From positions 110,099 to 174,098 of the forward strand of contig DJOB01000005.1 in NCBI GenBank assembly GCA_002437105.1: a stretch of DNA of 64,000 nt, in the 5' to 3' direction. This document shows positions 1-64,000 of this stretch, in pieces (the first letter of the stretch is position 1; every line of letters begins with the position of its first letter). The position numbers and the translations under genes are program-made. Source of the stretch: Bacillales bacterium UBA6449. GTDB lineage: Bacteria; Bacillota_I; Bacilli_A; RFN20; CAG-288. The notes beneath the pieces are model-generated. The model was not told the origin of the DNA and did no database searches. It saw only the letters and a program-made list of their open reading frames with translations.

Positions 1-747
1 AAAGGATTCGAGAAGGGTAAGAGAGTCCGTTTCCAAAAGGATAAGGATAATGCTGGCGCCAAAGGCCCTGACGCGGAAGGTATCACGGTAGATTCGAAGG
101 GAATGGTCTATCTTGCTTCCGAAAGGGATAACTCCGCCAAAGGAGTCAATTACAATACCGTCCTGATGGTGGATCCTTCTAGTGAAGGAAATGATCTAGT
201 CGCTCAAAAAGAATGGAATCTGACTTCACTTCTCCCCAGTGTCTCGGCGAATATGGGTGTTGAAGCCATCGAATTTGTGGAAGCGGACAACGTCTCTTTG
301 ATCGATAAGAATACGGGCAGTGCCTTCTCGATGGATAAGTACGATCAGAGCGTGGCTGATGGCGTCTTCTTCGTCGCCCTGGAAGACAATGGGCATGTCT
401 ATGCGTTCGTACTGAATAATGATGGGTCTGCCGTTCTCATTTCCGATATCGATTCGAAACTCGGCGGGGCGATGGCTTTGGATTTTGACACCAGCGAAAA
501 GGTTCTGTGGGTGGCCGCAGATAATGGCTATGGTAATCGTTCGGCTAGGATTAAATTGAACGGAACCGACAATCTGGAGATAACTCACGTTCTTCCCCCC
601 AGCGGATTAGATGTGAATGGAAACTTCGAAGGCTTTGCGATAGCTGATGCTTCATATGCGATAGATGGTGAACGTCCTGTATATCGTTTCCAAGATGGCG
701 TCAAAGAAGGCGCCTTGGTAATCGGAAGTCTCGCAACCACAAAATAG
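1..747 (+). CDS. 3' part of a larger secreted/surface protein gene (5' end outside the window); possibly a phytase-like beta-propeller repeat protein
   Basis: Frame 1 is open from base 1 with no stop before the ATG at 103; stop is TAG at 745-747. The tail '...GPDAEGITVDSKGMVYLASERDN...NGNFEGFAIAD' looks like DxEG / EGfA blade motifs. The family call is by eye only. Confidence 0.5.
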   Translation, partial: KGFEKGKRVRFQKDKDNAGAKGPDAEGITVDSKGMVYLASERDNSAKGVNYNTVLMVDPSSEGNDLVAQKEWNLTSLLPSVSANMGVEAIEFVEADNVSLIDKNTGSAFSMDKYDQSVADGVFFVALEDNGHVYAFVLNNDGSAVLISDIDSKLGGAMALDFDTSEKVLWVAADNGYGNRSARIKLNGTDNLEITHVLPPSGLDVNGNFEGFAIADASYAIDGERPVYRFQDGVKEGALVIGSLATTK

Positions 748-1274
748 ACTGTCGATAAATACTGGATGCCCTATCGATCGTTAGTCCGCTTCTTTACCTA
801 TATATTGCTTATTAAGACATAAAACCTGAAAAGATATCTCTTGGTATTTCTTTGTTTACAGTCTAATTTTCAGCAGAGAATGGATGGAGATACATCTAAA
901 TACTTATTCTCTTTCCAATGAGGTTAAACAGAATCTATAGAAGGGAAAACCTGGTTTTATCCCCCTTAGTTGGTCGCTGTGGAGCTAGAGAAAAGGGATC
1001 TAGCCTCATGCTGTATTGCAAATGAATAAGGAGATATCCTTGGCATCACAAGCGAAAAGGTGAGGAACTGCCTGCTTCACGATCTGGAGATGGCGGAAGT
1101 GGCAACGACCGCACCCACTCCCATCTCCCCTGCCGATAGGAACCACCAGGGAGCAAATGGATAACTAATAAGAATAATTTGGCATAGGAAATAGATTCTA
1201 TGGTGTGATGATTACCATAAGTTTAAGTTCTGATATTCAAAGCTATAGAATTTAATCCCCAATTATTTTCGCAT

Positions 1275-1301
1275 AAAAAGAATCACCGATATCTCGGTGA
1301 T
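1275..1301 (-). terminator. Candidate rho-independent terminator downstream of tRNA-Gly
   Basis: Stem tcaccga (1283-1289) pairs with tcggtga (1294-1300) around a 4-nt loop. On the minus strand it is followed by TTCTTTTT. It lies about 115 nt after the tRNA 3' end. Confidence 0.45.
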
Positions 1302-1417
1302 CCTTAGCTCATTGAGCTTTATCTTTGAATCGCGTATCGTGAGTTACTGGTCCGCAGCAGCAGATTCAAGTGAATCTACTATCATGGAGTATCTCCCGAT
1401 TGCGACTAAGTTTCAGA

Positions 1418-1491
1418 TGGAGCAGGCGACGAGAATCGAACTCGCATAATCAGCTTGGAAGGCTGAGGTTCTACCACTGAACTACGCCTGC
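1418..1491 (-). tRNA. tRNA-Gly (anticodon UCC)
   Basis: The reverse complement reads GCAGGCG-TA-GTTCAGTGGTAGAAC-...CTTCCAA anticodon loop (TCC)...GAGTTCGATTCTC T-arm...CGCCTGCTCCA, with an encoded CCA. Confidence 0.9.
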
Positions 1492-1696
1492 AGTGCGGGA
1501 TAGATACTACACGGAATAGGAAAATAATGCAAGACTTTTCTTGAAGGATAGCACGATTTTCAACTTATATAATAAGGGTAGAAAGAAGGGATACTCCTGC
1601 ATGTGATATTTATGATAGGGGGTCCCCTTAGGTGGCAAGGCCTGATCAAACTCTTTGATATGAGAAGATGGAATGGTTTAAATAATCTAGAGGAAT

Positions 1697-1731
1697 TAAA
1701 AAAGCTTTGACCATTCTCGGTCAAAGCTTTT
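1697..1731 (-). terminator. Rho-independent terminator of glpF (hairpin with A/T runs on both sides)
   Basis: A 12-bp stem aaagctttgacc (1701-1712) pairs with ggtcaaagcttt (1719-1730). A T-run follows on the minus strand. It lies 20 nt after the glpF stop. Confidence 0.8.
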
Positions 1732-1751
1732 GAACTCACTGAATCTAGCTA

Positions 1752-2537
1752 TTAAGCGAGTTTAGCGAGCTTGGACTTATTGAAGAGCTTGTAGAATCCG
1801 AAGGCGACCACACCACCCAGAGTAGGTCCAACGATGTAGACCCAGATTTCCTTGATGGGATCGAACTCGCCGACGATCATGGCGGAGAGCGCAGTTCCTA
1901 AGGAACGAGCGGCATTCAGAGATCCACCGGTGAAGTTGAAGAGGACAGCGATGGCGAGCCAGAGGATGAGACCGATCGCCAGTCCAGAGATCTTGCTGTA
2001 CTTAGCGTCAGCGCTGATGACCAGGATGAAGTAGACGAACACGGCAGTCACGAGGCACTCGAGAATCAGACCGATAAACTCCGCACCGATGAATTCGGCA
2101 CCGGTGTCGGCTAGAGCGAAAGCCGCCGCGTTTACCGTCGTCGAAGCAACATTTCCGACCATATCCCTGAATATACCGACAGCCAGCAGACCGGCCAGAG
2201 TGGCACCGATCACCTGAGCGATGACGTACAGGGCGAACTCCTTCCAAGTCATCCTCTTATCGAGAGCCATGGCGATGGAGACGGAAGGATTGAGCTGGCA
2301 ACCGGATATTCCGCCTATCGCATAGCATAGAGCGGTAACGGTCAAGCCCCAAACCAGGCATATCGCCGTGAGTTTAGCCCAGTTATCAGTTGAAGAAGTA
2401 GAGTTGAACATAACACCGATGAGGACACCGAAGAAAACTAGTATGAAGGTTCCGAATAGCTCAGCGAGAAGTTTAAACCACAAGGGTTTCTTCTCTGGCG
2501 CAATGGATTTTTGCGTCTCAGGATTTAAATCTGCCAT
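1752..2537 (-). CDS. glpF: MIP-family channel (glycerol/dihydroxyacetone facilitator-like aquaglyceroporin)
   Basis: The 261-aa product has six hydrophobic segments. Two half-repeat boxes read 'GCQLNPSVSIA' and 'GGSLNAARSLG', where NPA boxes are expected. RBS GGGGGAAATT precedes the ATG. The gene is divergent from the dha operon. Confidence 0.85.
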   Translation of the reverse strand: MADLNPETQKSIAPEKKPLWFKLLAELFGTFILVFFGVLIGVMFNSTSSTDNWAKLTAICLVWGLTVTALCYAIGGISGCQLNPSVSIAMALDKRMTWKEFALYVIAQVIGATLAGLLAVGIFRDMVGNVASTTVNAAAFALADTGAEFIGAEFIGLILECLVTAVFVYFILVISADAKYSKISGLAIGLILWLAIAVLFNFTGGSLNAARSLGTALSAMIVGEFDPIKEIWVYIVGPTLGGVVAFGFYKLFNKSKLAKLA

Positions 2538-2687
2538 AATTTCCCCCTTTTTAATCGATTCATCATGGCCGACTTAACTATACAACAAAGGCGAAAAAAT
2601 GAAACCGCTTTTTTAGCTTTCTTGCTGACGCTTATTTATTGCTTTAGAAAGTGCTAACATAGTGGCGCTAAGGGGGCAAATTCAAAA

Positions 2688-3092
2688 GTGATTAGCGTCT
2701 TGCTAGTTTCTCATTCCAAGCAGATAACCGATGGCTTGAAGAGCATGATCGACCAGATGATCAATGGTTCTAAAGCTGTGCGAATCGTCTCTCTGGGGGG
2801 GACGGAGGATGGTGGTCTCGGAACTGATCCGATGAAGATCCTGAATGCCATTAAGGAGAGTGCGGACTCCAAGTGGATTCTGATCTTCTGCGATATCGGT
2901 AGTTCCATCATGTCTACCACCTCTGCGCTGGATCTCTTGGATGATGACGAGCTGAAGGCCAAGGTCAGATGTGTGGATGCACCTTTGGTTGAGGGAGCGT
3001 TTGCAGCTGGCGTTATAGCCACGACTACAGATGATATCAACGACATTATCTCTCAGGTCGATGATGCGAAGACACAGAAGAAGTTTGACTGA
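2688..3092 (+). CDS. dhaM: PTS-dependent dihydroxyacetone kinase, phosphotransfer subunit DhaM (EIIA-Man-like domain)
   Basis: The 134-aa product starts 'ISVLLVSHSKQITDGLKSMIDQM' with the conserved N-terminal His. It sits immediately upstream of dhaK/dhaL. The start codon is GTG. Confidence 0.8.
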   Translation: MISVLLVSHSKQITDGLKSMIDQMINGSKAVRIVSLGGTEDGGLGTDPMKILNAIKESADSKWILIFCDIGSSIMSTTSALDLLDDDELKAKVRCVDAPLVEGAFAAGVIATTTDDINDIISQVDDAKTQKKFD

Positions 3093-3113
3093 TCATTTGA
3101 AGGGGGAAAGCAA

Positions 3114-4118
3114 ATGAAGAAGATTATCAATGATCCTGCGGATGTCGTCGAGGAGATGATCGAGGGCTTCGTCAAAGCTAACGAGGGGAAGGTTCACCGG
3201 GTCGAGGATTCTCGTGTCGTTGCCCGTGACTATGAGGGAAAGGGCAAGGTTGGACTCGTCTCTGGTGGTGGAAGCGGACATGAGCCTACCCACGCCGGCT
3301 TCGTGGGAAAGGGAATGCTCTCGGCGGCCGTCTACGGTGATGTCTTCACCTCTCCTACTCCCGATCAGATCCTGACCGCGATCCATGCGGCAGATAAGGG
3401 AGCTGGTGTCTTCCTCGATATCAAGAACTACACGGGCGATGTCATGAATTTCGAGATGGCTCGCGATATGGCTCGCGATGAGGGAATCCAGGTCGAGGAG
3501 GTCGTCATCGGCGACGATATCGCTGTCGAGAATTCTCTCTACACCGCTGGAAGGCGCGGTGTGGCGGGCACTCTCTTCTTCCACAAGATCCTGGGTGCGC
3601 TGGCGGAAAAGGGCGCCTCTCTCGCGGATGTCCTCGCGGAGTCCAAGAAACTTCAGCCGGAGATCAAGACTATCGGTGTGGCTCTCTCGGCGGCTACTAC
3701 TCCTCAGTCGGGGAAGCCTGGCTTCGTCCTCAGCGACGATGAGCTGGAGTACGGTGTGGGAATTCACTCCGAGCCGGGTTATCGGAGAGAGAAGATGAAG
3801 ACTTCTAAAGAGATCGCTCACGAGCTCTATTCGAAGATCAAGGCGGAGTTTGGCCTGAAGAAGGGCGACCAGGTGGCCGTCATGGTCAACGGTATGGGCG
3901 CTACTCCTCTGATGGAGCAGTACGTGTTCGCTAACGATGTGTACCAGCTCTTGGCGGCTGACGGTATCGCCGTGAAGAAGTCGCTGGTGGGTAACTACAT
4001 GACCTCCATCGATATGGCCGGACTCTCCCTGACCATCTTCAGGCTGTCCGATCCCAAGTGGCTCGGTCTGTTAAACGCTGAGGCTGATACTCCAGCTTGG
4101 AAGGAATTCAACAAGTAA
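3114..4118 (+). CDS. dhaK: Dihydroxyacetone kinase, DhaK subunit
   Basis: The product begins 'MKKIINDPADVVEEMIEGF' and carries 'GLVSGGGSGHEPTHAGFVG', both typical DhaK signatures. RBS GGGGGAAAG lies upstream. Confidence 0.93.
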   Translation: MKKIINDPADVVEEMIEGFVKANEGKVHRVEDSRVVARDYEGKGKVGLVSGGGSGHEPTHAGFVGKGMLSAAVYGDVFTSPTPDQILTAIHAADKGAGVFLDIKNYTGDVMNFEMARDMARDEGIQVEEVVIGDDIAVENSLYTAGRRGVAGTLFFHKILGALAEKGASLADVLAESKKLQPEIKTIGVALSAATTPQSGKPGFVLSDDELEYGVGIHSEPGYRREKMKTSKEIAHELYSKIKAEFGLKKGDQVAVMVNGMGATPLMEQYVFANDVYQLLAADGIAVKKSLVGNYMTSIDMAGLSLTIFRLSDPKWLGLLNAEADTPAWKEFNK

Positions 4119-4122
4119 AGAT

Positions 4123-4716
4123 ATGACTTACGACATTAACTTTATCAATAGGTGGTTGAGCAGTTTCAAGGATGTCATCGTCAAGGAGGAGCATTTCATC
4201 TCCGATCTGGATGCCGCTATCGGCGATGCCGATCACGGATTCAACATGGCGAAGGGAATGACCAACTTCGAACTCTCTCTACAGAAGACTCCGGCCAAGA
4301 ATCCGGCGGATGCCTTTATGAAGCTCGCGATGGCGATGCTCTCGAAGGTCGGTGGCTCTTCCGGTCCTCTTTACGGCTCGGCCTTCATGGCCATGTCTAA
4401 AGCTCTCAAGGGCAAGGACGAGTTCACGCTGGCTGATTTCGCTAAGGCGGTCAGCGATGGACTGGTGGCGATCGAGGCGAGAGGCAGATCCAAAGAGGGT
4501 GAGAAGACGATGGATGATGTCTGGGGTCCGGTCTCCAGGGCTCTGACGGCGGGTGCGTTGACGGTCGAGGATGTCGACAAGTTCGTCAATGCTACCGCTC
4601 CGATCAAGGCGACCAAGGGCCGTGCTTCCTATGTCGGTGACCGTTCGATCGGCCACGTCGATCCCGGCTCTTACTCCTCGGGACTGTTCTTCAAGACCTT
4701 CTTGACCACCAAGTAG
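4123..4716 (+). CDS. dhaL: Dihydroxyacetone kinase, ADP-binding DhaL subunit
   Basis: It carries 'LDAAIGDADHGFNMAKG' and 'GGSSGPLYG', which are DhaL signatures. It begins 4 nt after the dhaK stop. Confidence 0.92.
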   Translation: MTYDINFINRWLSSFKDVIVKEEHFISDLDAAIGDADHGFNMAKGMTNFELSLQKTPAKNPADAFMKLAMAMLSKVGGSSGPLYGSAFMAMSKALKGKDEFTLADFAKAVSDGLVAIEARGRSKEGEKTMDDVWGPVSRALTAGALTVEDVDKFVNATAPIKATKGRASYVGDRSIGHVDPGSYSSGLFFKTFLTTK

Positions 4717-4738
4717 TCGGAGATCTCGATTTAAAAGG

Positions 4739-4767
4739 TCATCAGCCTTGCGCTGGTGATCTTTTTT
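4739..4767 (+). terminator. Rho-independent terminator of the dha operon
   Basis: Stem tcatcagc (4739-4746) pairs with gctggtga (4752-4759), followed by TCTTTTTT. Confidence 0.7.
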
Positions 4768-4999
4768 AGTGTTTGATCATTCTTCAGATAGACTTCTTAA
4801 GAATCAACTTATCTATCTAAGTGTCTTAATTTTCACTGGTGAAACGAATATTTTGGGTTCCCTTACCGATGATGGATTTAATGGACTGAAGGCTTTAGAG
4901 GTAGGAGATCTAATAGGAATGGGTAGATTTGGCTGATTTCTTTAGGATAACGCTCAAAATATAGGTGAGATGCATTTTTTAAACCGATCTATAGACACG

Positions 5000-5022
5000 A
5001 AAAAAGCATCCTCGCGGATGCT
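5000..5022 (-). terminator. Rho-independent terminator downstream of tRNA-Asp
   Basis: Stem agcatcc (5005-5011) pairs with ggatgct (5016-5022). On the minus strand it is followed by TTTTTT. Confidence 0.75.
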
Positions 5023-5033
5023 TCTTTTACAAG

Positions 5034-5110
5034 TGGCGGATCTAGCGGGATTTGAACCCGCGGTCTTCTCCGTGACAGGGAGACATGTTAGACCACTACA
5101 CCATAGATCC
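5034..5110 (-). tRNA. tRNA-Asp (anticodon GUC)
   Basis: The reverse complement reads GGATCTA-TG-GTGTAGTGGTCTAACAT-...CTGTCAC loop (GTC)...GGGTTCAAATCCC...TAGATCCGCCA. Confidence 0.9.
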
Positions 5111-5286
5111 AAGAACTCGTCGTGCTCATTCCTGAGCGCTCGATAATTAAACCACACAAACTTTTTGATTGCAAGTAGTAAATGGATGATTTAATATCTT
5201 TTCTGCCAGGCGGCGCTGCGGTGAACGCATTATCCTCTGTTCCCGCTCTGTCGTTCCGGCTCGGAAGTTATCGAGGAGGATAAGCA

Positions 5287-5550
5287 ATGATTTCCAAAGA
5301 GAAGAAGGCTGAGCTGATCAAGGAGTTCGGCACCAGCGAGAAGGACAGCGGAAACACCGCGGTTCAGATCGCTCTGGTCACCGCTGAGATCAAGGTTCTG
5401 ACCGATCACCTGATCGCCAACAAGCACGACTATCAAGCTAAGAGGGCTCTCAACATCGATGTCGCTAAGAGAGCGGCTCTGGTCCGTTACCTTGGCAGGA
5501 AGGATCCTGCTAAGCTCGCCGAGATCAAGACCAAGCTCGGACTCAAGTAG
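5287..5550 (+). CDS. rpsO: 30S ribosomal protein S15
   Basis: The 87-aa product reads 'MISKEKKAELIKEFGTSEKDSGNTAVQIALVTAEIKVLTDHL..HDY..KRAL'. RBS GAGGAGGA lies 6 nt upstream. Confidence 0.97.
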   Translation: MISKEKKAELIKEFGTSEKDSGNTAVQIALVTAEIKVLTDHLIANKHDYQAKRALNIDVAKRAALVRYLGRKDPAKLAEIKTKLGLK

Positions 5551-5582
5551 TCCCGGTCTCAGATCCCTTCGGGATATCGAAG

Positions 5583-5617
5583 GAAGGGAGCCCCAACCGG
5601 CTCCCTTCTTCTTTTTT
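5583..5617 (+). terminator. Rho-independent terminator of rpsO
   Basis: A 10-bp stem gaagggagcc (5583-5592) pairs with ggctcccttc (5599-5608), then TTCTTTTTT. Confidence 0.85.
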
Positions 5618-5698
5618 AATGGCTATATTGGTCTATAATTACCAGCGGTTTTGAGCGGGGATTTTAATCTCTATATCCGTTTCAGTGAGGTGTGATCG

Positions 5699-6862
5699 AT
5701 GTTGAAAAGTCAGAGCCGGGAGAGAGGTCTACTCATTTTAGGCGGCGGCGTAGCCGGCTATTTTTTGGCCTGCTTTGCCAAGGATCTTAACCCCTCTCTT
5801 CCGGTGCGGGTGATCGATCGGTCCAACCGTAAGCCGCTGAGCCGAATCCTCGTCAGCGGCAACGGGCGCTGCAATATCTTCAACCGAGCGCTGCTCGAAG
5901 ATCGGATTCCCGACGACCCGCTCTTCGCCCAGCTGCGGCGTATATGGCGACCGGGATGCGGTCAGCACACCATGGCTGAATTCGCGCGGCTCTTCCAGGT
6001 TCCTCTCTACAGCTTGGGCGATCTCATGTACCCCTTCTCCAATCGCTCCGATACCGTGTATCAGGCGGTTTTGAAGAAGGCTGAAAAGCTAGGTGTCGAG
6101 ACCATCTACGGTGATATCGAAGAGGTCGATTGCTCCCGCCATATCGTTTCTGTCGATACGGGTGAAGAGAAGGTGGTGAGGATGGCTAGCGACCTTATCG
6201 CTCTGTGCTTAGGAGGCAGCTGCTTGAACTATCCTCAGTTTGACTGGGGAATGTTTAAGGGGCTGAATGCTGAGGTCGTGCCGTATACGCCCGCCTTGGG
6301 GCCGATACCTGTCCGGGAGGATCTGTCCAGCTTGGAGGGATATCGGTTGCGAGGGACGCTCCAACTCTGCGATCGCGGGCATCCGGTCTACCGCGAAGAG
6401 GGGGAAGTCCTATTTCGCAAGCGGGAGATCTCGGGCATATGCGCCTTTAACTGCTCGATTCGGCTCGATCCGGCCCGCGTGTCCGATTTCAGCCTCGCCC
6501 TCGATGGTACCCGGCACGATGGGACGCAGCTGCCGCCTGCCGCCGCGATCGACCTGTCGGTGCCTTCGCGGGTGGCTCAGCTGGTCTTCATGCAGGCGCG
6601 TGCGAGAGCCATCACTCCCTATGCCGCGCTGAGCGATCTTCGCTTCTCGGTCGCGGGGCTGCCGACATTTAAGAACAGTCAGGTCTCATGTGGTGGCGTG
6701 AGCCTGGATTCGCTAGATAGGGATCTTCAGCTGAAGGGAAATCCCGGTATCTATTGTCTCGGGGAAATGGTGGATATACCCTTGCCCTGCGGCGGATTCA
6801 ATATCGGCATGTGTATAGTCGAGGCGCTGCTGGTAGCCGAAGCTCTGAGTCGAGGTGAATGA
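5699..6862 (+). CDS. FAD-dependent oxidoreductase of the HI0933/YhiN (BaiN-like) family
   Basis: It has an N-terminal GxGxxG box ('ILGGGVAGYF'), the family motif 'VSGNGRCNIFN' and a C-terminal 'GGFNIG'. Confidence 0.75.
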   Translation: MLKSQSRERGLLILGGGVAGYFLACFAKDLNPSLPVRVIDRSNRKPLSRILVSGNGRCNIFNRALLEDRIPDDPLFAQLRRIWRPGCGQHTMAEFARLFQVPLYSLGDLMYPFSNRSDTVYQAVLKKAEKLGVETIYGDIEEVDCSRHIVSVDTGEEKVVRMASDLIALCLGGSCLNYPQFDWGMFKGLNAEVVPYTPALGPIPVREDLSSLEGYRLRGTLQLCDRGHPVYREEGEVLFRKREISGICAFNCSIRLDPARVSDFSLALDGTRHDGTQLPPAAAIDLSVPSRVAQLVFMQARARAITPYAALSDLRFSVAGLPTFKNSQVSCGGVSLDSLDRDLQLKGNPGIYCLGEMVDIPLPCGGFNIGMCIVEALLVAEALSRGE

Positions 6863-6865
6863 AGT

Positions 6866-8320
6866 ATGGAAAATAATAAAATGGCGCGAGAGAACTACCC
6901 TCCGGAATTGAAGGACTGTATTCGTTACATCTTCCGGACCTATTTCGATACGGAACCAGCTCCCTTCTTCGAGAACTACTTCCGCGAGAGAATCCCTGAA
7001 GAGGAGCGGCTGGGAACCGCTCGGGTGATGCAGCGGGTCTTGGATCGGCTGTCGAAATCCAATGCCCTGCCCACTCGGGAAGCTCTCTACTCGCAGATCT
7101 TCGACCTAGCCAACTATTCCTATGGTGAGTGGTGGTTCAAGATCCGTGATCTTCCCTCTTCGCAGAAAAAGAAGGAGTTGACCGAGGATAGCCAGTTCAT
7201 CGATCGGATCGCCTTTCTGGTCTCGCTCAAGTTCAATATCCTGGTTCGGGGGGTGAGGCAGGGTAAGCTTCACATCTCGTCTCTCTCCCCCTACTCGCCG
7301 ATCAACACCGATCTGAAGGCCCTGCTCATGCTGATGATCAACCTGAACTCTCCGCTGGCGAAGAACGATCCGAATAAGAGTTTGGTCTTCGATCTCTTCG
7401 ACCGGATTCTCCGCAAGGCGCACGGTACCCTGAAAATGCTTTCCATGGGTCTGGGAAACGATGCTTACGCCTCCTGGAGAACCCTGCATGAAGCGGAGTG
7501 CATCCTCTCTCTTCTAGTTAAGGATGGCGACGCTCTCGAGCGGGTGTACGTGCAGCATATCGTCTATAATAACGCCTTCCGCGGCACGATCGCTGACACC
7601 GCGAAGTCCGATGCGATCTTCGGACAGATGAAGGAGAGGATGAAGGAATACGGGCTGAAGTCCAAGGATATCAAGAAGTTCATCGAGTACGGCTGGCTCT
7701 ATTCCTCATCCGCTTATCTCCGGCTGAGTCGGGATTCCGAACTCTTCAGAAAATACGCGGTTCCCCTGGAGAGGAATAAGGATGAAGTCACCAGGTTTGT
7801 CCTGGGGAAGGGACCGGCCAAGGACAGTCTCGACTATGCCGATTTCCAGCGGGACAAGGTGGAGCTTCTGACTTGGGATCACGATCGTCTGAAGGACTTC
7901 AAGCTCAATTTCCGCGATGGGATCGAGAATCTGGCGGGATTGACCCGGTATTCCGAGTGGTATGAGACCGCTTCTGAGGTCACCCACTCCTCGCCTGTGT
8001 TCTTCTATGCCAACGATCAGTTCTTCTTCGACCTATCCACCGTGGCGCTCTATCAGCTATCATTGAGGGTGGCGCGGCTGTACGTCAAGACCATGGAGAA
8101 GAGCTTCTCGAGCTCGCCGCAGACCGCCGGCATGGTGAATGTGCTGCTGAACGAGTGCACGTTCATGTGCCGGGATCAGCGCCAGCGCTTCAAGCAGATC
8201 TACGGCATCAACGTGCTGGATGAGGATGATGGGATGAACGATATGGCCGATATGGAATCCGGGCCCTACGGTGTGACGAAACCGGGTCCGATACTCAAGG
8301 AAGAGGAGGATAAAGGCTGA
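6866..8320 (+). CDS. Hypothetical protein (484 aa, predicted all-helical, no recognisable family)
   Basis: It is a long ORF with the same codon style as its neighbours. It starts 3 nt after the upstream stop and ends 1 nt before the next start. RBS GAGGTGA lies upstream. Confidence 0.7.
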   Translation: MENNKMARENYPPELKDCIRYIFRTYFDTEPAPFFENYFRERIPEEERLGTARVMQRVLDRLSKSNALPTREALYSQIFDLANYSYGEWWFKIRDLPSSQKKKELTEDSQFIDRIAFLVSLKFNILVRGVRQGKLHISSLSPYSPINTDLKALLMLMINLNSPLAKNDPNKSLVFDLFDRILRKAHGTLKMLSMGLGNDAYASWRTLHEAECILSLLVKDGDALERVYVQHIVYNNAFRGTIADTAKSDAIFGQMKERMKEYGLKSKDIKKFIEYGWLYSSSAYLRLSRDSELFRKYAVPLERNKDEVTRFVLGKGPAKDSLDYADFQRDKVELLTWDHDRLKDFKLNFRDGIENLAGLTRYSEWYETASEVTHSSPVFFYANDQFFFDLSTVALYQLSLRVARLYVKTMEKSFSSSPQTAGMVNVLLNECTFMCRDQRQRFKQIYGINVLDEDDGMNDMADMESGPYGVTKPGPILKEEEDKG

Positions 8321-8321
8321 T

Positions 8322-9662
8322 ATGGATATTAAAAATGAGAGGATCGAGCTGGATTGCCAGGCTCTCGATGATATGGGAAGAGGTGTCTGTCGCACTCCGG
8401 ACTGCACCTATTTTATCGAGGGTCTGCTTCCGGGTGAGAAGTGCTTAGCAACCATCACGCACCGGCGTCAGCGCCTGGGGTTCGGAACCGTCGCTAAGCT
8501 GCTGACGACCTCTCCGGACCGGGTGAAACCCACCTGTCCGGGCTATCCTTACTGCGGATGCAGCCTAACGCACCTCGCCTACGATAAGCGGCTGAAGTAC
8601 AAGCAGGAGACTATCCGCAGCCTGTGTCTGAAGTTCGGTGGGCTCGACATCCCCGTGCTGCCCACTATTCCCTGCCCGCAGTTGACCGGGTATCGAAATA
8701 AGGTTCAGAAGCCTATCGGCGGCAGCCGCGGGCACCTGGTGATGGGTTTCTATAAGCCCATGAGCCACACGCTCGTCCCCTGCCTCGCCTGCGAGAGCGA
8801 GAGTCCGCTGTCGCAGAAGATCTGTGCGGCCCTGCTGCCCATCCTCAACGAAGCGGGCTACGATCCCTACGATGAGGACCGCGGTACCGGTCAGCTGCGC
8901 CACGTTCTGATCAAGACCTCGCGCGCCTATGATGAGGCCTTGGTCACCATCGTGTCGGCTGATCCGCAGATCGAGTTTCTCGACCAGGTGGCTAAGCGGT
9001 TGGTTCAGGCGGTTCCTCAGGTCAAGGGCGTGGTTCTGAATATAAATACAGCTCGGACCAACGTGATCTTGGGAACGAGGGAGAAGCGGATCTGGGGCGA
9101 TACGAAGATCCGCGAGAAGGTGCTGGGCAAGGACTTCACCATCTCCTCCAAGTCGTTCTTCCAGACTAATCCCATCCTGCTGGATACGCTCTACCGCACC
9201 GCGATCGATGCGGCTATGCTCACGGGCAAGGAGCGGGTGCTGGATGCTTACTGCGGCACGGGTACGATCGGTCTTTCGATGGCGGACCACGCGAGGAATG
9301 TGACCGGCGTCGAGCTGGAAAGATCGAGCTTCGAAGATGCCAAGTTCAACGCGAGGGCAAATGGGATAAAGAATGCCTTCTTCCGGAACGAGGATGCGAC
9401 CGAGTTCATGGAGATGAGCAAAGCTAAGTTCGAAGTGGTAGTTCTCGATCCCCCCAGAAAGGGAACCACCCCGCAGTTCATCCGGGCTGTCGAGCACAAG
9501 GCCCCGGAGCGCGTAGTCTATATCTCCTGCGATCCCTCGACGCTGGCCCGGGATCTCAAAATGTTCAATGCCTCCTATGAGATCGAGTCGGTTCAGGGTG
9601 TCGATATGTTCCCCGGTACGCACCACGTTGAGACCGTGGTCGCGATGCATCGTCGGGGTTAA
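8322..9662 (+). CDS. 23S rRNA (uracil-5)-methyltransferase, RlmCD/RumA family (TRAM + Fe-S + SAM MTase)
   Basis: A TRAM-like N-terminus is followed by the Cys cluster 'CPGYPYCGCSL'. MTase motifs 'FFQTN', 'DAYCGTGTIGL', 'DPPRKG' and 'VYISCDPSTLARD' are present. Confidence 0.88.
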   Translation: MDIKNERIELDCQALDDMGRGVCRTPDCTYFIEGLLPGEKCLATITHRRQRLGFGTVAKLLTTSPDRVKPTCPGYPYCGCSLTHLAYDKRLKYKQETIRSLCLKFGGLDIPVLPTIPCPQLTGYRNKVQKPIGGSRGHLVMGFYKPMSHTLVPCLACESESPLSQKICAALLPILNEAGYDPYDEDRGTGQLRHVLIKTSRAYDEALVTIVSADPQIEFLDQVAKRLVQAVPQVKGVVLNINTARTNVILGTREKRIWGDTKIREKVLGKDFTISSKSFFQTNPILLDTLYRTAIDAAMLTGKERVLDAYCGTGTIGLSMADHARNVTGVELERSSFEDAKFNARANGIKNAFFRNEDATEFMEMSKAKFEVVVLDPPRKGTTPQFIRAVEHKAPERVVYISCDPSTLARDLKMFNASYEIESVQGVDMFPGTHHVETVVAMHRRG

Positions 9663-9667
9663 ATAGT

Positions 9668-9699
9668 AAAAAGGGCCACCGCGGTGGCCCTTTTGTTTT
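9668..9699. terminator. Bidirectional terminator between convergent genes
   Basis: The palindrome gggccaccgcggtggccc (9673-9690) is flanked by an A-run and TTTTGTTTT. Confidence 0.8.
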
Positions 9700-9727
9700 C
9701 TTCTTCGTTTTACTATTTTTTCGGCGA

Positions 9728-11122
9728 TTAGGCCTTCTCCGCCCTGGGGAGAATCGAGGCTCTCTTCCGGGTGTCATCGACGACTCGCTTGGGAATATCC
9801 GGATCGGAGAACTCGAGCCAGATGCCCTCTTTCTCGAAGGAGGACAGGGTCAGATGGTAGCCGTTGAGGAGGATCTTGCGCTTGACTTTAGTCACGACCC
9901 GATCGATGGTGAAGCCGGCTTCCGTGACCTTCTTCATGAAATCCTTGCTTGAGGCGAAGGCCTTGGTGAATTCCCCCTCCTTCAGGAGGATGTTGATGGG
10001 ACGGATCTCCTTGCCGTCTCTTCGGGTCTTCGGCGCTCCCTTGTGGACTAGTGACGTGGGGACGAATGTCTGTCCTTCGTCGGTGGAAACTTCTCGCATA
10101 CGGAGAAGGTTGTTAAAATCTGAAGGCTCATTTTTCCCCCTCAGATAAGTGTCTCGCTGCAGACTGATACTTTCGACGGTGCCACGGTTCATCAGCTCGG
10201 CGATAAAGGTGGGGTTGATCACCTTTATCTTCTCCTTCGTCCGGTAGAGGTTACCTTCTCTGAGCTCGGTGAAGGTCATGTCGTTCTTGAAGATGATGTC
10301 GGCGTTCTTGGAGGAAGGTAGGATGGTCTCGTTGTAGGACTTTATGATGTTGGAAAAGTACATCTGAATAGTGAAGTAGGTGGGTGAGGAGGTCGATTTT
10401 GCATCGCGGATGATGCGGCGCAGGAACAGCGACTTCGGGCTGCCCTCGATAAAGTCGGTGACCACCATCGCTCGGTTGAGCGGTTTGATCAGGTGGGGCG
10501 ACAGGACGTAGAGGCCTTCCACGATGAAGACTTGGAATTTTTTACCGTCGATCTTCTGGTCGGATTTCACCGACTCTGAGATGACCTTGGAGTACTTTCG
10601 CTTGTCGATCGTCTCGCCTTTGAAGAGCTTTTTCAGGTCATCGGCGACGGTGGCTAGGTCGTAGACATCGGGCTCATCGAAGTTCAGTTTTTTGATCTCT
10701 TCCTGACAGGCTGCTAGGTAGGTGGATAGGACGTTGGAAGGGACGATATCCATCGCGGCCTTCTGGATCTTCTCACAGCACTCGGGGCCGAACTTCGCTT
10801 CGAAGGGTGTATCCCTGACGATCGGCAGCGCGATCTTCAACAGAGTCGCCTTGAAGGGAAGGTTTCCGCCGAAGGCGGTCTTCTCTACCTTGTTGGTTAT
10901 GATCGAGGTTACACCACGGTTGTAGGAGTCGGTGGAGATGATCGTAGCGGGGTGGCCGTATTCCTCCAGCATCTCCTTCAGTTTTTTAGCGCAGTAGGAT
11001 TTGCCTGAGGAGGTAGCGCCACCGATCAGCACCGAGCAGTGGTCGTGGGTTTCGAGAGCCTCCTCTACCATGTCGAGATTCATGTATTCCCATTTGTCGA
11101 GGTGATGGCACTGGATGCTCAT
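9728..11122 (-). CDS. Uridine-kinase/PRK-family P-loop kinase fused to a C-terminal CYTH (triphosphate tunnel)-like domain
   Basis: Kinase motifs are 'LIGGATSSGKSY', 'STDSYN', 'NFDEPDVYDL', 'FIVEGLYVL' and 'RRIIRDAK'. The C-terminal ~180 aa ('LRMREVS..LVHKGAPK..KVKRKILLNGYHLTLSSFEKEGIWLEFS') follows the CYTH strand pattern by eye. Confidence 0.7.
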   Translation of the reverse strand: MSIQCHHLDKWEYMNLDMVEEALETHDHCSVLIGGATSSGKSYCAKKLKEMLEEYGHPATIISTDSYNRGVTSIITNKVEKTAFGGNLPFKATLLKIALPIVRDTPFEAKFGPECCEKIQKAAMDIVPSNVLSTYLAACQEEIKKLNFDEPDVYDLATVADDLKKLFKGETIDKRKYSKVISESVKSDQKIDGKKFQVFIVEGLYVLSPHLIKPLNRAMVVTDFIEGSPKSLFLRRIIRDAKSTSSPTYFTIQMYFSNIIKSYNETILPSSKNADIIFKNDMTFTELREGNLYRTKEKIKVINPTFIAELMNRGTVESISLQRDTYLRGKNEPSDFNNLLRMREVSTDEGQTFVPTSLVHKGAPKTRRDGKEIRPINILLKEGEFTKAFASSKDFMKKVTEAGFTIDRVVTKVKRKILLNGYHLTLSSFEKEGIWLEFSDPDIPKRVVDDTRKRASILPRAEKA

Positions 11123-11250
11123 TTTTTCTCTCCCCCTATCCGTTTGGGGATTATTTTATGTTATTTCTTCAAAAATGTTGAAATTACCGCAAAATTATGA
11201 CAAAAAAGGAGCGGTTTTGCCGCTCCTTACCCTATTCTCCTCAGTTGATA

Positions 11251-11811
11251 TCAGTCGATGGAGATCGACTCATCCTCTTCAGGATCGCTCTCGTACTTGG
11301 GGATGCTGATGGTCAGCACGCCGTCGTTGAGCGTGGCCTTGATATCCTTCTTCTGGACTCGATCGCCGATATACCAGCTTCTCTTGAGCTCGGTCCAGAA
11401 TCTCTCCTGGCTCAGGAATCCTTTGAAGTTGGGATCCTTGTTCTCGTCCTTCTTGGCGGTGACGGAGAGGTAGCCGTCCTTCAGATTGACATCGATATTG
11501 CCGCGGTGGAATCCCGGGACATCGATCTCCAGGGAATAGTGATCGCCCATATCCTTGACGTCGGTCCGCAGAGCGCGGCTGCCGTAGGAAGCGAACGAGC
11601 TTCTCTTCTGCAGCTTGGAATCGCCCGAATTGCTGTTGACGAGGTTGACGAAATCCATCAGCTGATCATAGAAGGGTTTGTAGTGGCGCTGCACGTTCTC
11701 ATTCTCGTCCTGATCCTTCTCCTCGCTGTAATCTTCATCCTGATCCGCACTGTAGTTGGCGTTCGCCTGCTTCTGCTCGTTATTCGCATTCTGATAATCG
11801 TTATTGCTCAT
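11251..11811 (-). CDS. Small heat-shock protein (Hsp20/alpha-crystallin family)
   Basis: The alpha-crystallin core reads 'TDVKDMGDHYSLEIDVPGF...LKDGYLSVTAKK...ATLNDGVLTISIPK'. I place the start at ATG 11811, preceded by AAAGGAGG. The track start at 11874 lies inside the promoter/CIRCE. Confidence 0.88.
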   Translation of the reverse strand: MSNNDYQNANNEQKQANANYSADQDEDYSEEKDQDENENVQRHYKPFYDQLMDFVNLVNSNSGDSKLQKRSSFASYGSRALRTDVKDMGDHYSLEIDVPGFHRGNIDVNLKDGYLSVTAKKDENKDPNFKGFLSQERFWTELKRSWYIGDRVQKKDIKATLNDGVLTISIPKYESDPEEDESISID

Positions 11812-11846
11812 GGCTGTCAGCCTCCTTTTCTCACTTCGCACTTGAG

Positions 11847-11874
11847 ATATTAGAGGGAAAATTAGCAATGTCAA
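11847..11874 (-). promoter_or_regulatory. SigA-type promoter of hsp20 (TTGACA-16 nt-TAATAT)
   Basis: The minus strand reads TTGACA (11874-11869), a 16-nt spacer, then TAATAT (11852-11847). The -35 lies inside the CIRCE element. Confidence 0.7.
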
Positions 11875-11888
11875 GCGGAGAGTGCTAA
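11862..11888. promoter_or_regulatory. CIRCE operator (HrcA binding site) upstream of hsp20
   Basis: TTAGCAATG-TCAAGCGGA-GAGTGCTAA matches the consensus TTAGCACTC-N9-GAGTGCTAA. Confidence 0.85.
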
Positions 11889-12033
11889 TTCAAGGCTCGC
11901 TCAAACTTCTCTTCTCCTAGCAGCTTCAGCCTCCTGTTTCTAGTCTTTCTACTTTTTTATGTGTACAAATCGTTTTTAAAATAGTGCTGTTTTTCCATGT
12001 AAACTATATATTTGTAATTGAACGGAGGGCCTC

Positions 12034-14007
12034 ATGCGAAAAATACTATTGCCGGTCCTATGCCTGGGCCTATCTCTATCTCTGGCGAGCTGTGGAAAGA
12101 GCATCGTTGCCACTTTGACTTTCGACCCTGAGGGCGGTCAGCTGGTCTACTATCCGGAAGGGGCGACTGACCCGGAGAAGGTTGATTCCGATAATCCGAT
12201 CTTCGACTTGGCGGGAAAGTATAGCTATACGGCAGATGCCAATAGCGAGCTTCCCCAGATCATCAGGACGCTGCAGTCAGTCAAGGAAGGGTATCATTTT
12301 TCCGGTTGGGGCTTCGTGAGGGATGGGACGACCGTTCCTCCCTACATCGAGGATTTCTCCGATGTCCGGATGCCCTATTCCAGCGTCACCTATCGCGCGG
12401 TCTTCACTCCGCTCTCAACCCTGGAGTTCATCCCTGTCGATTCCGCGAGGAATCCGCTCGTGCTGGAGGGACGGGAGATTCAGCCGATCACGCTGAAGGG
12501 AGATGATTACTATGTCGGGGCGGCGGTGGACAACACCCAACTCAACCGTATCGTCCAGCAGCTGGAGGATGAGGTGAGCGGCGAGGGGGAGGATGTAGGC
12601 TATTTCAGTGGAATCTACGCTGATAAATCCACGGATAGCTCCGCTCTCGGCTCGATCACTATAGATTCAGAGTCGATGGTTTTCTACTGTGTCTTTTCCG
12701 AGTATCCGATCTTTACCATCCACTATGGTGGGGCGCAGGACGATGTTTCGGTTCACCTCGAGCCGGGGGCGGATCTCACCCCTTATCTTCCCAAGGAAGA
12801 CCCTACGCTGGCTGGGGCGATCTTCGACGGGTGGTATGCAGATAGCCAGTACACTGTTCCCTTCTATCCGCAGAATACGGGCTATATCATGTCTGCTTCC
12901 AATATGGATATCTACGCTCACTTCTTCCGCTCGATCCCGATCACGTACCATCTGCCGGCGGGTTGGACTCTCGGCTCTGGTTCCCCGACTTCGATCTACA
13001 CGGGTCGGGTAGCTACCGATCTGGTGGATCCAGTGGCTCCTCAGGGTTTTGAGTTCCAAGGCTGGTTTATCGATAGCGATGTGGATGGGGTCTACGATTC
13101 CGATGAGGTGCTGCTCGATGGCAACACTAAGGTGCCTGATGGTCTCCAAGCTGCGACCCTGTCTCCGCTCTATACCGAGTGGGATAAGGTCTATCTCGAT
13201 CTGAGAGGACTGGAGCTCAAGTCTTGGCCCAGCGCCTTTACGCCTGTGGCCGATGCGGCGGGCATCTATTCTCTCCCGGCGCTTCTCGGCGCTGATCTTC
13301 TCGCCTATCAGAATTTGGATCAGTATGTGACTGCTAGCGAAAGTGAGCGGATAACCGGCTTTCAGTTCTTCGCTCTGACTGAGAAGGATGGGAATACGCT
13401 GCTGCAGAATATCGAGGACTCCGAGGTGGATCCATTCGTGTCCGGTCTAAAGACTATGCCTGATCACAGCGTCATCATGAAGCCAGTCGTGGAGACCCTG
13501 AAAGAGGTGGTGCTCCATCTGCCGAGCGGAGATCGGAAGGTGTTGGCCGGTGACCAGGATATGGTCAGCAATCCGACCAGTTCCCTTTTCAATCTAACCG
13601 CTGGAGAGATCTCTATCGCCAGTACCGAGTCCGATTATCTCTCGCAGAATCTGGTGGGTTGGTCTACTGAGGCGGGCGGCACGCGTCTCTCCTATCCCTT
13701 CCTGCTCGCCTCGGTCTCTGACCTCTACCCCGTTTACGCTAAGCACACCTCCCTCACTCTGCTGGCGGCGGATGGCACCTCGACTAGCTCCGTATACGAA
13801 GGCAATGAGGGGGATGGTCTGACGGCGACGGAAGTGGAGTCGCTCCAGGCGACGATCGATGCGGCTTATCCCGCTGTCGATGGCGTCACCCCCGTAGTCG
13901 CCTATGTGGTCACCGATGCGAAGGGCGTCACTACTTTCTATGCCAATCTTCAGATGGTGAAGTTCAATTCCACCAACAGTACCCTAACGGTGAAGACGCG
14001 CAAGTGA
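12034..14007 (+). CDS. Surface lipoprotein with Listeria-Bacteroides (Flg_new-like) repeats
   Basis: The signal peptide has a lipobox ('LSLSLASC'). '[FY]xGW' modules recur ('YHFSGWGF', 'FDGWYADSQYTVPF', 'FEFQGWFID'). RBS GGAGGG is present. Confidence 0.75.
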   Translation: MRKILLPVLCLGLSLSLASCGKSIVATLTFDPEGGQLVYYPEGATDPEKVDSDNPIFDLAGKYSYTADANSELPQIIRTLQSVKEGYHFSGWGFVRDGTTVPPYIEDFSDVRMPYSSVTYRAVFTPLSTLEFIPVDSARNPLVLEGREIQPITLKGDDYYVGAAVDNTQLNRIVQQLEDEVSGEGEDVGYFSGIYADKSTDSSALGSITIDSESMVFYCVFSEYPIFTIHYGGAQDDVSVHLEPGADLTPYLPKEDPTLAGAIFDGWYADSQYTVPFYPQNTGYIMSASNMDIYAHFFRSIPITYHLPAGWTLGSGSPTSIYTGRVATDLVDPVAPQGFEFQGWFIDSDVDGVYDSDEVLLDGNTKVPDGLQAATLSPLYTEWDKVYLDLRGLELKSWPSAFTPVADAAGIYSLPALLGADLLAYQNLDQYVTASESERITGFQFFALTEKDGNTLLQNIEDSEVDPFVSGLKTMPDHSVIMKPVVETLKEVVLHLPSGDRKVLAGDQDMVSNPTSSLFNLTAGEISIASTESDYLSQNLVGWSTEAGGTRLSYPFLLASVSDLYPVYAKHTSLTLLAADGTSTSSVYEGNEGDGLTATEVESLQATIDAAYPAVDGVTPVVAYVVTDAKGVTTFYANLQMVKFNSTNSTLTVKTRK

Positions 14008-14009
14008 AT

Positions 14010-14044
14010 TAAAAATGGCTCAGCTCTCCTGAGCCATCTTTATT
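14010..14044. terminator. Bidirectional terminator between convergent genes
   Basis: Stem atggctcag (14015-14023) pairs with ctgagccat (14029-14037), flanked by AAAAA and CTTTATTAT. Confidence 0.7.
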
Positions 14045-14056
14045 ATCCTTTGCGGA

Positions 14057-15694
14057 TCAGTCTTCGTATGATGATCCGCCGATGAATTCGCGGATCAGGG
14101 AATCGCAGGGGATGACCTCCTCCGGTATCGCGGGGAAGTACTTGAGGAATTTCATCAGTCTATTGGCGGTTATATATGAGGCTGATGAGGAGTTGACCAA
14201 GCTCAGCAGTGGCATAGCGTGAGTCTTGAGAGCACACATCTCGTATCCTAGATAGGAGTTGAAAACGAAGTCGGCATTGTCCTGGAAGGGGTAGATGTTC
14301 GCGAATTCTCCGCGGCGCACCTCGCTCCAGGTCTCAATCGTCTTTTCCGCGGAAGTGTTTCGGAATTTGTGGTCGCGAACCATCCGGCGTATGAGTCTGA
14401 TGTCCGTCAGGGACATCGGGCTGTGATCGTCGATCGATACCTGGACCTGGGGACTGATGTAGACTCCCATCCAGAGATCGCGATCGAGCGACGCGGTGAT
14501 CTGGGGATTGAGAGCGTGGATACCCTCGACGATGATGGGGGATGTTCCATCCGGCTGGATCGTCCTTTCACCGCTCTTTCTCTGCAGTGCAAAATTGAAG
14601 ATGGGGATGGATGTTTGTTTGCCTTTAGCGAGGGAGAGCATATCCTCGTGAAAATGGTCTAGATCCAGGGCGCCGATCCCTTCCAGGTCATACTTTCCGT
14701 CCGGTCCTTTCTTCATCTTGTTTCTGTCGATGTAGTAATCATCCATGGAGATGCGTATAGGACGCAAACCATAGGACATGAGTAGGGTTCTAAGCCGCTT
14801 GGCGAAGGTGGTTTTGCTCGAGGAAGAGGGACCGGATATCAGGATCAATCGGCAGGTCTTGGCTCGTGACTGATAGAGTTCAGCTAACCTGAGATACTGC
14901 TCTGAACAGTAATCCTCACACATGCCGACCAGCACGGTAGGTCCAAATCGATTTAGAACATCGTTGATGGCGGCTATCGTGGTCAGACCGGCTCGGGCGC
15001 TCTGTACGCGAGTCTTCTTAAGGGCTTTGGCAAATGAGGAATCAGTTTCTAGAGGGAGAATCTTTCCGTCATCTTCGGCACGAGGATAGGAGAGTATTAA
15101 CCCCGGGGTCATCACGAGAAGACGAAAATGTGACAGCTTACCAGTTCTCGTTACCATGTAGGAGTAGGGGTAATCGAGGTAACCATCGCACTCGTAGAGG
15201 TGAACCGTAGTTTCGGGCCGATATTGAAGAGCTTCGAGGCGGTCCTTATACCCGTGCTGTGCGTATATTTTTAACGCCTCATCTTTCGTTATCGTCTTTT
15301 TGATGATGGGGAGATTTTCGGCTATGAGGCTGTTCAGCTCGCTCTCTAGTCGATCTCTTATCTTCGAGGTGGCGAGGATGGGTTTAGCATCCTTGATGCT
15401 GAAGAAGGAGAGCATCATCGACTTGGATATTCCATAGGAGATCTTTACCCTCATATCGGGAAAGGCGCGCTCGACTGCCATACCTATCAGATATCTTAGC
15501 GAGGCTTCATAGACTTTTACCGCTTCGGAGTCCTTCAGATCCAGTTTGACGATCTCGTGTCTCTCGTCATCTGTTATCACATAGTTAGTCTCCCTCAATC
15601 TGTTATCGACTTTTACGCAGATAGTAGTGTCCTCATCTCCTATCAGGTCGCTAATCTTTTTCCCAGATGCCTTTTCAATAATCGTTTTTTCCAT
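14057..15694 (-). CDS. Nucleoside/uridine-kinase-family protein with a long N-terminal TGS/ThrRS-like extension
   Basis: Kinase motifs are P-loop 'ILISGPSSSSKTTFAKRL', 'ISMDDYY', 'IIVEGIHALNP' and 'RLIRRMVRDHKFRNTSAEKTIETW'. About 280 aa of N-terminal extension precedes them. RBS GGAGG is present. Confidence 0.75.
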   Translation of the reverse strand: MEKTIIEKASGKKISDLIGDEDTTICVKVDNRLRETNYVITDDERHEIVKLDLKDSEAVKVYEASLRYLIGMAVERAFPDMRVKISYGISKSMMLSFFSIKDAKPILATSKIRDRLESELNSLIAENLPIIKKTITKDEALKIYAQHGYKDRLEALQYRPETTVHLYECDGYLDYPYSYMVTRTGKLSHFRLLVMTPGLILSYPRAEDDGKILPLETDSSFAKALKKTRVQSARAGLTTIAAINDVLNRFGPTVLVGMCEDYCSEQYLRLAELYQSRAKTCRLILISGPSSSSKTTFAKRLRTLLMSYGLRPIRISMDDYYIDRNKMKKGPDGKYDLEGIGALDLDHFHEDMLSLAKGKQTSIPIFNFALQRKSGERTIQPDGTSPIIVEGIHALNPQITASLDRDLWMGVYISPQVQVSIDDHSPMSLTDIRLIRRMVRDHKFRNTSAEKTIETWSEVRRGEFANIYPFQDNADFVFNSYLGYEMCALKTHAMPLLSLVNSSSASYITANRLMKFLKYFPAIPEEVIPCDSLIREFIGGSSYED

Positions 15695-15862
15695 ACTAAG
15701 CCTCCGTGGCGGGGCTTATATTTTGCCATAAAAGCCCTTACATAAGTAAATGAATCTGCTTGAATCCTTAAATTTAACCTTCTCTTCGCTAATAACTATC
15801 CGGCTATCGTGCTAAACTTATCCCGCGTCTAGAGGGTTTAGTGTTTTTTACGGAGGTGCTCT

Positions 15863-16336
15863 ATGGAGATCAATGAGGATCAGGTACTTACTCCCGAAGG
15901 TAAGGAAAAACTCGAGAACGAGTTGGAGGTTTTGATCAGGGTTGAGAAGCCCAAGAACCAAGAGGAGCTAGCGCTCGCTCGTTCTCAGGGTGATCTGAGC
16001 GAGAATGCGGATTACGATGCTGCGCGGGACAAGCAGGCCCAGATCGAAGCTAGAATCAACGAGATCAAGTATCAGCTGGATCATTTTAAGGTAGTGGAGC
16101 GGACTGATAAAAATATCGTCAATATCGGTTCCACTATCACTATTCTGCGGCTCGATAACAATAAGTCGATCGTCTTCAAGATCGGTGGATCGACTGAGAC
16201 TGATCTGAAGGCTACTCCGATCGTCATCGCTAATACTTCTCCTATGGGTTCAGCGGTCATCGGCAAAAAGGTTAATGATGTTTGCCGTGTCATCGCCCCT
16301 AAGGAGTTCTCGGTCAAGATAATTAAGATCGCTTAA
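15863..16336 (+). CDS. greA: Transcription elongation factor GreA
   Basis: It carries 'LTPEGKEKLENELE...ARSQGDLSENADYDAARDKQ'. RBS GGAGG is present. Confidence 0.93.
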   Translation: MEINEDQVLTPEGKEKLENELEVLIRVEKPKNQEELALARSQGDLSENADYDAARDKQAQIEARINEIKYQLDHFKVVERTDKNIVNIGSTITILRLDNNKSIVFKIGGSTETDLKATPIVIANTSPMGSAVIGKKVNDVCRVIAPKEFSVKIIKIA

Positions 16337-16465
16337 TAGCTATCTTAGTTCTCCTGTTTGCTATCTGCTGCCGTGCCTCGATCGGGCACAGCTTTTAATT
16401 TCTTATCGAGAAAATGTATTTGAATTGGGCCGCTCAGAATATTTAAGAGTGAGGAGGAAATTATT

Positions 16466-17014
16466 TTGGTAGGCTCGGTTGTGATCGGTGTGATTATCAC
16501 CATTGTCGGTATCCTGGCCCTTTCCCGTCTCTCATCTGATTCTCCCGTAGTAGATCCCAGCACGGAAACTAGCTATTTGGATGGGAGCTCGGTAACTGAA
16601 AGCAGTCAGGAAGTAGAAATCGAAGGCGAGATAAATCATCCAGGAATCTATAGTGTGGAGCCGACTGATACTCTCGGCGACCTCATTTCTATGGCAGGTG
16701 GAGTAACTAGCGATGCCGATACTGATTCCTATGTCTCGAGTTATGTGATCGGCGATAGAGACTACTTCTTTATCCCTTCGACTCAGGGGGAAGTCTGTGA
16801 GCCCGTCGAGAGCGCAAAAATCAATATTAACGATACGTCTTTAACGGCTAAAGATATCAAAGATAAACTCAGCATTACTATCGCTCAAGCCCAGGCTATC
16901 ATTGATTACCGAAAGGCGAATGGGGCGTTTTCCTGTATCGAGCAGCTTCTCGAGGTGAAAGGAATAGGTCAAAAAACATATGAGAAGATAAGGGGATTGG
17001 TCACTTTGAGGTGA
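16466..17014 (+). CDS. comEA: Competence DNA receptor ComEA (SLBB + helix-hairpin-helix)
   Basis: An N-terminal TM segment is followed by 'INHPGIYSVEPTDTLGDLISMAGG' and a C-terminal HhH 'IDYRKANGAFSCIEQLLEVKGIGQKTYEKI'. The TTG start follows GAGGAGG. Confidence 0.85.
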   Translation: MVGSVVIGVIITIVGILALSRLSSDSPVVDPSTETSYLDGSSVTESSQEVEIEGEINHPGIYSVEPTDTLGDLISMAGGVTSDADTDSYVSSYVIGDRDYFFIPSTQGEVCEPVESAKININDTSLTAKDIKDKLSITIAQAQAIIDYRKANGAFSCIEQLLEVKGIGQKTYEKIRGLVTLR

Positions 17015-17018
17015 TTGT

Positions 17019-18995
17019 GTGTGGCTCTATATCTTCATAGGTTTGATCATAGGCAGTATCTCTGGATATAAGAGCTATTGGTTTCTCTTTCTTTTGATGA
17101 TTCCTCTAACCCTCTGTTTCCTTCAGAGGAGATATTGGAATGCTTTGTCCTGCTTGATTGCAGCGGCAATAATAGCCATTGTCACCTGGTTTATTTCCCG
17201 ACCTTTTACGAGCGGTGTATATGTGGGCATGGTGACCCGATCAGCGGAAAACTATTTTGTTATAAGCACTTACCGCGGAGGGATCTATGTTCAATCAACC
17301 CTCAATCCAGGATTAGGATCGCTATTTAGGCTTACAGGGGAATATAGAACTTTATATTTTGCTAGGGTTGAAGGAGATTTCGATTTTGCAAGCTATCTCA
17401 ATAGGCGGGGCTGCTTCAACTTTTACGATGGTGGTCAGATCGAGTGTATTTTAGATATTCCGAATTTTCTGTCTGGATATAGAAGCTGGGTCCTAAGTGA
17501 GTTAGATGGCGATAATCGTTCTTTGATCTCCTCGTTTCTCTTCGCTAAGGGAAGCGGTGGAATAAGTGGGTATAACCATCTGAGAGAGGCTTCTCTGACT
17601 CGTTTTTTAACTGACACTAGTCTTCACATCTCTTTTATCGTCCTCTTGTTTGAAAGGGTTCTTAAAGAGAAGAACAATAGGCTTCTCAGATTTATTTCTC
17701 CTGCAATCTGCTTTATCGTCTGTACATTGAGCGATTTCTCACTGTCGGGGAAAAGAATTTTTCTTCTCTCGATAACTAGACTCTTTTCCTCGCACTTCAA
17801 AGAGTCCATGCATAGCCGCTGTCTAGCTGGCTCACTTCTAATCTTGAGTTCGCCCTTCTGTGTGTGCGATCTTGGATTTTATATACCCTTCATGCTAATG
17901 ACTAGTTCCGTGTTTATGAGAGGCTTGGGTCGCTTGATCCCGAAGGTGGTAAGGACTCTTTTGAAAGCTATTTTAAATTTCCTAGTCATCGTTCCTTTTT
18001 CAATTATTGAAACTGGAAAGATCAACCTGCTGGCTATGGTTATTCCGTTGTTTCTAGTGTTGCCTTCCTGTTTGGTTTATTGCCTGTCCCTACCATTGCT
18101 TTTAATTCCCGCATATGGGATCGTCTTGGAACACATTGCTGGTATCTATTTATCTCTTTTAAGGTTGCTATCTAATTTTGGTGTCATAAGAATTGGAGTA
18201 TTTTTACTTCCTTTTATTATCTTGTGGTATATTGCTTTGCTTGTTTTTTTCGTGGCGTACGCTATTGGTCACCCCTGGCGTTACAGAGTGCTGATCCTCA
18301 TTCCCCTCTGTTTTATCTCCCTGCCCATCTTTAGCTCTTTTCAGCGTGACCGAGTAGTATTCATCAATGTGGGGCAGGGTGATTCCACTCTGGTAGTCAA
18401 GAGTGGAAAAGGTGTTTTGATCGATACGGGTGGAAGCATCTATCGAGATATTGCAAGCGAGTGCTTGGTTCCTTTTTTAGAGAAGGAAGGGATAAAGCGA
18501 TTGGCTGGGGTAATCATCACTCACGAGGACTTTGACCACTGCGGCGCCCTAGAAGGACTGACTAGATCGTTAGAGGTTGAAAAGGTTATTTATGGTGATG
18601 AGGTATCGGGAAGTTTTAATCTAGGTGGAATAGAATTTATCGATCATAATTTTCGGACTGATGGGGCTGACGACAACGATATTTCCGCGGTCTTAGAATT
18701 TGAAGTCGGTAAAAATAATTTTTTAATCATGGGTGATGCTCCTGTTTCGGTAGAAAAGGAAATAATAGAAAGAGGGGCTGATCTCAAGGTTGACTATCTA
18801 CGTATTGGTCACCATGGGTCCAAGACTTCTACTTCGGTAGAGCTTTTAACGGCTGTCAATCCTGAGTTGGCTGTTATATCCTGTGGCAAAAATTACTACG
18901 GTCATCCTGATCCAGAAGTTGTCGGGAGGATTGCGGGAGCCGGAATACCTATATGGCGGACAGATATCGATGGGTCGCTTAAAGTATTCTGTTAG
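17019..18995 (+). CDS. comEC: DNA internalisation channel ComEC/Rec2 (competence domain + metallo-beta-lactamase domain)
   Basis: The N-terminal two thirds are polytopic. The C-terminal domain reads 'VVFINVGQGDSTLV...ITHEDFDHCGAL...GHHGSKTS'. Confidence 0.88.
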   Translation: MWLYIFIGLIIGSISGYKSYWFLFLLMIPLTLCFLQRRYWNALSCLIAAAIIAIVTWFISRPFTSGVYVGMVTRSAENYFVISTYRGGIYVQSTLNPGLGSLFRLTGEYRTLYFARVEGDFDFASYLNRRGCFNFYDGGQIECILDIPNFLSGYRSWVLSELDGDNRSLISSFLFAKGSGGISGYNHLREASLTRFLTDTSLHISFIVLLFERVLKEKNNRLLRFISPAICFIVCTLSDFSLSGKRIFLLSITRLFSSHFKESMHSRCLAGSLLILSSPFCVCDLGFYIPFMLMTSSVFMRGLGRLIPKVVRTLLKAILNFLVIVPFSIIETGKINLLAMVIPLFLVLPSCLVYCLSLPLLLIPAYGIVLEHIAGIYLSLLRLLSNFGVIRIGVFLLPFIILWYIALLVFFVAYAIGHPWRYRVLILIPLCFISLPIFSSFQRDRVVFINVGQGDSTLVVKSGKGVLIDTGGSIYRDIASECLVPFLEKEGIKRLAGVIITHEDFDHCGALEGLTRSLEVEKVIYGDEVSGSFNLGGIEFIDHNFRTDGADDNDISAVLEFEVGKNNFLIMGDAPVSVEKEIIERGADLKVDYLRIGHHGSKTSTSVELLTAVNPELAVISCGKNYYGHPDPEVVGRIAGAGIPIWRTDIDGSLKVFC

Positions 18996-19298
18996 CTTTA
19001 AAGGTGAATGTTTATGGACTTATATCATGGGTTAGTTCCATGCTTGATCAGCTCTAGATAGTTAGATTCCAAATTATTTTGGGTAGCTCTCCAATAATGT
19101 ATTTCACTCTGCTATAGAAATGCTGCTATCCCACTTGGATTTACCTGAGGGAATAGATAGCGATAGATCGTGATGAATCAGTTAGCCTTTCCTCTCTTGA
19201 ATAACCATATAAAATGAGGCAGTAACACGGCTTAAATTAGTTTGACAAGCTGATTTAATGTAGAATACTAAGCGAAATTTTGGAGGATTTATTCAACG

Positions 19299-20723
19299 AT
19301 GGAATTAGAGAAGTCCAAGTTCTCGCAGAAGAGGACAAAGTGGGCTGAATTAGCAGAGCCATATCGGGCTGAAGCTCTGGAGACGCTTAAAGAATATATC
19401 GGTATACCTTCATATAACGATCCGGCCACGGTAACGGCTGCTCATCCCTTCGGACAGGGGGTAGAGAATGCTTTGGCCTTCGTGGCTAAGCTCGGCGCAA
19501 AGATGGGATTCGAGGTCGACAGGTGCGATGGTTACTGCACTGAGCTCTCTTCCGGTAAGGGACCCCTGATCGATATCTACGCTCATTCTGATACTGTTCC
19601 CGTCACTAGGGAGAATTGGAAGACCGATCCTTTCCAGGCGACTATAGTCGGGGACAGGATCTATGGCCGTGGATCCGAGGATGATAAGGGACCTGGTCTA
19701 GCCGCGTTCTTTGGACTCAAAGTTCTGAAGGATCACGGGTTGATCGATGGTTACCGTGTCCGTTTCGTCTTTGGCGGAAATGAGGAGTTGGATTTCCGTT
19801 GTCTAGATCATTACTTTAATGTTCTCAAGAAGGGCTTCCCCGCTTACGGAATCTCGCCTGATGCGGAGTACCCTCTGATCTATGGTGAGAAAGCGGTCTG
19901 CAATTTTGACGCTATCTATCACGTCGATCTGGGCAATAAGCCTTTCCACTGGGGAACCGCGATCAATCTCGTCTGCGACACTGCTACCTATGATTTTGCG
20001 GATTGTGGCACTCCTCTCGACGAGGTCAAGAGAATCGTGGCTAACTATCTCTCCGATCACTCGGAAATCAAGGGGAGCTGGAATGGAAGCACTCTAAAGA
20101 TCGAAGGGTTCGGCTATCATGGAAGCATGCCTTGGTTCGGCGTCAATGCTGGACTCTACATGTTAAACATCATCGGCAAGATTAGAGGAATTCAGGTACT
20201 TCACGATCTCTATGAGGACTACAAGGGTGGAGATGGTGAATCCTTCGGTGGAAATTACAAATCCAAAGCGTTTGACCGCTCTTCCTACTGTGTGGGATTC
20301 TTCGATTATGCTGATGGGAAGCTCACTCTGTCGGTCAATATGAGACTGCCTGAGAATGTCGAGATCGATGCTGCGGTCGATCATGTGAAGGATAAGACTT
20401 ACCCCGATGAGATCGAGGTCAAGTCTAAGACCCCTGTTCTCTATATCGATCCCGAGTCTCCCTTCATCAAGACGCTGATGAAAGTCTATCAGGAGGAGAC
20501 TGGCGATCTGGAGAGCAAACCTCTAGCTATCGGTGGCGGAACCTATGCGAAGGATTCGCGGAATACCGTGGCGTTCGGTGGTTCCTATGCCGACTTGGAT
20601 TTCCATATGCACGGCGATAACGAGTTCTTCTCTATCTCTAACTTCTACGACGATATTGGTATCTACGCTCATACCATCTACGAGATGGGTCAGCTCGCTA
20701 AGCGAGAGGCGGAATCCAAGTAA
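19299..20723 (+). CDS. pepV: M20-family dipeptidase (PepV/Sapep-like)
   Basis: Family motifs 'IYAHSDTVP', 'GRGSEDDKGP' and 'FGGNEE' are present. RBS GGAGGA is present. Confidence 0.82.
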   Translation: MELEKSKFSQKRTKWAELAEPYRAEALETLKEYIGIPSYNDPATVTAAHPFGQGVENALAFVAKLGAKMGFEVDRCDGYCTELSSGKGPLIDIYAHSDTVPVTRENWKTDPFQATIVGDRIYGRGSEDDKGPGLAAFFGLKVLKDHGLIDGYRVRFVFGGNEELDFRCLDHYFNVLKKGFPAYGISPDAEYPLIYGEKAVCNFDAIYHVDLGNKPFHWGTAINLVCDTATYDFADCGTPLDEVKRIVANYLSDHSEIKGSWNGSTLKIEGFGYHGSMPWFGVNAGLYMLNIIGKIRGIQVLHDLYEDYKGGDGESFGGNYKSKAFDRSSYCVGFFDYADGKLTLSVNMRLPENVEIDAAVDHVKDKTYPDEIEVKSKTPVLYIDPESPFIKTLMKVYQEETGDLESKPLAIGGGTYAKDSRNTVAFGGSYADLDFHMHGDNEFFSISNFYDDIGIYAHTIYEMGQLAKREAESK

Positions 20724-22258
20724 TGCGATTGCGTCATCGCCCTTGGGCTGCAGGTGTCATTGATTCAAATCGGGATATCGCATTAAATCGTAAGGACGAG
20801 GGAAGTCTGGCTCCTTTCGATCGCTTAGAGATTGGTTCGGGACGCGGCTTGTTTCTGCTCGAGAAAGCGAAGATGGAGCCCAATCACCAATTTCTCGGAC
20901 TGGAGATGAACTACAACGCTTTCGCTCTGGCCGTGAAGCGCGCAGCGGAGATGAACCCTAAGGTTCCCAATGCGCGGTTCCTCAACGATACCTATGAGAA
21001 TGTGGCGGATCTCATTCCCGTCAATAGCGTCGAGGAGCTGTATCTGAATTTCTCTGATCCTTGGCCTAAGACCAAGCAGCAGAAGCGCCGTTTGACCTAT
21101 CCGGATCGTCTAGCGGAATACTATCGGATCCTCAAGGTAGGGGGAAAGCTCTTCTTTAAGACGGATAACGTGGGTCTCTACGAGGCCTCCGTTTCCTACT
21201 TTGAGACCTTCGGCAAATTCAAGATTCTCTTCGAAGGTATCTATGAGAAGGACGAACCTACGGATGTGTGCACTGAGTTCGAACATAAATTCCGCAGTCA
21301 GGGGTTGCCCATCTACAGGATCGTCGCCCTCAAGGATACCGATGATTCGATCGTGATCGACTCTCGTCGAAGATTGGGACACGTGCCCGAGTTTTCGCTC
21401 TGGACTCACGGTAAAGCTGACCGCTTGACTGAGGCGACCTTCCAGCTGAAGGGAAGGCTGGATGTTAAAGGACCTTTCCCCGATGGGAATATGTCGCTGC
21501 TTTCGAATTCCAATGATCAGTTGAAGGTGGCTGGGACCGACCTGGTCAGGACGTTGGTCGACGATTTCCATGACGACCCTTCTCGGGTTACTATCAGCTC
21601 TCTGGCCGATGGCGATACCGTCATGTACGGGGAGACTATCCTTACGGTCGATGGTGTCGCGAAGGATTCCGATCTAGGGAAGATCATCCTACATAAGACG
21701 AACCTCCTCGTGCGCCTTGCTACCCTCACCTCCGATCTTATAGGGAAGGTAGGTAAGGACAATCTCGGCATCTTGACGGAGGGCAGCCAACTCGCGCGGG
21801 AATTGGAAGGATATGCTTTCTATGTCGGAGGAGGACGCCTCATCTGCGACAAACCGGGGGCTGCTCTGGTGCTCTTCCATCCTGTTCAGCATCTTTCTTC
21901 TCCCGATTTCATCTCTCTCGTCGATCAGACTAGGATTCTTCCCCCTGGCTCACCTCGTCCCCGGCGGACGATCTTCATCAGTTCTTCGACTGCGAGTCGG
22001 GATGTGGAAGATCTCATCTCTGCTCTGGGGCGCACCCCGAAGGAATTTACCATCGCGGGGGTGGTTTTCCCGGTGGCCGATGCGGATTTTCTCCTCACGG
22101 CCAAGGATCTCTTCGACCGAGCTGGTCTCTTCAGCATCAAGCTGGGTCTAGAGGGAGGCGAGCAGGAGTTGCGCACCGCGCTGGCTGCGCATCCCTCCGC
22201 TTCGAGTGCTCTTCTCCACGCTTCGGCGAGCGAGGAGGGGCCGGTCGTGGTTCAGTAG
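20723..22258 (+). CDS. trmB: tRNA (guanine46-N7)-methyltransferase TrmB fused to a ~300-aa uncharacterised C-terminal extension
   Basis: The first ~205 aa carry TrmB motifs 'LEIGSGRGLF', 'GLEMN', 'LNFSDPWPK..Q.KRRL' and 'FKTDN'. The ORF then continues without a stop to 511 aa. The ATG overlaps the pepV stop (TAATG). Confidence 0.85.
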   Translation: MRLRHRPWAAGVIDSNRDIALNRKDEGSLAPFDRLEIGSGRGLFLLEKAKMEPNHQFLGLEMNYNAFALAVKRAAEMNPKVPNARFLNDTYENVADLIPVNSVEELYLNFSDPWPKTKQQKRRLTYPDRLAEYYRILKVGGKLFFKTDNVGLYEASVSYFETFGKFKILFEGIYEKDEPTDVCTEFEHKFRSQGLPIYRIVALKDTDDSIVIDSRRRLGHVPEFSLWTHGKADRLTEATFQLKGRLDVKGPFPDGNMSLLSNSNDQLKVAGTDLVRTLVDDFHDDPSRVTISSLADGDTVMYGETILTVDGVAKDSDLGKIILHKTNLLVRLATLTSDLIGKVGKDNLGILTEGSQLARELEGYAFYVGGGRLICDKPGAALVLFHPVQHLSSPDFISLVDQTRILPPGSPRPRRTIFISSSTASRDVEDLISALGRTPKEFTIAGVVFPVADADFLLTAKDLFDRAGLFSIKLGLEGGEQELRTALAAHPSASSALLHASASEEGPVVVQ

Positions 22259-22276
22259 TCGATTTACTGTCGCGCC

Positions 22277-22303
22277 AAGGATCCTTTATAGGATCCTTTT
22301 TTA
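22277..22303 (+). terminator. Rho-independent terminator after trmB
   Basis: Stem aaggatcc (22277-22284) pairs with ggatcctt (22291-22298), then TTTTATTT. Confidence 0.8.
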
Positions 22304-22360
22304 TTTAATACTATCGATTTTTCAACTATTTATCGGAGCTTTTTTAAAATCGAATAAAAA

Positions 22361-22387
22361 TTAGCACTTGTTTGTTGACAATGCTAT
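22361..22387. promoter_or_regulatory. Degenerate second CIRCE-like inverted repeat overlapping the hrcA -35
   Basis: TTAGCACTT-GTTTGTTGA-CAATGCTAT has a left arm matching 8/9 and a right arm matching 6/9 of the consensus. It contains the TTGACA -35 hexamer. Confidence 0.5.
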
Positions 22388-22402
22388 GTGCCCCGCTATA
22401 AT
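22375..22402 (+). promoter_or_regulatory. SigA-type promoter of the hrcA-grpE-dnaK-dnaJ operon
   Basis: TTGACA (22375-22380), a 16-nt spacer, then TATAAT (22397-22402). Confidence 0.8.
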
Positions 22403-22406
22403 CCAT

Positions 22407-22433
22407 TTAGCACTAGGAGAGTGAGAGTGCTAG
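22407..22433. promoter_or_regulatory. CIRCE operator at the hrcA transcription start region
   Basis: TTAGCACTA-GGAGAGTGA-GAGTGCTAG lies 4 nt after the -10 and 13 nt before the GTG start. Confidence 0.88.
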
Positions 22434-22446
22434 AAAGGAGGCTGAA

Positions 22447-23493
22447 GTGAAGACCGCTAGGTACGATCTGATCCTGAAGTACATCATCGAAGACTTCATT
22501 CAGACAGGTGTTCCTGTCGGTTCGAAAAACCTCCTGTCTAAGCATCGTCTGGATATGTCGTCGGCGACGATCAGGAACTACATGGCCGATCTGGAGCGCG
22601 ATGGGCTGATCGAGAAGCCTCACACCTCCGCGGGCCGCGTTCCTTCCGCAGCTGGCTATCAGTACTATCTGGAGCACATCTTCAATAAGGAGAGCAGCGA
22701 AAAGCGGAATCGGGATGGCGACAAGGTCCGCCAGCAGCTCGCTTCGCTGATGAGCTATGGGACGAAGTCGATGGAGAAGACGATCGAGAACGCCTGTGAG
22801 GTCCTCTCGCAGGTCACCTCGCTGGCTACCGTAGTCCTTGGATCCGCCTCCTCGGAGAGGCTGGTCAGCGTGACTATGGTACCGATCTCCAGCGAGACGG
22901 CCACAGTGATCCTGGTCACCGATTCGGGAAATGTGGAGAGCAAGCTGTTTACCGTCCCCCCCACCGGGTCGATGAAAGCGGTGGCGTACGGCATCAAGCT
23001 GCTCAATGATCGGTTGATCGGGACGAAGATCGGCGATGTCGATGCGAAGGTCAGGAGCATGGAACCGATCCTGAAGTCGCAGATCGGTCGGGACTTCAAG
23101 ATCGTGATGGAGGCGTTCTGCGACGCCTGCGTCGGATTCTCGGGCCGCAAGTCGAAGTCCTTCGGTGGCACCAAGCTGATGGAGTTGCCGGAGTTCACCG
23201 AGGAGGCAGGATTCCGGAAGTTCGTTCAGAAGCTGCTGAATCAGAAGCTCGAGAGCGGCGACGGTCAGGGAATCGTGGCGAAGATCAATCCTCACACCGA
23301 TGTGGAGATCGATCCCGTCAACGACATCTCGATCGTCAAGCGGCGCGTCTCGATTCCGGGTGGACCGGAAGGCGATATTGCGGTCGTTGGACCCAACAGG
23401 ATGGATTACCACCGGATCTTGGATCTGATAGATATGATGATCGAACTCCTGTCGGTCAGGATCAGGGATGAACAGAAAGGAGGAGGAAGCTAA
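22447..23493 (+). CDS. hrcA: Heat-inducible transcription repressor HrcA
   Basis: The product reads 'RYDLILKYIIEDFIQTGVPVGSKNL...'. It is the first gene of the hrcA-grpE-dnaK-dnaJ order. The GTG start follows AAAGGAGG. Confidence 0.92.
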   Translation: MKTARYDLILKYIIEDFIQTGVPVGSKNLLSKHRLDMSSATIRNYMADLERDGLIEKPHTSAGRVPSAAGYQYYLEHIFNKESSEKRNRDGDKVRQQLASLMSYGTKSMEKTIENACEVLSQVTSLATVVLGSASSERLVSVTMVPISSETATVILVTDSGNVESKLFTVPPTGSMKAVAYGIKLLNDRLIGTKIGDVDAKVRSMEPILKSQIGRDFKIVMEAFCDACVGFSGRKSKSFGGTKLMELPEFTEEAGFRKFVQKLLNQKLESGDGQGIVAKINPHTDVEIDPVNDISIVKRRVSIPGGPEGDIAVVGPNRMDYHRILDLIDMMIELLSVRIRDEQKGGGS

Positions 23494-23494
23494 G

Positions 23495-24148
23495 GTGTTC
23501 AATAAAGATAAAAAGCCCGAGGAAGGTCAGGCGGCAGTCAAGGACGAGCCGAAGTCCAATGTGGTGGATGAGCTCGAACTCGAGCGCCAGACCAACGGGA
23601 AGCTCAAGGAGCTGCTGAAGGCGGCTGAGAGCGAGCGGGACAGCTGGATGAACAAGTACTACGGCAGCTTGGCTGACGTGCAGAATCTCCGCAAGGAGAT
23701 CGAGCGCGACAACCAGGTGGTCCTCAAGTACGCTGGCGAGCCGTTCCTCAAGGAGCTGATTCCCTTCATGCAGAGCTTGGATCAAGCGTTCAGGTTTGAA
23801 CCCACTTCCGATCCCAAGTCGACTGCTTGGATCAAGGGAATCCACCTCAGCTACAAGCAGCTCCTCGCGGCGCTGTCCAAACAGGGGGTGAGCATGATCG
23901 AGCCCAAGGTGGGCGACAAGTTCGATCCCTCGGTGATGGAGGCGTTCGAGACGGTCGAGGCCGATAAGCCCGATCTAGTCCACTCGGTGTGGATGAAGGG
24001 CTTCAAGCTGAAGGATCGTCTGGTGCAGCCGGCGGCGGTCGTGGTGACGGTCGAGCGTCGCCAACCCGCTCCGGTGAAACCGGAGGCTCCGAAGAAGGAT
24101 GAAGGCGAGAAGATCGAAGTCGTTGAAACTAAGGAGGAAAACAAGTAA
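23495..24148 (+). CDS. grpE: Nucleotide exchange factor GrpE
   Basis: A coiled-coil N-terminus is followed by 'FDPSVMEAFETVE...V..V..KGFKLKDRLVQPAAVVV'. I prefer GTG 23495, which follows AAAGGAGGAGG. The track's in-frame ATG 23468 overlaps hrcA and remains an alternative. Confidence 0.88.
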   Translation: MFNKDKKPEEGQAAVKDEPKSNVVDELELERQTNGKLKELLKAAESERDSWMNKYYGSLADVQNLRKEIERDNQVVLKYAGEPFLKELIPFMQSLDQAFRFEPTSDPKSTAWIKGIHLSYKQLLAALSKQGVSMIEPKVGDKFDPSVMEAFETVEADKPDLVHSVWMKGFKLKDRLVQPAAVVVTVERRQPAPVKPEAPKKDEGEKIEVVETKEENK

Positions 24149-26013
24149 TGGCTAACGAGTACATTCTAGGAATAGATCTGGGAACTACCAATTCGGTGGT
24201 CTCCTATATGCAGGATGATGGAAACGTCAAGGTTATCCCTACACCCGAGGGACCTCTGACCTGTCCTTCCGTCGTCTGCTTCAAGGCGGATGGCGAGGTG
24301 ATCGTCGGTAATGCGGCGAAGCGGCAGATGATCACCAATCCTGATTCTGTCTACTCGATCAAGAGGCACATGGGTGAGCGCGATTACAAGGTTCACATCA
24401 ACTGCATCAACAAGGATTTCACTCCCGAGGAGATCTCGGCTAAGATCCTCGCCTATATGAAGCAGTATGCTGAGACCAATATCGGACACCCGGTGAAGAA
24501 GGCGGTCATCACCTGTCCTGCGTACTTCGACGATGCGCAGCGCGAGGCGACGAAGAACGCTGGTACCATTGCGGGTCTGGATGTGGTTCGTGTCTTTGCT
24601 GAGCCCACTGCTTCCGCTCTGGCCTACGGTTATTCCGATAAGAAGAAGTCCGGTAAGGTCATGGTCTTCGATCTGGGTGGTGGAACCCTCGATGTCTCTG
24701 TTCTGGATATCGGCGATGGAACCTTCCAGGTTATCTCCACTTCCGGCGACACTCATCTGGGTGGTGATGATTGGGATCACGCCATCATGGAGTGGATCAT
24801 GGCTGGCATCAAGAATCAGTACGGCCTCGATCTGCACTCTAACAAGATGGCGGTCCAGAGAATCAAGGATGCGGCTGAGAGCGCCAAGATCGCTCTGACC
24901 GCTCAGGTTTCTACTGAGATCACTCTTCCTTACCTCGCTCCCGGACAGGATGGTCAGCCCATCAACTACGATGAGACTCTGACCCGTGTCAAATTCCAGG
25001 ATCTGACCAGGAATCTCATCGAGAGATGCCGCGCTCCTATGGAGAAGGCGCTCTCCGATGCTGGTCTGGCCAAGGATCAGATCGACGATGTTCTTATGGT
25101 GGGTGGTTCGACCCGTATGCCTGCGGTCATCGATATGGTGAAGGCCTATATGGGCAAGGCGAACCAGTCGCTCAACCCTGATACTGCGGTCTCGGTCGGT
25201 GCGGCCATCAACGGTGGAGTCATCCGTGGCACGGTCAAGGATGTCGTCCTTCTCGATGTCACTCCTCTGACTCTGGGTCTGGAGACCCTGGGTGGAGTTA
25301 TGACTCCTCTGATCCCCAGAAATACTACTATTCCTACCTCGAAGAGCCAGATCTTCTCAACTGCTACCGATAATCAGACCGGTGTCGAGGTCATGGTCTA
25401 TCAGGGTGAGCGTCCCATGGCGCAGGACAACAAGTTCCTGGGACGCTTCAGCCTGACGGGAATCCGTCCCGCTCGCCGTGGAACTCCTAGGATTCAGGTT
25501 ACCTTCGCGCTCGATGTCAACGGTATTCTGACGGTCACTGCTAAGGATCTGGACACCAACCAGGAGCAGCACATCACCATCTCCAACTCTTCTGGACTCT
25601 CGAAGGAAGAGATCGACAGGATGGTGGCTGAGGCGAAGGCCAACGAGGAAGCTGATAAGAAGCGCCGCGACGATGCCAATACCCGCAACGAGGCTGAGAC
25701 TCTCATCTCCAGCATCGATGATGAGCTGGCTAAGGGTGGCGACAAGATTCCCGCTGATCAGCGGGCGGCGGCTCAGAAGCTGCGCGACGAGGTGAAGGCT
25801 GATCTGGATAAGAACGATCTGGCGGCGGTTCGTCAGAAGATCGCTCAGCTCCAGCAGGTCGCCTACGCGGCTCAGCAGGCTGCTGGTGCTTCGGCCGCTG
25901 GTTCAACCAACAACAGCAACAGCGGTGCGCAGGCCTCGACTGCCAACCAGTCTCAGAACGATACTGACGGCAAGGTCTATGACGCTACCGACAGCAAGGA
26001 TTCCAACAAGTAA
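24148..26013 (+). CDS. dnaK: Chaperone DnaK (Hsp70)
   Basis: Hsp70 motifs 'GIDLGTTNS', '[10 protein letters not shown]' and 'VGGSTRMP' are present. The ATG overlaps the grpE stop (TAATG). Confidence 0.98.
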
Positions 26014-26031
26014 TCGGTAGTCTAGGTGCTG

Positions 26032-26057
26032 ATGAGCCGGGGACTTCCCCGGCTCAT
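26032..26057 (+). promoter_or_regulatory. Perfect 11-bp intercistronic stem-loop between dnaK and dnaJ (no U-tract)
   Basis: atgagccgggg (26032-26042), loop actt, then ccccggctcat (26047-26057), followed by tagtgat. Confidence 0.5.
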
Positions 26058-26087
26058 TAGTGATATGGATGGGAAAGGGAGGTGCAG

Positions 26088-27218
26088 ATGGCTGACGAGG
26101 ATTACTACTCGATTCTGGGCGTGTCTAAGGATGCGACTCAGGATGAGATAAATACGGCTTACCGCACACTGGCTAAGAAGTGGCATCCCGATGTCAACAA
26201 GAGCCCGAATGCGACCGAGATGTTCGAGAAGATCACCAACGCCTATCAGGTTCTGAAGGACCCGAAGAAGCGTGCGGCTTACGATAGGTTCGGACAGGCC
26301 GGCGTCGACGGAGCTGACGGCGGGGCGGCGGGATTTAACCCCGGCAATTTCAACGCGGATGACTTTGGGGATATAAACGACATCTTCAGCCAATTCTTCC
26401 GGGGTGGTTCGCGTAGCCGGCAGCGTCGTCCCGATGGACCGATCCGCGGTAAAGACGTGCTCATGCGGATGAAGATAACCTTCATGGACGCCTGTAAGGG
26501 TCGCGAGGTCGATATGCCCTATAAGTACGATGGACCTTGCCCCGCCTGTGACGGCAAGGGCGCGGTCAATCCTTCGGATGTTTCGACCTGTCCTCAGTGC
26601 GGCGGTACCGGATTTGTCGTCTCGGTTCAGAACACCATGTTCGGTCGCTTCCAGAGCCAGACGACCTGTCCTCGCTGCAGCGGTCGCGGAACGGTCATCA
26701 CCAATCCCTGCTCGCAGTGCGGCGGCAGCGGAACGGTGACGATCAACGATACCCTCCATATCAGCATTCCGGCTGGTATCGAAGAGGGTCAGCGGCTCCG
26801 GGTACCCAACCGGGGTGGACGCGGTCTGAACGGCGGTCCGAACGGCGATCTCTATATCGAGATGGTCGTGGAGGACGACAAGGATTTCCAGCGCGATGGT
26901 CTGGATATCCTGACCGATAACCGCGTGCCGCTGATCACCGCGGTCCTCGGTGGTCAGATCGAGGTCGATACGATCTGGGGCCCGCAGACGGTCGATGTGA
27001 AGGCTGGTACTCAGCCCGGCGCCAAGATCAAGGTCAAGGGCATGGGTATCAAGAAGGCCAACGGCCTGACTGGTAACCATATCGTCACGGTCGAGATCAA
27101 GATTCCTACCCGGCTGAACCAGGAGGAGAAGGATCTCTACCAGAAGCTCGGTGAGATCGCCGAGAAGAAGGGCGAAGCCAAGGGACTATTCTCCAAGATC
27201 TTCGGTAAGAAGAAGTAG
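26088..27218 (+). CDS. dnaJ: Co-chaperone DnaJ
   Basis: The J-domain reads 'DYYSILGV...KKWHPDVNK'. Four CxxCxGxG zinc-finger repeats follow. I prefer ATG 26088 after GGGAGG; the track starts at GTG 26082. Confidence 0.95.
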   Translation: MADEDYYSILGVSKDATQDEINTAYRTLAKKWHPDVNKSPNATEMFEKITNAYQVLKDPKKRAAYDRFGQAGVDGADGGAAGFNPGNFNADDFGDINDIFSQFFRGGSRSRQRRPDGPIRGKDVLMRMKITFMDACKGREVDMPYKYDGPCPACDGKGAVNPSDVSTCPQCGGTGFVVSVQNTMFGRFQSQTTCPRCSGRGTVITNPCSQCGGSGTVTINDTLHISIPAGIEEGQRLRVPNRGGRGLNGGPNGDLYIEMVVEDDKDFQRDGLDILTDNRVPLITAVLGGQIEVDTIWGPQTVDVKAGTQPGAKIKVKGMGIKKANGLTGNHIVTVEIKIPTRLNQEEKDLYQKLGEIAEKKGEAKGLFSKIFGKKK

Positions 27219-27236
27219 GAGCGGTAGATTCCGTTT

Positions 27237-27266
27237 GGACAGGAGTGAACCTCCTGTCCTTTTTTT
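27237..27266 (+). terminator. Rho-independent terminator of the dnaK operon
   Basis: Stem ggacaggag (27237-27245) pairs with ctcctgtcc (27251-27259), then TTTTTTT. Confidence 0.88.
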
Positions 27267-27359
27267 GTCTTCCTAAGATTTGGGGAATTTTACGATAGTT
27301 TATTGACCTCTCAAGAAAAACATTTAACATTTTTAAATAGAACAGTTATGGAGGAAAAC

Positions 27360-28907
27360 ATGATCAAGGATTACGGCGCTTTGAGTTTCTATGAGATCTA
27401 CCCCGTGAGTTTCAAGGATTCGAACGGCGATGGCGTGGGCGACATCCAGGGCATAATCGAGAAGCTGGACTATGTGAAATCGCTCGGCTTCTCTGGCATC
27501 TGGGTCAACCCCTTCTACAAGAGCCCCTTCCTCGATGGCGGGTACGATATCGAGGATCCGTTCCACGTCGATCCGCGCTTCGGTACGGACGAGGATGCGC
27601 GGAAGCTGATCGAGGCCTGCCACGCCCGGAATATCGCCATCTTCTTCGATCTGGTTCCCGGACACCTCTCCTGGTCCGCTCCCCAATTCCTTCAGTCGGC
27701 GGCCGCCCAGAGGAACGATCTCTCCGATATGTTCATCTGGAGCGATAACCCCTGGGGCTGGTATGGAAACTGCGCTGGAAATCTCGTGCGCGGTCTCTTC
27801 CCCCGCTATGGGAGCTTCTTCGTCAACTTCTTCGTGCACCAGCCTGCTCTCAACTATGGTTTCAACCGGGTCGAATATCCCCAGTGGCAGATCTCCTATC
27901 GCGATGAGAGGGTGGTGAGGACCCGCAAGTTCCTCATCTCCATCATGGAGCGGTGGCTGAAGCTGGGCGTCGATGGCTTCCGGGTCGATATGGCGGATTC
28001 GCTCGTGAAGAACGATGAGGAGAAGGAGGCCACCATCTGGCTCTGGCAGCAGATCATCGCCGAGGTGCAGAAGGAGTGCGGCAAGTTCTACATGGTCAGC
28101 GAGTGGTCTACTCCCCGCCGGTCGCTCAAGGCGGGGTTCAGCTCTGACTTCGTGCTGGATCACGACGATAACTTCTCCCACGGTTTCTTCCGCATCGGGA
28201 CGCTGGATCGTCCCGACGAGGCCGGCAAGAAGCCTCTGCTCGATTCTTTCGACGAGGAGCTCTGGCAGAAGAACGTCGCGGAGATGGTCGCTGAGATCCG
28301 CGATGCCGAGAAGGTTCCGGGCGGTTATCTGTCCCCCATCTCCGGCAACCACGATACGTACAGGATCGCGGATCGCCTGAAGGGGAATAAGCTCAAGCTC
28401 GCCTATCTGATGCTCTTCACCATTCCCGGCGTCCCGTTCGTCTTCGCCGGCGATGAGTGCGAGCAGACTACCGTGCGAGGTTATCCCTCCAAGGATGGAG
28501 GCTACCAGCGCACGGGAGCGAGACTGTCCATGAAGTGGGATGAATCGACGCCCAGCTTCGGCTTCTCGACTCGCGCCAGCGCTGATTGCTACCTGCCCAC
28601 CTGTCCGGAGACGCGGACGGTCGAGCGCTGCGAGAGGGATCCTGCGAGCCTGTTGAACTTCATACGCCAGCTGAACGCGGTTCGTTCCTCCGATCCCGAT
28701 CTCACCGCGCACGAGGGCTTTGAGCTCCTCTCTGCGCCCCTGTCCTTCCGCCGCGGTAAGACGGTCGTGCTCATCAATCTCAAGGATGAGGAGGCGAGCC
28801 TGCCGGTCGGCTCAGGCCGGGTGCTCCTTCAGGTGGGTGAGGCGGAATTCACCGGGAATACGATCCGCTGCGGCGGCCATTCGGGAATCGTATTCCAGGA
28901 AGACTGA
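27360..28907 (+). CDS. GH13 alpha-glucosidase/oligo-1,6-glucosidase-like enzyme
   Basis: GH13 motifs include 'FYEIYPVSFKDSNGDGVGDIQGIIEKLDYVKSLGFSGIWVNP', 'DLVPGH', 'GFRVDMA' and 'NHDT'. I place the start at ATG 27360 after GGAGGA; the track start is 27303. Confidence 0.85.
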   Translation: MIKDYGALSFYEIYPVSFKDSNGDGVGDIQGIIEKLDYVKSLGFSGIWVNPFYKSPFLDGGYDIEDPFHVDPRFGTDEDARKLIEACHARNIAIFFDLVPGHLSWSAPQFLQSAAAQRNDLSDMFIWSDNPWGWYGNCAGNLVRGLFPRYGSFFVNFFVHQPALNYGFNRVEYPQWQISYRDERVVRTRKFLISIMERWLKLGVDGFRVDMADSLVKNDEEKEATIWLWQQIIAEVQKECGKFYMVSEWSTPRRSLKAGFSSDFVLDHDDNFSHGFFRIGTLDRPDEAGKKPLLDSFDEELWQKNVAEMVAEIRDAEKVPGGYLSPISGNHDTYRIADRLKGNKLKLAYLMLFTIPGVPFVFAGDECEQTTVRGYPSKDGGYQRTGARLSMKWDESTPSFGFSTRASADCYLPTCPETRTVERCERDPASLLNFIRQLNAVRSSDPDLTAHEGFELLSAPLSFRRGKTVVLINLKDEEASLPVGSGRVLLQVGEAEFTGNTIRCGGHSGIVFQED

Positions 28908-28920
28908 TAGTGATGCATTC

Positions 28921-28949
28921 GAACTGGGGAGCTCTCCCCAGTTCTTTTT
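28921..28949 (+). terminator. Rho-independent terminator
   Basis: The palindrome gaactggggagctctccccagttc (28921-28944) is followed by TTTTT. Confidence 0.85.
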
Positions 28950-29009
28950 CATCTGGCCGTGGCGTACTGATATATAGAAGTAGAATATAAGGGCATGGAG
29001 GTATAGGAA

Positions 29010-30141
<1,132 letters not shown>

Positions 30142-30164
<23 letters not shown>

Positions 30165-31200
30165 GCTTCGTTGCGTCTGCCGGTTTAGGGGCTTAACTAC
30201 TCTAGCCATAGCCGATAAGTTGGGAATTACGGAGAATCAGCTTTTCTCATATCTAGTTGATGGTCAAGTACCTTCGGATAATCTCGATTTTAGGATCTCT
30301 GCCATCCTGGGTATTCCCAGTGGTTCCCTGAAATCCGAGGAGGGGGAGAAGCTGGTTCTAGCTCGATCCTCCGCTCCCTCGGGGACAGCTTTGGCTCTGC
30401 GCGCGCTGCTCTCGATCGCTGGTTTTGGTGTGCTCTTTCCCCTTCTGCTTCTCGGAGTGTCCGCCATCGTCATCTTCTTTGGACTCTTCTTCAGCGGCTC
30501 TAAGGAACTATCCTTCCTCTTCCTTGTTATAGGTACGGCGATCATCCTCAGCACCTTCGGCTATTTCGGTTATCGCTTCGGCTTTTTCAACTCGGTTCGG
30601 CGGGGCAGGGTGGATGCGGAGTTTATGCTCGGGGGCATCGTCTTGACCGGCCAGGGATCTGTGCAGACCATCAGCTATAAGACGCTCGCGGGTAGTCTGG
30701 AGGAGACCGACACCTGTTTCGTAGTCTGCCCGGATGGTGGTTCTGCCCTCTTTCTTCCGAAGGCTGGTCTCGCCTCGGTGGAGGTCGGTGCGGTGCGTGA
30801 GCAGATTCTCGCTGCGGAGTCGGGTGGCGCTTCTATGGTCTATTCCTGCTGTTCCTTCCCCGCGCGAAGAACGTTTATCGAAGAGTCGGATCTTCTAGCG
30901 GCTACGCGGTTGTTCGGTCACCACATAGTCAAGACGATGTGGGGTACGCAGGTCGGGTGGCTCTTTTTGGGGCTGGCTCTGTCGCTGGGGCTTTGCCTTC
31001 CCCTGTCCGCTCCGCTCTATCTGATCGGTGTTCCTCTGCTCGTTGCGGGGCTGCTCGGTGGATTGTTTTTCGCCTTCGATCTGTTGAGATTCGGAAAAAA
31101 GTCTAGCTACTGTCTCAAGTTAGGGGCGAAAGCTAGCATCTCGCTCGCGGCGGCGCAGGCGATAGCGGGTCTAGTGCTGCTCATCGTTGGGCTCATCTGA
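30142..31200 (+). CDS. Membrane-anchored protein with an N-terminal XRE-like helix-turn-helix
   Basis: 'LTTLAIADKLGITENQLFSYL' looks like an HTH. Two TM pairs flank a soluble segment. I start it at ATG 30142. The longer track ORF (29992) would overlap the upstream gene by 170 nt with an Arg-rich out-of-frame read-through. Confidence 0.6.
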
Positions 31201-31217
31201 GCTTGGAGGTTAATCAC

Positions 31218-32192
31218 ATGAATTATCAGGATGTTCGAATCGTTTTTCTCGGGACGCCCCAGATCGCGGCGGAAGGTCTCACTCACCTCTTGGATCGCGG
31301 TTTCAAGGTGGTGGGCGTGGTCAGTCAGCCTGATGCCTGCCAGGGAAGGGGACGCACGCTGGTGCCTTCTCCGGTCTCGCAGGTGGCGCTGGCTAGAAAT
31401 ATCCCCCTTCATCGGCCGATAAAACTGAATAGGGATTTCTCCTTCGTCGAGAATCTGCATCCGGATCTCCTCTTGACCTACGCCTTTGGTCAGATCCTCT
31501 CCAGCAAGGTGCTCGCTCTATCCAAGAGTTATGCTCCCCTGAATATTCACGCCTCTGATCTTCCCGATCTGCGCGGGGCCTCCCCTATGCAGACCGCTCT
31601 GCTGCGGGGCGATACGCACACGGCCGTCTGCCTCATGGAGATGGTGAAGGCGATGGATGCGGGGCGGGTCTTCGCCCGGGTCGGCATCGATATTGCGCCG
31701 AGCATGAACTTTACCGCCCTGGCTGCCGCGGTGTCCCACGCGGCTGATCAGCTGATCGATCAGTATCTTCCCCAGTATCTTGCCGGTACCCTTAAGGGCG
31801 AGCCGCAGGATGAGACCAAGGTGACCATCTGTCACATGTTTAGCAAGTCGGATGAATATCTCGATCCGGCGCTCACCCCGGCTCAGTTCGTCAATCGCGT
31901 TCGCGCTTTCTCGTTGAAACCCGGCGCTTTCTTCGTGTTGGAGGATGGCACCCAGATCAAGGTCTATCAGGCCCAGGTTTCCAATTTGGCGGGTGAAGAA
32001 GGTAGAATAATATGCGCTGATCACGGGAGACTTACGGTAGCCGTCAAGGGTGGATCGGTCGATCTGCTCAATGTGCAGAAGCAGGGGAAGAAGGCGATGT
32101 CCATCAAGGATTTCCTCAATGGTAATCGTCACCTTCAGAACCTGAGGGTGAAGGCGGTCGCGGAGGTTTTCCCTCCTGAGGAGGATAGATAA
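31218..32192 (+). CDS. fmt: Methionyl-tRNA formyltransferase
   Basis: Fmt motifs 'IVFLGTPQIAA..L..L......VVGVVSQPD' and 'LNIHASDLPDLRGASP' are present. ATG 31218 lies 8 nt after GGAGG. Confidence 0.9.
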   Translation: MNYQDVRIVFLGTPQIAAEGLTHLLDRGFKVVGVVSQPDACQGRGRTLVPSPVSQVALARNIPLHRPIKLNRDFSFVENLHPDLLLTYAFGQILSSKVLALSKSYAPLNIHASDLPDLRGASPMQTALLRGDTHTAVCLMEMVKAMDAGRVFARVGIDIAPSMNFTALAAAVSHAADQLIDQYLPQYLAGTLKGEPQDETKVTICHMFSKSDEYLDPALTPAQFVNRVRAFSLKPGAFFVLEDGTQIKVYQAQVSNLAGEEGRIICADHGRLTVAVKGGSVDLLNVQKQGKKAMSIKDFLNGNRHLQNLRVKAVAEVFPPEEDR

Positions 32193-32719
32193 TGGTCGAG
32201 ATAAAGATAAAGGGATTCGGATCCATCGTGCTGAAGCTCGATTGGAAGTCGGCACCTAATACCTGTGCGAACTTTGTCGAGTTGGCTAGGAAGGGCTTCT
32301 ATGATGGTCTGACCTTCCATAGGATCATCAAGAACTTCATGATCCAGGGCGGTGATCCTCTCGGAAAGGGATTCGGTGGTCCCGGCTATGCGATCAAGGG
32401 CGAGTTTGCGGCTAACGGGTTTGGTAATCCCCTCCACCATGGTCGTGGGGCGATCTCGATGGCTAGGTCGGCTGATCCCGATTCCGCCGGTTCTCAGTTC
32501 TTCATCTGCGACCGGGACGATGGTTTCCTCGATGGACAGTATGCCGCCTTCGGCAGCATCGATCCGACCGATAAGGATAGCTTCAAGACCCTGGATGCGG
32601 TGGCGAGCGTGCCTACCGATGCTAATGACGCTCCGCTCAATAAAGTGGTTATCGAGCGCGTCACTGTCTCGCCGGACGAGCCTGTTAAGGAAGCGGTCAA
32701 GATCAAGGATCGCTTCTAG
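32192..32719 (+). CDS. ppiB: Cyclophilin-type peptidyl-prolyl cis-trans isomerase
   Basis: It carries 'FHRIIKNFMIQGGDP' and 'GAISMARS..PDSAGSQFFI'. The ATG overlaps the fmt stop. Confidence 0.92.
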   Translation: MVEIKIKGFGSIVLKLDWKSAPNTCANFVELARKGFYDGLTFHRIIKNFMIQGGDPLGKGFGGPGYAIKGEFAANGFGNPLHHGRGAISMARSADPDSAGSQFFICDRDDGFLDGQYAAFGSIDPTDKDSFKTLDAVASVPTDANDAPLNKVVIERVTVSPDEPVKEAVKIKDRF

Positions 32720-32724
32720 TCAGG

Positions 32725-33753
32725 ATGGTTTTCGTCTTCAGCTCTGATGATCCTGGCTTTGCGGAATACCAGGCGCGCCAGGCTATTCTGAAGGATCACC
32801 CTGGACTCGATCTATCCATCTCCTTCTCGCGGTTCGATGGCAGCCAGGATTCTCTTTCCGCGATTCTGAATTCGCTCGAATCCATGAGCTTCTTTGGTGG
32901 TACGCGCGTGGTCCTGGTCGTAAATCCTCTCTTTTTAGCTGACGATAAGACCCGGAAGACGGGAGTGCGCAAGAGCGCCAAGAAAAAGGCGGGGCAGAAA
33001 GACCCCGATAATGGCCTGACGCGGGAGCAGAAGATGTTTATCCAGTATCTGTCCTCCGCGGATTCTTTTAGCGATCTATATATCTGTACCGATCAAAAGA
33101 TCGGTTCCGGTCCGCTCGCTCAGGCTTTAAAAAGCTCGGCACAGTTCAAGGAGTATCTGCTCCCTCAGGGCGAGGAAGCTACCCTTCTCGCGATGCAGCT
33201 GGTCTCGGCCGCTGGCTCGACTATCGAGAGGGAGGCCGCTACCGAGGTGGTTGCGCGGGCGGGCGACTCCTGGTGGAATCTGAAGAACAGCATCGATAAG
33301 CTCTCGCTCTATTCCGATCGTATCAAACTGGCGGATGTCGAAGCCTTGATCCCGCGCAAACCTGAGGACCGGATCTATACCATCACGGGTTTTCTCTTGA
33401 CCGGACGCGGCCTTGAAGCGGTCAAGAGCTACCGGGATCTTCGCAGGAATCGCGATCCCTTAAGTATCCTTCCCTTCCTCTTCTCGGAATTCCGTTTGGA
33501 TGCGATGACCCTCTACCTGAATGGGCGTCGGCTGGATTATGCGGCGATCGCTTCCGAGCTGAAGATCAATTCCTACCGGGCGAAGATGATCCTCAGAAAT
33601 ATCCGGGGGCGCTTGACCTATGCTAGGTGCATCAGGATCTTGGCCGACCTCGGACGCATGGAGAGGAATATCAAGTTCAATCTGGATGACGCCGATATCC
33701 AGATAGAGAGTTTTCTTCTGAATTTCCCCCGGAGATATCTAGGTCGGATATAG
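32725..33753 (+). CDS. holA: DNA polymerase III delta subunit (HolA)-like
   Basis: The 342-aa length fits. The pattern 'NLKNSIDKLSLYSD.IKLADVEALI' is typical of delta subunits. Overall similarity was judged by eye only. Confidence 0.55.
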   Translation: MVFVFSSDDPGFAEYQARQAILKDHPGLDLSISFSRFDGSQDSLSAILNSLESMSFFGGTRVVLVVNPLFLADDKTRKTGVRKSAKKKAGQKDPDNGLTREQKMFIQYLSSADSFSDLYICTDQKIGSGPLAQALKSSAQFKEYLLPQGEEATLLAMQLVSAAGSTIEREAATEVVARAGDSWWNLKNSIDKLSLYSDRIKLADVEALIPRKPEDRIYTITGFLLTGRGLEAVKSYRDLRRNRDPLSILPFLFSEFRLDAMTLYLNGRRLDYAAIASELKINSYRAKMILRNIRGRLTYARCIRILADLGRMERNIKFNLDDADIQIESFLLNFPRRYLGRI

Positions 33754-33861
33754 TGGCTTTAAGCGTTTACTAGCGGTATATTTTTATATTTCCATTTTAT
33801 CCTCAAGTTAGGGCTTTTCTTTTATGTGTGCTAAACTTTGGAGCTGAGGAGCACCCGCTAT

Positions 33862-34719
33862 ATGGTCAAGAAGCCGATTATTGCCCTGATGTATGATTTT
33901 GACAATACCCTCTCTCCAGGTGCCATGCAGACCTATGATTTCATGAAGCTGATCCACACGACGCCCGATGTCTTCTGGGGTGAGACCAACGAGTTGGATG
34001 TGCGAGAGAAGATGGATCCCAATCTGTCCTATATGTATCTCATGCTGGTCAAGGCGCGCGAGTGTGGCTTCCATCCGACCCGGGAGTGGTTTGAAAAGCT
34101 CGGGGCGTCCGTCGAGCTCTATCCTGGATTGACTAAGTGGTTCGAGCGCATCAATGCTTATGGTGAATCGAAGGGGGCTATCATCGAGCATTACGTCATC
34201 TCGTCCGGCCTGCGCGAGATGATCAATGGCACGCACATAAATAAGTATTTCAAGCGGGTCTATGCCTGCGAGTATCTCTATGGGCCCGATGGCGAAGCCA
34301 TCTGGCCGAAATCGGTCGTCAACTATACGACTAAGACGCAGTTCCTCTTCCGTATCTCCAAGGGTGCTTTTGAGCTGGCGGATGATGAGGTGGTCAACAA
34401 GCATATGCCCGAGACGATGAAGCACTGCCCTTTTAGAAATATGATTTACATCGGCGATGGCTCCACGGATATTCCTTGCATGCAGCTGGTGCGGGACCGT
34501 GGTGGTGAATCGATAGCCGTGTATCCCGATGCGAAGAATAAGACGATCGCTCAGGGTCTTCTCAAGGATAATCGGGTCTCTTTTATGGAGAGAGCGGACT
34601 ATTCGGCTAATTCCTCCTTGGATAAGACGGTCAAAGCGATCATCGACAAGATGGTGACCAATGATCTTCTAGCGCAGAAGAGGTACAACCAGACTAATTC
34701 GCTTCCCGATGAGGACTGA
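33862..34719 (+). CDS. HAD-superfamily hydrolase
   Basis: Motif I is 'YDFDNTL' and motif IV is 'IYIGDGSTDIPCM'. I place the start at ATG 33862; the track start is 33838. Confidence 0.75.
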   Translation: MVKKPIIALMYDFDNTLSPGAMQTYDFMKLIHTTPDVFWGETNELDVREKMDPNLSYMYLMLVKARECGFHPTREWFEKLGASVELYPGLTKWFERINAYGESKGAIIEHYVISSGLREMINGTHINKYFKRVYACEYLYGPDGEAIWPKSVVNYTTKTQFLFRISKGAFELADDEVVNKHMPETMKHCPFRNMIYIGDGSTDIPCMQLVRDRGGESIAVYPDAKNKTIAQGLLKDNRVSFMERADYSANSSLDKTVKAIIDKMVTNDLLAQKRYNQTNSLPDED

Positions 34720-34785
34720 TCGTTCCGTTTGCGTTCTTCGGTTTCTTATCAGCTTATTCAGAGATAAAAGCTAGATTTTTGTTTC

Positions 34786-34818
34786 GGTGGTCATCTGCTT
34801 TGGATGACCACCTTTTTT
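34786..34818 (+). terminator. Rho-independent terminator of the HAD gene
   Basis: Stem ggtggtcatc (34786-34795) pairs with gatgaccacc (34803-34812), then TTTTTT. Confidence 0.85.
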
Positions 34819-34907
34819 AATAATGAATCCCGTTGGATTATATTTCTCGATCGGAATATTCAAATGGTTCTTCTGAAAATAGGTAAAGAGCGGTCATTGG
34901 CGAGACA

Positions 34908-34942
34908 CAAAAAAACCAACACCATCGGTGTTGGTCTTTTTT
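34908..34942 (-). terminator. Terminator downstream of tRNA-His (hairpin with runs on both sides)
   Basis: Stem accaacacc (34915-34923) pairs with ggtgttggt (34927-34935). AAAAAAA lies on the left and TTTTTT on the right. Confidence 0.75.
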
Positions 34943-34947
34943 CACAA

Positions 34948-35025
34948 TGGGGCGGATAGCGGGGTTCGAACCCGTGCATGCCGGATTCACAGTCCGGAGT
35001 GTTAAACCGCTTCACCATATCCGCC
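34948..35025 (-). tRNA. tRNA-His (anticodon GUG) with encoded G-1 and CCA
   Basis: The reverse complement reads G-GCGGATA-TG-GTGAAGCGGTTTAACAC-...CTGTGAA loop (GTG)...GGGTTCGAACCCC...TATCCGC-C-CCA. The extra 5' G opposite C73 is the His identity feature. Confidence 0.88.
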
Positions 35026-35074
35026 ATGAATGCTGCCTCTTCGCCCGACGGCAGCAAGGAACGGGAGACAACCT

Positions 35075-35686
35075 TTAGTCGATCGACTTACGGTTGTAGA
35101 ACTCGACGATCTGGGCCTCGTCGATATCGCTGGAGAGCTCAGCTCTCTCGGGGAGACGAGTCAGCGAACCCTCGAGTTTGTTCTTGTCGAGAGTGACATA
35201 CTTGACAGGGATGATCTTCTCCTGAGCATCCTTGACCAGCTTCAGAGTCTTGCTCTTCTCCTTGAGGGAGATGACTTCACCGATCTCGACCAGGTAGGAG
35301 GGAATATCGACCTTCTTACCATTGACGGTGACGTGTCCGTGGCTGACCAGCTGTCTCGCCTGACGGCGGGTCGAAGCAAAGCCGAGCCTGAACACGATAT
35401 TGTCGAGCCTGCGCTCGCAGACCTGCATGAAGGCCAGACCAGTCAGCTCACGAGCCTTCTTCGCGATTCCGAAGTAACGGCGGAACTGCCGCTCAGAGAC
35501 TCCGTAGGTATAGCGCAGCTTCTGTTTCTCGAGTAGCTGCCTTCCGTATTCGGAGACCTTTCCCTTACGGTCATTTCCGTGTTGACCGGGGCCATAGGGA
35601 CGCTTAGCTAGCTCTTCCCCAGTTCCGAGGATCGAGTAGCCGAGATGTCTGGATTTCTTCCAGACAGGACCAAGATAACGAGACAT
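35075..35686 (-). CDS. rpsD: 30S ribosomal protein S4
   Basis: The product begins '[16 protein letters not shown]' and carries '[33 protein letters not shown]'. The start is ATG 35686; the track's longer ORF adds 13 non-conserved residues. Confidence 0.95.
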
Positions 35687-35933
35687 TTTTTGATTGAATA
35701 TCCTTTCCCCGTTAGGACAGGACACACCTCCTCAACCCCGGATGATGATCCTTCACTCGCTTTGGCTGCAAGTTACTTTTATGGTTCATCGTCGGCCGGG
35801 TTAATAGGTGTACGCCAAACGGGCTTGAAGATAATATCTCATCTTTCTTTCTAGTGCAATAGGCAGTTGATTCTTTTACGTTGGATATAGAAACTGGTAT
35901 TGGAGATATATCTATTATAGAAAAAGCCAATAC

Positions 35934-35961
35934 AAAAAAGCGGCATGTTTTCACATGCCGC
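35934..35961 (-). terminator. Rho-independent terminator of clpB
   Basis: Stem gcggcatg (35940-35947) pairs with catgccgc (35954-35961). On the minus strand it is followed by TTTTTT. Confidence 0.85.
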
Positions 35962-35977
35962 GCGAATCTAGCGACTA

Positions 35978-38554
35978 TCAGTTGCCGCTGATGACGATCT
36001 CTCCTGCGTCGTTCGTATCGATCACCGCTTTCTTGGTCACGATATTCTCGACTATCTTCGCGGCCAGGGGAGTCTCGACGTGATCCTGGATGAAACGGCG
36101 GATGGGACGGGCACCATAGGCCGGGTCGTAAGCCAGCTTGTGAATCAGCTTGACGGCTGCGTCCGTGTAGGTGATTTCGATGGGGCCGTTCTCGCGGTTT
36201 AACATCCGATCCTTGAGCTGATCCAGGAACTTGATGACGATCTTATCGATGACGGAATCGGTGAGGGGATTGAAGTAGAGGATATCGTCGATCCGGTTGA
36301 GGAATTCGGGTTTGAAGGTGGCTTTTAGAAGCTTCTGGACATTCTCTACATTCTCCTTATCGACACCTTTGAGCAGATATTCGCTGCCCAGATTGGAGGT
36401 CATGATGATGATCGTATTGCGGAAATCCACCGTGCGACCCTTGCCATCGGTCAGACGGCCGTCGTCGAGGATCTGCAGCAGGATATTGAAGACATCGGGG
36501 TGGGCCTTCTCGATCTCATCGAGCAGCACGACGGAATAGGGTTTCCGGCGGACCGCCTCAGTCAGCTGACCACCCTCTTCATATCCCACATATCCGGGAG
36601 CAGCACCGATCAGACGGGAGACCGAGTATTTTTCCATATACTCGGACATATCGATCCTGACCATCTGGCTCTCGTCATCGAAGAGGTTGGCCGCCAGCGC
36701 CTTAGCTACCTCGGTCTTACCGACACCGGTAGGTCCCAAGAACAGGAAGCTACCGATGGGTCGAGAGGGATCCTGAATTCCCGCTCGCGAGCGAAGTATG
36801 CAGTCGTAGACGCGCTCGATAGCCTGGTCCTGACCGATGACCCGCTTCTCGAGAGCCGCCTTCAGACCCAGAACTCGTTGGGATTCAGACTGAGTCATCC
36901 TATCCACGGGAATACCGGTAGCCTGCGAGACGACCTGAGCGATGTTGTTCGAGGTTACCACCTCGGACAGAAGTCCATCGCTCGCCTTGTTCTTAGCAGT
37001 CTCGATCTCCTTCTTCAGTCCGGGGATGACGCTGTATTGCAGTTTAGCCGCCTGCTCGTAGTCCGCATCGGCCTTCGCCTTCTCCAGATCCAGATCAGCT
37101 TTATCCAGGCTCTCCTGCAGCTGTTTAGCTTTGGCGAGCACCGCCTTCTGATTCTGCCACTGTAGAGTCAGCTGATCTCTCTTCTCCTTGAGCTCAGCCT
37201 CCTCCTTATTCATCTCTTGGACTCTCTTCTTGGCGGAGTCGGAAGTATCGTTCTTCAGAGAGACGCGCTCGATCTGAAGCTGCATGATCTTCCGATTGCA
37301 CTCATCCAGAGGTTCAGGAACCGAATCGATCTGCATCCTCGTGCGGGCGCAAGCCTCATCGACGAGGTCGATAGCCTTATCGGGCAGGAACCGGTCGGTG
37401 ATGTATCTCTTGGAGAGCATGACGGCTGAGATCAGCGCATCATCGGTAATCTGTACTCCGTGGTGAGCCTCATAGCGGGACTTCAAGCCACGCAGAATCG
37501 CGATGGAATCTTCGACCGTAGGCTCATCGACGATGACCTGCTGCATCCTGCGAGCGAAGGCGGGATCCTTTTCGATGTACTTGCGATACTCGTTTATCGT
37601 AGTGGCACCGATGCAGTGCAGTTCACCGCGGGCGAGAGCGGGTTTGAGGATGTTAGCCGCATCCAGCGAACCTTCGCCACCTTCACCGGCACCGATCAGC
37701 GTGTGGATCTCATCGATGAACAGGATGATACGCCCGTCGGATTTAGCGACCTCCTTCATGACCGCCTTCAACCTATCCTCGAATTCACCGCGATACTTAG
37801 CACCAGCGATCAGCGAACCGACATCCAATTCCCAGACGGTCTTGTCCTTCAGGGAGACGGGCACATCGCCTTTGAAGATTCGCCAAGCTAGTCCTTCAAC
37901 CACCGCGGTCTTTCCGACGCCAGGATCACCGATCAGTATGGGGTTGTTCTTGCTCTTGCGAGAGAGGATGGTCATGACGCGACGGATCTCCTCATCGCGA
38001 CCGATGATGGGATCGATCTTGCCGGCGGCGACCTCGCTCACTAGATCTCTTCCGTATTTGCTGAGTGCTTCATAGGTATCCTCGGGACGATCGGAAGTGA
38101 CTCTAGAGGAGCCGCGAATCTCCCGGATCGCTCTCTCGAAGGACTTAGCGTCGTAGTTGGGAATCCTCGCGAGCTGTTCGACAATCGAGGATCTGATGGA
38201 GAACTGAGCCAGCAGCAAGTGTTCGACGGACATATATTCATCGCCCCACTGCTTCTCGATGTCGCTAGCCTTGCTCAGCAGACCCTGGATATCGCTCGAG
38301 AAATCGACATCAGCCGTATTACCGGAAACCTTATTTATGGAGTTGAGGAAGGAATCGATAATCTGACTGACCATCTTAGGATCGATCGAGAGTTTCTCTA
38401 GAATCCTCTGGTAGAAGGAATCGCTCTGATCGAATAGAGCTCTTAAAAGGTGGGCTACTCCTACTTCAGGATGACTCTTGCTCTTCGCGAGAGACTTAGC
38501 GATGGTGAGAGCTTCTATCGTTTTTTGGGTATATTTCTGTTCGGTATCAGCCAT
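35978..38554 (-). CDS. clpB: AAA+ disaggregase ClpB
   Basis: Two Walker A boxes ('GDPGVGKTA', 'GPTGVGKTE') flank a long middle coiled coil. 'DEIH' and 'LLDEIEKAH' are also present. The start is ATG 38554 after GGAGG. Confidence 0.96.
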
Positions 38555-38579
38555 ATTTCCGGCCTCCTTGACATACAGC

Positions 38580-38607
38580 ATTGTAGAGGAGCTTTTAGCA
38601 CTGTCAA
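38580..38607 (-). promoter_or_regulatory. SigA-type promoter of clpB (TTGACA-16 nt-TACAAT)
   Basis: The minus strand reads TTGACA (38607-38602), a 16-nt spacer, then TACAAT (38585-38580). The -35 lies inside CIRCE. Confidence 0.7.
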
Positions 38608-38621
38608 GTGGAGAGTGCTAA
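38595..38621. promoter_or_regulatory. CIRCE operator upstream of clpB
   Basis: TTAGCACTG-TCAAGTGGA-GAGTGCTAA differs from the consensus at one position. Confidence 0.9.
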
Positions 38622-38646
38622 AAATCGGCTGGGATTTTTAAAGAAG

Positions 38647-38672
38647 ACAAAAAGTGGGCGTGAAGCCCACTT
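38647..38672 (-). terminator. Rho-independent terminator of tyrS
   Basis: Stem aagtgggc (38652-38659) pairs with gcccactt (38665-38672). On the minus strand it is followed by TTTTTGTCTT. Confidence 0.75.
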
Positions 38673-38690
38673 GAATCGATGTCTCTACTA

Positions 38691-39956
38691 CTACTTTATT
38701 ATGAGAGCGCCGTTGCTCTTCTTGCCTCGCCGGATGAATACGATCTTTCCGCCGATGGCTTGGTCCCGAGTGATCTTAGCGGCTATATCGGTAATCTTGT
38801 TTCCGTTGATCGACACGGCGGCACTGGTGACGAATCGGCGCGCCTCGCTCTTGGAGGAAGCGAGTTTGGTGTTGACCAAAGCGTCGAGGAGGGGGAAGTT
38901 ATCCTCGACTTCCGGGGCGCCTAACGAATGGGCGAGCTCCAGCGCCTCATCTGCGGTCAATCTGTTGAAATCACCGGAGAAGAGGGCGGCCGTCATCTCT
39001 TCGCACCTATCCGCGACCTTCTCGCCGTGAACCAGGGTGGTCACGATTCTAGCTAGAGCCTTTTGACCGGTCCTCAAGCCGGGATTCTCCATGTGCTTCT
39101 TGATGATCTCGTTGATCTTCTCTATGGGGTCAGGCGAGAAGATGTAGAGGAAGCGTCCCACATCGGCGTCGGGGACATTGATAAAGTACTGATATATATC
39201 AAAAGGAGAAGTCATGGAAGGATCCAGATAGAGGGCTCCCTTCTCGGATTTCCCGAATTTCTTACCATTAGAATCGGTAATCAATTTGACGGAGAAGACC
39301 TGGCACGGGCATTCGGGTCCCTCGCGGCGCTTGCAGAATTCCAGCGCGGTAGTCAGGTTGCCCCACTGGTCTCCGCCACCGATCTGGATGGTGCAGCCGT
39401 ACTTCTTCCGCAAGTTGTAGAAGTCTCCAGACTGGAGGATCATGTAGGAGAATTCGGTGTAGGAGATACCGCTGGTCTCCAGTCTCTTCTTGACGAGCTC
39501 CTTAGCAAGCATGTAGTTGACGGGAATCTGCTTTCCGTAGTCCCTGAGGAACTCGATCACATTGATCTTGCTCCACCAATCATAGTTATTGAGGAGGATA
39601 CCTTTCTCGGGTGAGGAGAAATCCAGGTACTTAGACAGCTGGGCGGCTAGGCACTTAGCATTTGCGAACACGCTATCAGCTCCCAAGAATGTTCTCTCCG
39701 CTGCCTTACCCGAAGGGTCACCGATCATTCCCGTGGCGCCTCCGACCAGGGCGATTATCCGGTGTCCCGCCTGCTGTAATTTCCTGAGGATGGTGATCAT
39801 GATGAAGTTTCCCAGTTGCATCGATTTGGCCGAAGGGTCGAATCCGCAGTAGATGGTCTGAGGAGTCTTGAGCAGCTCGCGGATCTTCTGCTCATCGGAG
39901 AAAGAGTCCAGCATTCCACGAACTTTGAGATCTTCGATAATATCGATTTTGTCCAT
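38691..39956 (-). CDS. tyrS: Tyrosyl-tRNA synthetase (TyrS type, with C-terminal S4-like domain)
   Basis: It is collinear with Geobacillus TyrRS: 'YCGFDPSAKSMQLGNF', 'ALVGGATGMIGDPSGK', 'IQIGGGDQWGN', 'KFGKSE' and 'RRGKK'. I prefer ATG 39956, 8 nt after AAGAGG; the track's TTG is at 39962. Confidence 0.92.
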   Translation of the reverse strand: MDKIDIIEDLKVRGMLDSFSDEQKIRELLKTPQTIYCGFDPSAKSMQLGNFIMITILRKLQQAGHRIIALVGGATGMIGDPSGKAAERTFLGADSVFANAKCLAAQLSKYLDFSSPEKGILLNNYDWWSKINVIEFLRDYGKQIPVNYMLAKELVKKRLETSGISYTEFSYMILQSGDFYNLRKKYGCTIQIGGGDQWGNLTTALEFCKRREGPECPCQVFSVKLITDSNGKKFGKSEKGALYLDPSMTSPFDIYQYFINVPDADVGRFLYIFSPDPIEKINEIIKKHMENPGLRTGQKALARIVTTLVHGEKVADRCEEMTAALFSGDFNRLTADEALELAHSLGAPEVEDNFPLLDALVNTKLASSKSEARRFVTSAAVSINGNKITDIAAKITRDQAIGGKIVFIRRGKKSNGALIIK

Positions 39957-40019
39957 AGTCAAAACCTCTTAAAAAGCTTTAATATTCTACACGAGTTAAG
40001 CCTTAAAGAGGGCTGCAGC

Positions 40020-40580
40020 TCATAAGGTGATGAGCAGGATCAGAACTGCAAAGACGAAGGCGATGAGGAATTCTAACCAGATGCGAAGGGGTTTAGGCTG
40101 GGGCTGTAGCGTGCGCACGATGGAGATAACCGTATCGCTATCTTTGGATTGGAGCGAGGCTAGTCTTTCCAGCTGAGACCTGAATTCTGAGGTTCTGATC
40201 GGTCCGGTCTTTTCTTTGAGGTAGGTGGTGACTGCCGCTTTAAGGGTGGGACTCCTGTTATTAAGATTTTTCTCTATAGCTTCTATTCCAGAATCTCCAT
40301 CGATGATCGATACAGAAACATCTTGGAGGAATTGCTTCAGCTCGATGGCATCGATACCGGGGTTGGCGCGCTTGCGGCGCAGCTTTAGATAGGCTAGTCC
40401 ACCCAGTCCTCCTCCCCCTAATAAGAGAGGAATTAGAATTTTAAGTGCGATACTCAGATTTCCTTGATAGATTAAGGCAAAGTAGGCAGAAATCACGATC
40501 GATATACCGACACATAGACCGCAGGTAAATTCGATGGTTTTTTCGATCTTTCTTCCGGTTTCTACACTGGTGCTATTCAT
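40020..40580 (-). CDS. Hypothetical membrane protein (186 aa; two N-terminal and one C-terminal TM segments)
   Basis: It overlaps the upstream ORF by 4 nt (ATGA). Hydrophobic segments are 'FTCGLCVGISIVISAYFALIY', 'ILIPLLLGGGGLGGLAYL' and 'WLEFLIAFVFAVLILLI'. Confidence 0.6.
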   Translation of the reverse strand: MNSTSVETGRKIEKTIEFTCGLCVGISIVISAYFALIYQGNLSIALKILIPLLLGGGGLGGLAYLKLRRKRANPGIDAIELKQFLQDVSVSIIDGDSGIEAIEKNLNNRSPTLKAAVTTYLKEKTGPIRTSEFRSQLERLASLQSKDSDTVISIVRTLQPQPKPLRIWLEFLIAFVFAVLILLITL

Positions 40581-41065
40581 ATTTTCTTCCTATTCTTTTG
40601 AGGGAATGACCATCTTATCGTGAGGCACAGAAGCAGCAGGGATGCACATATGCCAGATATGATGGAGGGGTCATACTTAGAACTATTCATAAAATTGAGG
40701 ACGATACTGACGGCTAAGGTCAAGACGGAATATGAAATGGCAGCGAGTCCCATATATCTAGTACGTCCCTGTAGGTATCTGGATTCTTTTTTGGCATATT
40801 CCTTTTTTAACTCAGCGATTATTCTTTCACCTTCGCTTTTGGGCTCAACATCTATTTCTGCTTTAATCATCTGGCTCTTGAGCGAGTTATCCGCGAGGAA
40901 TAGGGTTGAAGCCACTAGAACCATCAGCGAGATGATAGCGACTGCAAGATCTCTAGAAAGTAGGAATGAAGCGATGGAGACGATTGCGGATGCAATCAGG
41001 AAAAATAAGCCTTCCTTAAAACAGAGACCGACTGGATTGAATCTATTCTTATTAAAAAGGCTCAA
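40577..41065 (-). CDS. Hypothetical membrane protein (162 aa, about four TM segments)
   Basis: The TTG start lies 7 nt after AAGGAGGTG. Two TM pairs flank a charged loop 'KSEGERIIAELKKEYAKKESRY'. Confidence 0.6.
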   Translation of the reverse strand: MSLFNKNRFNPVGLCFKEGLFFLIASAIVSIASFLLSRDLAVAIISLMVLVASTLFLADNSLKSQMIKAEIDVEPKSEGERIIAELKKEYAKKESRYLQGRTRYMGLAAISYSVLTLAVSIVLNFMNSSKYDPSIISGICASLLLLCLTIRWSFPQKNRKKI

Positions 41066-41111
41066 GGCTGTTCACCTCCTTGAGTCTCTATGTATGTTTG
41101 AGGAATTTCTG

Positions 41112-44100
41112 CTATTTAACCTGACGCGTCCTGCCATCGGTTAAGGAATAGAGGATCATTTGGATGTCGTCAAGAGGTATTCCTTTAAGTTTAGAAATGG
41201 CATTTTGATAGACTTTCAGCTGGTTATCGTAGTGCTGATCATCAAGTCTTTTAGTCTTGTAGTCGACGATTATCGATGAAGGGTGACCGCTCTGAAGATT
41301 CTTGAGAATGAGTAGATCGATCCTACCTTCAGTCTCCGTGTCAGGATCGAGATACGACCACTCAGGGTAGAATGAGATATCCGACCCGTTCTGGCTCTCC
41401 TTAACTAGATCCTGTATGAGTTTTGATCGTATGAATCTATCTACAATCCGGTGAGCTTCTTTATCCTTGATGAACGAGCTATCTAGAGGTTTCTTAGGGA
41501 AGGTATCCCAATTGAGCAACTCTAGATATTTATGAAGGGTAGTGCCAAATATTTCATCTTTAAGAGTCGCAACGCCATGCGTTCCTGAACTAGCTCGACT
41601 TTTACTGCTCTGCTGTCCCTTGGTATGGGTTGAAATTGTGTTCGAGGGCACATCGATCGAACCGGTGATATCGGTAGTGACTGGATAAGGAACCTTGGTA
41701 AAGATATTCCAGTTATTTAGAGTGTTATCTTTCAATTGCTTATCTAGAGAACTATCTAAGGTAAATCTGATATCAGGTGTGGAACGAACGATGACTTGGC
41801 CATAATTAAGTCTATCGTTGGGAGCTATAGAGGCCTGTAAAAAAGCTTTCTCGGTATTACCTGGGGCGATGAAGATGACACTATTGATAGCCCTGGTGAC
41901 AGCAACATAGTAAAGGCGTACAAATTCGCTAGCATTTTCAAGGGAATCTTTATATTTAAAGACTTTGCATTGAGGAAGGAAGATGCTCTTAGAATCGGGG
42001 CTCGTTACACACCTTAATAGTTTATTTTCGTTAAGAATAAAACCTAGATCTGAGTCGAAGGTGACGCCAGAGGATTCATTTGGATTTTTGGAATTTGACG
42101 ACACATCGAAGGGAAGGATAACGATGGGGTACTCTAGGCCCTTTGATTTATGGACGTTGATAATAGTGACAGCACCATTTCCGTCTTTGACACCATACTC
42201 CGCCGTGGTTTCAATCTCTTCATTATTCGCAGCTCCAGAGGAGAAGAATTGGGAGATGGTAGAGAGGCTCTGGCCGAGGTCGGATAGTTCCTGTACCTTC
42301 AGATAGAACCACTCAAAGGCTTCGAAATTCTTCTCTGTGTTATTCAGGGTTGAAATCTTTGTTGTGAAATCAAAACTATTGCAGAGCAAGCGGAATATCT
42401 CGATCGGGCTAGTTAGATTGGGATCGATCAATTTATTGACTCTATCATCGATAAACCTTATGAGTTCATTATCTTTTAGCTCATTGATTCTTCGGATCGA
42501 GTTATTGATCTTCTGAACATCTTGGATCACCTGGGCATCACTGCGCTGGAATATGAAGCTTCTTTCGATGCTGGCCACCGATCTTTTAAGCCCGCTGATG
42601 TCGCCCTTATCTAGTAAACCTTTATTCCTCTTAGCTTTTAGCAGGATAGATTCAAGCTTTAATAGTGAGGCGGCCGTGATGGCAACAATTGTCTTAGTCA
42701 TATTAGTATTAATCTTGATAGTAAAGGGAATATTTCTCTTACTTAGAGAATGTATGATGAAATCCAATTTCTTCTTTTTATCTATCAAAATTGCGAAGCT
42801 GCCATAACTGATGGGAGCCTTCTCGCCCTCTTTCTTGGAGGGGTAAATAATTTTTTTAGATTTGACTAAGCTATCGATCTTTTCAGCAACCATTTCCGCG
42901 GTGGCAATGTCTCTCTGATATTTTTTCTTGGGTGTTTCAAATAGTTTGAGTGAAGTATCATCGAATTCGATGGCTTTACCCTTTAGAATCTCATTGGCCA
43001 TGATGAGCTGCTGGTTAGAATCGTTTTCGTAATCAACGCCGCCCAACTCGGGTGTCATAAGTTTCTTAAAGATCTGGTTGGTCTGATCGATAACATCCTG
43101 GGAGGAACGGAAATTCTTCTTCATCGCGATCACGGTGAAATCGTATTTCTTAGGTTTAGAGGAGTATTTGTCTAAGAAGAGTTGGGGCACAGCACCCCGG
43201 AAACGATAGATCGATTGCTTTACATCTCCCACCATGAAGGTGATCTTTTTAGAGAAGAGTTTAAATGTGTCGGAAGTATCAGGATTTTTGGCTGTACAAA
43301 AGTCTTTGTACTCTTTCTCTTCCGTACCTAGAATCCTCAGCATCTCTTCCTGTGTGTGGTCAGAGTCCTGGTATTCATCGACCATGATCGACTTTATGCG
43401 GAATCTTTCGGCGGCGCGAATCTCCAAGTTATCTCTGAGAAGCTGGATGCACTTCAACTTGATATCAGAGAAGGTATAGCAGTTATGTTCGGCTTTGAAG
43501 GATTGCAGTCTATCTTCTACTGACTTCTCAATGGAGTAGGCGTATGCCACCAGCTTTGCGATATCGTCGTCATAATCTTTCTGTGCGGTGGTGCTAATTA
43601 CATTTTCTAAGCTACTGACGATTTTATCTAATGGATCCTTGAAGTTTTTCTTGGCTGCGTCTGCCAAAACTTCTCCATAGCAATTTTTCCACCATGATCT
43701 GTCATTTGGATGAATTAAATTCTCTGACTCACCTTTTTTGGGCTTGCAGCCTGTGAAGCTGATGCAGTCGAGATCACTTCTCATCCTACTTATTCTGTCA
43801 TCAGCATGGGAAATCGCAATCCACTCTCTTATCTTCTCTTCTAGGAATTCGATCAGTGCCGGAAAGAAAGGTTGACTGTTGCTTGCTATAGCTTCCTGTT
43901 GAGGCTTAACGATTTGGTCTCGACTAACTAGGACATGGATGTACCACTTTATTTTTTCGATGACCATATTGGTGAATTGCATCTGAATATTTTCGATGGC
44001 AGAAGTCGAGGCGTATTTATTTTTGTAGTCGGCTAGTTCGCCATCTAGATTTTGGTCGTGCTCTCGAGCCTTTTTTATACTTTCTATAAAGGATTTGAGG

Positions 44101-44681
44101 AATGATCCATCTCTAGCTGTACAAATGTTATAGAAATCTTCTAATCGCTTGTTATTTCCCTCGTTTAAGCTCTTGTATTCATCGTTTAGCTTTTCATCTA
44201 GGAAATTATCGAAGATGAAATTCTCGGCCGTTTCAGAGATGTTGGTGTAGGCCGGATCGATATTGAGCACATCGGCATACTTTCTAACTATCTGGCTGCA
44301 GAAGGAATCAAAGGTGCAGATGGTGGCGGAAGCCGATTTTGCTGCTTCAGCTCTTAGACGCTCTGCGACCTCCGCGTCGAGGAAACTGAGTTCTGGCACT
44401 CCTTTATCTATATCATCTGCCAGTTTATTTAAAGTCTTGCCGATTCTTTCCTTCATCTCGTTGGCGGCATTGTTGGTAAAGGTGATAATGAGCATCTGAT
44501 CGATCGAGAGACCTTTGACGAGAATTTGGAAAATCACCCGGTATGTCAAGGCGAAAGTCTTTCCACATCCCGCACCAGCAGAGAGGAGGACGTTCTCATT
44601 CCAAGCCGTGATGGCCTTTATCTTTTCATCGTCGATATTTTTCTTCTTCAGAAATTCTATGAACTGTTCTTTAGTGCACAT
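41112..44681 (-). CDS. addA: ATP-dependent helicase/nuclease subunit A (AddA/RexA)
   Basis: UvrD-like motifs are 'SAGAGCGKT', 'TFTNNAANEM', 'VDEYQDS', 'VGDVKQSIYRFRGA', 'HKSKGLEYP' and 'YVAVTRA'. The C-terminal RecB nuclease motif is 'GRIDLLIL...IVDYKTK'. Confidence 0.92.
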   Translation of the reverse strand: MCTKEQFIEFLKKKNIDDEKIKAITAWNENVLLSAGAGCGKTFALTYRVIFQILVKGLSIDQMLIITFTNNAANEMKERIGKTLNKLADDIDKGVPELSFLDAEVAERLRAEAAKSASATICTFDSFCSQIVRKYADVLNIDPAYTNISETAENFIFDNFLDEKLNDEYKSLNEGNNKRLEDFYNICTARDGSFLKSFIESIKKAREHDQNLDGELADYKNKYASTSAIENIQMQFTNMVIEKIKWYIHVLVSRDQIVKPQQEAIASNSQPFFPALIEFLEEKIREWIAISHADDRISRMRSDLDCISFTGCKPKKGESENLIHPNDRSWWKNCYGEVLADAAKKNFKDPLDKIVSSLENVISTTAQKDYDDDIAKLVAYAYSIEKSVEDRLQSFKAEHNCYTFSDIKLKCIQLLRDNLEIRAAERFRIKSIMVDEYQDSDHTQEEMLRILGTEEKEYKDFCTAKNPDTSDTFKLFSKKITFMVGDVKQSIYRFRGAVPQLFLDKYSSKPKKYDFTVIAMKKNFRSSQDVIDQTNQIFKKLMTPELGGVDYENDSNQQLIMANEILKGKAIEFDDTSLKLFETPKKKYQRDIATAEMVAEKIDSLVKSKKIIYPSKKEGEKAPISYGSFAILIDKKKKLDFIIHSLSKRNIPFTIKINTNMTKTIVAITAASLLKLESILLKAKRNKGLLDKGDISGLKRSVASIERSFIFQRSDAQVIQDVQKINNSIRRINELKDNELIRFIDDRVNKLIDPNLTSPIEIFRLLCNSFDFTTKISTLNNTEKNFEAFEWFYLKVQELSDLGQSLSTISQFFSSGAANNEEIETTAEYGVKDGNGAVTIINVHKSKGLEYPIVILPFDVSSNSKNPNESSGVTFDSDLGFILNENKLLRCVTSPDSKSIFLPQCKVFKYKDSLENASEFVRLYYVAVTRAINSVIFIAPGNTEKAFLQASIAPNDRLNYGQVIVRSTPDIRFTLDSSLDKQLKDNTLNNWNIFTKVPYPVTTDITGSIDVPSNTISTHTKGQQSSKSRASSGTHGVATLKDEIFGTTLHKYLELLNWDTFPKKPLDSSFIKDKEAHRIVDRFIRSKLIQDLVKESQNGSDISFYPEWSYLDPDTETEGRIDLLILKNLQSGHPSSIIVDYKTKRLDDQHYDNQLKVYQNAISKLKGIPLDDIQMILYSLTDGRTRQVK

Positions 44682-44683
44682 AT

Positions 44684-47356
44684 CTAGTCCTCTGAATCAT
44701 CATCGTCATCATCATCGTCTATCTGTTTTTGGTTATATTCCGCATCGGTCAATATGTCATTACGACGCTTGAGACCAGTCAGATCGAAGGAGATATCTTG
44801 GAAAGTATCTTCATGTGAGTCATTATCAGATGAACCTGAAGGGTCGTACGGAAAATATGGGAACCATATCTTATTTTTGGTTATAGGTGATGTTATCGGT
44901 CCACCATTTTGAAGGTAGCCGATAATTTCATTGAGCTGTAGGTAAGCTTTCTTTATAATGTCCTGATAATCTTGTGAGCAGCCAGTTTCTTTGAATAGTT
45001 CATCAGGCTTGGGACCATATCCATTTTTCAAGCTAGCGTATTGACTCTCGATATCTTTTTTTAGACTCTCCTTTTTAGCTGCCCAAACCGTGTCATTCCT
45101 TTTGCCATCCGCACTTACAGATTTGATGGAATCGTCTTGTATCTGGTTCATCAAACTGTAGCCTGTAAATATATTTTTCGTGGAATTTGCTCTGCTGAAA
45201 TTATCGCTCTGAAGGCTCACGATAAAGGCCCCAAAGGGATAATTTAGATTCGATAGCTGGGTATTATCTTTTGATTTCGATAGTTCATTATAAAAGAGTA
45301 TGTAATAGGGAAGTTGCATGGTATTCCCCATGAGCGACTGTTTAGCATTTACTTTTTGGCTCGTATTCGTTGTCTTCTTAAAATCGATTATCGCCGCTTT
45401 TCCTTCTAGATCTTTTCCCTCGATGCTGTAGATCGCATCTGTCTTCAGGGTGAAGTAGAACTTGTCAGGAATCAGTTCGACTTTAGCGCTGAATTCATCC
45501 CTCTTTGTACCATCAGAGTCATTATCCGGGTGAATCAGATGGAAACCAACTTGCTTTTCTGCATCTAATAGGACCGGCTTAACATTATTCTCATAGTCCT
45601 TTAGTGCTCTCTTCATGAAGAACTCATATTCGTCGCGTCCGTGACCATCCTGAGGGAACGTGATGTCCTTAAGGATCGATTCGATTGATGCTTTTTCATC
45701 AAATTCATCACGCTCTTCGGCCGCTAGATGGAGAAAGCTTCCCTCGAGACTATTGAGGTTATCACTACGGAGTTGAAGTATATTCTGGCAATAGTAAAGG
45801 AACGGATTCTTGTAGTAATTATCTATGCTGGAATAGGAAAGGGTAATCTTCTTGTCCTCTTTGGAAGGATCGAAGTATTTTTTCAGATAGGAAACAGTCT
45901 GATCATCCGAGCTGAATTCCGGATTGTAGCTGCCGAAGTTATCGTGGAGCTCTTTTCTAATCGATATTGCTTCCGTGGCTAGGTGGCTGGTTATTCTCGT
46001 CCGCTGGTATAGATCATCTCCGAGGCTGGCGATAATCTTGAGGTCTGCGGGAGTGGAGTTAGCATCCTTGATACCGTAGGCATTGTACTTCGCTTTCGAT
46101 TCGCACCAGGGAGTCTCTTTTAGGAAGGAGCAGCTGCCGAGGAAATAGACGGGTACAAACGAGGTAAAGGAATCTGATTTGGCGCGGGAAAGATATAGAT
46201 CGGGTGCTAAAGACAATATGGCTTCAATGTCGTTTCTGTTGCTGATATTTTTGGTCACGCTATCCGATTGATAGGTGGCTTCAGCTTTTAGACCATCTGG
46301 AATTAAATCTTTATCTTTGACTGGCTGTACTAGATTACTCGAAAAGCCGAGTATCAGTAGATTCTTCTTATAGGGGACAGCCGAGAATGAGTTGACGACA
46401 GTGATGGCGTTCGTTCCGTTCTGGGCGATAGATATGTTAGAGATCTTCGCTTTCAGGTAATCCTTGATGAGATCCTTGTCTCTGTTCGGGTCAATCAATG
46501 AATTGGCGAGGGCGTATTCGACTTGACTCACCGCCTCCTGGAGTTTAGCGATAGCTGGGTTATGACTATTATTTGAATTGAGATCGGAGATGGGTTGCGC
46601 ATCAAGGTTATTTACATATGATTCGATAGCCTTTTGGATAGCGGCGATATTCCTTGACTTGGTCAGAGGCAGGTTGAATTTAAGCCCGTACACGGGTTCT
46701 AGCATGGCTAGATAGTTGTTGTAGATACGAGGACAGAGGATGCATATGTCGCTCAGTTTGATCTCATCTCCTTTCTTGTGGATGAGATCGAATAGATGGG
46801 ACATCGCGAAGAGGAGTTCAGTTCTAGCTTTGGGGAAGACTGTAATCTGGCTGACTTTTCTATTCAAGAGGCTGGTGTGGTTAAAGATTGGGCTGGGTGA
46901 GAATGGATCGATGGTCTGGATCTTCTCGGGGGCGGCGGCACTCGCGCTCCGAATCTTATCTAGTGCCTCATAGAGGTCAGGAGCACTCTCTTTGCTGTAT
47001 CCGATAACGTAGATTGGTGAATCCAACAGTTGCTTTTTCCCGAGATCGTCGAAGATAAGAAATTTCTTGGCTTCATCTCTATTCGTAAAGAGTTTGTCGA
47101 TAGTGACGATGGTCGAAGCTGGCCTTTTGTCCTTCAGCATCCTGAGGGTCTCTAGCTGATTCTTTGTCGCATTGAATCCTTTGAGACCTTTACGGGAAGC
47201 GTACCCGAGAATATTGAAATCCTCGATCTTGCCAAAGGCGATATCGAGAACTTCCCTCTTGTCCATGAAGCAGGCTCTAGAGAAGTATCCTCTATCGATA
47301 ATTAAATCCTTTAGATATCTTGGAGTGATGACTACTGCTCTCTCTGAAATGCTCAT
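44684..47356 (-). CDS. addB: Helicase/nuclease subunit B (short AddB/RexB-like; no Walker A, no C-terminal Cys cluster)
   Basis: It sits immediately upstream of addA with a 2-nt gap. It is 890 aa with a PD-(D/E)xK-like 'LKTDAIY...AAIIDFKKT' and a tail 'QIDDDDDDDDSED'. Confidence 0.7.
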   Translation of the reverse strand: MSISERAVVITPRYLKDLIIDRGYFSRACFMDKREVLDIAFGKIEDFNILGYASRKGLKGFNATKNQLETLRMLKDKRPASTIVTIDKLFTNRDEAKKFLIFDDLGKKQLLDSPIYVIGYSKESAPDLYEALDKIRSASAAAPEKIQTIDPFSPSPIFNHTSLLNRKVSQITVFPKARTELLFAMSHLFDLIHKKGDEIKLSDICILCPRIYNNYLAMLEPVYGLKFNLPLTKSRNIAAIQKAIESYVNNLDAQPISDLNSNNSHNPAIAKLQEAVSQVEYALANSLIDPNRDKDLIKDYLKAKISNISIAQNGTNAITVVNSFSAVPYKKNLLILGFSSNLVQPVKDKDLIPDGLKAEATYQSDSVTKNISNRNDIEAILSLAPDLYLSRAKSDSFTSFVPVYFLGSCSFLKETPWCESKAKYNAYGIKDANSTPADLKIIASLGDDLYQRTRITSHLATEAISIRKELHDNFGSYNPEFSSDDQTVSYLKKYFDPSKEDKKITLSYSSIDNYYKNPFLYYCQNILQLRSDNLNSLEGSFLHLAAEERDEFDEKASIESILKDITFPQDGHGRDEYEFFMKRALKDYENNVKPVLLDAEKQVGFHLIHPDNDSDGTKRDEFSAKVELIPDKFYFTLKTDAIYSIEGKDLEGKAAIIDFKKTTNTSQKVNAKQSLMGNTMQLPYYILFYNELSKSKDNTQLSNLNYPFGAFIVSLQSDNFSRANSTKNIFTGYSLMNQIQDDSIKSVSADGKRNDTVWAAKKESLKKDIESQYASLKNGYGPKPDELFKETGCSQDYQDIIKKAYLQLNEIIGYLQNGGPITSPITKNKIWFPYFPYDPSGSSDNDSHEDTFQDISFDLTGLKRRNDILTDAEYNQKQIDDDDDDDDSED

Positions 47357-47361
47357 GTATC

Positions 47362-50061
47362 CTAATGTTCTCCCTTTCTTCCGAAGATATTCTTCACTGA
47401 ATCGACGAGACTATTATCTTTCTTATATGGAGTAAATTTTAGGACGCTAAATTTCTGACTCTTTGTTTTGAAGATCAGATTTTCACTGAGATAGAGAATG
47501 AGGGCGTAAAGTGGAATAGCCGAGAGACCGAGGACGAGGAGGAAGATCCATGATGACGGCTGGGTGGAGAGCGCATAGTAGAAACAATCCTTGGAATAGA
47601 AGGGAACGAAGGCGAAGATCAAGCCGCGAGGAATGTTATCCGATCCGAGGAAGAACATGGGGAGGACCAAGGCGGCGGCGAGGATGATGGTCAGGCATAT
47701 TCCCATCGTGGTGATGCGGAATTTATTCAGGGGTTGGCAGACCTGGATCATGACTGCATACGCCCCGATCACGGCGGCGATTATGCAGGTGGGTTCCTCG
47801 ATAAAGAGGATAGATTTCAAGAGGTCATCGCGCGGGGTTACACTTCCTAGCAGTTTGAGATATTCGCTGTAGGTGAGAGCCGCTCCTTCCTTAAAGCCTT
47901 TTAGAGCGGAGGGAAGATTATCCATGGTCATGCCGAGATGCGGTTGAACGATCGCATAGGGCATCGCTCCAGTCTTGACCATGAGCTGGACGGAGAAGAC
48001 ACACATGAAGAGGAAGAATCCTGCCGGTATCGACTTGGCGAGAACCCGTTTGGCAAAACCGGGACTCACCGGTTCGTTAGTATCCTCGAGACCGAGGATG
48101 AAACCACCGACGCCAGTGACAAACCAGGTGACGAGGTAGAGGCCTTCCACCGAGTAGGGAATATGTCCGAAGAGCGGAGAGCAGGCCGCTAATCCGAGGG
48201 CGAGGAAGCTCTTCATCAGGAACAGGGTGGATGATCTCTGCATATCGTTGACTGTCTTTCGCCCCTCTTTGAAGATGGCGGGCATGTGGGCGAAATCGCC
48301 ATCGAGTATCGTGACATCGGCTACCTGAGCGGCGGCGGATGATCCACCTTCGTGGGAGATGCAGATGGAGCAGTCGCTCGCTTTGGCGGCGAGCAGATCG
48401 TTCAAGGCGTCGATCACCATCGTCACCTTGTGACCCTGGGCCTGGAGAGCTTTGATTATCTCCTGCTTCTGTTCGGGGGTCGTGCGTCCGAAGATCGTCT
48501 TGATATGCGCGGCGGAACGGGTCTGGTCACGGGAAAGACCCTTCATATTTATGTAGCTGTCAGCTGCGGGGATGCCGAGGCGTTTGGCGATAGCGGCTAC
48601 GGTAACCGGATCGTCGCCAGAGATGATTTTGATGGTGATATGCGAGTCGATCATGCGCTTGATGATCGCGGCAGCGTGGGGACGGATGGTATCCTTCAGG
48701 TAGAGCAGGCACAGGGGAGTGGTGGAGGAGTCGCTGTTCCTGCGGATGAAGACGAGAACGCGCAATCCCTGCTCCGCCTGGGCTTTTACCGTACGGAGGA
48801 GAGGATCGTTAGGATCGAGGAGGAATTGGGGGGCGCCGAGCGCGAAGAATCCATCGAGACCCTCGAAGCTGCACCCCGACTGCTTGATCTTGGAGTTGAA
48901 GGGGACGATGTTGGTGGGGCGGAGTCCGGTGTCTGGGTTGGAGAATCTTCGCTTCAGGGCCAGGGCGGTCTCGGAGCTGTCAGGAACTGCTTGGAGGACC
49001 GCGGCTAGCAGCGAGTCGACCTCGCGCTGATCTCTCCCTAGATACGTGGCACCAGCGAATTCCATCTCTCCGGTCGTCAGCGTCCCGGTCTTATCGAGGC
49101 AGACGATATCCGACATGGCGAGACCTTCGACCGCTTTCAATTCCTTGACGGAAGTTTTTTCCTTATATAGAGCGATTACTGAGAGCGCACACCGGGCGGA
49201 GGCCAGTAGGACTAGACCGGTGGGTATGGCACCGACAATCGTGGTTCCGACAGTCACAGCCACATCTTGGAACAGCCCGGCATCGGAGTAGGGCTGCAGG
49301 GTTCTATAGGAGATGTAGCCGGAGAGGAACGCTAGGGGGACGATCATGATCGATAGCGCCCACACGAAGCGGTCGATCGCCTTAACCATCTCCGGTTTCG
49401 GTTTCTTCATCCGGGCGACATTCTGCTGCAGCTTTTGGGCGTAGGTGTCCCGTCCCACGCCTCTGACGCGGACGATCGCCTCTCCAGAGATGACGATGGC
49501 GCCGGCGAGGATACTGTCCCCGGCGATACGGCGTCTCTCCTTCTGCTCTCCGGTCAGGATCGATTCATCGAGATCGAGGAATCGATCCTTGATCACTCCA
49601 TCGACCGGCACCTGATCCCCCTGTTTTATCCGGATCAGGTCTCCCAGGACGATCTCGCTGCTCCTGATGGAGATCCACTGGTTGTCTCTAAATACTTTGA
49701 CCTTCTGTTCATTGATCAGACTCAGTCGATTGATCAGGTGCGAAGCTCGGCACTCCTGGAAGGTTCCGATGAGAAGGTTGAGAACGACTGGCACCATAAA
49801 CCCGTATTTCGTGAAGGTGTACTGGGTATCTTTAGAGGTGCCGATCCCGAGGATCATGAATCCGATGGCGACGGCGAAGAGGATGATGTTGAACCACGAG
49901 AAAAGATTGCGCAGAACTATGCGCAGGTAGACGTAGAAGATATTCCGCTTGACCGTATTGGCCAATCCGGCTCGCTTTCTCTCCTCCGCCTGTTTTGCGG
50001 TTAATCCATCCATGTTCAACGGCTCGACGAGGAGGTCGGGCCTCCGCCTGTAACTCGGCAT
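47362..50061 (-). CDS. Cation-transporting P-type ATPase
   Basis: Motifs are 'TGEQ', the phosphorylation site 'CLDKTGTLT', 'SGDDP' and a hinge 'VIDALND' in place of GDGxND. About ten TM segments are present. RBS GGAGG is present. Confidence 0.88.
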   Translation of the reverse strand: MPSYRRRPDLLVEPLNMDGLTAKQAEERKRAGLANTVKRNIFYVYLRIVLRNLFSWFNIILFAVAIGFMILGIGTSKDTQYTFTKYGFMVPVVLNLLIGTFQECRASHLINRLSLINEQKVKVFRDNQWISIRSSEIVLGDLIRIKQGDQVPVDGVIKDRFLDLDESILTGEQKERRRIAGDSILAGAIVISGEAIVRVRGVGRDTYAQKLQQNVARMKKPKPEMVKAIDRFVWALSIMIVPLAFLSGYISYRTLQPYSDAGLFQDVAVTVGTTIVGAIPTGLVLLASARCALSVIALYKEKTSVKELKAVEGLAMSDIVCLDKTGTLTTGEMEFAGATYLGRDQREVDSLLAAVLQAVPDSSETALALKRRFSNPDTGLRPTNIVPFNSKIKQSGCSFEGLDGFFALGAPQFLLDPNDPLLRTVKAQAEQGLRVLVFIRRNSDSSTTPLCLLYLKDTIRPHAAAIIKRMIDSHITIKIISGDDPVTVAAIAKRLGIPAADSYINMKGLSRDQTRSAAHIKTIFGRTTPEQKQEIIKALQAQGHKVTMVIDALNDLLAAKASDCSICISHEGGSSAAAQVADVTILDGDFAHMPAIFKEGRKTVNDMQRSSTLFLMKSFLALGLAACSPLFGHIPYSVEGLYLVTWFVTGVGGFILGLEDTNEPVSPGFAKRVLAKSIPAGFFLFMCVFSVQLMVKTGAMPYAIVQPHLGMTMDNLPSALKGFKEGAALTYSEYLKLLGSVTPRDDLLKSILFIEEPTCIIAAVIGAYAVMIQVCQPLNKFRITTMGICLTIILAAALVLPMFFLGSDNIPRGLIFAFVPFYSKDCFYYALSTQPSSWIFLLVLGLSAIPLYALILYLSENLIFKTKSQKFSVLKFTPYKKDNSLVDSVKNIFGRKGEH

Positions 50062-50070
50062 ACCAACCTC

Positions 50071-51174
50071 CTATCTCAGCGACGAGAAATCCAGGAGGTC
50101 GACTAGGATCGAGTCGAGGATATACAGTTTATCCCTCTTCACTCGCACCCTGGAATCGTCGATCTCGAGATCATCCCTCAGCGCCTCTATTCTATCAGCG
50201 TAAGCGAGAAGGAAATCCTTATTGAATCTCTCCTTGAAATCTTTCAAGCTGAATCCATCCCGCAAGCGCAGGTTGCACATGAGATAGTCGAATTCCTGTT
50301 CCGCCAGGGACTCCGCTCGAGAGGAGAAGATATACTTGCCAGCCAGGTAGTCCGTCATGGAACGGGTGCGGACCGCTCGGACTCCGTCGACATAGGAGGA
50401 AGCGCCATAGCCGATCGCAGCATAGGGATCACCTCTCCAGTAACAGGTGTTGTGCCGAGATTCGAATCCGGGGCGCGCCCAGTTGGAGACCTCGTAGCGG
50501 TCTAGTCCCATGGACCTGAGAGCGGTGTCGATAGTATCGTAGTAGAGGCTCAGCGTATCGTCGCTTGGGGGTTGAACTTTCTGGATGGCAAACATGGTGT
50601 GGGGTTCTAGCTGAAGAGCGTAGAAGCTGACGTGGGGGAGATTCTCTTTTCTAACCCAGTCGAGATCGTTCTTCAGGTCATCCATCCGCTCTCCCGGGAG
50701 TCCGTAGATGAAGTCGCACGAGAGGTTATCTATCCCCGCTTCGCGGCATAGCGCGATGGCCCGGGCGGCATCCTCCGGGGTGTGTCTCCTTCCGAGCATC
50801 TTCAGAGTGCTCTCTTTAATCGACTGAACTCCTAAAGATATTCTATTTATTCCACAAGCCTTTAATAGACTTACCAATCTGGGATTTACATCTTCAGGAT
50901 TGCACTCGATAGTAAATTCTTTCGGCGTGCCATGACGCCGGACCAACTCCTCCAGGATCAACTTCAAAAGTGATGCATCCAGCGCTGATGGTGTTCCTCC
51001 GCCGAGGTAGATGGTGTCGAAGTGAAGACCCTGGTAGCGTGTGTCCTCATTCAGAAGGGCTTTGGTGTATCGCTCCTGGTATCCCGTTGAAAGAAGGAGC
51101 TTTGGGAAGTCGCAGTAGGGGCAGATGTGCCGACAGAACGGGATGTGGACATAGAGCGACCGGGGAGGGTTCAT
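50071..51174 (-). CDS. hemW: Radical SAM HemW/HemN-like protein (heme chaperone / oxygen-independent coproporphyrinogen oxidase-like)
   Basis: It begins 'LYVHIPFCRHICPYCDF' (CxxxCxxC) and carries 'IYLGGGTPS'. The ATG overlaps the upstream stop (ATGA). Confidence 0.9.
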   Translation of the reverse strand: MNPPRSLYVHIPFCRHICPYCDFPKLLLSTGYQERYTKALLNEDTRYQGLHFDTIYLGGGTPSALDASLLKLILEELVRRHGTPKEFTIECNPEDVNPRLVSLLKACGINRISLGVQSIKESTLKMLGRRHTPEDAARAIALCREAGIDNLSCDFIYGLPGERMDDLKNDLDWVRKENLPHVSFYALQLEPHTMFAIQKVQPPSDDTLSLYYDTIDTALRSMGLDRYEVSNWARPGFESRHNTCYWRGDPYAAIGYGASSYVDGVRAVRTRSMTDYLAGKYIFSSRAESLAEQEFDYLMCNLRLRDGFSLKDFKERFNKDFLLAYADRIEALRDDLEIDDSRVRVKRDKLYILDSILVDLLDFSSLR

Positions 51175-52466
51175 CAGCGTGAAGCCTCACTGGGCATGAC
51201 GGGCTCGACTGCGCCCGAGGTGTATTCTTCCTTGGGTATGGGGGTATACGTGAATTTCTTGCCAGCTTTTCCCTTGCGGTAGAATCCCATCTGACTGAGC
51301 AGGTCCATCGAGGTCCGTGCGGTTTCATAGACGACATCTTCGGCTTCCATGAACTGCTTCAGCGTGTAGAAGCGGCCGATTTGATTGTGCGATAGATAGA
51401 AATCGATCTGAAAATCCCGCAGCAGAGGATAGTTCTCCCTGATCTGCGCCTTCCTGGGGTCTTCGGATTCCGCCTTCTTCGCCAGCGTATTTTCCAGCTC
51501 GCGCTTCAGAACGCCGATCGGCTTGACTGGGGCGCTCGGTTTATCTAGGGGTAAGCTTTCGACATCGTAGGAGCTGCTGTCCTTCTCGGCTCTGATCAGG
51601 TCGGTCTCGAACTGATCCATATCCTCCTCCAACAGAGGAAGGGCGGTGAGGATGAAGTAGTTGAAGTCGCGGGAACGGAGGCTGAGATCGACTGCCTTCA
51701 AGAAGGTGGTTTCCCTATTCAGACACAGATTGCACAGGTTGATCGCGTAGGGCATCTGTCCGAGACCTTCCGAGGAGAGAAAATACTTGCTCAGCAGGTT
51801 CTGGATCGAGTCGGAGGAGAACTCGTAGGGGTGGAATCCGTCGAACCAGAAAAAGATCGAGAGGAAGCGGAAGCAGATCGGCAGGTCCGAATCCGCGATG
51901 ATCCGGAACAGCGGCTCGATCCGGTTGCGATCCGCCTTGATGTCTTCGCTATCGTTTCCTTGGATATCTGTAGCAATCGTGTCGGTCAGGTCGGTATCGA
52001 TCGTTTTTGTTCTATCCTGTCTGAGCTTTTCCTGCGCATCGAGAATCTGTTTCAGCATCGAGATATTCAGGTCGGATGAGGTGCGTCCGGCGATGATATC
52101 GTCGATCTGAAGGCGGGTGACTGGGAGTTCGTAATAGTTGGTCAGGGTCTCGAAGAAGTTGGTGAGAGCGGAACCGAGCATGCCGCTTTTAACTGGAGTA
52201 TGGAGCTGATTGAAGCGTAGAGCGGCCAGGAATAATCTCCTGTCCATCACCATCATGCGGGTGAGGATATCGCGGGTGAGAACCGCAAAGAAAGGGAGAC
52301 CGGTATTGGCCTTGACGGGAAGTTCAACTCTGAAAAGGCTGCGGTACTGAGTTACCTCGGCCCAGATGCTGTCGATGTCATCCAGGTTGTAGCGGGCTTG
52401 TACCTGTTCTTTCGATAGATATTCGCGGTCGGTGAATAGCGGCCCCTTTTCTAGTTGATTCAGCAT
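51174..52466 (-). CDS. Hypothetical protein; possible degenerate Fic-fold domain plus C-terminal winged-helix
   Basis: At 430 aa, it has 'FWFDGFHPYEFSSDSIQNLL' where Fic proteins carry HPFxxGNGRxxR. The C-terminus 'FYTLKQFMEAEDVVYETARTSMDLLSQMGFYRK' resembles the Fic-associated wHTH. The call is by eye only. Confidence 0.6.
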   Translation of the reverse strand: MLNQLEKGPLFTDREYLSKEQVQARYNLDDIDSIWAEVTQYRSLFRVELPVKANTGLPFFAVLTRDILTRMMVMDRRLFLAALRFNQLHTPVKSGMLGSALTNFFETLTNYYELPVTRLQIDDIIAGRTSSDLNISMLKQILDAQEKLRQDRTKTIDTDLTDTIATDIQGNDSEDIKADRNRIEPLFRIIADSDLPICFRFLSIFFWFDGFHPYEFSSDSIQNLLSKYFLSSEGLGQMPYAINLCNLCLNRETTFLKAVDLSLRSRDFNYFILTALPLLEEDMDQFETDLIRAEKDSSSYDVESLPLDKPSAPVKPIGVLKRELENTLAKKAESEDPRKAQIRENYPLLRDFQIDFYLSHNQIGRFYTLKQFMEAEDVVYETARTSMDLLSQMGFYRKGKAGKKFTYTPIPKEEYTSGAVEPVMPSEASR

Positions 52467-52535
52467 AATCTTCCTCTTTCAACGAGGATTATAGTGTAAA
52501 AGAGGCTTAAATACTACTTTCCTACTAAAGTGATA

Positions 52536-54356
52536 TTACTTGGCGTCCGCGTCATCCACCGAGAGGACCGCGATGAAGGCTTCCTGAGGCACATAGACCT
52601 TGCCGAACTCCTTCATCCTCTTCTTACCTTCCTTCTGCTTCTCTAGCAGCTTCTTCTTGCGGGAAATATCGCCACCATAGCACTTGGCGAGAACATCCTT
52701 GCGAACTGCCTTGATATCCGCTCGGGCGATGATCCGGCGATCTAGGGCGGCTTGGATGGGTATTTCGAACTGCTGTCGAGGAATCACGAGTGCCAGCTTT
52801 TCGACGATGGCGCGCGCCCGAGGATAGGCGGTGCCTTTAAAGACGATCGTGGTGAGGGCATCGACCTTGTCACCGTTGAGCAGGATGTCCATTCGCGCAA
52901 GGTCCGACTTTCGATAACCGATGGGCTGGTAGTCCAGCGAGGCGTATCCGGCGGTGAGCGATTTGATCCGGTCGAAGAAGGAGAAGATGACCTCGGACAG
53001 CGGCAATTCGTATTTGAGGGTGGCACGCTTGGTGTCGATATACTCCATCCCTAGATATTTTCCACGGCGGTTTTCACACAGCTGCATCAGGGGTCCGATG
53101 TAGTCGTTGGGCGTCATGATCTCGGCGTTGACGAAGGGCTCCTCCGCCTCTTTGACCAGAGAGGAATCGGTGGGGAAGTCGGCCGGGTTTTGAATGTTCA
53201 TCTTCGTTCCGTTGGTCAGGGTCAGATGATAGACGACCGAGGGAGCGGTGCAGATCAGATCCAAGTCGTAATCGTCCTCGAGCCGCTCCTGCACGACCGA
53301 CATGTGGAGCAGACCGAGGAATCCGCAGCGGAAGCCGGAGCCGAGGGCCACCGAGGTCTCTGGCTCATAGACGAGCGCGGCATCGTTGAGCGAGAGCTTC
53401 TCCAGCGCTTCACGGAGTTTCTCGAAATCGCGATTGTCGGAAGGATAGAGTCCCGAGTAGACCATGGGCATCAGTTTTCTAAAGCCGGGCAGCGCGGTCT
53501 TTGCCGGGTTGTCAGCCCGGGTTACGGTGTCGCCCACATCGACATCCTTGATGTCCTTGATCTGCGCACCGATATATCCGACTTCACCCGCTTTAAGAGA
53601 GTTGGTCTTCTTCTCTTTAGGGCAGCGGATACCGACCTCTTCGACGGTGAACTCGGCTCCGTTTGACATGAAACGAATCCGATCCCCGACGGAGACAGTC
53701 CCGGATTTTATCCTCACTTCGATCAGGACGCCCCGGTAGGGATCGAAGCGGGAATCGAAGATCATGGCCTGCAGGGGAGCGTCGGCATCCCCCTGAGGAG
53801 CGGGGAGCCTTTTGGTGATGGCCTCCAGAAGCTCGGGTACGCCCTGACCGGTCTTGGCGGAGACCATGAGGCAGTCGTCGGGGTCGATCTCCAGGGTGTC
53901 GATCAGATCCTCTTGGCACATCTCGATGTTGGCGGAAGGCAGATCGACCTTGTTGATCACCGGCAGCAGCTTCAGATGATCGTCCTTGGCGAGATAGGCG
54001 TTGGCCAGGGTCTGAGCCTGGACGCCTTGGGTCGCATCCACCAGCAGCAGGGCGCCTTCACAACAGGCCAGGGAGCGGGAGACCTCGTAGGTGAAATCTA
54101 CATGACCCGGAGTGTCGATCAGGTTGAAGAGGTAGTGTTCTCCATTCTTCGCCTGGTAGTCGAGGTTGACCGCATTGAGTTTGACGGTGATGCCGCGCCG
54201 CTGCTCCAGGGGGAGATCATCCAGCATCTGTTGGGTCGCCTCGCGGAGCGGGACGGCGCCAGTCAGTTCTAGGATCCTATCGGATAGGGTGGTTTTTCCG
54301 TGATCTATATGAGCGATGATAGCGAAGTTCCTGATGTGTTCTCTGTCGTAATCCAT
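52536..54356 (-). CDS. lepA: Elongation factor 4 (LepA)
   Basis: It begins 'IRNFAIIAHIDHGKTTLSDR' and carries 'DTPGHVDF', 'NKVDL' and the C-terminal LepA domain. Confidence 0.98.
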   Translation of the reverse strand: MDYDREHIRNFAIIAHIDHGKTTLSDRILELTGAVPLREATQQMLDDLPLEQRRGITVKLNAVNLDYQAKNGEHYLFNLIDTPGHVDFTYEVSRSLACCEGALLLVDATQGVQAQTLANAYLAKDDHLKLLPVINKVDLPSANIEMCQEDLIDTLEIDPDDCLMVSAKTGQGVPELLEAITKRLPAPQGDADAPLQAMIFDSRFDPYRGVLIEVRIKSGTVSVGDRIRFMSNGAEFTVEEVGIRCPKEKKTNSLKAGEVGYIGAQIKDIKDVDVGDTVTRADNPAKTALPGFRKLMPMVYSGLYPSDNRDFEKLREALEKLSLNDAALVYEPETSVALGSGFRCGFLGLLHMSVVQERLEDDYDLDLICTAPSVVYHLTLTNGTKMNIQNPADFPTDSSLVKEAEEPFVNAEIMTPNDYIGPLMQLCENRRGKYLGMEYIDTKRATLKYELPLSEVIFSFFDRIKSLTAGYASLDYQPIGYRKSDLARMDILLNGDKVDALTTIVFKGTAYPRARAIVEKLALVIPRQQFEIPIQAALDRRIIARADIKAVRKDVLAKCYGGDISRKKKLLEKQKEGKKRMKEFGKVYVPQEAFIAVLSVDDADAK

Positions 54357-56740
54357 TATTCTCCCTCCTTCGTTCTGTGAGCTTCCCAGAATGACTCGAT
54401 CTTCTCTCTCAGTTGGTCCTCACCTCTGACATAGGTACAATCGCCGAAGTTTTCCTTCAGCATTATCCCATAATCTCGTCTGGCGAATCGCCTGTCTATC
54501 AGCGTGATGATGCCGATATCGCTCTCGCTGCGGATGATGCGTCCAGCGGCTTGGACGACTCGATTGAAACCTGGATATATCCAGGCGAATGAGGTCCCAT
54601 CGAGGCCCTTCTGGTCGAAGTAGTCCTTCATCTTCTGATTCTCGAAATCCATCGAGGGGAAGCCGACGCTGACCACTATCACGCCGGACAGGGCGTGGGG
54701 GGCCATCTCGATCCCCTCACCGAAGATACCGCCCAGGACGGCTAGGCCGACGGTCGTCCGCTCGGGGTTCGGATGGAACTCGGAGATGAAGGCGTCCCTC
54801 TCCTCGATCGTCATTTTTGCCTGCTGAGTGTAGATGTTCCAATCGGGATAGTCCTTCAGTCTCTCCTCGACCATATTCATGTAGGCGAAGGAGGGGAAGA
54901 AGATCAGGTAGTCCCCTCTCTTGGGCTCTATAGAGGCCCGGATGGAAGAAATCAGTTGGTTCAGGGTTTTCTGTCGGGCTCTGTAGGTGGTATCGATCGA
55001 GGTGTCGATGCAGACCAGCCTATTGCGGCTATCGAAGGGGCTGGGAATATTGATCCGGTCCTCGGCGGGAGTATCGGATCCACCGAGCCTCTCGATGAAG
55101 TAGTCCAGAGGAGAGAGGGTGGCGGAGAAGAAGAGGGCAGAGTGGAAACGATCGGTGGTCTGTTTCACCTCTTCCGACGCATCGAGGCAGAGGATGTCGA
55201 TGCTGGTCAGATCCTGACCGTCATACTGCAGGAATTGGATGTAGTTCGCCTGTCCGCCCGGGGGCAAGAGCCGAAATTTCTTTACTTCGTTCCTCAGGTC
55301 GATCAGGATCTGCGGTGCCTCGCCCGGGTGTTTCTTCATATCCTCGTTGGAACGGGTGGTGAAGTCTTTTAGCATGGCGAGAAAATCATCGGGGATGCTG
55401 GTGAGAACGGCGATGCTGTCCTGGATGGAATCCCGCTTCTCCGTCTCCAGCGTGGATAGGTTGAAGAGCAGGTCGGATAGGGATTCTCTAGTCTTGCGGA
55501 ATACCTTGGCACTGAGTTCCGAGTAGCACTTGGCTAGAGTGGAAACCTTGAGGCTGGAAGAGTACATGGATCGGGCGCGATCGGGCAGGTTATGCGCCTC
55601 ATCGACCAGGAGGGAGAAGGGGAGACCATCCCCCATCGCCACGTCCGATAGCTGGACTGAAGGGTCGAAGATATAGTTGTAGTCACAGATGATCAGATCG
55701 GCTCTTCTCGCCATGTCCAACTCCAGCTCAAATGGGCAGATCACATGTTTTTTAGCTAAATCGATAATATCTGATTTATCGAAGATGTTTCTCTGTTTAT
55801 AGGCTTCTTCTATAACTGAATTTATTTTAGTGTAATAATCCTTGGCAAACGGGCATTCGTCCGGGTTACACCGTTTTTTAAACCGGGGATCATTGAGGCA
55901 GATCCGATCCTTCGCGGTGAGGGCGATCGTTCTCAGGATACCGCCCGATCTCTCCATTATCTCCGCTGTCTTCAGCGCCTGCATCCTGATGCTGTTCTTC
56001 GAGGTCAGATAGTAGATCTTCTCGATCTCACCCTGACCGATGGCACGGCAGGTCGGCATGATGGCGCAGACGGTCTTTCCGATACCTGTGGGGGCCTGTA
56101 CGTAGGCTTGCTCCCCCTTCTGGGCGATGTCGCTCACTCGCTCAAAGAGGAATCTCTGCCCCTTCCTCCAGGTCTGAAAGGGAAACGAAAGAGCCTTCAG
56201 GCTCGCGTCTCTTTTTCGCTCGTATTCCCTTTGATTTCGATACCGCTGGAGCCACTCGCCGATCAGCTCGTGAGCGAATTCATCCAGCTCTTGGAAAGTG
56301 AAGGGCTGGTCTTCGATGAGCCTATCGGATTCCTTGCGCTGCTTTACATATGTAAGTCGGACGATGACGCGATCCACGCGATTCTCGCGGCAGTACATCC
56401 AGGCGTAGAGCTTAGCCTGTCCCTGGTGCCACTGAAAATTCTGGTCTCTGAACTTTTTGAGATCCTCCACGGTGGACTTGATCTCGTCGATCGTGGGCGG
56501 ATTGGATCTTATCAGACCATCGGCTCTCCCCTGGATATGCAGGGTGATCTCTCCATCTTGAAAGTAGGTCTCCAAGGGATATTCTGGAAGGTAGTCGGCA
56601 TTCTGTTCAGACTGGATAAGTCGGTGAACCTGACTGCCTACCTCCATCGTTTCTGCATTGAAGACTCTATTATCCAAGTCACCGGTGCGGAGAAGAGAAT
56701 CCACGATATCGTGGACTGAGAGACTGATTTCCTGTTCCAT
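54356..56740 (-). CDS. XPD/DinG-family Fe-S helicase with an N-terminal RecB-like PD-(D/E)xK nuclease domain
   Basis: Helicase motifs are 'APTGIGKT', 'DEAHNL' and 'QAAGRIIRSESDIG'. Fe-S cysteines are 'CLNDPRFKKRCNPDECPF...VICPFE'. The N-terminus carries 'GRADGLI..IDEIKST..QAKLYAWMY'. Its stop overlaps the lepA start. Confidence 0.85.
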   Translation of the reverse strand: MEQEISLSVHDIVDSLLRTGDLDNRVFNAETMEVGSQVHRLIQSEQNADYLPEYPLETYFQDGEITLHIQGRADGLIRSNPPTIDEIKSTVEDLKKFRDQNFQWHQGQAKLYAWMYCRENRVDRVIVRLTYVKQRKESDRLIEDQPFTFQELDEFAHELIGEWLQRYRNQREYERKRDASLKALSFPFQTWRKGQRFLFERVSDIAQKGEQAYVQAPTGIGKTVCAIMPTCRAIGQGEIEKIYYLTSKNSIRMQALKTAEIMERSGGILRTIALTAKDRICLNDPRFKKRCNPDECPFAKDYYTKINSVIEEAYKQRNIFDKSDIIDLAKKHVICPFELELDMARRADLIICDYNYIFDPSVQLSDVAMGDGLPFSLLVDEAHNLPDRARSMYSSSLKVSTLAKCYSELSAKVFRKTRESLSDLLFNLSTLETEKRDSIQDSIAVLTSIPDDFLAMLKDFTTRSNEDMKKHPGEAPQILIDLRNEVKKFRLLPPGGQANYIQFLQYDGQDLTSIDILCLDASEEVKQTTDRFHSALFFSATLSPLDYFIERLGGSDTPAEDRINIPSPFDSRNRLVCIDTSIDTTYRARQKTLNQLISSIRASIEPKRGDYLIFFPSFAYMNMVEERLKDYPDWNIYTQQAKMTIEERDAFISEFHPNPERTTVGLAVLGGIFGEGIEMAPHALSGVIVVSVGFPSMDFENQKMKDYFDQKGLDGTSFAWIYPGFNRVVQAAGRIIRSESDIGIITLIDRRFARRDYGIMLKENFGDCTYVRGEDQLREKIESFWEAHRTKEGE

Positions 56741-56776
56741 GGCGACTAGAGATTTTAGACTCTAACCGCCATTTAG

Positions 56777-57427
56777 TCACCTCTGCAGCAGGGATTCGGC
56801 CAGGTTAGACATGATTCCTAATGCGATTCCAGATCGGTTGGCTGCGGCATTTTCCAAGCGGAGAAATGCTGATTTTCTCTGCAGACGGTCCTGCGATGAG
56901 ATCAGATCGATGATGGCTAGATATGCCGCGGCATCCGGGTCTTTCAGGTCGCTAGCATCGGAGAAGTGCTGGCGGGCTTTCACGAGATTCTGAGGCACGC
57001 CTAGGGCGTGAAAGTGGAATACTCCGAGCTGATAGTGAGCGGTGCTCAGTCCGAGCGCGGCTGATTGGGTGAACATGTCGAAGGCTATTTTCGCATCTCT
57101 CTTTACCCAGTAACCCGCTGAGTAGAAGAGGCCGAGCAGGTAGAGACACTCCGCATACCTCTTCATTATGCCGAGGCGGAATATCTCCATCAGGGCATAG
57201 GAGGAATCCTTATCGATCTTTCTCTCATAGGTGGCGAAGTAGGCCCAGAGGAAGATCGCTTCGCATCCGCCTTCGATATCGTTTTTGGCTTTCTCTCTAA
57301 ATTCGTTTAGCCTCTCCAGGGGGAAGGAGATGAAATCGGAGATATAACCTGTGCTATGCAGTGTTTTAAACTCCTTATAGGTATCTGCCTTCACCCTTTC
57401 GTATCGGTAGAAATTAGCTCCGAACAT
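56777..57427 (-). CDS. Sel1-like (SLR/TPR) repeat protein
   Basis: Repeats of the type 'LGLFYSAGYWVKRDAKIAFDMFTQSAALG' and 'AHYQLGVFHFHALGVPQNLVKARQHFSDAS' are present. RBS GGAGG is present. Confidence 0.75.
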   Translation of the reverse strand: MFGANFYRYERVKADTYKEFKTLHSTGYISDFISFPLERLNEFREKAKNDIEGGCEAIFLWAYFATYERKIDKDSSYALMEIFRLGIMKRYAECLYLLGLFYSAGYWVKRDAKIAFDMFTQSAALGLSTAHYQLGVFHFHALGVPQNLVKARQHFSDASDLKDPDAAAYLAIIDLISSQDRLQRKSAFLRLENAAANRSGIALGIMSNLAESLLQR

Positions 57428-57536
57428 AGTCGTGCCTCCGCTGTTACTCCTCTATATGTTCGCAGCCGATCTTTCTGCCAAACTGCTTCTCCTCGCTATC
57501 AGGTTTGCTTATACTCTTTTCCGAGGTGGGTAACCT

Positions 57537-58292
57537 ATGCCATTTAGACTCTTTGCTGCCCTTAATGAAAATATTCCGAAGAAGATGTCCAGCACTCTGG
57601 AGAAATCCTTCTACGACCATTACGGCTACCTTCTTTCCGAACACGAATCGACTCAGCCTTTCAACAACCTTCAGCAGCCGTTCGATCTGATCAAGGCCTA
57701 CATCGTCATCAGAGGTCTGCTAAATAAGGAGAAACTGGAATCCTACGAGCCGATCATCCAGAATTCCGCCAATCTCGCACCCGAGAGCATGGGGGCGATG
57801 CACACCGGTCTGCCCTTCTTCTATTTCCAAGGGAAGAAGATCTATATCCCCTTTTTCCCCACTCGCCTGAATATCAAATACGACCGTGACCTGCCTTCTG
57901 TCTTCTCTGAACCGCTTCGTTCGGTGCTGACTGATCAGGGGTTTGAAAGCTTTTTTGTCGATCCTTTCACCGCGTATGGCCTCCCTTTGTTCGAGTCGGA
58001 GTTCACGAGCTTGGTTCCGGTGATGAAGCAGGATAATCTTGAAGCTTTTATCTCCCTTTCCTTCGATACCATCTTTATCATTTCCGACCAGGGTACATTG
58101 GAGTATTCCATCCCACTCTTCGATTCGAAACTCGATAGCTTCGATCGCCGGAACCTTATCTCCCGGGTCCGGAGGGCTCTAGACCCCTTTTTCCGCTTCG
58201 ACCGCGAGGGATTCATGCGGGCGTTGAATCGTGAGGGATTCATCTCTCGTAAGCTTCTCACCAAGTTAGAGGAGCAGTCGAGAGAGCGATGA
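57537..58292 (+). CDS. Hypothetical protein (251 aa)
   Basis: The ORF has RBS GAGGTGGG 7 nt upstream. No recognisable motifs were seen. Confidence 0.6.
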   Translation: MPFRLFAALNENIPKKMSSTLEKSFYDHYGYLLSEHESTQPFNNLQQPFDLIKAYIVIRGLLNKEKLESYEPIIQNSANLAPESMGAMHTGLPFFYFQGKKIYIPFFPTRLNIKYDRDLPSVFSEPLRSVLTDQGFESFFVDPFTAYGLPLFESEFTSLVPVMKQDNLEAFISLSFDTIFIISDQGTLEYSIPLFDSKLDSFDRRNLISRVRRALDPFFRFDREGFMRALNREGFISRKLLTKLEEQSRER

Positions 58293-58347
58293 AATCTCAA
58301 GTCCGAGCCTTTTCAGAGCGATTTTGTGATATATTCTCTTGCGCCTT

Positions 58348-58423
58348 GGGGCTGTAGCTCAGCTGGGAGAGCACGTGCTTTGCAAGCATGAGGTCGCGGG
58401 TCCGAGCCCCGTCAGCTCCACCA
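58348..58423 (+). tRNA. tRNA-Ala (anticodon UGC), with an atypical T-loop
   Basis: It reads GGGGCTG-TA-GCTCAGCTGGGAGAGC-...CTTTGCAAG loop (TGC)...GCGGG-TCCGAGC-CCCGT-CAGCTCC-A-CCA. The G3:U70 identity pair is present. The T-loop reads TCCGAGC instead of TTCGAxC. Confidence 0.85.
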
Positions 58424-58435
58424 TATTGCAATAAC

Positions 58436-58465
58436 AGAAGTGATACAACGTCACTTCTTTTTTTA
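58436..58465 (+). terminator. Rho-independent terminator after tRNA-Ala
   Basis: Stem agaagtga (58436-58443) pairs with tcacttct (58451-58458), then TTTTTTT. Confidence 0.85.
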
Positions 58466-58541
58466 TTTTTCTTAAAAAGTGGCTTAGTTATAGGATTTTT
58501 GAGTAATCATAAGTGTTTTCTAAGCTCTAATTTGCCTTTGA

Positions 58542-59324
58542 AACACCAGTAATGTGATCGTTTGCGGGCACACCAGACGACTTGCAGCACTTAAGCTCGG
58601 CCTGAAAGAAGTCCTTTGCATCAAAGCTGATGATTTGACAGACGACCAAATAAGAGCCTTCCGCGTGGCAGATAACAAAACTAGTGAGCTTTCAACTTGG
58701 GACTTGGACAAACTCAAAATTGAACTTGGGGAAATCAAGCTCGATATGTCCGACTTCGGCTTTGAAGATTTGCCGGACCAAATGAAAGAACTTCCTGAAG
58801 ACGACGAATTCGATGCCACACCGAACTTGAAAAAGCTGCGTTTGTAAAGAACGGCGACATTTGGAAACTCGGAAGGCATAGGCTCATGTGCGGGGATACC
58901 ACGACTGGAGATGTCGAAGTTCTGATGGAAGGAAAGTATGCGGACCTTTGCGTTACCGACGCTCCATACAACGTTGACTATGAAGGCGGCACGGGGATGA
59001 AAATCAAAAACGATAACATGAGCCAAGATGAGTTCTATTCTTTCCTTTCCAAGGCATTTTCCAACATTTCCCAAATCGATGAAACCTGGGGCTTGCATCT
59101 ATGAGTTTTTTGCCACAAGGGAACACATCAATTTCGAGACCGCACTCAAAGAAAACGGACTCAGCCCCAGACAAGAGCTCATATGGAGCAAAAACGGTCA
59201 GTTCATCTTGGGAAGACAGGATTACAACTGGGACTTTGAGCCATGTTTCTATGGTTGGAAAGAAGGAGCAAGCCACAATTGGTATAGCGACAGGAAGCAG
59301 AAATGCGTGGGACTAAAATTTTGA
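58542..59324 (+). pseudogene. ParB-like nuclease domain / N6- or N4-DNA methyltransferase, 5'- and 3'-truncated with at least two frameshifts
   Basis: Three consecutive frames read 'VIVCGHTRRLAALKLGLKEV...FRVADNK' (ParB-N), 'KNGDIWKLGRHRLMCGD...LCVTDAPYNVDY' (MTase motif IV, DPPY changed to DAPY) and 'LIWSKNG..GRQDYNWDFEPCFYGWKEGASHNWYSDRKQ'. The SAM-binding C-terminal half is absent. Confidence 0.8.
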
Positions 59325-59411
59325 AATCCTAAAAATCGAAAAAAAGTTTCAAGAATGATAGGGCTTTCATACTATAATAGTTAAATAGTTAAAACAAAGG
59401 TGGACATAGTT

Positions 59412-60818
59412 ATGAAGTTCAAGAAGTTTTTCGTTTTCTGCTTAGCCCTTGCTTTTCCGTTCACCATAGTAGGGCGAGAAAAAATGGTATCGTCACAAAT
59501 CGATGGTATCAAAGACAAAACGGCTCAAGTGATTAGACGTGCGGTCAATCAATCAGCTGGAGATACGGAAGACCCTGATGAAATTTTTAGCCGTGCCATA
59601 GATGGCTACAAAGACGAATTCAAGGATTATCTAGATGTCACCGCTTTGAACGTCCAGGACAAGGAAGCTGTCAATCTTCCCGATTTCGACATCGATTACG
59701 TGGCGCCGGAATTCTACGATGTCATGTATGATTACCAAACCAAGCTTGAAGCATCGCTTACTATCATTCAGCTTGAAAGATACGAATCATTGAGAAAGCA
59801 GGATTATAATTTTGATAGATATGTCACTTTGAATGACCTCAAGTTTTCAAATCTGAATCTATCCTTGAAATACATTCACGACGTCAAACCCATCAATCCA
59901 ACACTGCCTATCACGCCCGTCAATCCGACTCTCCCTGGTAGTGGTAGTTCTACCACAAGAGCGGCTGCTGTTGCTACAGCTGGCATCATCACAATTTTGT
60001 CTAATGCTGGACTTGGTGAAACTGTCATATCTGCATTCACCGCATGCATTTCGACAATGACCACAGGCCTATCGACAAGCTGGATTCCATTCATTGGATG
60101 GGCATTGGCTGTAGCCTTGATTACTGGTGCTTTGATTGCCTTGGTTGTGATAATAGTCAAAAACTGGGACAAGATTAAGGCAGCTATAAATGACATCAAA
60201 GCTTGGTTCCTTGAGCAATTCTCAAGGTTTTCATCTCTCATCGAGTCATTCTTTGCGGATGCCATTGCACAAGGAAACGAATCGGTCGTTGCCTATAGAA
60301 AAGAAATAGATGGTAGAACAAGAGAGTTTGTTGATACCGAGATTACAACTGACGTTTTATCTAAAATTGTAGATAAATGTTTGAAAAATGACACTGTGTA
60401 TCTTCTAGGGCATATTGGCGATCCAGAGAAAGGCGAGCATTGGTGGATTTGCTACGATACAACCAAGCCACAGGTTGTTATAGACGAGAAGCTTTATAAT
60501 TTTGGCATCTGCACTTACACTTGGTATAACAACACCGCAAAAAGAATGATGGCTTACGGCTCGTTACTAAATGGCGATTATTCATCTTTGATTTACGAAA
60601 GACCAGATAAAGGCACTGCCCTCGTGCATGGGGAAGAGAATTTGATTGGGTGGAATCATTATCATTTAGGCCACAAGGTCACTAATAATGGCTCTTCCGA
60701 GGTGATAAAGTATGAAACAAAGCCTTTAAAGTGGGCTCATTCCATGTTTGGAAAATTGTCTTACAGAAGTGTAGGCGGTAGTGATTATACTTACTACCCG
60801 AGTGGGAATCTTGGATGA
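59412..60818 (+). CDS. Uncharacterised secreted/membrane-anchored protein (signal peptide, Pro-rich tandem, TM region, C-terminal ~140-aa domain shared with the next two ORFs)
   Basis: ATG 59412 lies 8 nt after AAAGGTGG; the track's GTG is at 59400. The product has 'MKFKKFFVFCLALAFPFTIVG', 'PINPTLPITPVNPTLP', the hydrophobic 'WIPFIGWALAVALITGALIALVVIIV' followed by KNWDK, and the His-rich 'GWNHYHLGH'. Confidence 0.75.
   Translation: MKFKKFFVFCLALAFPFTIVGREKMVSSQIDGIKDKTAQVIRRAVNQSAGDTEDPDEIFSRAIDGYKDEFKDYLDVTALNVQDKEAVNLPDFDIDYVAPEFYDVMYDYQTKLEASLTIIQLERYESLRKQDYNFDRYVTLNDLKFSNLNLSLKYIHDVKPINPTLPITPVNPTLPGSGSSTTRAAAVATAGIITILSNAGLGETVISAFTACISTMTTGLSTSWIPFIGWALAVALITGALIALVVIIVKNWDKIKAAINDIKAWFLEQFSRFSSLIESFFADAIAQGNESVVAYRKEIDGRTREFVDTEITTDVLSKIVDKCLKNDTVYLLGHIGDPEKGEHWWICYDTTKPQVVIDEKLYNFGICTYTWYNNTAKRMMAYGSLLNGDYSSLIYERPDKGTALVHGEENLIGWNHYHLGHKVTNNGSSEVIKYETKPLKWAHSMFGKLSYRSVGGSDYTYYPSGNLG
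60675..60732 (+). repeat. Copy 1 of a 58-nt imperfect direct repeat (inside the 3' end of the 59412-60818 ORF)
   Basis: By manual alignment it matches 61808-61865 at 51/58 positions. It encodes KVTNNGSSEVIKYETKPLK. Confidence 0.85.
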
Positions 60819-61321
60819 TGAGATACTGTGGCCTTAAGTCTGAAGTTAGAATTTGCCGTGCCTTTGAAAATTTTGGACTTCCCGACTATTGCCTGTGCGT
60901 AAGCAAATGCAAAAACGGACTTTGCAAAATCGTTGTCTTTGATTCTTCAAATGGCGAGCCATACAAATATTGCACAACTTGGGTTGAAAATTTAATTCCT
61001 TTCCATGATGACAAAGAAAAAAAATACAAAAGCATATATCAACCAAAGATAATCGATATAAAATGCGAGTCTATCCAAATTTGCTCGAAAGAGAAAATTT
61101 ACGCTTTGAGATTCGTTGACGAGCTGACGCTTGATATAGGCCAAAAAATCCAAGTCACCGACCCTACCAGTCCTTCTTTTTCAAACTATGGAATTATCGA
61201 AGATGTTATTTCGAATATGGAGTATTTAATCCAAAACGATTTCATTCCAAAATATAAGATTAAACTTGATAATGGAGAATTGTTTTTCTTCGATTCTTAT
61301 CAAATCTCTAAGACTAGTTGA
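60815..61321 (+). CDS. Uncharacterised soluble Cys-rich protein (168 aa), putative paralogue of the upstream C-terminal domain
   Basis: Its start overlaps the upstream stop (ATGA). Shared motifs are 'KIVVFDSSNGEPYKYCTTW' and the C-terminal 'KIKLDNGELFFFDSYQISK'. Confidence 0.7.
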   Translation: MMRYCGLKSEVRICRAFENFGLPDYCLCVSKCKNGLCKIVVFDSSNGEPYKYCTTWVENLIPFHDDKEKKYKSIYQPKIIDIKCESIQICSKEKIYALRFVDELTLDIGQKIQVTDPTSPSFSNYGIIEDVISNMEYLIQNDFIPKYKIKLDNGELFFFDSYQISKTS

Positions 61322-61360
61322 TACTACTCATCCAGATAGTCTTAAAAATTAGTAAAAGGG

Positions 61361-61873
61361 GTGACTCTTTTGAAATACAAATATGGCGACATAGTTTATT
61401 GCACAGGCAACCAAATTTCTAATGAACCCTTTCCTATGCAAGTTCTATCTTATGATAAAAAAACTGGGAAATACCTTTGCATTGATACGACGGAATATTC
61501 TCCAGGGGATTATGGAACATGTCTCTATCTAATTGCTGAGAATATGCTAGATTATTTTGAAAAAGTGGATAAAGATTATTCTGAAGAAATCAAGAAAATC
61601 TATAATTCAATGTTCCCTAAGAATTTAGACACACGATATTTCAATATATATGATGTGACCGAAAAAGAATTATTGGATTATAGAAAAGCTGTGTTGCGTA
61701 GAGAGGAATTCTATATTCCAATTGCTACAGACGATGAAAGAAGATTAGAGAGTTTCACAGAAGTGATAAGTGGAAGATTGCATCTGCTGATTATAGGCAT
61801 AAGAAGCAAGGTTACTGATAATGGCTCTTTTGAGGTGATACAGTATGAAACAAAGCCCTCAAAGTTGATTTAG
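61361..61873 (+). CDS. Uncharacterised soluble protein (170 aa), putative paralogue of the same domain
   Basis: The start is GTG 61361 or TTG 61370, after AAAAGGGG. Shared motifs are 'GDIVYCTG', 'DKKTGKYLCIDTTEYS', 'YGTCLYLIAEN' and the tail 'KVTDNGSFEVIQYETKPSK'. Confidence 0.7.
   Translation: MTLLKYKYGDIVYCTGNQISNEPFPMQVLSYDKKTGKYLCIDTTEYSPGDYGTCLYLIAENMLDYFEKVDKDYSEEIKKIYNSMFPKNLDTRYFNIYDVTEKELLDYRKAVLRREEFYIPIATDDERRLESFTEVISGRLHLLIIGIRSKVTDNGSFEVIQYETKPSKLI
61808..61865 (+). repeat. Copy 2 of the 58-nt imperfect direct repeat (3' end of the 61361-61873 ORF)
   Basis: It matches 60675-60732 at 51/58 positions, in frame in both ORFs. Confidence 0.85.
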
Positions 61874-61953
61874 ACCTGACCTCTTGGTGAAAAAGAAATC
61901 CTTAGGCAGCTATCGCATCCCCGATAGTTGAGTCTTAACTATTTTTGGGGTCT

Positions 61954-62430
61954 TCAATCCTTTAGATCTGCTGGGATCAATTCGGCCACCTTGATCGCGT
62001 CAGTTAGCTTGATTCCGACCTGAGAGCCCAGCCTCCCTCCGGAGATGAAGATCTTCTCCTTATCTAGAGCAGAGGAGTCGATATAGTGCTTCATCCGCTT
62101 CTTCATTCCGATCGGAGAGCAGCCGCCATGGACATAACCCGTCAGGGGGAGGAGCTGTTTTAGCGGGATCATCTCGATGCTCTTTTCACCCGTGGCCTTC
62201 GCTGCCTTCTTTAGATTCAGCTCGGCATCGACCGGGATGAGAAAGGCGTAGTGTTCATTCGATTTTCCGACTGCGACGAGGGTCTTGAAGACCTGGTTGT
62301 GATCCTCTCCCAATATTCCCGCGATATCCGACCCCGTCAGTTTCGGGTTCGGGTCGTAGAACCGTGGATCATACTGGACCTTCGCCTTGTCCAGCAGCCG
62401 CATCACATTGGTCTTTATCTCTTTAGGCAT
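61954..62430 (-). CDS. ybaK: Cys-tRNA(Pro)/Cys-tRNA(Cys) deacylase YbaK/EbsC
   Basis: It carries 'VFKTLVAVGK', 'LNLKKAAKATGEKSIEM' and 'TGYVHGGCSPIGMKKR'. The start is ATG 62430 after AGGAG; the track's longer ORF adds 16 residues. Confidence 0.88.
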   Translation of the reverse strand: MPKEIKTNVMRLLDKAKVQYDPRFYDPNPKLTGSDIAGILGEDHNQVFKTLVAVGKSNEHYAFLIPVDAELNLKKAAKATGEKSIEMIPLKQLLPLTGYVHGGCSPIGMKKRMKHYIDSSALDKEKIFISGGRLGSQVGIKLTDAIKVAELIPADLKD

Positions 62431-62617
62431 GTCTTTTCTGCTCCTGCGTACCTTATATTTTATAGAGATATGGTTCAAATGGGTTAAAGGTGGGCTTCAA
62501 CTGCGGTTTGCAGTTGTAAAAAGTGGCGCGCTGGGCTATATTTTTCCTGTGAAAAGGTGGTCTTTCGTCCGCGGGTTTTCTTATTTTTGGACGTTAGACT
62601 GAAGAGGAAATGTCATC

Positions 62618-64000
62618 ATGCAAAATATAAGGGTGGTCGCTTTGGGCGGCCTCAGTGAATCTGGAAGAAATTGCTACTGCATCGAGATCGATGACGATAT
62701 ATTCGTCGTCGAGTGTGGTCTCAAATATCCGACGGTCACCACTCCGGGCGTCGATTATCTCATCCCCAATTTTGATTATCTGAGGGCCAATTCCTCTCGG
62801 GTCAAGGCCATCATCGTGACTCACGCGCACGATACTACCTACGGTGCCCTGCCCTACCTCCTCAACCTGATGAACGTGCCCGTCTACGCTTCCGCTACCA
62901 CCATCACCATGATCAGGATGGATTATTCGAAGAGGTTCCGTCGCTTCGGCACCTACCATTTCGTGACGGTCACCCCCTCCTCGACCGTGCAGATCGCCGG
63001 TCACACCTTCGACTTCTTCCAGACTACCCACTCCATGCCCAATACCTTCGGCTTCGCCCTCCATACCGACGCGGGAAACATCGTCTATTCCTCGGATTTC
63101 ATGTCTGACTACAGCCATATCGGCAACTACTCGTTCGATATGCCGAGGATGTGCAAGATCGCGTCGAGCGCCCCGACCCTGCTGCTCATGTGCGAGTCCG
63201 AGGGGGCTCAGCTCTCCGGCACCGCTTCTCCCAAGCACCGCATCACTCCCCTGATCACTCCAGCCCTCGAGTCCCAGACCGGTGCTCTCTACATCGCGCT
63301 GTACACCGCTAATTTCTACAACATCCAAGAGGTGATCAATGCGGCCGCCAAGTTCGGCAAGACGGTGATCTTCGCCAACCCTCAGCTGGCGGAGTATCTG
63401 CCCGCCTTCCACGCCTCCGGGGATCTCATCGTCCCGCAGGGCCACTACGCCAAACTGGAGGATATCGAGTCTGTTCCCGCCGATAAGCGAGTCATCATCC
63501 TGACGGGAAGCGGTCTCGAGCTCTTCAAGTCCATCAAGGATCTGGCAGCGGGAACCAAGCGCAACCAGGGGCTCAGCCTCGGACCGACCGATACCTTCAT
63601 CATGGCTTGCCCCTCCGTTCCGCAGATCGAGGTGCAGCATACCGAGGCGCTCGATGCGGTCTTCACCACCGGCTGCAACTGCCTGAATATCACCCGTCGC
63701 GATATCGCCTCCATGCATGCGCAGCAGGAGGATATCAAGATGATGATCACCCTCTTCCGGCCGCGCTACTACATGCCCATCATCGGCGAATATCGTCAGC
63801 TGATGGCTAATGCGATGACCGCGGTGAGTATGGGATCGACGCTCAACCATCGCAACGTCTTCGTCTACGATAATGGAATGGTCGTCAAATTCGATGGCAA
63901 GGGCGACTTTGTCGCTCAGCCCGAGAAGGTGGTCACCGACGATGTGGTGATCGATGGCAACACCATCGCGACCGTTCCGGGCGATGTTCTCGAGGAGCGG
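62618..64000 (+). CDS. rnj: RNase J-family protein, 5' 461 codons (continues beyond the window); active-site ligands partly missing
   Basis: This gene is not in the ORF track because there is no stop before the window end. My translation 'MQNIRVVALGGLSESGRNCYCIEIDDDIFVVECGLKYP...VTHAHDTTYGALPYLL...QTTHSMPN...' is collinear with B. subtilis RNase J1. Confidence 0.85.
   Translation, partial: MQNIRVVALGGLSESGRNCYCIEIDDDIFVVECGLKYPTVTTPGVDYLIPNFDYLRANSSRVKAIIVTHAHDTTYGALPYLLNLMNVPVYASATTITMIRMDYSKRFRRFGTYHFVTVTPSSTVQIAGHTFDFFQTTHSMPNTFGFALHTDAGNIVYSSDFMSDYSHIGNYSFDMPRMCKIASSAPTLLLMCESEGAQLSGTASPKHRITPLITPALESQTGALYIALYTANFYNIQEVINAAAKFGKTVIFANPQLAEYLPAFHASGDLIVPQGHYAKLEDIESVPADKRVIILTGSGLELFKSIKDLAAGTKRNQGLSLGPTDTFIMACPSVPQIEVQHTEALDAVFTTGCNCLNITRRDIASMHAQQEDIKMMITLFRPRYYMPIIGEYRQLMANAMTAVSMGSTLNHRNVFVYDNGMVVKFDGKGDFVAQPEKVVTDDVVIDGNTIATVPGDVLEER

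Follow-up and report, generated by a model that had tools for sequence, protein, structure and literature searches.

By the published definition (Zhang et al. 2012, PMC3482391), polymorphic toxin loci have a constant gene body at whose 3' tip a C-terminal cassette is replaced together with its immunity gene. In such systems, among them CdiA-CT/CdiI, Rhs-CT/RhsI and MafB/MafI, a sharp boundary with a junction motif such as VENN or PxxxxDPxGL separates the constant 5' body from the variable 3' domain, a cognate small gene of one type per partner follows directly downstream, one recombination event exchanges domain and partner together, scraps of displaced domains and orphaned partner genes lie further downstream, and several loci with different subtypes occur per genome. 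The locus described here resembles them in each of these points, with the motif FFADAxAQGNES analogous to their junction motifs and with immunity itself being putative. It differs in that its first open reading frame (ORF1) shares no domain with any described polymorphic toxin family. Furthermore, the subtypes of its variable C-terminal domain (CT) retain a common fold and the same His triad whereas theirs are often unrelated toxin folds, CT occurs in no other delivery context while their domains are common to other trafficking architectures, and a strong TM helix lies in the middle of ORF1, with no secretion genes in the neighbourhoods of the ORF1 homologues examined.

MuF toxins (Jamet et al. 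2017, PMC5576092) are similar in having a polymorphic C-terminal domain and an immunity gene on temperate phages of Bacillota, near terminase and portal genes. However, no MuF (Phage_Mu_F) domain is detected in ORF1 by Pfam, its PHROG matches are to tape-measure families only, and its usual neighbours are ParB-methylase, MetK and amidoligase accessory genes; with its signal peptide and membrane helices, ORF1 is unlikely to be packaged into the capsid, unlike MuF toxins. In the toxic T6SS effector Tde1, an N-terminal segment of the glycine-zipper type resembles tape-measure proteins and is required for crossing or permeabilising the target cytoplasmic membrane (PMC10240207), a precedent for the hydrophobic tape-measure-like segment of ORF1 as a translocation device. 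In contrast to ORF1, at whose loci no injection machinery was seen, Tde1 is a T6SS-delivered Ntox15 DNase of Proteobacteria, and the ORF1 segment is not a canonical GxxxG repeat but resembles PHROG tape-measure families of other phages. Also considered, and set aside for its different architecture (BetaH domain plus S8 peptidase), was the S8-PTS system of Gram-positives (PMC9424270).

The window, that is the whole stretch of 64,000 nucleotides that was analysed, contains three tandem ORFs on the same strand, the third of which (ORF3) spans 61361-61873 (170 aa) and more likely starts at the TTG at 61370 than at 61361. The tandem arrangement and the ATGA overlap of ORF1 and ORF2, both reported in the initial annotation, are real according to the re-derived coordinates (Table 1). 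ORF1 is preceded by a TATAAT box at 59373-59378 and the Shine-Dalgarno sequence AAAGGTGG at 59397-59403. None of the three ORFs could be placed in a family by Pfam, NCBIfam, PHROGs or PADLOC (the last without a match at E <= 1), with consistent matches limited to those between the hydrophobic segment of ORF1 and PHROG tape-measure families, nor was a match found in the PDB; in this respect the novelty proposed initially stands.

Table 1. Features of the locus and its left flank (positions in the window).
Feature	Position	Strand	Basis
tRNA-Ala(TGC)	58348..58423	+	ARAGORN
Terminator-like hairpin after tRNA-Ala	58436-58458		Terminator scan
ParB-N6/N4 DNA methylase pseudogene (phage/mobile-element gene)	58551..59336	+	blastx
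ORF1, effector-like membrane protein, 468 aa	59412..60818	+	ORF list; AF2; family search
Signal peptide or signal anchor of ORF1, MKFKKFFVFCLALAFPFTIVGR	59412..59477	+	Kyte-Doolittle windows 1.3-1.7
Conserved acidic helical N-domain, about aa 50-165	59559..59906	+	pLDDT >90
Hydrophobic module, aa 181-250	59952..60161	+	Kyte-Doolittle maximum 3.05
Junction motif FFADAIAQGNES (FFADAxAQGNES), S291 invariant	60249..60284	+	Three-way DNA alignment
CT, subtype A	60285..60815	+	AF2 model of CT alone; alignments
59-nt direct repeat, copy 1, in CT	60674..60732	+	DNA alignment with copy 2
ORF2, 168 aa, family F1, immunity-like partner of CT subtype A	60815..61321	+	Pairing across loci
Relic of displaced subtype-B CT (last 8 codons, THPDSLKN, and stop)	61326-61352	+	Translation; L006 alignment
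ORF3 core, orphan family F2 partner gene, cognate of CT subtype B	61361..61719	+	L006 match; F2 pairing
ORF3 read-through tail, not conserved	61720..61873	+	Absent from homologues

The tRNA-Ala gene forms the left border of a low-GC island, in which GC drops to 0.38-0.44 in the composition profile. Between the tRNA and ORF1 lies the methylase pseudogene, truncated at both ends and interrupted by two frameshifts; its blastx alignment to the intact 418-aa protein of the IMG/VR contig L014 covers residues 55-315 in three pieces (frames 2, 1, 2). The same methylase or its remnants precede ORF1 homologues in four further loci (L002, L013, L028 and L015, the latter also an IMG/VR contig). In L028 the gene order is ParB-methylase, MetK, ORF1 homologue, partner, amidoligase and TerL, and in L014 the module comes after TerL and a portal fragment. 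The region is most likely what remains of a decayed temperate-phage-like element that inserted beside tRNA-Ala and carries a two-gene module plus one orphan partner gene.

The ORF1 family comprises about 60-70 clusters from MAGs of gut Bacilli/"Mollicutes", and all members in the count of 68 clusters are named hypothetical; no tblastn match was obtained among the INPHARED phage genomes. To our knowledge, such RF39/"Mollicutes"-like gut Bacilli are mostly uncultured, and competition and phage resistance among them are almost undocumented. The idea that the hosts have no cell wall was dropped, as peptidoglycan is predicted for most RF39 (PMC10868615).

The AF2 model of full-length ORF1 (pLDDT 86, pTM 0.82) and the family alignments divide the protein into a constant body and CT. 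The N-terminal hydrophobic pattern is conserved throughout the family; a lipoprotein was rejected, as the Cys at position 10 lacks conservation and comes too early within the signal peptide. The N-domain, which shows 40-91% identity across the family, is followed by a Pro-rich linker (aa 159-180) and the hydrophobic module, which consists of two weakly hydrophobic helices and one strong TM helix at aa 226-250. Fifteen of 18 family members matched PHROG tape-measure families (best E = 8e-8), with the similarity confined to roughly aa 105-304 of ORF1 and mostly to aa 184-291. Tape-measure proteins are helical, usually have more than 600 aa, and are encoded between the tail assembly chaperones and the distal tail genes. 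ORF1 was not accepted as a phage tail tape-measure protein, given its 468 aa, its signal peptide, the lack of adjoining tail genes and the merely local similarity.

CT alone was modelled by AF2 with a pLDDT of 93 and a pTM of 0.88. Residues invariant across the family include Y369, T370, H416, H418, H443, F446 and G447. The three histidines form a triad, with HxH on one beta-strand (H416, H418) and H443 where a later strand begins; a variable beta-hairpin, KVTNNGSSEVIKYETKPLK, separates the HxH strand from this third His. The motifs YTWY, HxH and HSFFG are kept in all CT subtypes, which thus represent one fold and not unrelated toxin domains. An exhaustive CT HMM search of 1.84 billion representatives found 60 occurrences, mostly at the C-terminus of proteins of 355-490 aa, the rest being short fragments, and none in any other protein architecture. 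Comparison of CT with known toxin families or folds by Pfam, PDB profile searches and Foldseek gave no match, and Foldseek returned nothing at E <= 0.001 for the full-length ORF1 model against PDB and BFVD or for the CT model against PDB. The only PDB-sequence profile matches were to de-novo-designed helical proteins and were judged spurious, and assignment of the histidines to a 2H-phosphoesterase or HIT-type motif was rejected owing to wrong spacing and missing fold support. We infer that CT may be an enzyme-like effector built around the invariant His triad and harmful in the cytoplasm. As a confidently predicted domain with no structural relative, it is a candidate for a new enzyme fold.

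A small ORF on the same strand was present downstream of every homologue with readable 3' sequence, at a distance of -58 to +23 nt with one exception of +279 nt. Out of 32 loci surveyed, 28 could be classified, and in 27 of these CT subtype and partner family co-vary almost one-to-one: subtype A goes with F1 (11/12), subtype B with F2 (7/7), and the remaining CT clusters with F7, F4 and F3 (3/3 each). ORF2 (F1), which is translationally coupled to ORF1 through the ATGA overlap, and ORF3 (F2) belong to two separate families of small proteins that are unrelated to the CT of ORF1. Like ORF2, the small partner families have no signal peptide, and the families other than F1 and F2 gave only sub-threshold Pfam hints to SH3, Tudor and DUF7585. 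Incomplete cassettes and surplus partners occur elsewhere as well: L031 carries a truncated CT-B with F2 and also a truncated CT-A with F1, L019 has a 23-aa CT scrap after the F1 gene, and additional partner genes are found in L014, L018, L022, L026 and L033. In eight loci the ORF1 homologue is frameshifted but the partner gene is intact. Frameshifts in many of the homologues could reflect decay, but could also be errors of MAG assembly. Several loci with different subtypes can be present per genome (L026 and L034 in one, L036, L038 and L039 in another).

The history of the locus was reconstructed by comparison with its relatives. The subtype-B locus L006 matches the window by blastn at 59304-60283 (80% identity) and at 61329-61719, including the ORF3 core (93%); between the two matches lie 1045 nt in the window and 478 nt in L006. 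In a three-way DNA alignment the window, a subtype-A locus and a subtype-B locus are near-identical up to the junction motif, beyond which the window tracks subtype A. This motif is the left crossover point, and both junctions were aligned and mapped. Another locus (L016) shares with the window exactly and only 59331-61317, which is the ORF1 and ORF2 module. At the protein level, the identity to ORF1 in N-domain, hydrophobic region and CT is 91%, 88% and 21% for the homologue P0004, and 56%, 60% and 79% for P0003. The subtype-B gene of L006 ends in VHPDSPKN and a stop codon, matching the relic THPDSLKN behind ORF2; this relic and a 59-nt patch at 61807-61865 are the sole orphan CT pieces in the window.

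At the level of DNA comparison, these alignments show the locus in the window to be a former subtype-B locus whose CT-B tail was replaced through recombination by a cassette of CT-A and ORF2. Evidently, the swap left behind the last 8 codons of CT-B, the orphan ORF3, and the 59-nt subtype-A scrap that is read through from ORF3. The initial annotation had considered a polymorphic-toxin-like locus with displaced modules. The constant 5' body, the 3' cassette that is swappable with its partner, and the leftovers agree with this; however, ORF2 and ORF3 are candidate partner (immunity-like) genes and not orphan C-terminal modules. Nor are they paralogues of ORF1, so that the membrane sensor with soluble paralogues suggested as the other option is not supported.

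Judging from these comparisons of sequence, the module looks undescribed and is most likely of the polymorphic effector–immunity type, residing in phage remnants of gut Bacilli. We consider that it is probably a phage-borne polymorphic effector with a cognate partner of the immunity type, accompanied here by one orphan partner. ORF1 consists of a constant body (signal peptide, helical N-domain and tape-measure-like segment) joined at FFADAxAQGNES to an exchangeable CT, a putative His-triad enzyme that would be harmful in the cytoplasm. ORF2 would bind and neutralise CT-A and so confer immunity, and ORF3 might be retained because it neutralises subtype-B effectors of relatives or incoming phages. 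The tape-measure-like segment would anchor ORF1 in the membrane of the producer and could possibly insert into the membrane of another cell. With one or three membrane spans, CT would end up in the cytoplasm together with the partner protein. Such a module would be a family-specific conflict system in which all parts are unannotated, namely the N-domain, the CT fold and at least five partner families, and its swaps with mapped junctions would offer a clean natural experiment on the co-evolution of effector and immunity specificity inside a single fold. Against an effector it can be held that CT matches no known toxin family or fold, that it is confined to one architecture whereas different delivery systems have classical polymorphic toxin domains in common, that its subtypes have one fold and are not unrelated toxins, and that many homologues are frameshifted. 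In addition, ORF1 has a signal peptide, but the strong TM helix at aa 226-250 predicts retention in the membrane of the producer, so that a delivery route to another cell is not evident.

A more far-reaching version, which we regard as somewhat unlikely, is that ORF1 represents a new effector class delivered or triggered via a membrane-insertion module derived from tape-measure proteins. Its CT would have a His-triad enzyme fold not seen before, the hairpin beside the active site would set the specificity for SH3-like immunity proteins, and scraps like the 59-nt patch would serve as gene-conversion donors for this hairpin.

The predicted placement of CT and a partner without signal peptide in the same cytoplasm would also suit a membrane-anchored toxin-antitoxin or abortive-infection module of a prophage, an explanation that we judge unlikely. 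Here, the extracellular N-domain or the tape-measure-like segment would sense an incoming phage, with tape-measure insertion or DNA injection as possible triggers, and CT freed from ORF2 would halt the cell; phage inhibitors would have driven the diversity of subtypes in an arms race, and orphan partners would be anti-addiction genes. The hydrophobic segment is indeed like that of tape-measure proteins, and the module lies in phage accessory regions beside conflict genes (GmrSD in L013, an AAA_21 ATPase and HNH in L010). As with type II toxin-antitoxin and prophage abortive-infection modules, it is a prophage-borne, translationally coupled pair of genes with a small cytoplasmic protein specific for a (here putatively) harmful domain, and it persists while the rest of the element decays. 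However, phage sensing is putative only, and no PADLOC or Pfam toxin-antitoxin match was found. Unlike in those modules, the effector gene comes first and encodes a membrane protein of 468 aa whose extracellular domain is large, and diversity arises cassette by cassette with orphan scraps; this order, like such arrays of orphaned partners and scraps, is found more typically at polymorphic toxin loci (PMC3482391).

Very unlikely, in our view, is a phage membrane protein without toxicity, such as a factor that excludes superinfection or blocks injection by mimicking the membrane segment of a tape-measure protein, with the small protein as dedicated chaperone or regulatory subunit of the cytoplasmic domain. 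The restriction of the PHROG matches to tape-measure families, the phage context and the tight translational coupling of the partner gene would fit. Nevertheless, it leaves unexplained the orphan partners without cognate CT, the partners that outlive frameshifted effectors and the joint replacement of CT and partner, and the invariant His triad suggests catalysis, not a scaffold.

Finally, the initial annotation had taken the C-terminal part of ORF1, ORF2 and ORF3 as three diverged copies of one novel domain. Every peptide string it quoted is found in the sequences, but the second and third of its consensus patterns do not fit their own example strings as written without extra indels. The third, C-terminal pattern is shared by ORF1 and ORF3 far beyond chance (15 of 19 residues identical) and corresponds to a direct DNA repeat of 59 nt (60674-60732 vs 61807-61865, 88% identity); ORF2 shares nothing of it. 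Copy 2 of this repeat is a scrap of subtype-A CT inside the ORF3 tail. The tail, 50 aa in length, is missing from all distinct homologues, which end near residue 121 (mostly 120-137 aa in total, ending in EFYIPTR), and in the near-identical sibling contig L040 it contains a 55-nt deletion and a frameshift. Only the 59-nt patch of the tail aligns above shuffled controls; an origin of 61720-61806 from subtype-A CT was rejected (local alignment score of 25 vs 22 +/- 3 for shuffled sequences), and no origin was detectable for this part. In BLASTP, ORF2 matched neither ORF1 nor ORF3 better than E = 0.39, and ORF1 and ORF3 had nothing but the 19-aa patch in common; HHalign gave probabilities of 0.05-0.7% with whole-family and subtype-specific profiles alike. 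With no histidine in the ORF3 core and a single one in ORF2, neither can carry the triad that defines CT. The three-copy reading is therefore already close to refuted: short look-alike strings and a genuine 19-aa patch common to ORF1 and ORF3 do exist, but the patch is a leftover at the DNA level, lying in a tail that is not conserved and tolerates frameshifts, nothing beyond it is detected, the His triad is missing from ORF2 and ORF3, and hhalign instead relates the F2 family of ORF3 to the partner families F7 (95%) and F3 (55%). The motif common to ORF1 and ORF3 is a recombination scar and not a domain, which is a useful caution for annotation.

The three tandem genes lie together in an island with a GC content of 0.38-0.44 as compared to about 0.55 in the surroundings. 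The initial annotation had read them as three copies of one novel domain, recognized by three motifs (i)-(iii). The ORFs exist as described there, including the ATGA overlap of ORF1 and ORF2, and all of the quoted peptide strings were found in the proteins; consensus patterns (ii) and (iii) fit their own example strings only if extra indels are added. A domain present in three copies is supported neither by BLASTP nor by hhalign or the histidine content. The suggested HMM-HMM comparison among the three family alignments gave 0.05-0.7% probability in hhalign, both with whole-family and with subtype-specific profiles. In pairwise BLASTP, ORF2 matched neither ORF1 nor ORF3 (E at least 0.39), and the sole significant match was that of ORF1 residues 422-440 to ORF3 residues 150-168 (15 of 19 identical). 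In the DNA, this match is a direct repeat of 59 nt (60674-60732 and 61807-61865, 88% identity), and the likeness of ORF1 and ORF3 is genuine, but is that of a DNA repeat and not of a diverged protein motif. Furthermore, the invariant His triad of the ORF1 C-terminal domain (CT) cannot be present in ORF2, with its one histidine, or in the ORF3 core, which has none. Overall, the shared-domain claim is wrong, while the accompanying idea that the locus is polymorphic-toxin-like and contains displaced leftovers was essentially right.

ORF1 belongs to a family of 68 clusters (90% identity) in a collection of 5.8 billion proteins, all unnamed or "hypothetical" and originating from MAGs of Bacilli, "Mollicutes", Erysipelotrichaceae-like bacteria, Ca. 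Enteromonas and Ca. Onthovivens; no significant match to the family was found in Pfam, NCBIfam or PADLOC. The layout of ORF1 was drawn from family alignments and a confident AF2 model of the full-length protein (pLDDT 86, pTM 0.82). Among its hydrophobic helices only that of residues 226-250 is strongly hydrophobic (Kyte-Doolittle 3.05). PHROG matches of the hydrophobic segment are all to tape-measure proteins (best E = 8e-8), and such matches were obtained for 15 of the 18 family members tested. As judged from hydrophobicity and flanking lysines, the CT would be cytoplasmic with one or three membrane spans and outside only with two. Modelled alone, the CT is very confident (pLDDT 93, pTM 0.88). 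Residues kept family-wide include Y369, T370, A376, H416, H418, H443, F446 and G447, with H416 and H418 of the His triad on a single beta-strand and H443 at the start of a later one. No relative of the CT was found in the PDB by sequence profile. Foldseek, run against PDB with both the full-length and the CT model and against BFVD with the full-length one, likewise returned nothing at or below E = 0.001 (TM below 0.35). When 1.84 billion representatives were searched exhaustively with an HMM of the CT, only 60 proteins were recovered, mostly of 355-490 aa with the CT at the C-terminus, the remainder being short fragments.

Features of the island, of ORF1 and of the F6 family (window positions unless stated otherwise)
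Feature	Position	Remarks
tRNA-Ala(TGC)	58348-58423	left border of low-GC island
ParB-N6/N4 DNA methylase pseudogene	58551-59336	5' of ORF1, directly after tRNA-Ala
TATAAT box of ORF1	59373-59378	
Shine-Dalgarno of ORF1	59397-59403	good
ORF1	59412-60818	468 aa
ORF2	60815-61321	168 aa
ORF3	61361-61873	170 aa
YbaK-type tRNA-editing gene	61954-62478	convergent; right border of low-GC island
N-terminal signal peptide or anchor	ORF1 aa 1-22	hydrophobic
Acidic helical domain	ORF1 ~aa 50-165	conserved; Pro-rich linker next
Three hydrophobic helices	ORF1 aa 182-198, 203-220, 226-250	
Two amphipathic helices, then FFADAxAQGNES motif	ORF1, between hydrophobic helices and CT	S291 invariant
CT	ORF1 aa ~292-468	alpha/beta
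F6 member, locus L002	8758-9120 of L002	
F6 member, locus L015	6807-7064 of L015	
F6 member, locus L030	7863-8123 of L030	

The identity of ORF1 to its homologues is mosaic. In N-domain, hydrophobic region and CT, respectively, homologue P0004 is 91%, 88% and 21% identical, and homologue P0003 56%, 60% and 79%. For the comparison of CT subtypes and partners 32 loci were assembled. Wherever the downstream sequence could be read, a small same-strand ORF follows the ORF1 homologue, at a distance of -58 to +23 nt with a single exception of +279 nt. The CTs were grouped by average linkage and the downstream proteins independently of them, and the two groupings correspond nearly perfectly: the window's CT subtype A is paired with F1, the family of ORF2, in 11 of 12 loci, subtype B with F2, the family of ORF3, in 7 of 7, and three further CT groups with families F7, F4 and F3 in 3 of 3 loci each. 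Thus, ORF3 is the partner of a CT subtype that is absent from the window. Eight loci have an ORF1 homologue broken by frameshifts next to an intact partner gene, as expected if the partner protects against something; these frameshifts could also be MAG assembly errors. One subtype-B gene (~6560-7985) is intact in three metagenome samples (L002, L004, L005) and frameshifted at different positions in L001 and L003 ahead of an identical F2 gene, reflecting either independent inactivation of the effector or assembly errors. Several contigs with the module (L016, L020, L023, L026, L034 and L035) bear titles naming Hallerella, Bacteroides uniformis, Escherichia coli, Lachnospiraceae or Faecalibacterium; since all are 'cleanbin' MAGs with a Bacilli-type module, they are probably mis-binned or mislabelled.

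How ORF3 came to stand behind a foreign pair can be followed in the DNA. By blastn, the subtype-B locus L006 matches the window at 59304-60283 (80%) and 61329-61719 (93%); between these matches the window has 1045 nt, coding for CT-A and ORF2, and L006 478 nt, coding for CT-B. The closest subtype-A locus (L016, 92% at the amino acid level) has only 59331-61317 in common with the window. This stretch corresponds exactly to ORF1 and ORF2, and the flanking sequences of L016 show no relation to those of the window. Both junctions were placed by three-way alignments, the left one inside a nearly invariant block coding for FFADAIAQGNES (60249-60284) and the right one directly after the last ORF2 codons. 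Immediately 5' of ORF3, the window retains the end of a subtype-B gene, its final eight codons with the stop (THPDSLKN*; P0004 ends with ...VHPDSPKN*). In polymorphic toxin loci, the toxin cassette is exchanged, and its immunity gene introduced, by one recombination at the 3' tip (PMC3482391); read from the alignments, the swap in the window is this event. The 59-nt patch 3' of the ORF3 core is a scrap of a subtype-A CT. It codes for the variable hairpin, ORF1 residues 419-442, which separates the HxH strand from the third His; for the 87 nt preceding the patch no origin was detectable. Comparable remains are found in L031, with a truncated CT-B ahead of an F2 gene and a truncated CT-A ahead of an F1 gene, and in L019, with a CT scrap of 23 aa 3' of an F1 gene.

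The ORF3 family comprises eight clusters, six of them of 120-137 aa, and the homologous region of all ends with ...EFYIP[TV]R. Nothing in the distinct homologues corresponds to residues 121-170 of the window's ORF3, where the shared motif lies, and in the near-identical sibling contig L040 a 55-nt deletion at 61767-61821 shifts the frame, so that the motif is not encoded there. The ORF3 tail is therefore read-through into junk. The true start of ORF3 is likely TTG 61370, where the homologues begin. For ORF2, three close homologues were found, and more distant ones were recovered through gene context. F2 and F7 are homologous (hhalign 95%), and F3 is probably a further homologue of F2 (hhalign 55%). 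A KFKxGDxV motif opens F2, F3, F4 and F7 alike, with weak hints of an SH3/Tudor relationship; F1 has no relation to these four. Read directly off the sequences, all partner proteins are devoid of a signal peptide. In L023 (7383-8153) the partner is a fused double immunity-like protein of 256 aa with two tandem F2-type repeats. A further small gene family, F6, lies a few hundred bases 3' of the partner gene in three loci; the match of its L002 member to Pfam DUF4314 is borderline, and the L015 member is adjoined by a gene that is clearly DUF4314.

The island seems to be all that is left of a phage-like element once integrated here, of which only the module survived intact. The methylase pseudogene aligns in three frames, with two frameshifts, to residues 55-315 of a homologue that is intact and 418 aa long, and the same methylase or remnants of it precede ORF1 homologues in L002, L013, L015 and L028. 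The last of these seems to show the intact arrangement: ParB-methylase, MetK, ORF1 homologue, partner, amidoligase and TerL. L014 and L015 are IMG/VR contigs with TerL, a portal fragment and serine recombinases. Given these surroundings, a temperate-phage-like element carries the module as cargo. In L010/L017, codons 1-101 of the ORF1 homologue occur twice (2074-2376 and 6001-6303, 100% identity), the duplicate being 3.9 kb 5' of the intact gene; between the copies lie a gene resembling HNH/EcoRI methylases and an AAA_21 ATPase of 628 aa, which points to a defence-like cassette having recently entered the locus.

Taken together, the effector gene has a constant body and a tail that can be swapped, its cognate gene lies downstream, and both orphans and carriage by phages are seen. 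We consider a polymorphic effector-immunity system reasonably probable, its anatomical part being much more certain than its functional part. The CT tail would be a harmful His-triad enzyme working in the cytoplasm, the partner a specific inhibitor of its tail, and ORF3 would be kept as protection from subtype-B tails. The tape-measure-like segment may anchor the protein in, or insert it into, a membrane. Tde1 is a precedent for such a hydrophobic segment that helps a toxin to cross the target membrane (PMC10240207). If the tail reaches other cells, the system may be an inter-bacterial toxin; if it acts in the producer, it may be an abortive-infection or addiction module. Four structural features that define polymorphic toxin systems are found in the locus, which differs from them in that its tails are all of one fold and not common to other delivery architectures. 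MuF toxins are phage-borne, as is the ORF1 module (PMC5576092); ORF1 was rejected as one of them because it has no MuF domain. Identity of ORF1 with a tape-measure protein and of the locus with the S8-PTS of Gram-positives (PMC9424270) was likewise rejected, and PADLOC gave no match to the locus.

Just 5' of the tRNA-Ala, an ORF of 251 aa (57537-58292, + strand), without a match in Pfam, PHROGs, PADLOC or NCBIfam, neighbours a Sel1-repeat protein (56777-57427, - strand). A second low-GC stretch (41112-47356, - strand, GC 0.41-0.43) is no island and codes for an AddA/AddB-type helicase-nuclease pair with UvrD helicase and PD-(D/E)XK domains.
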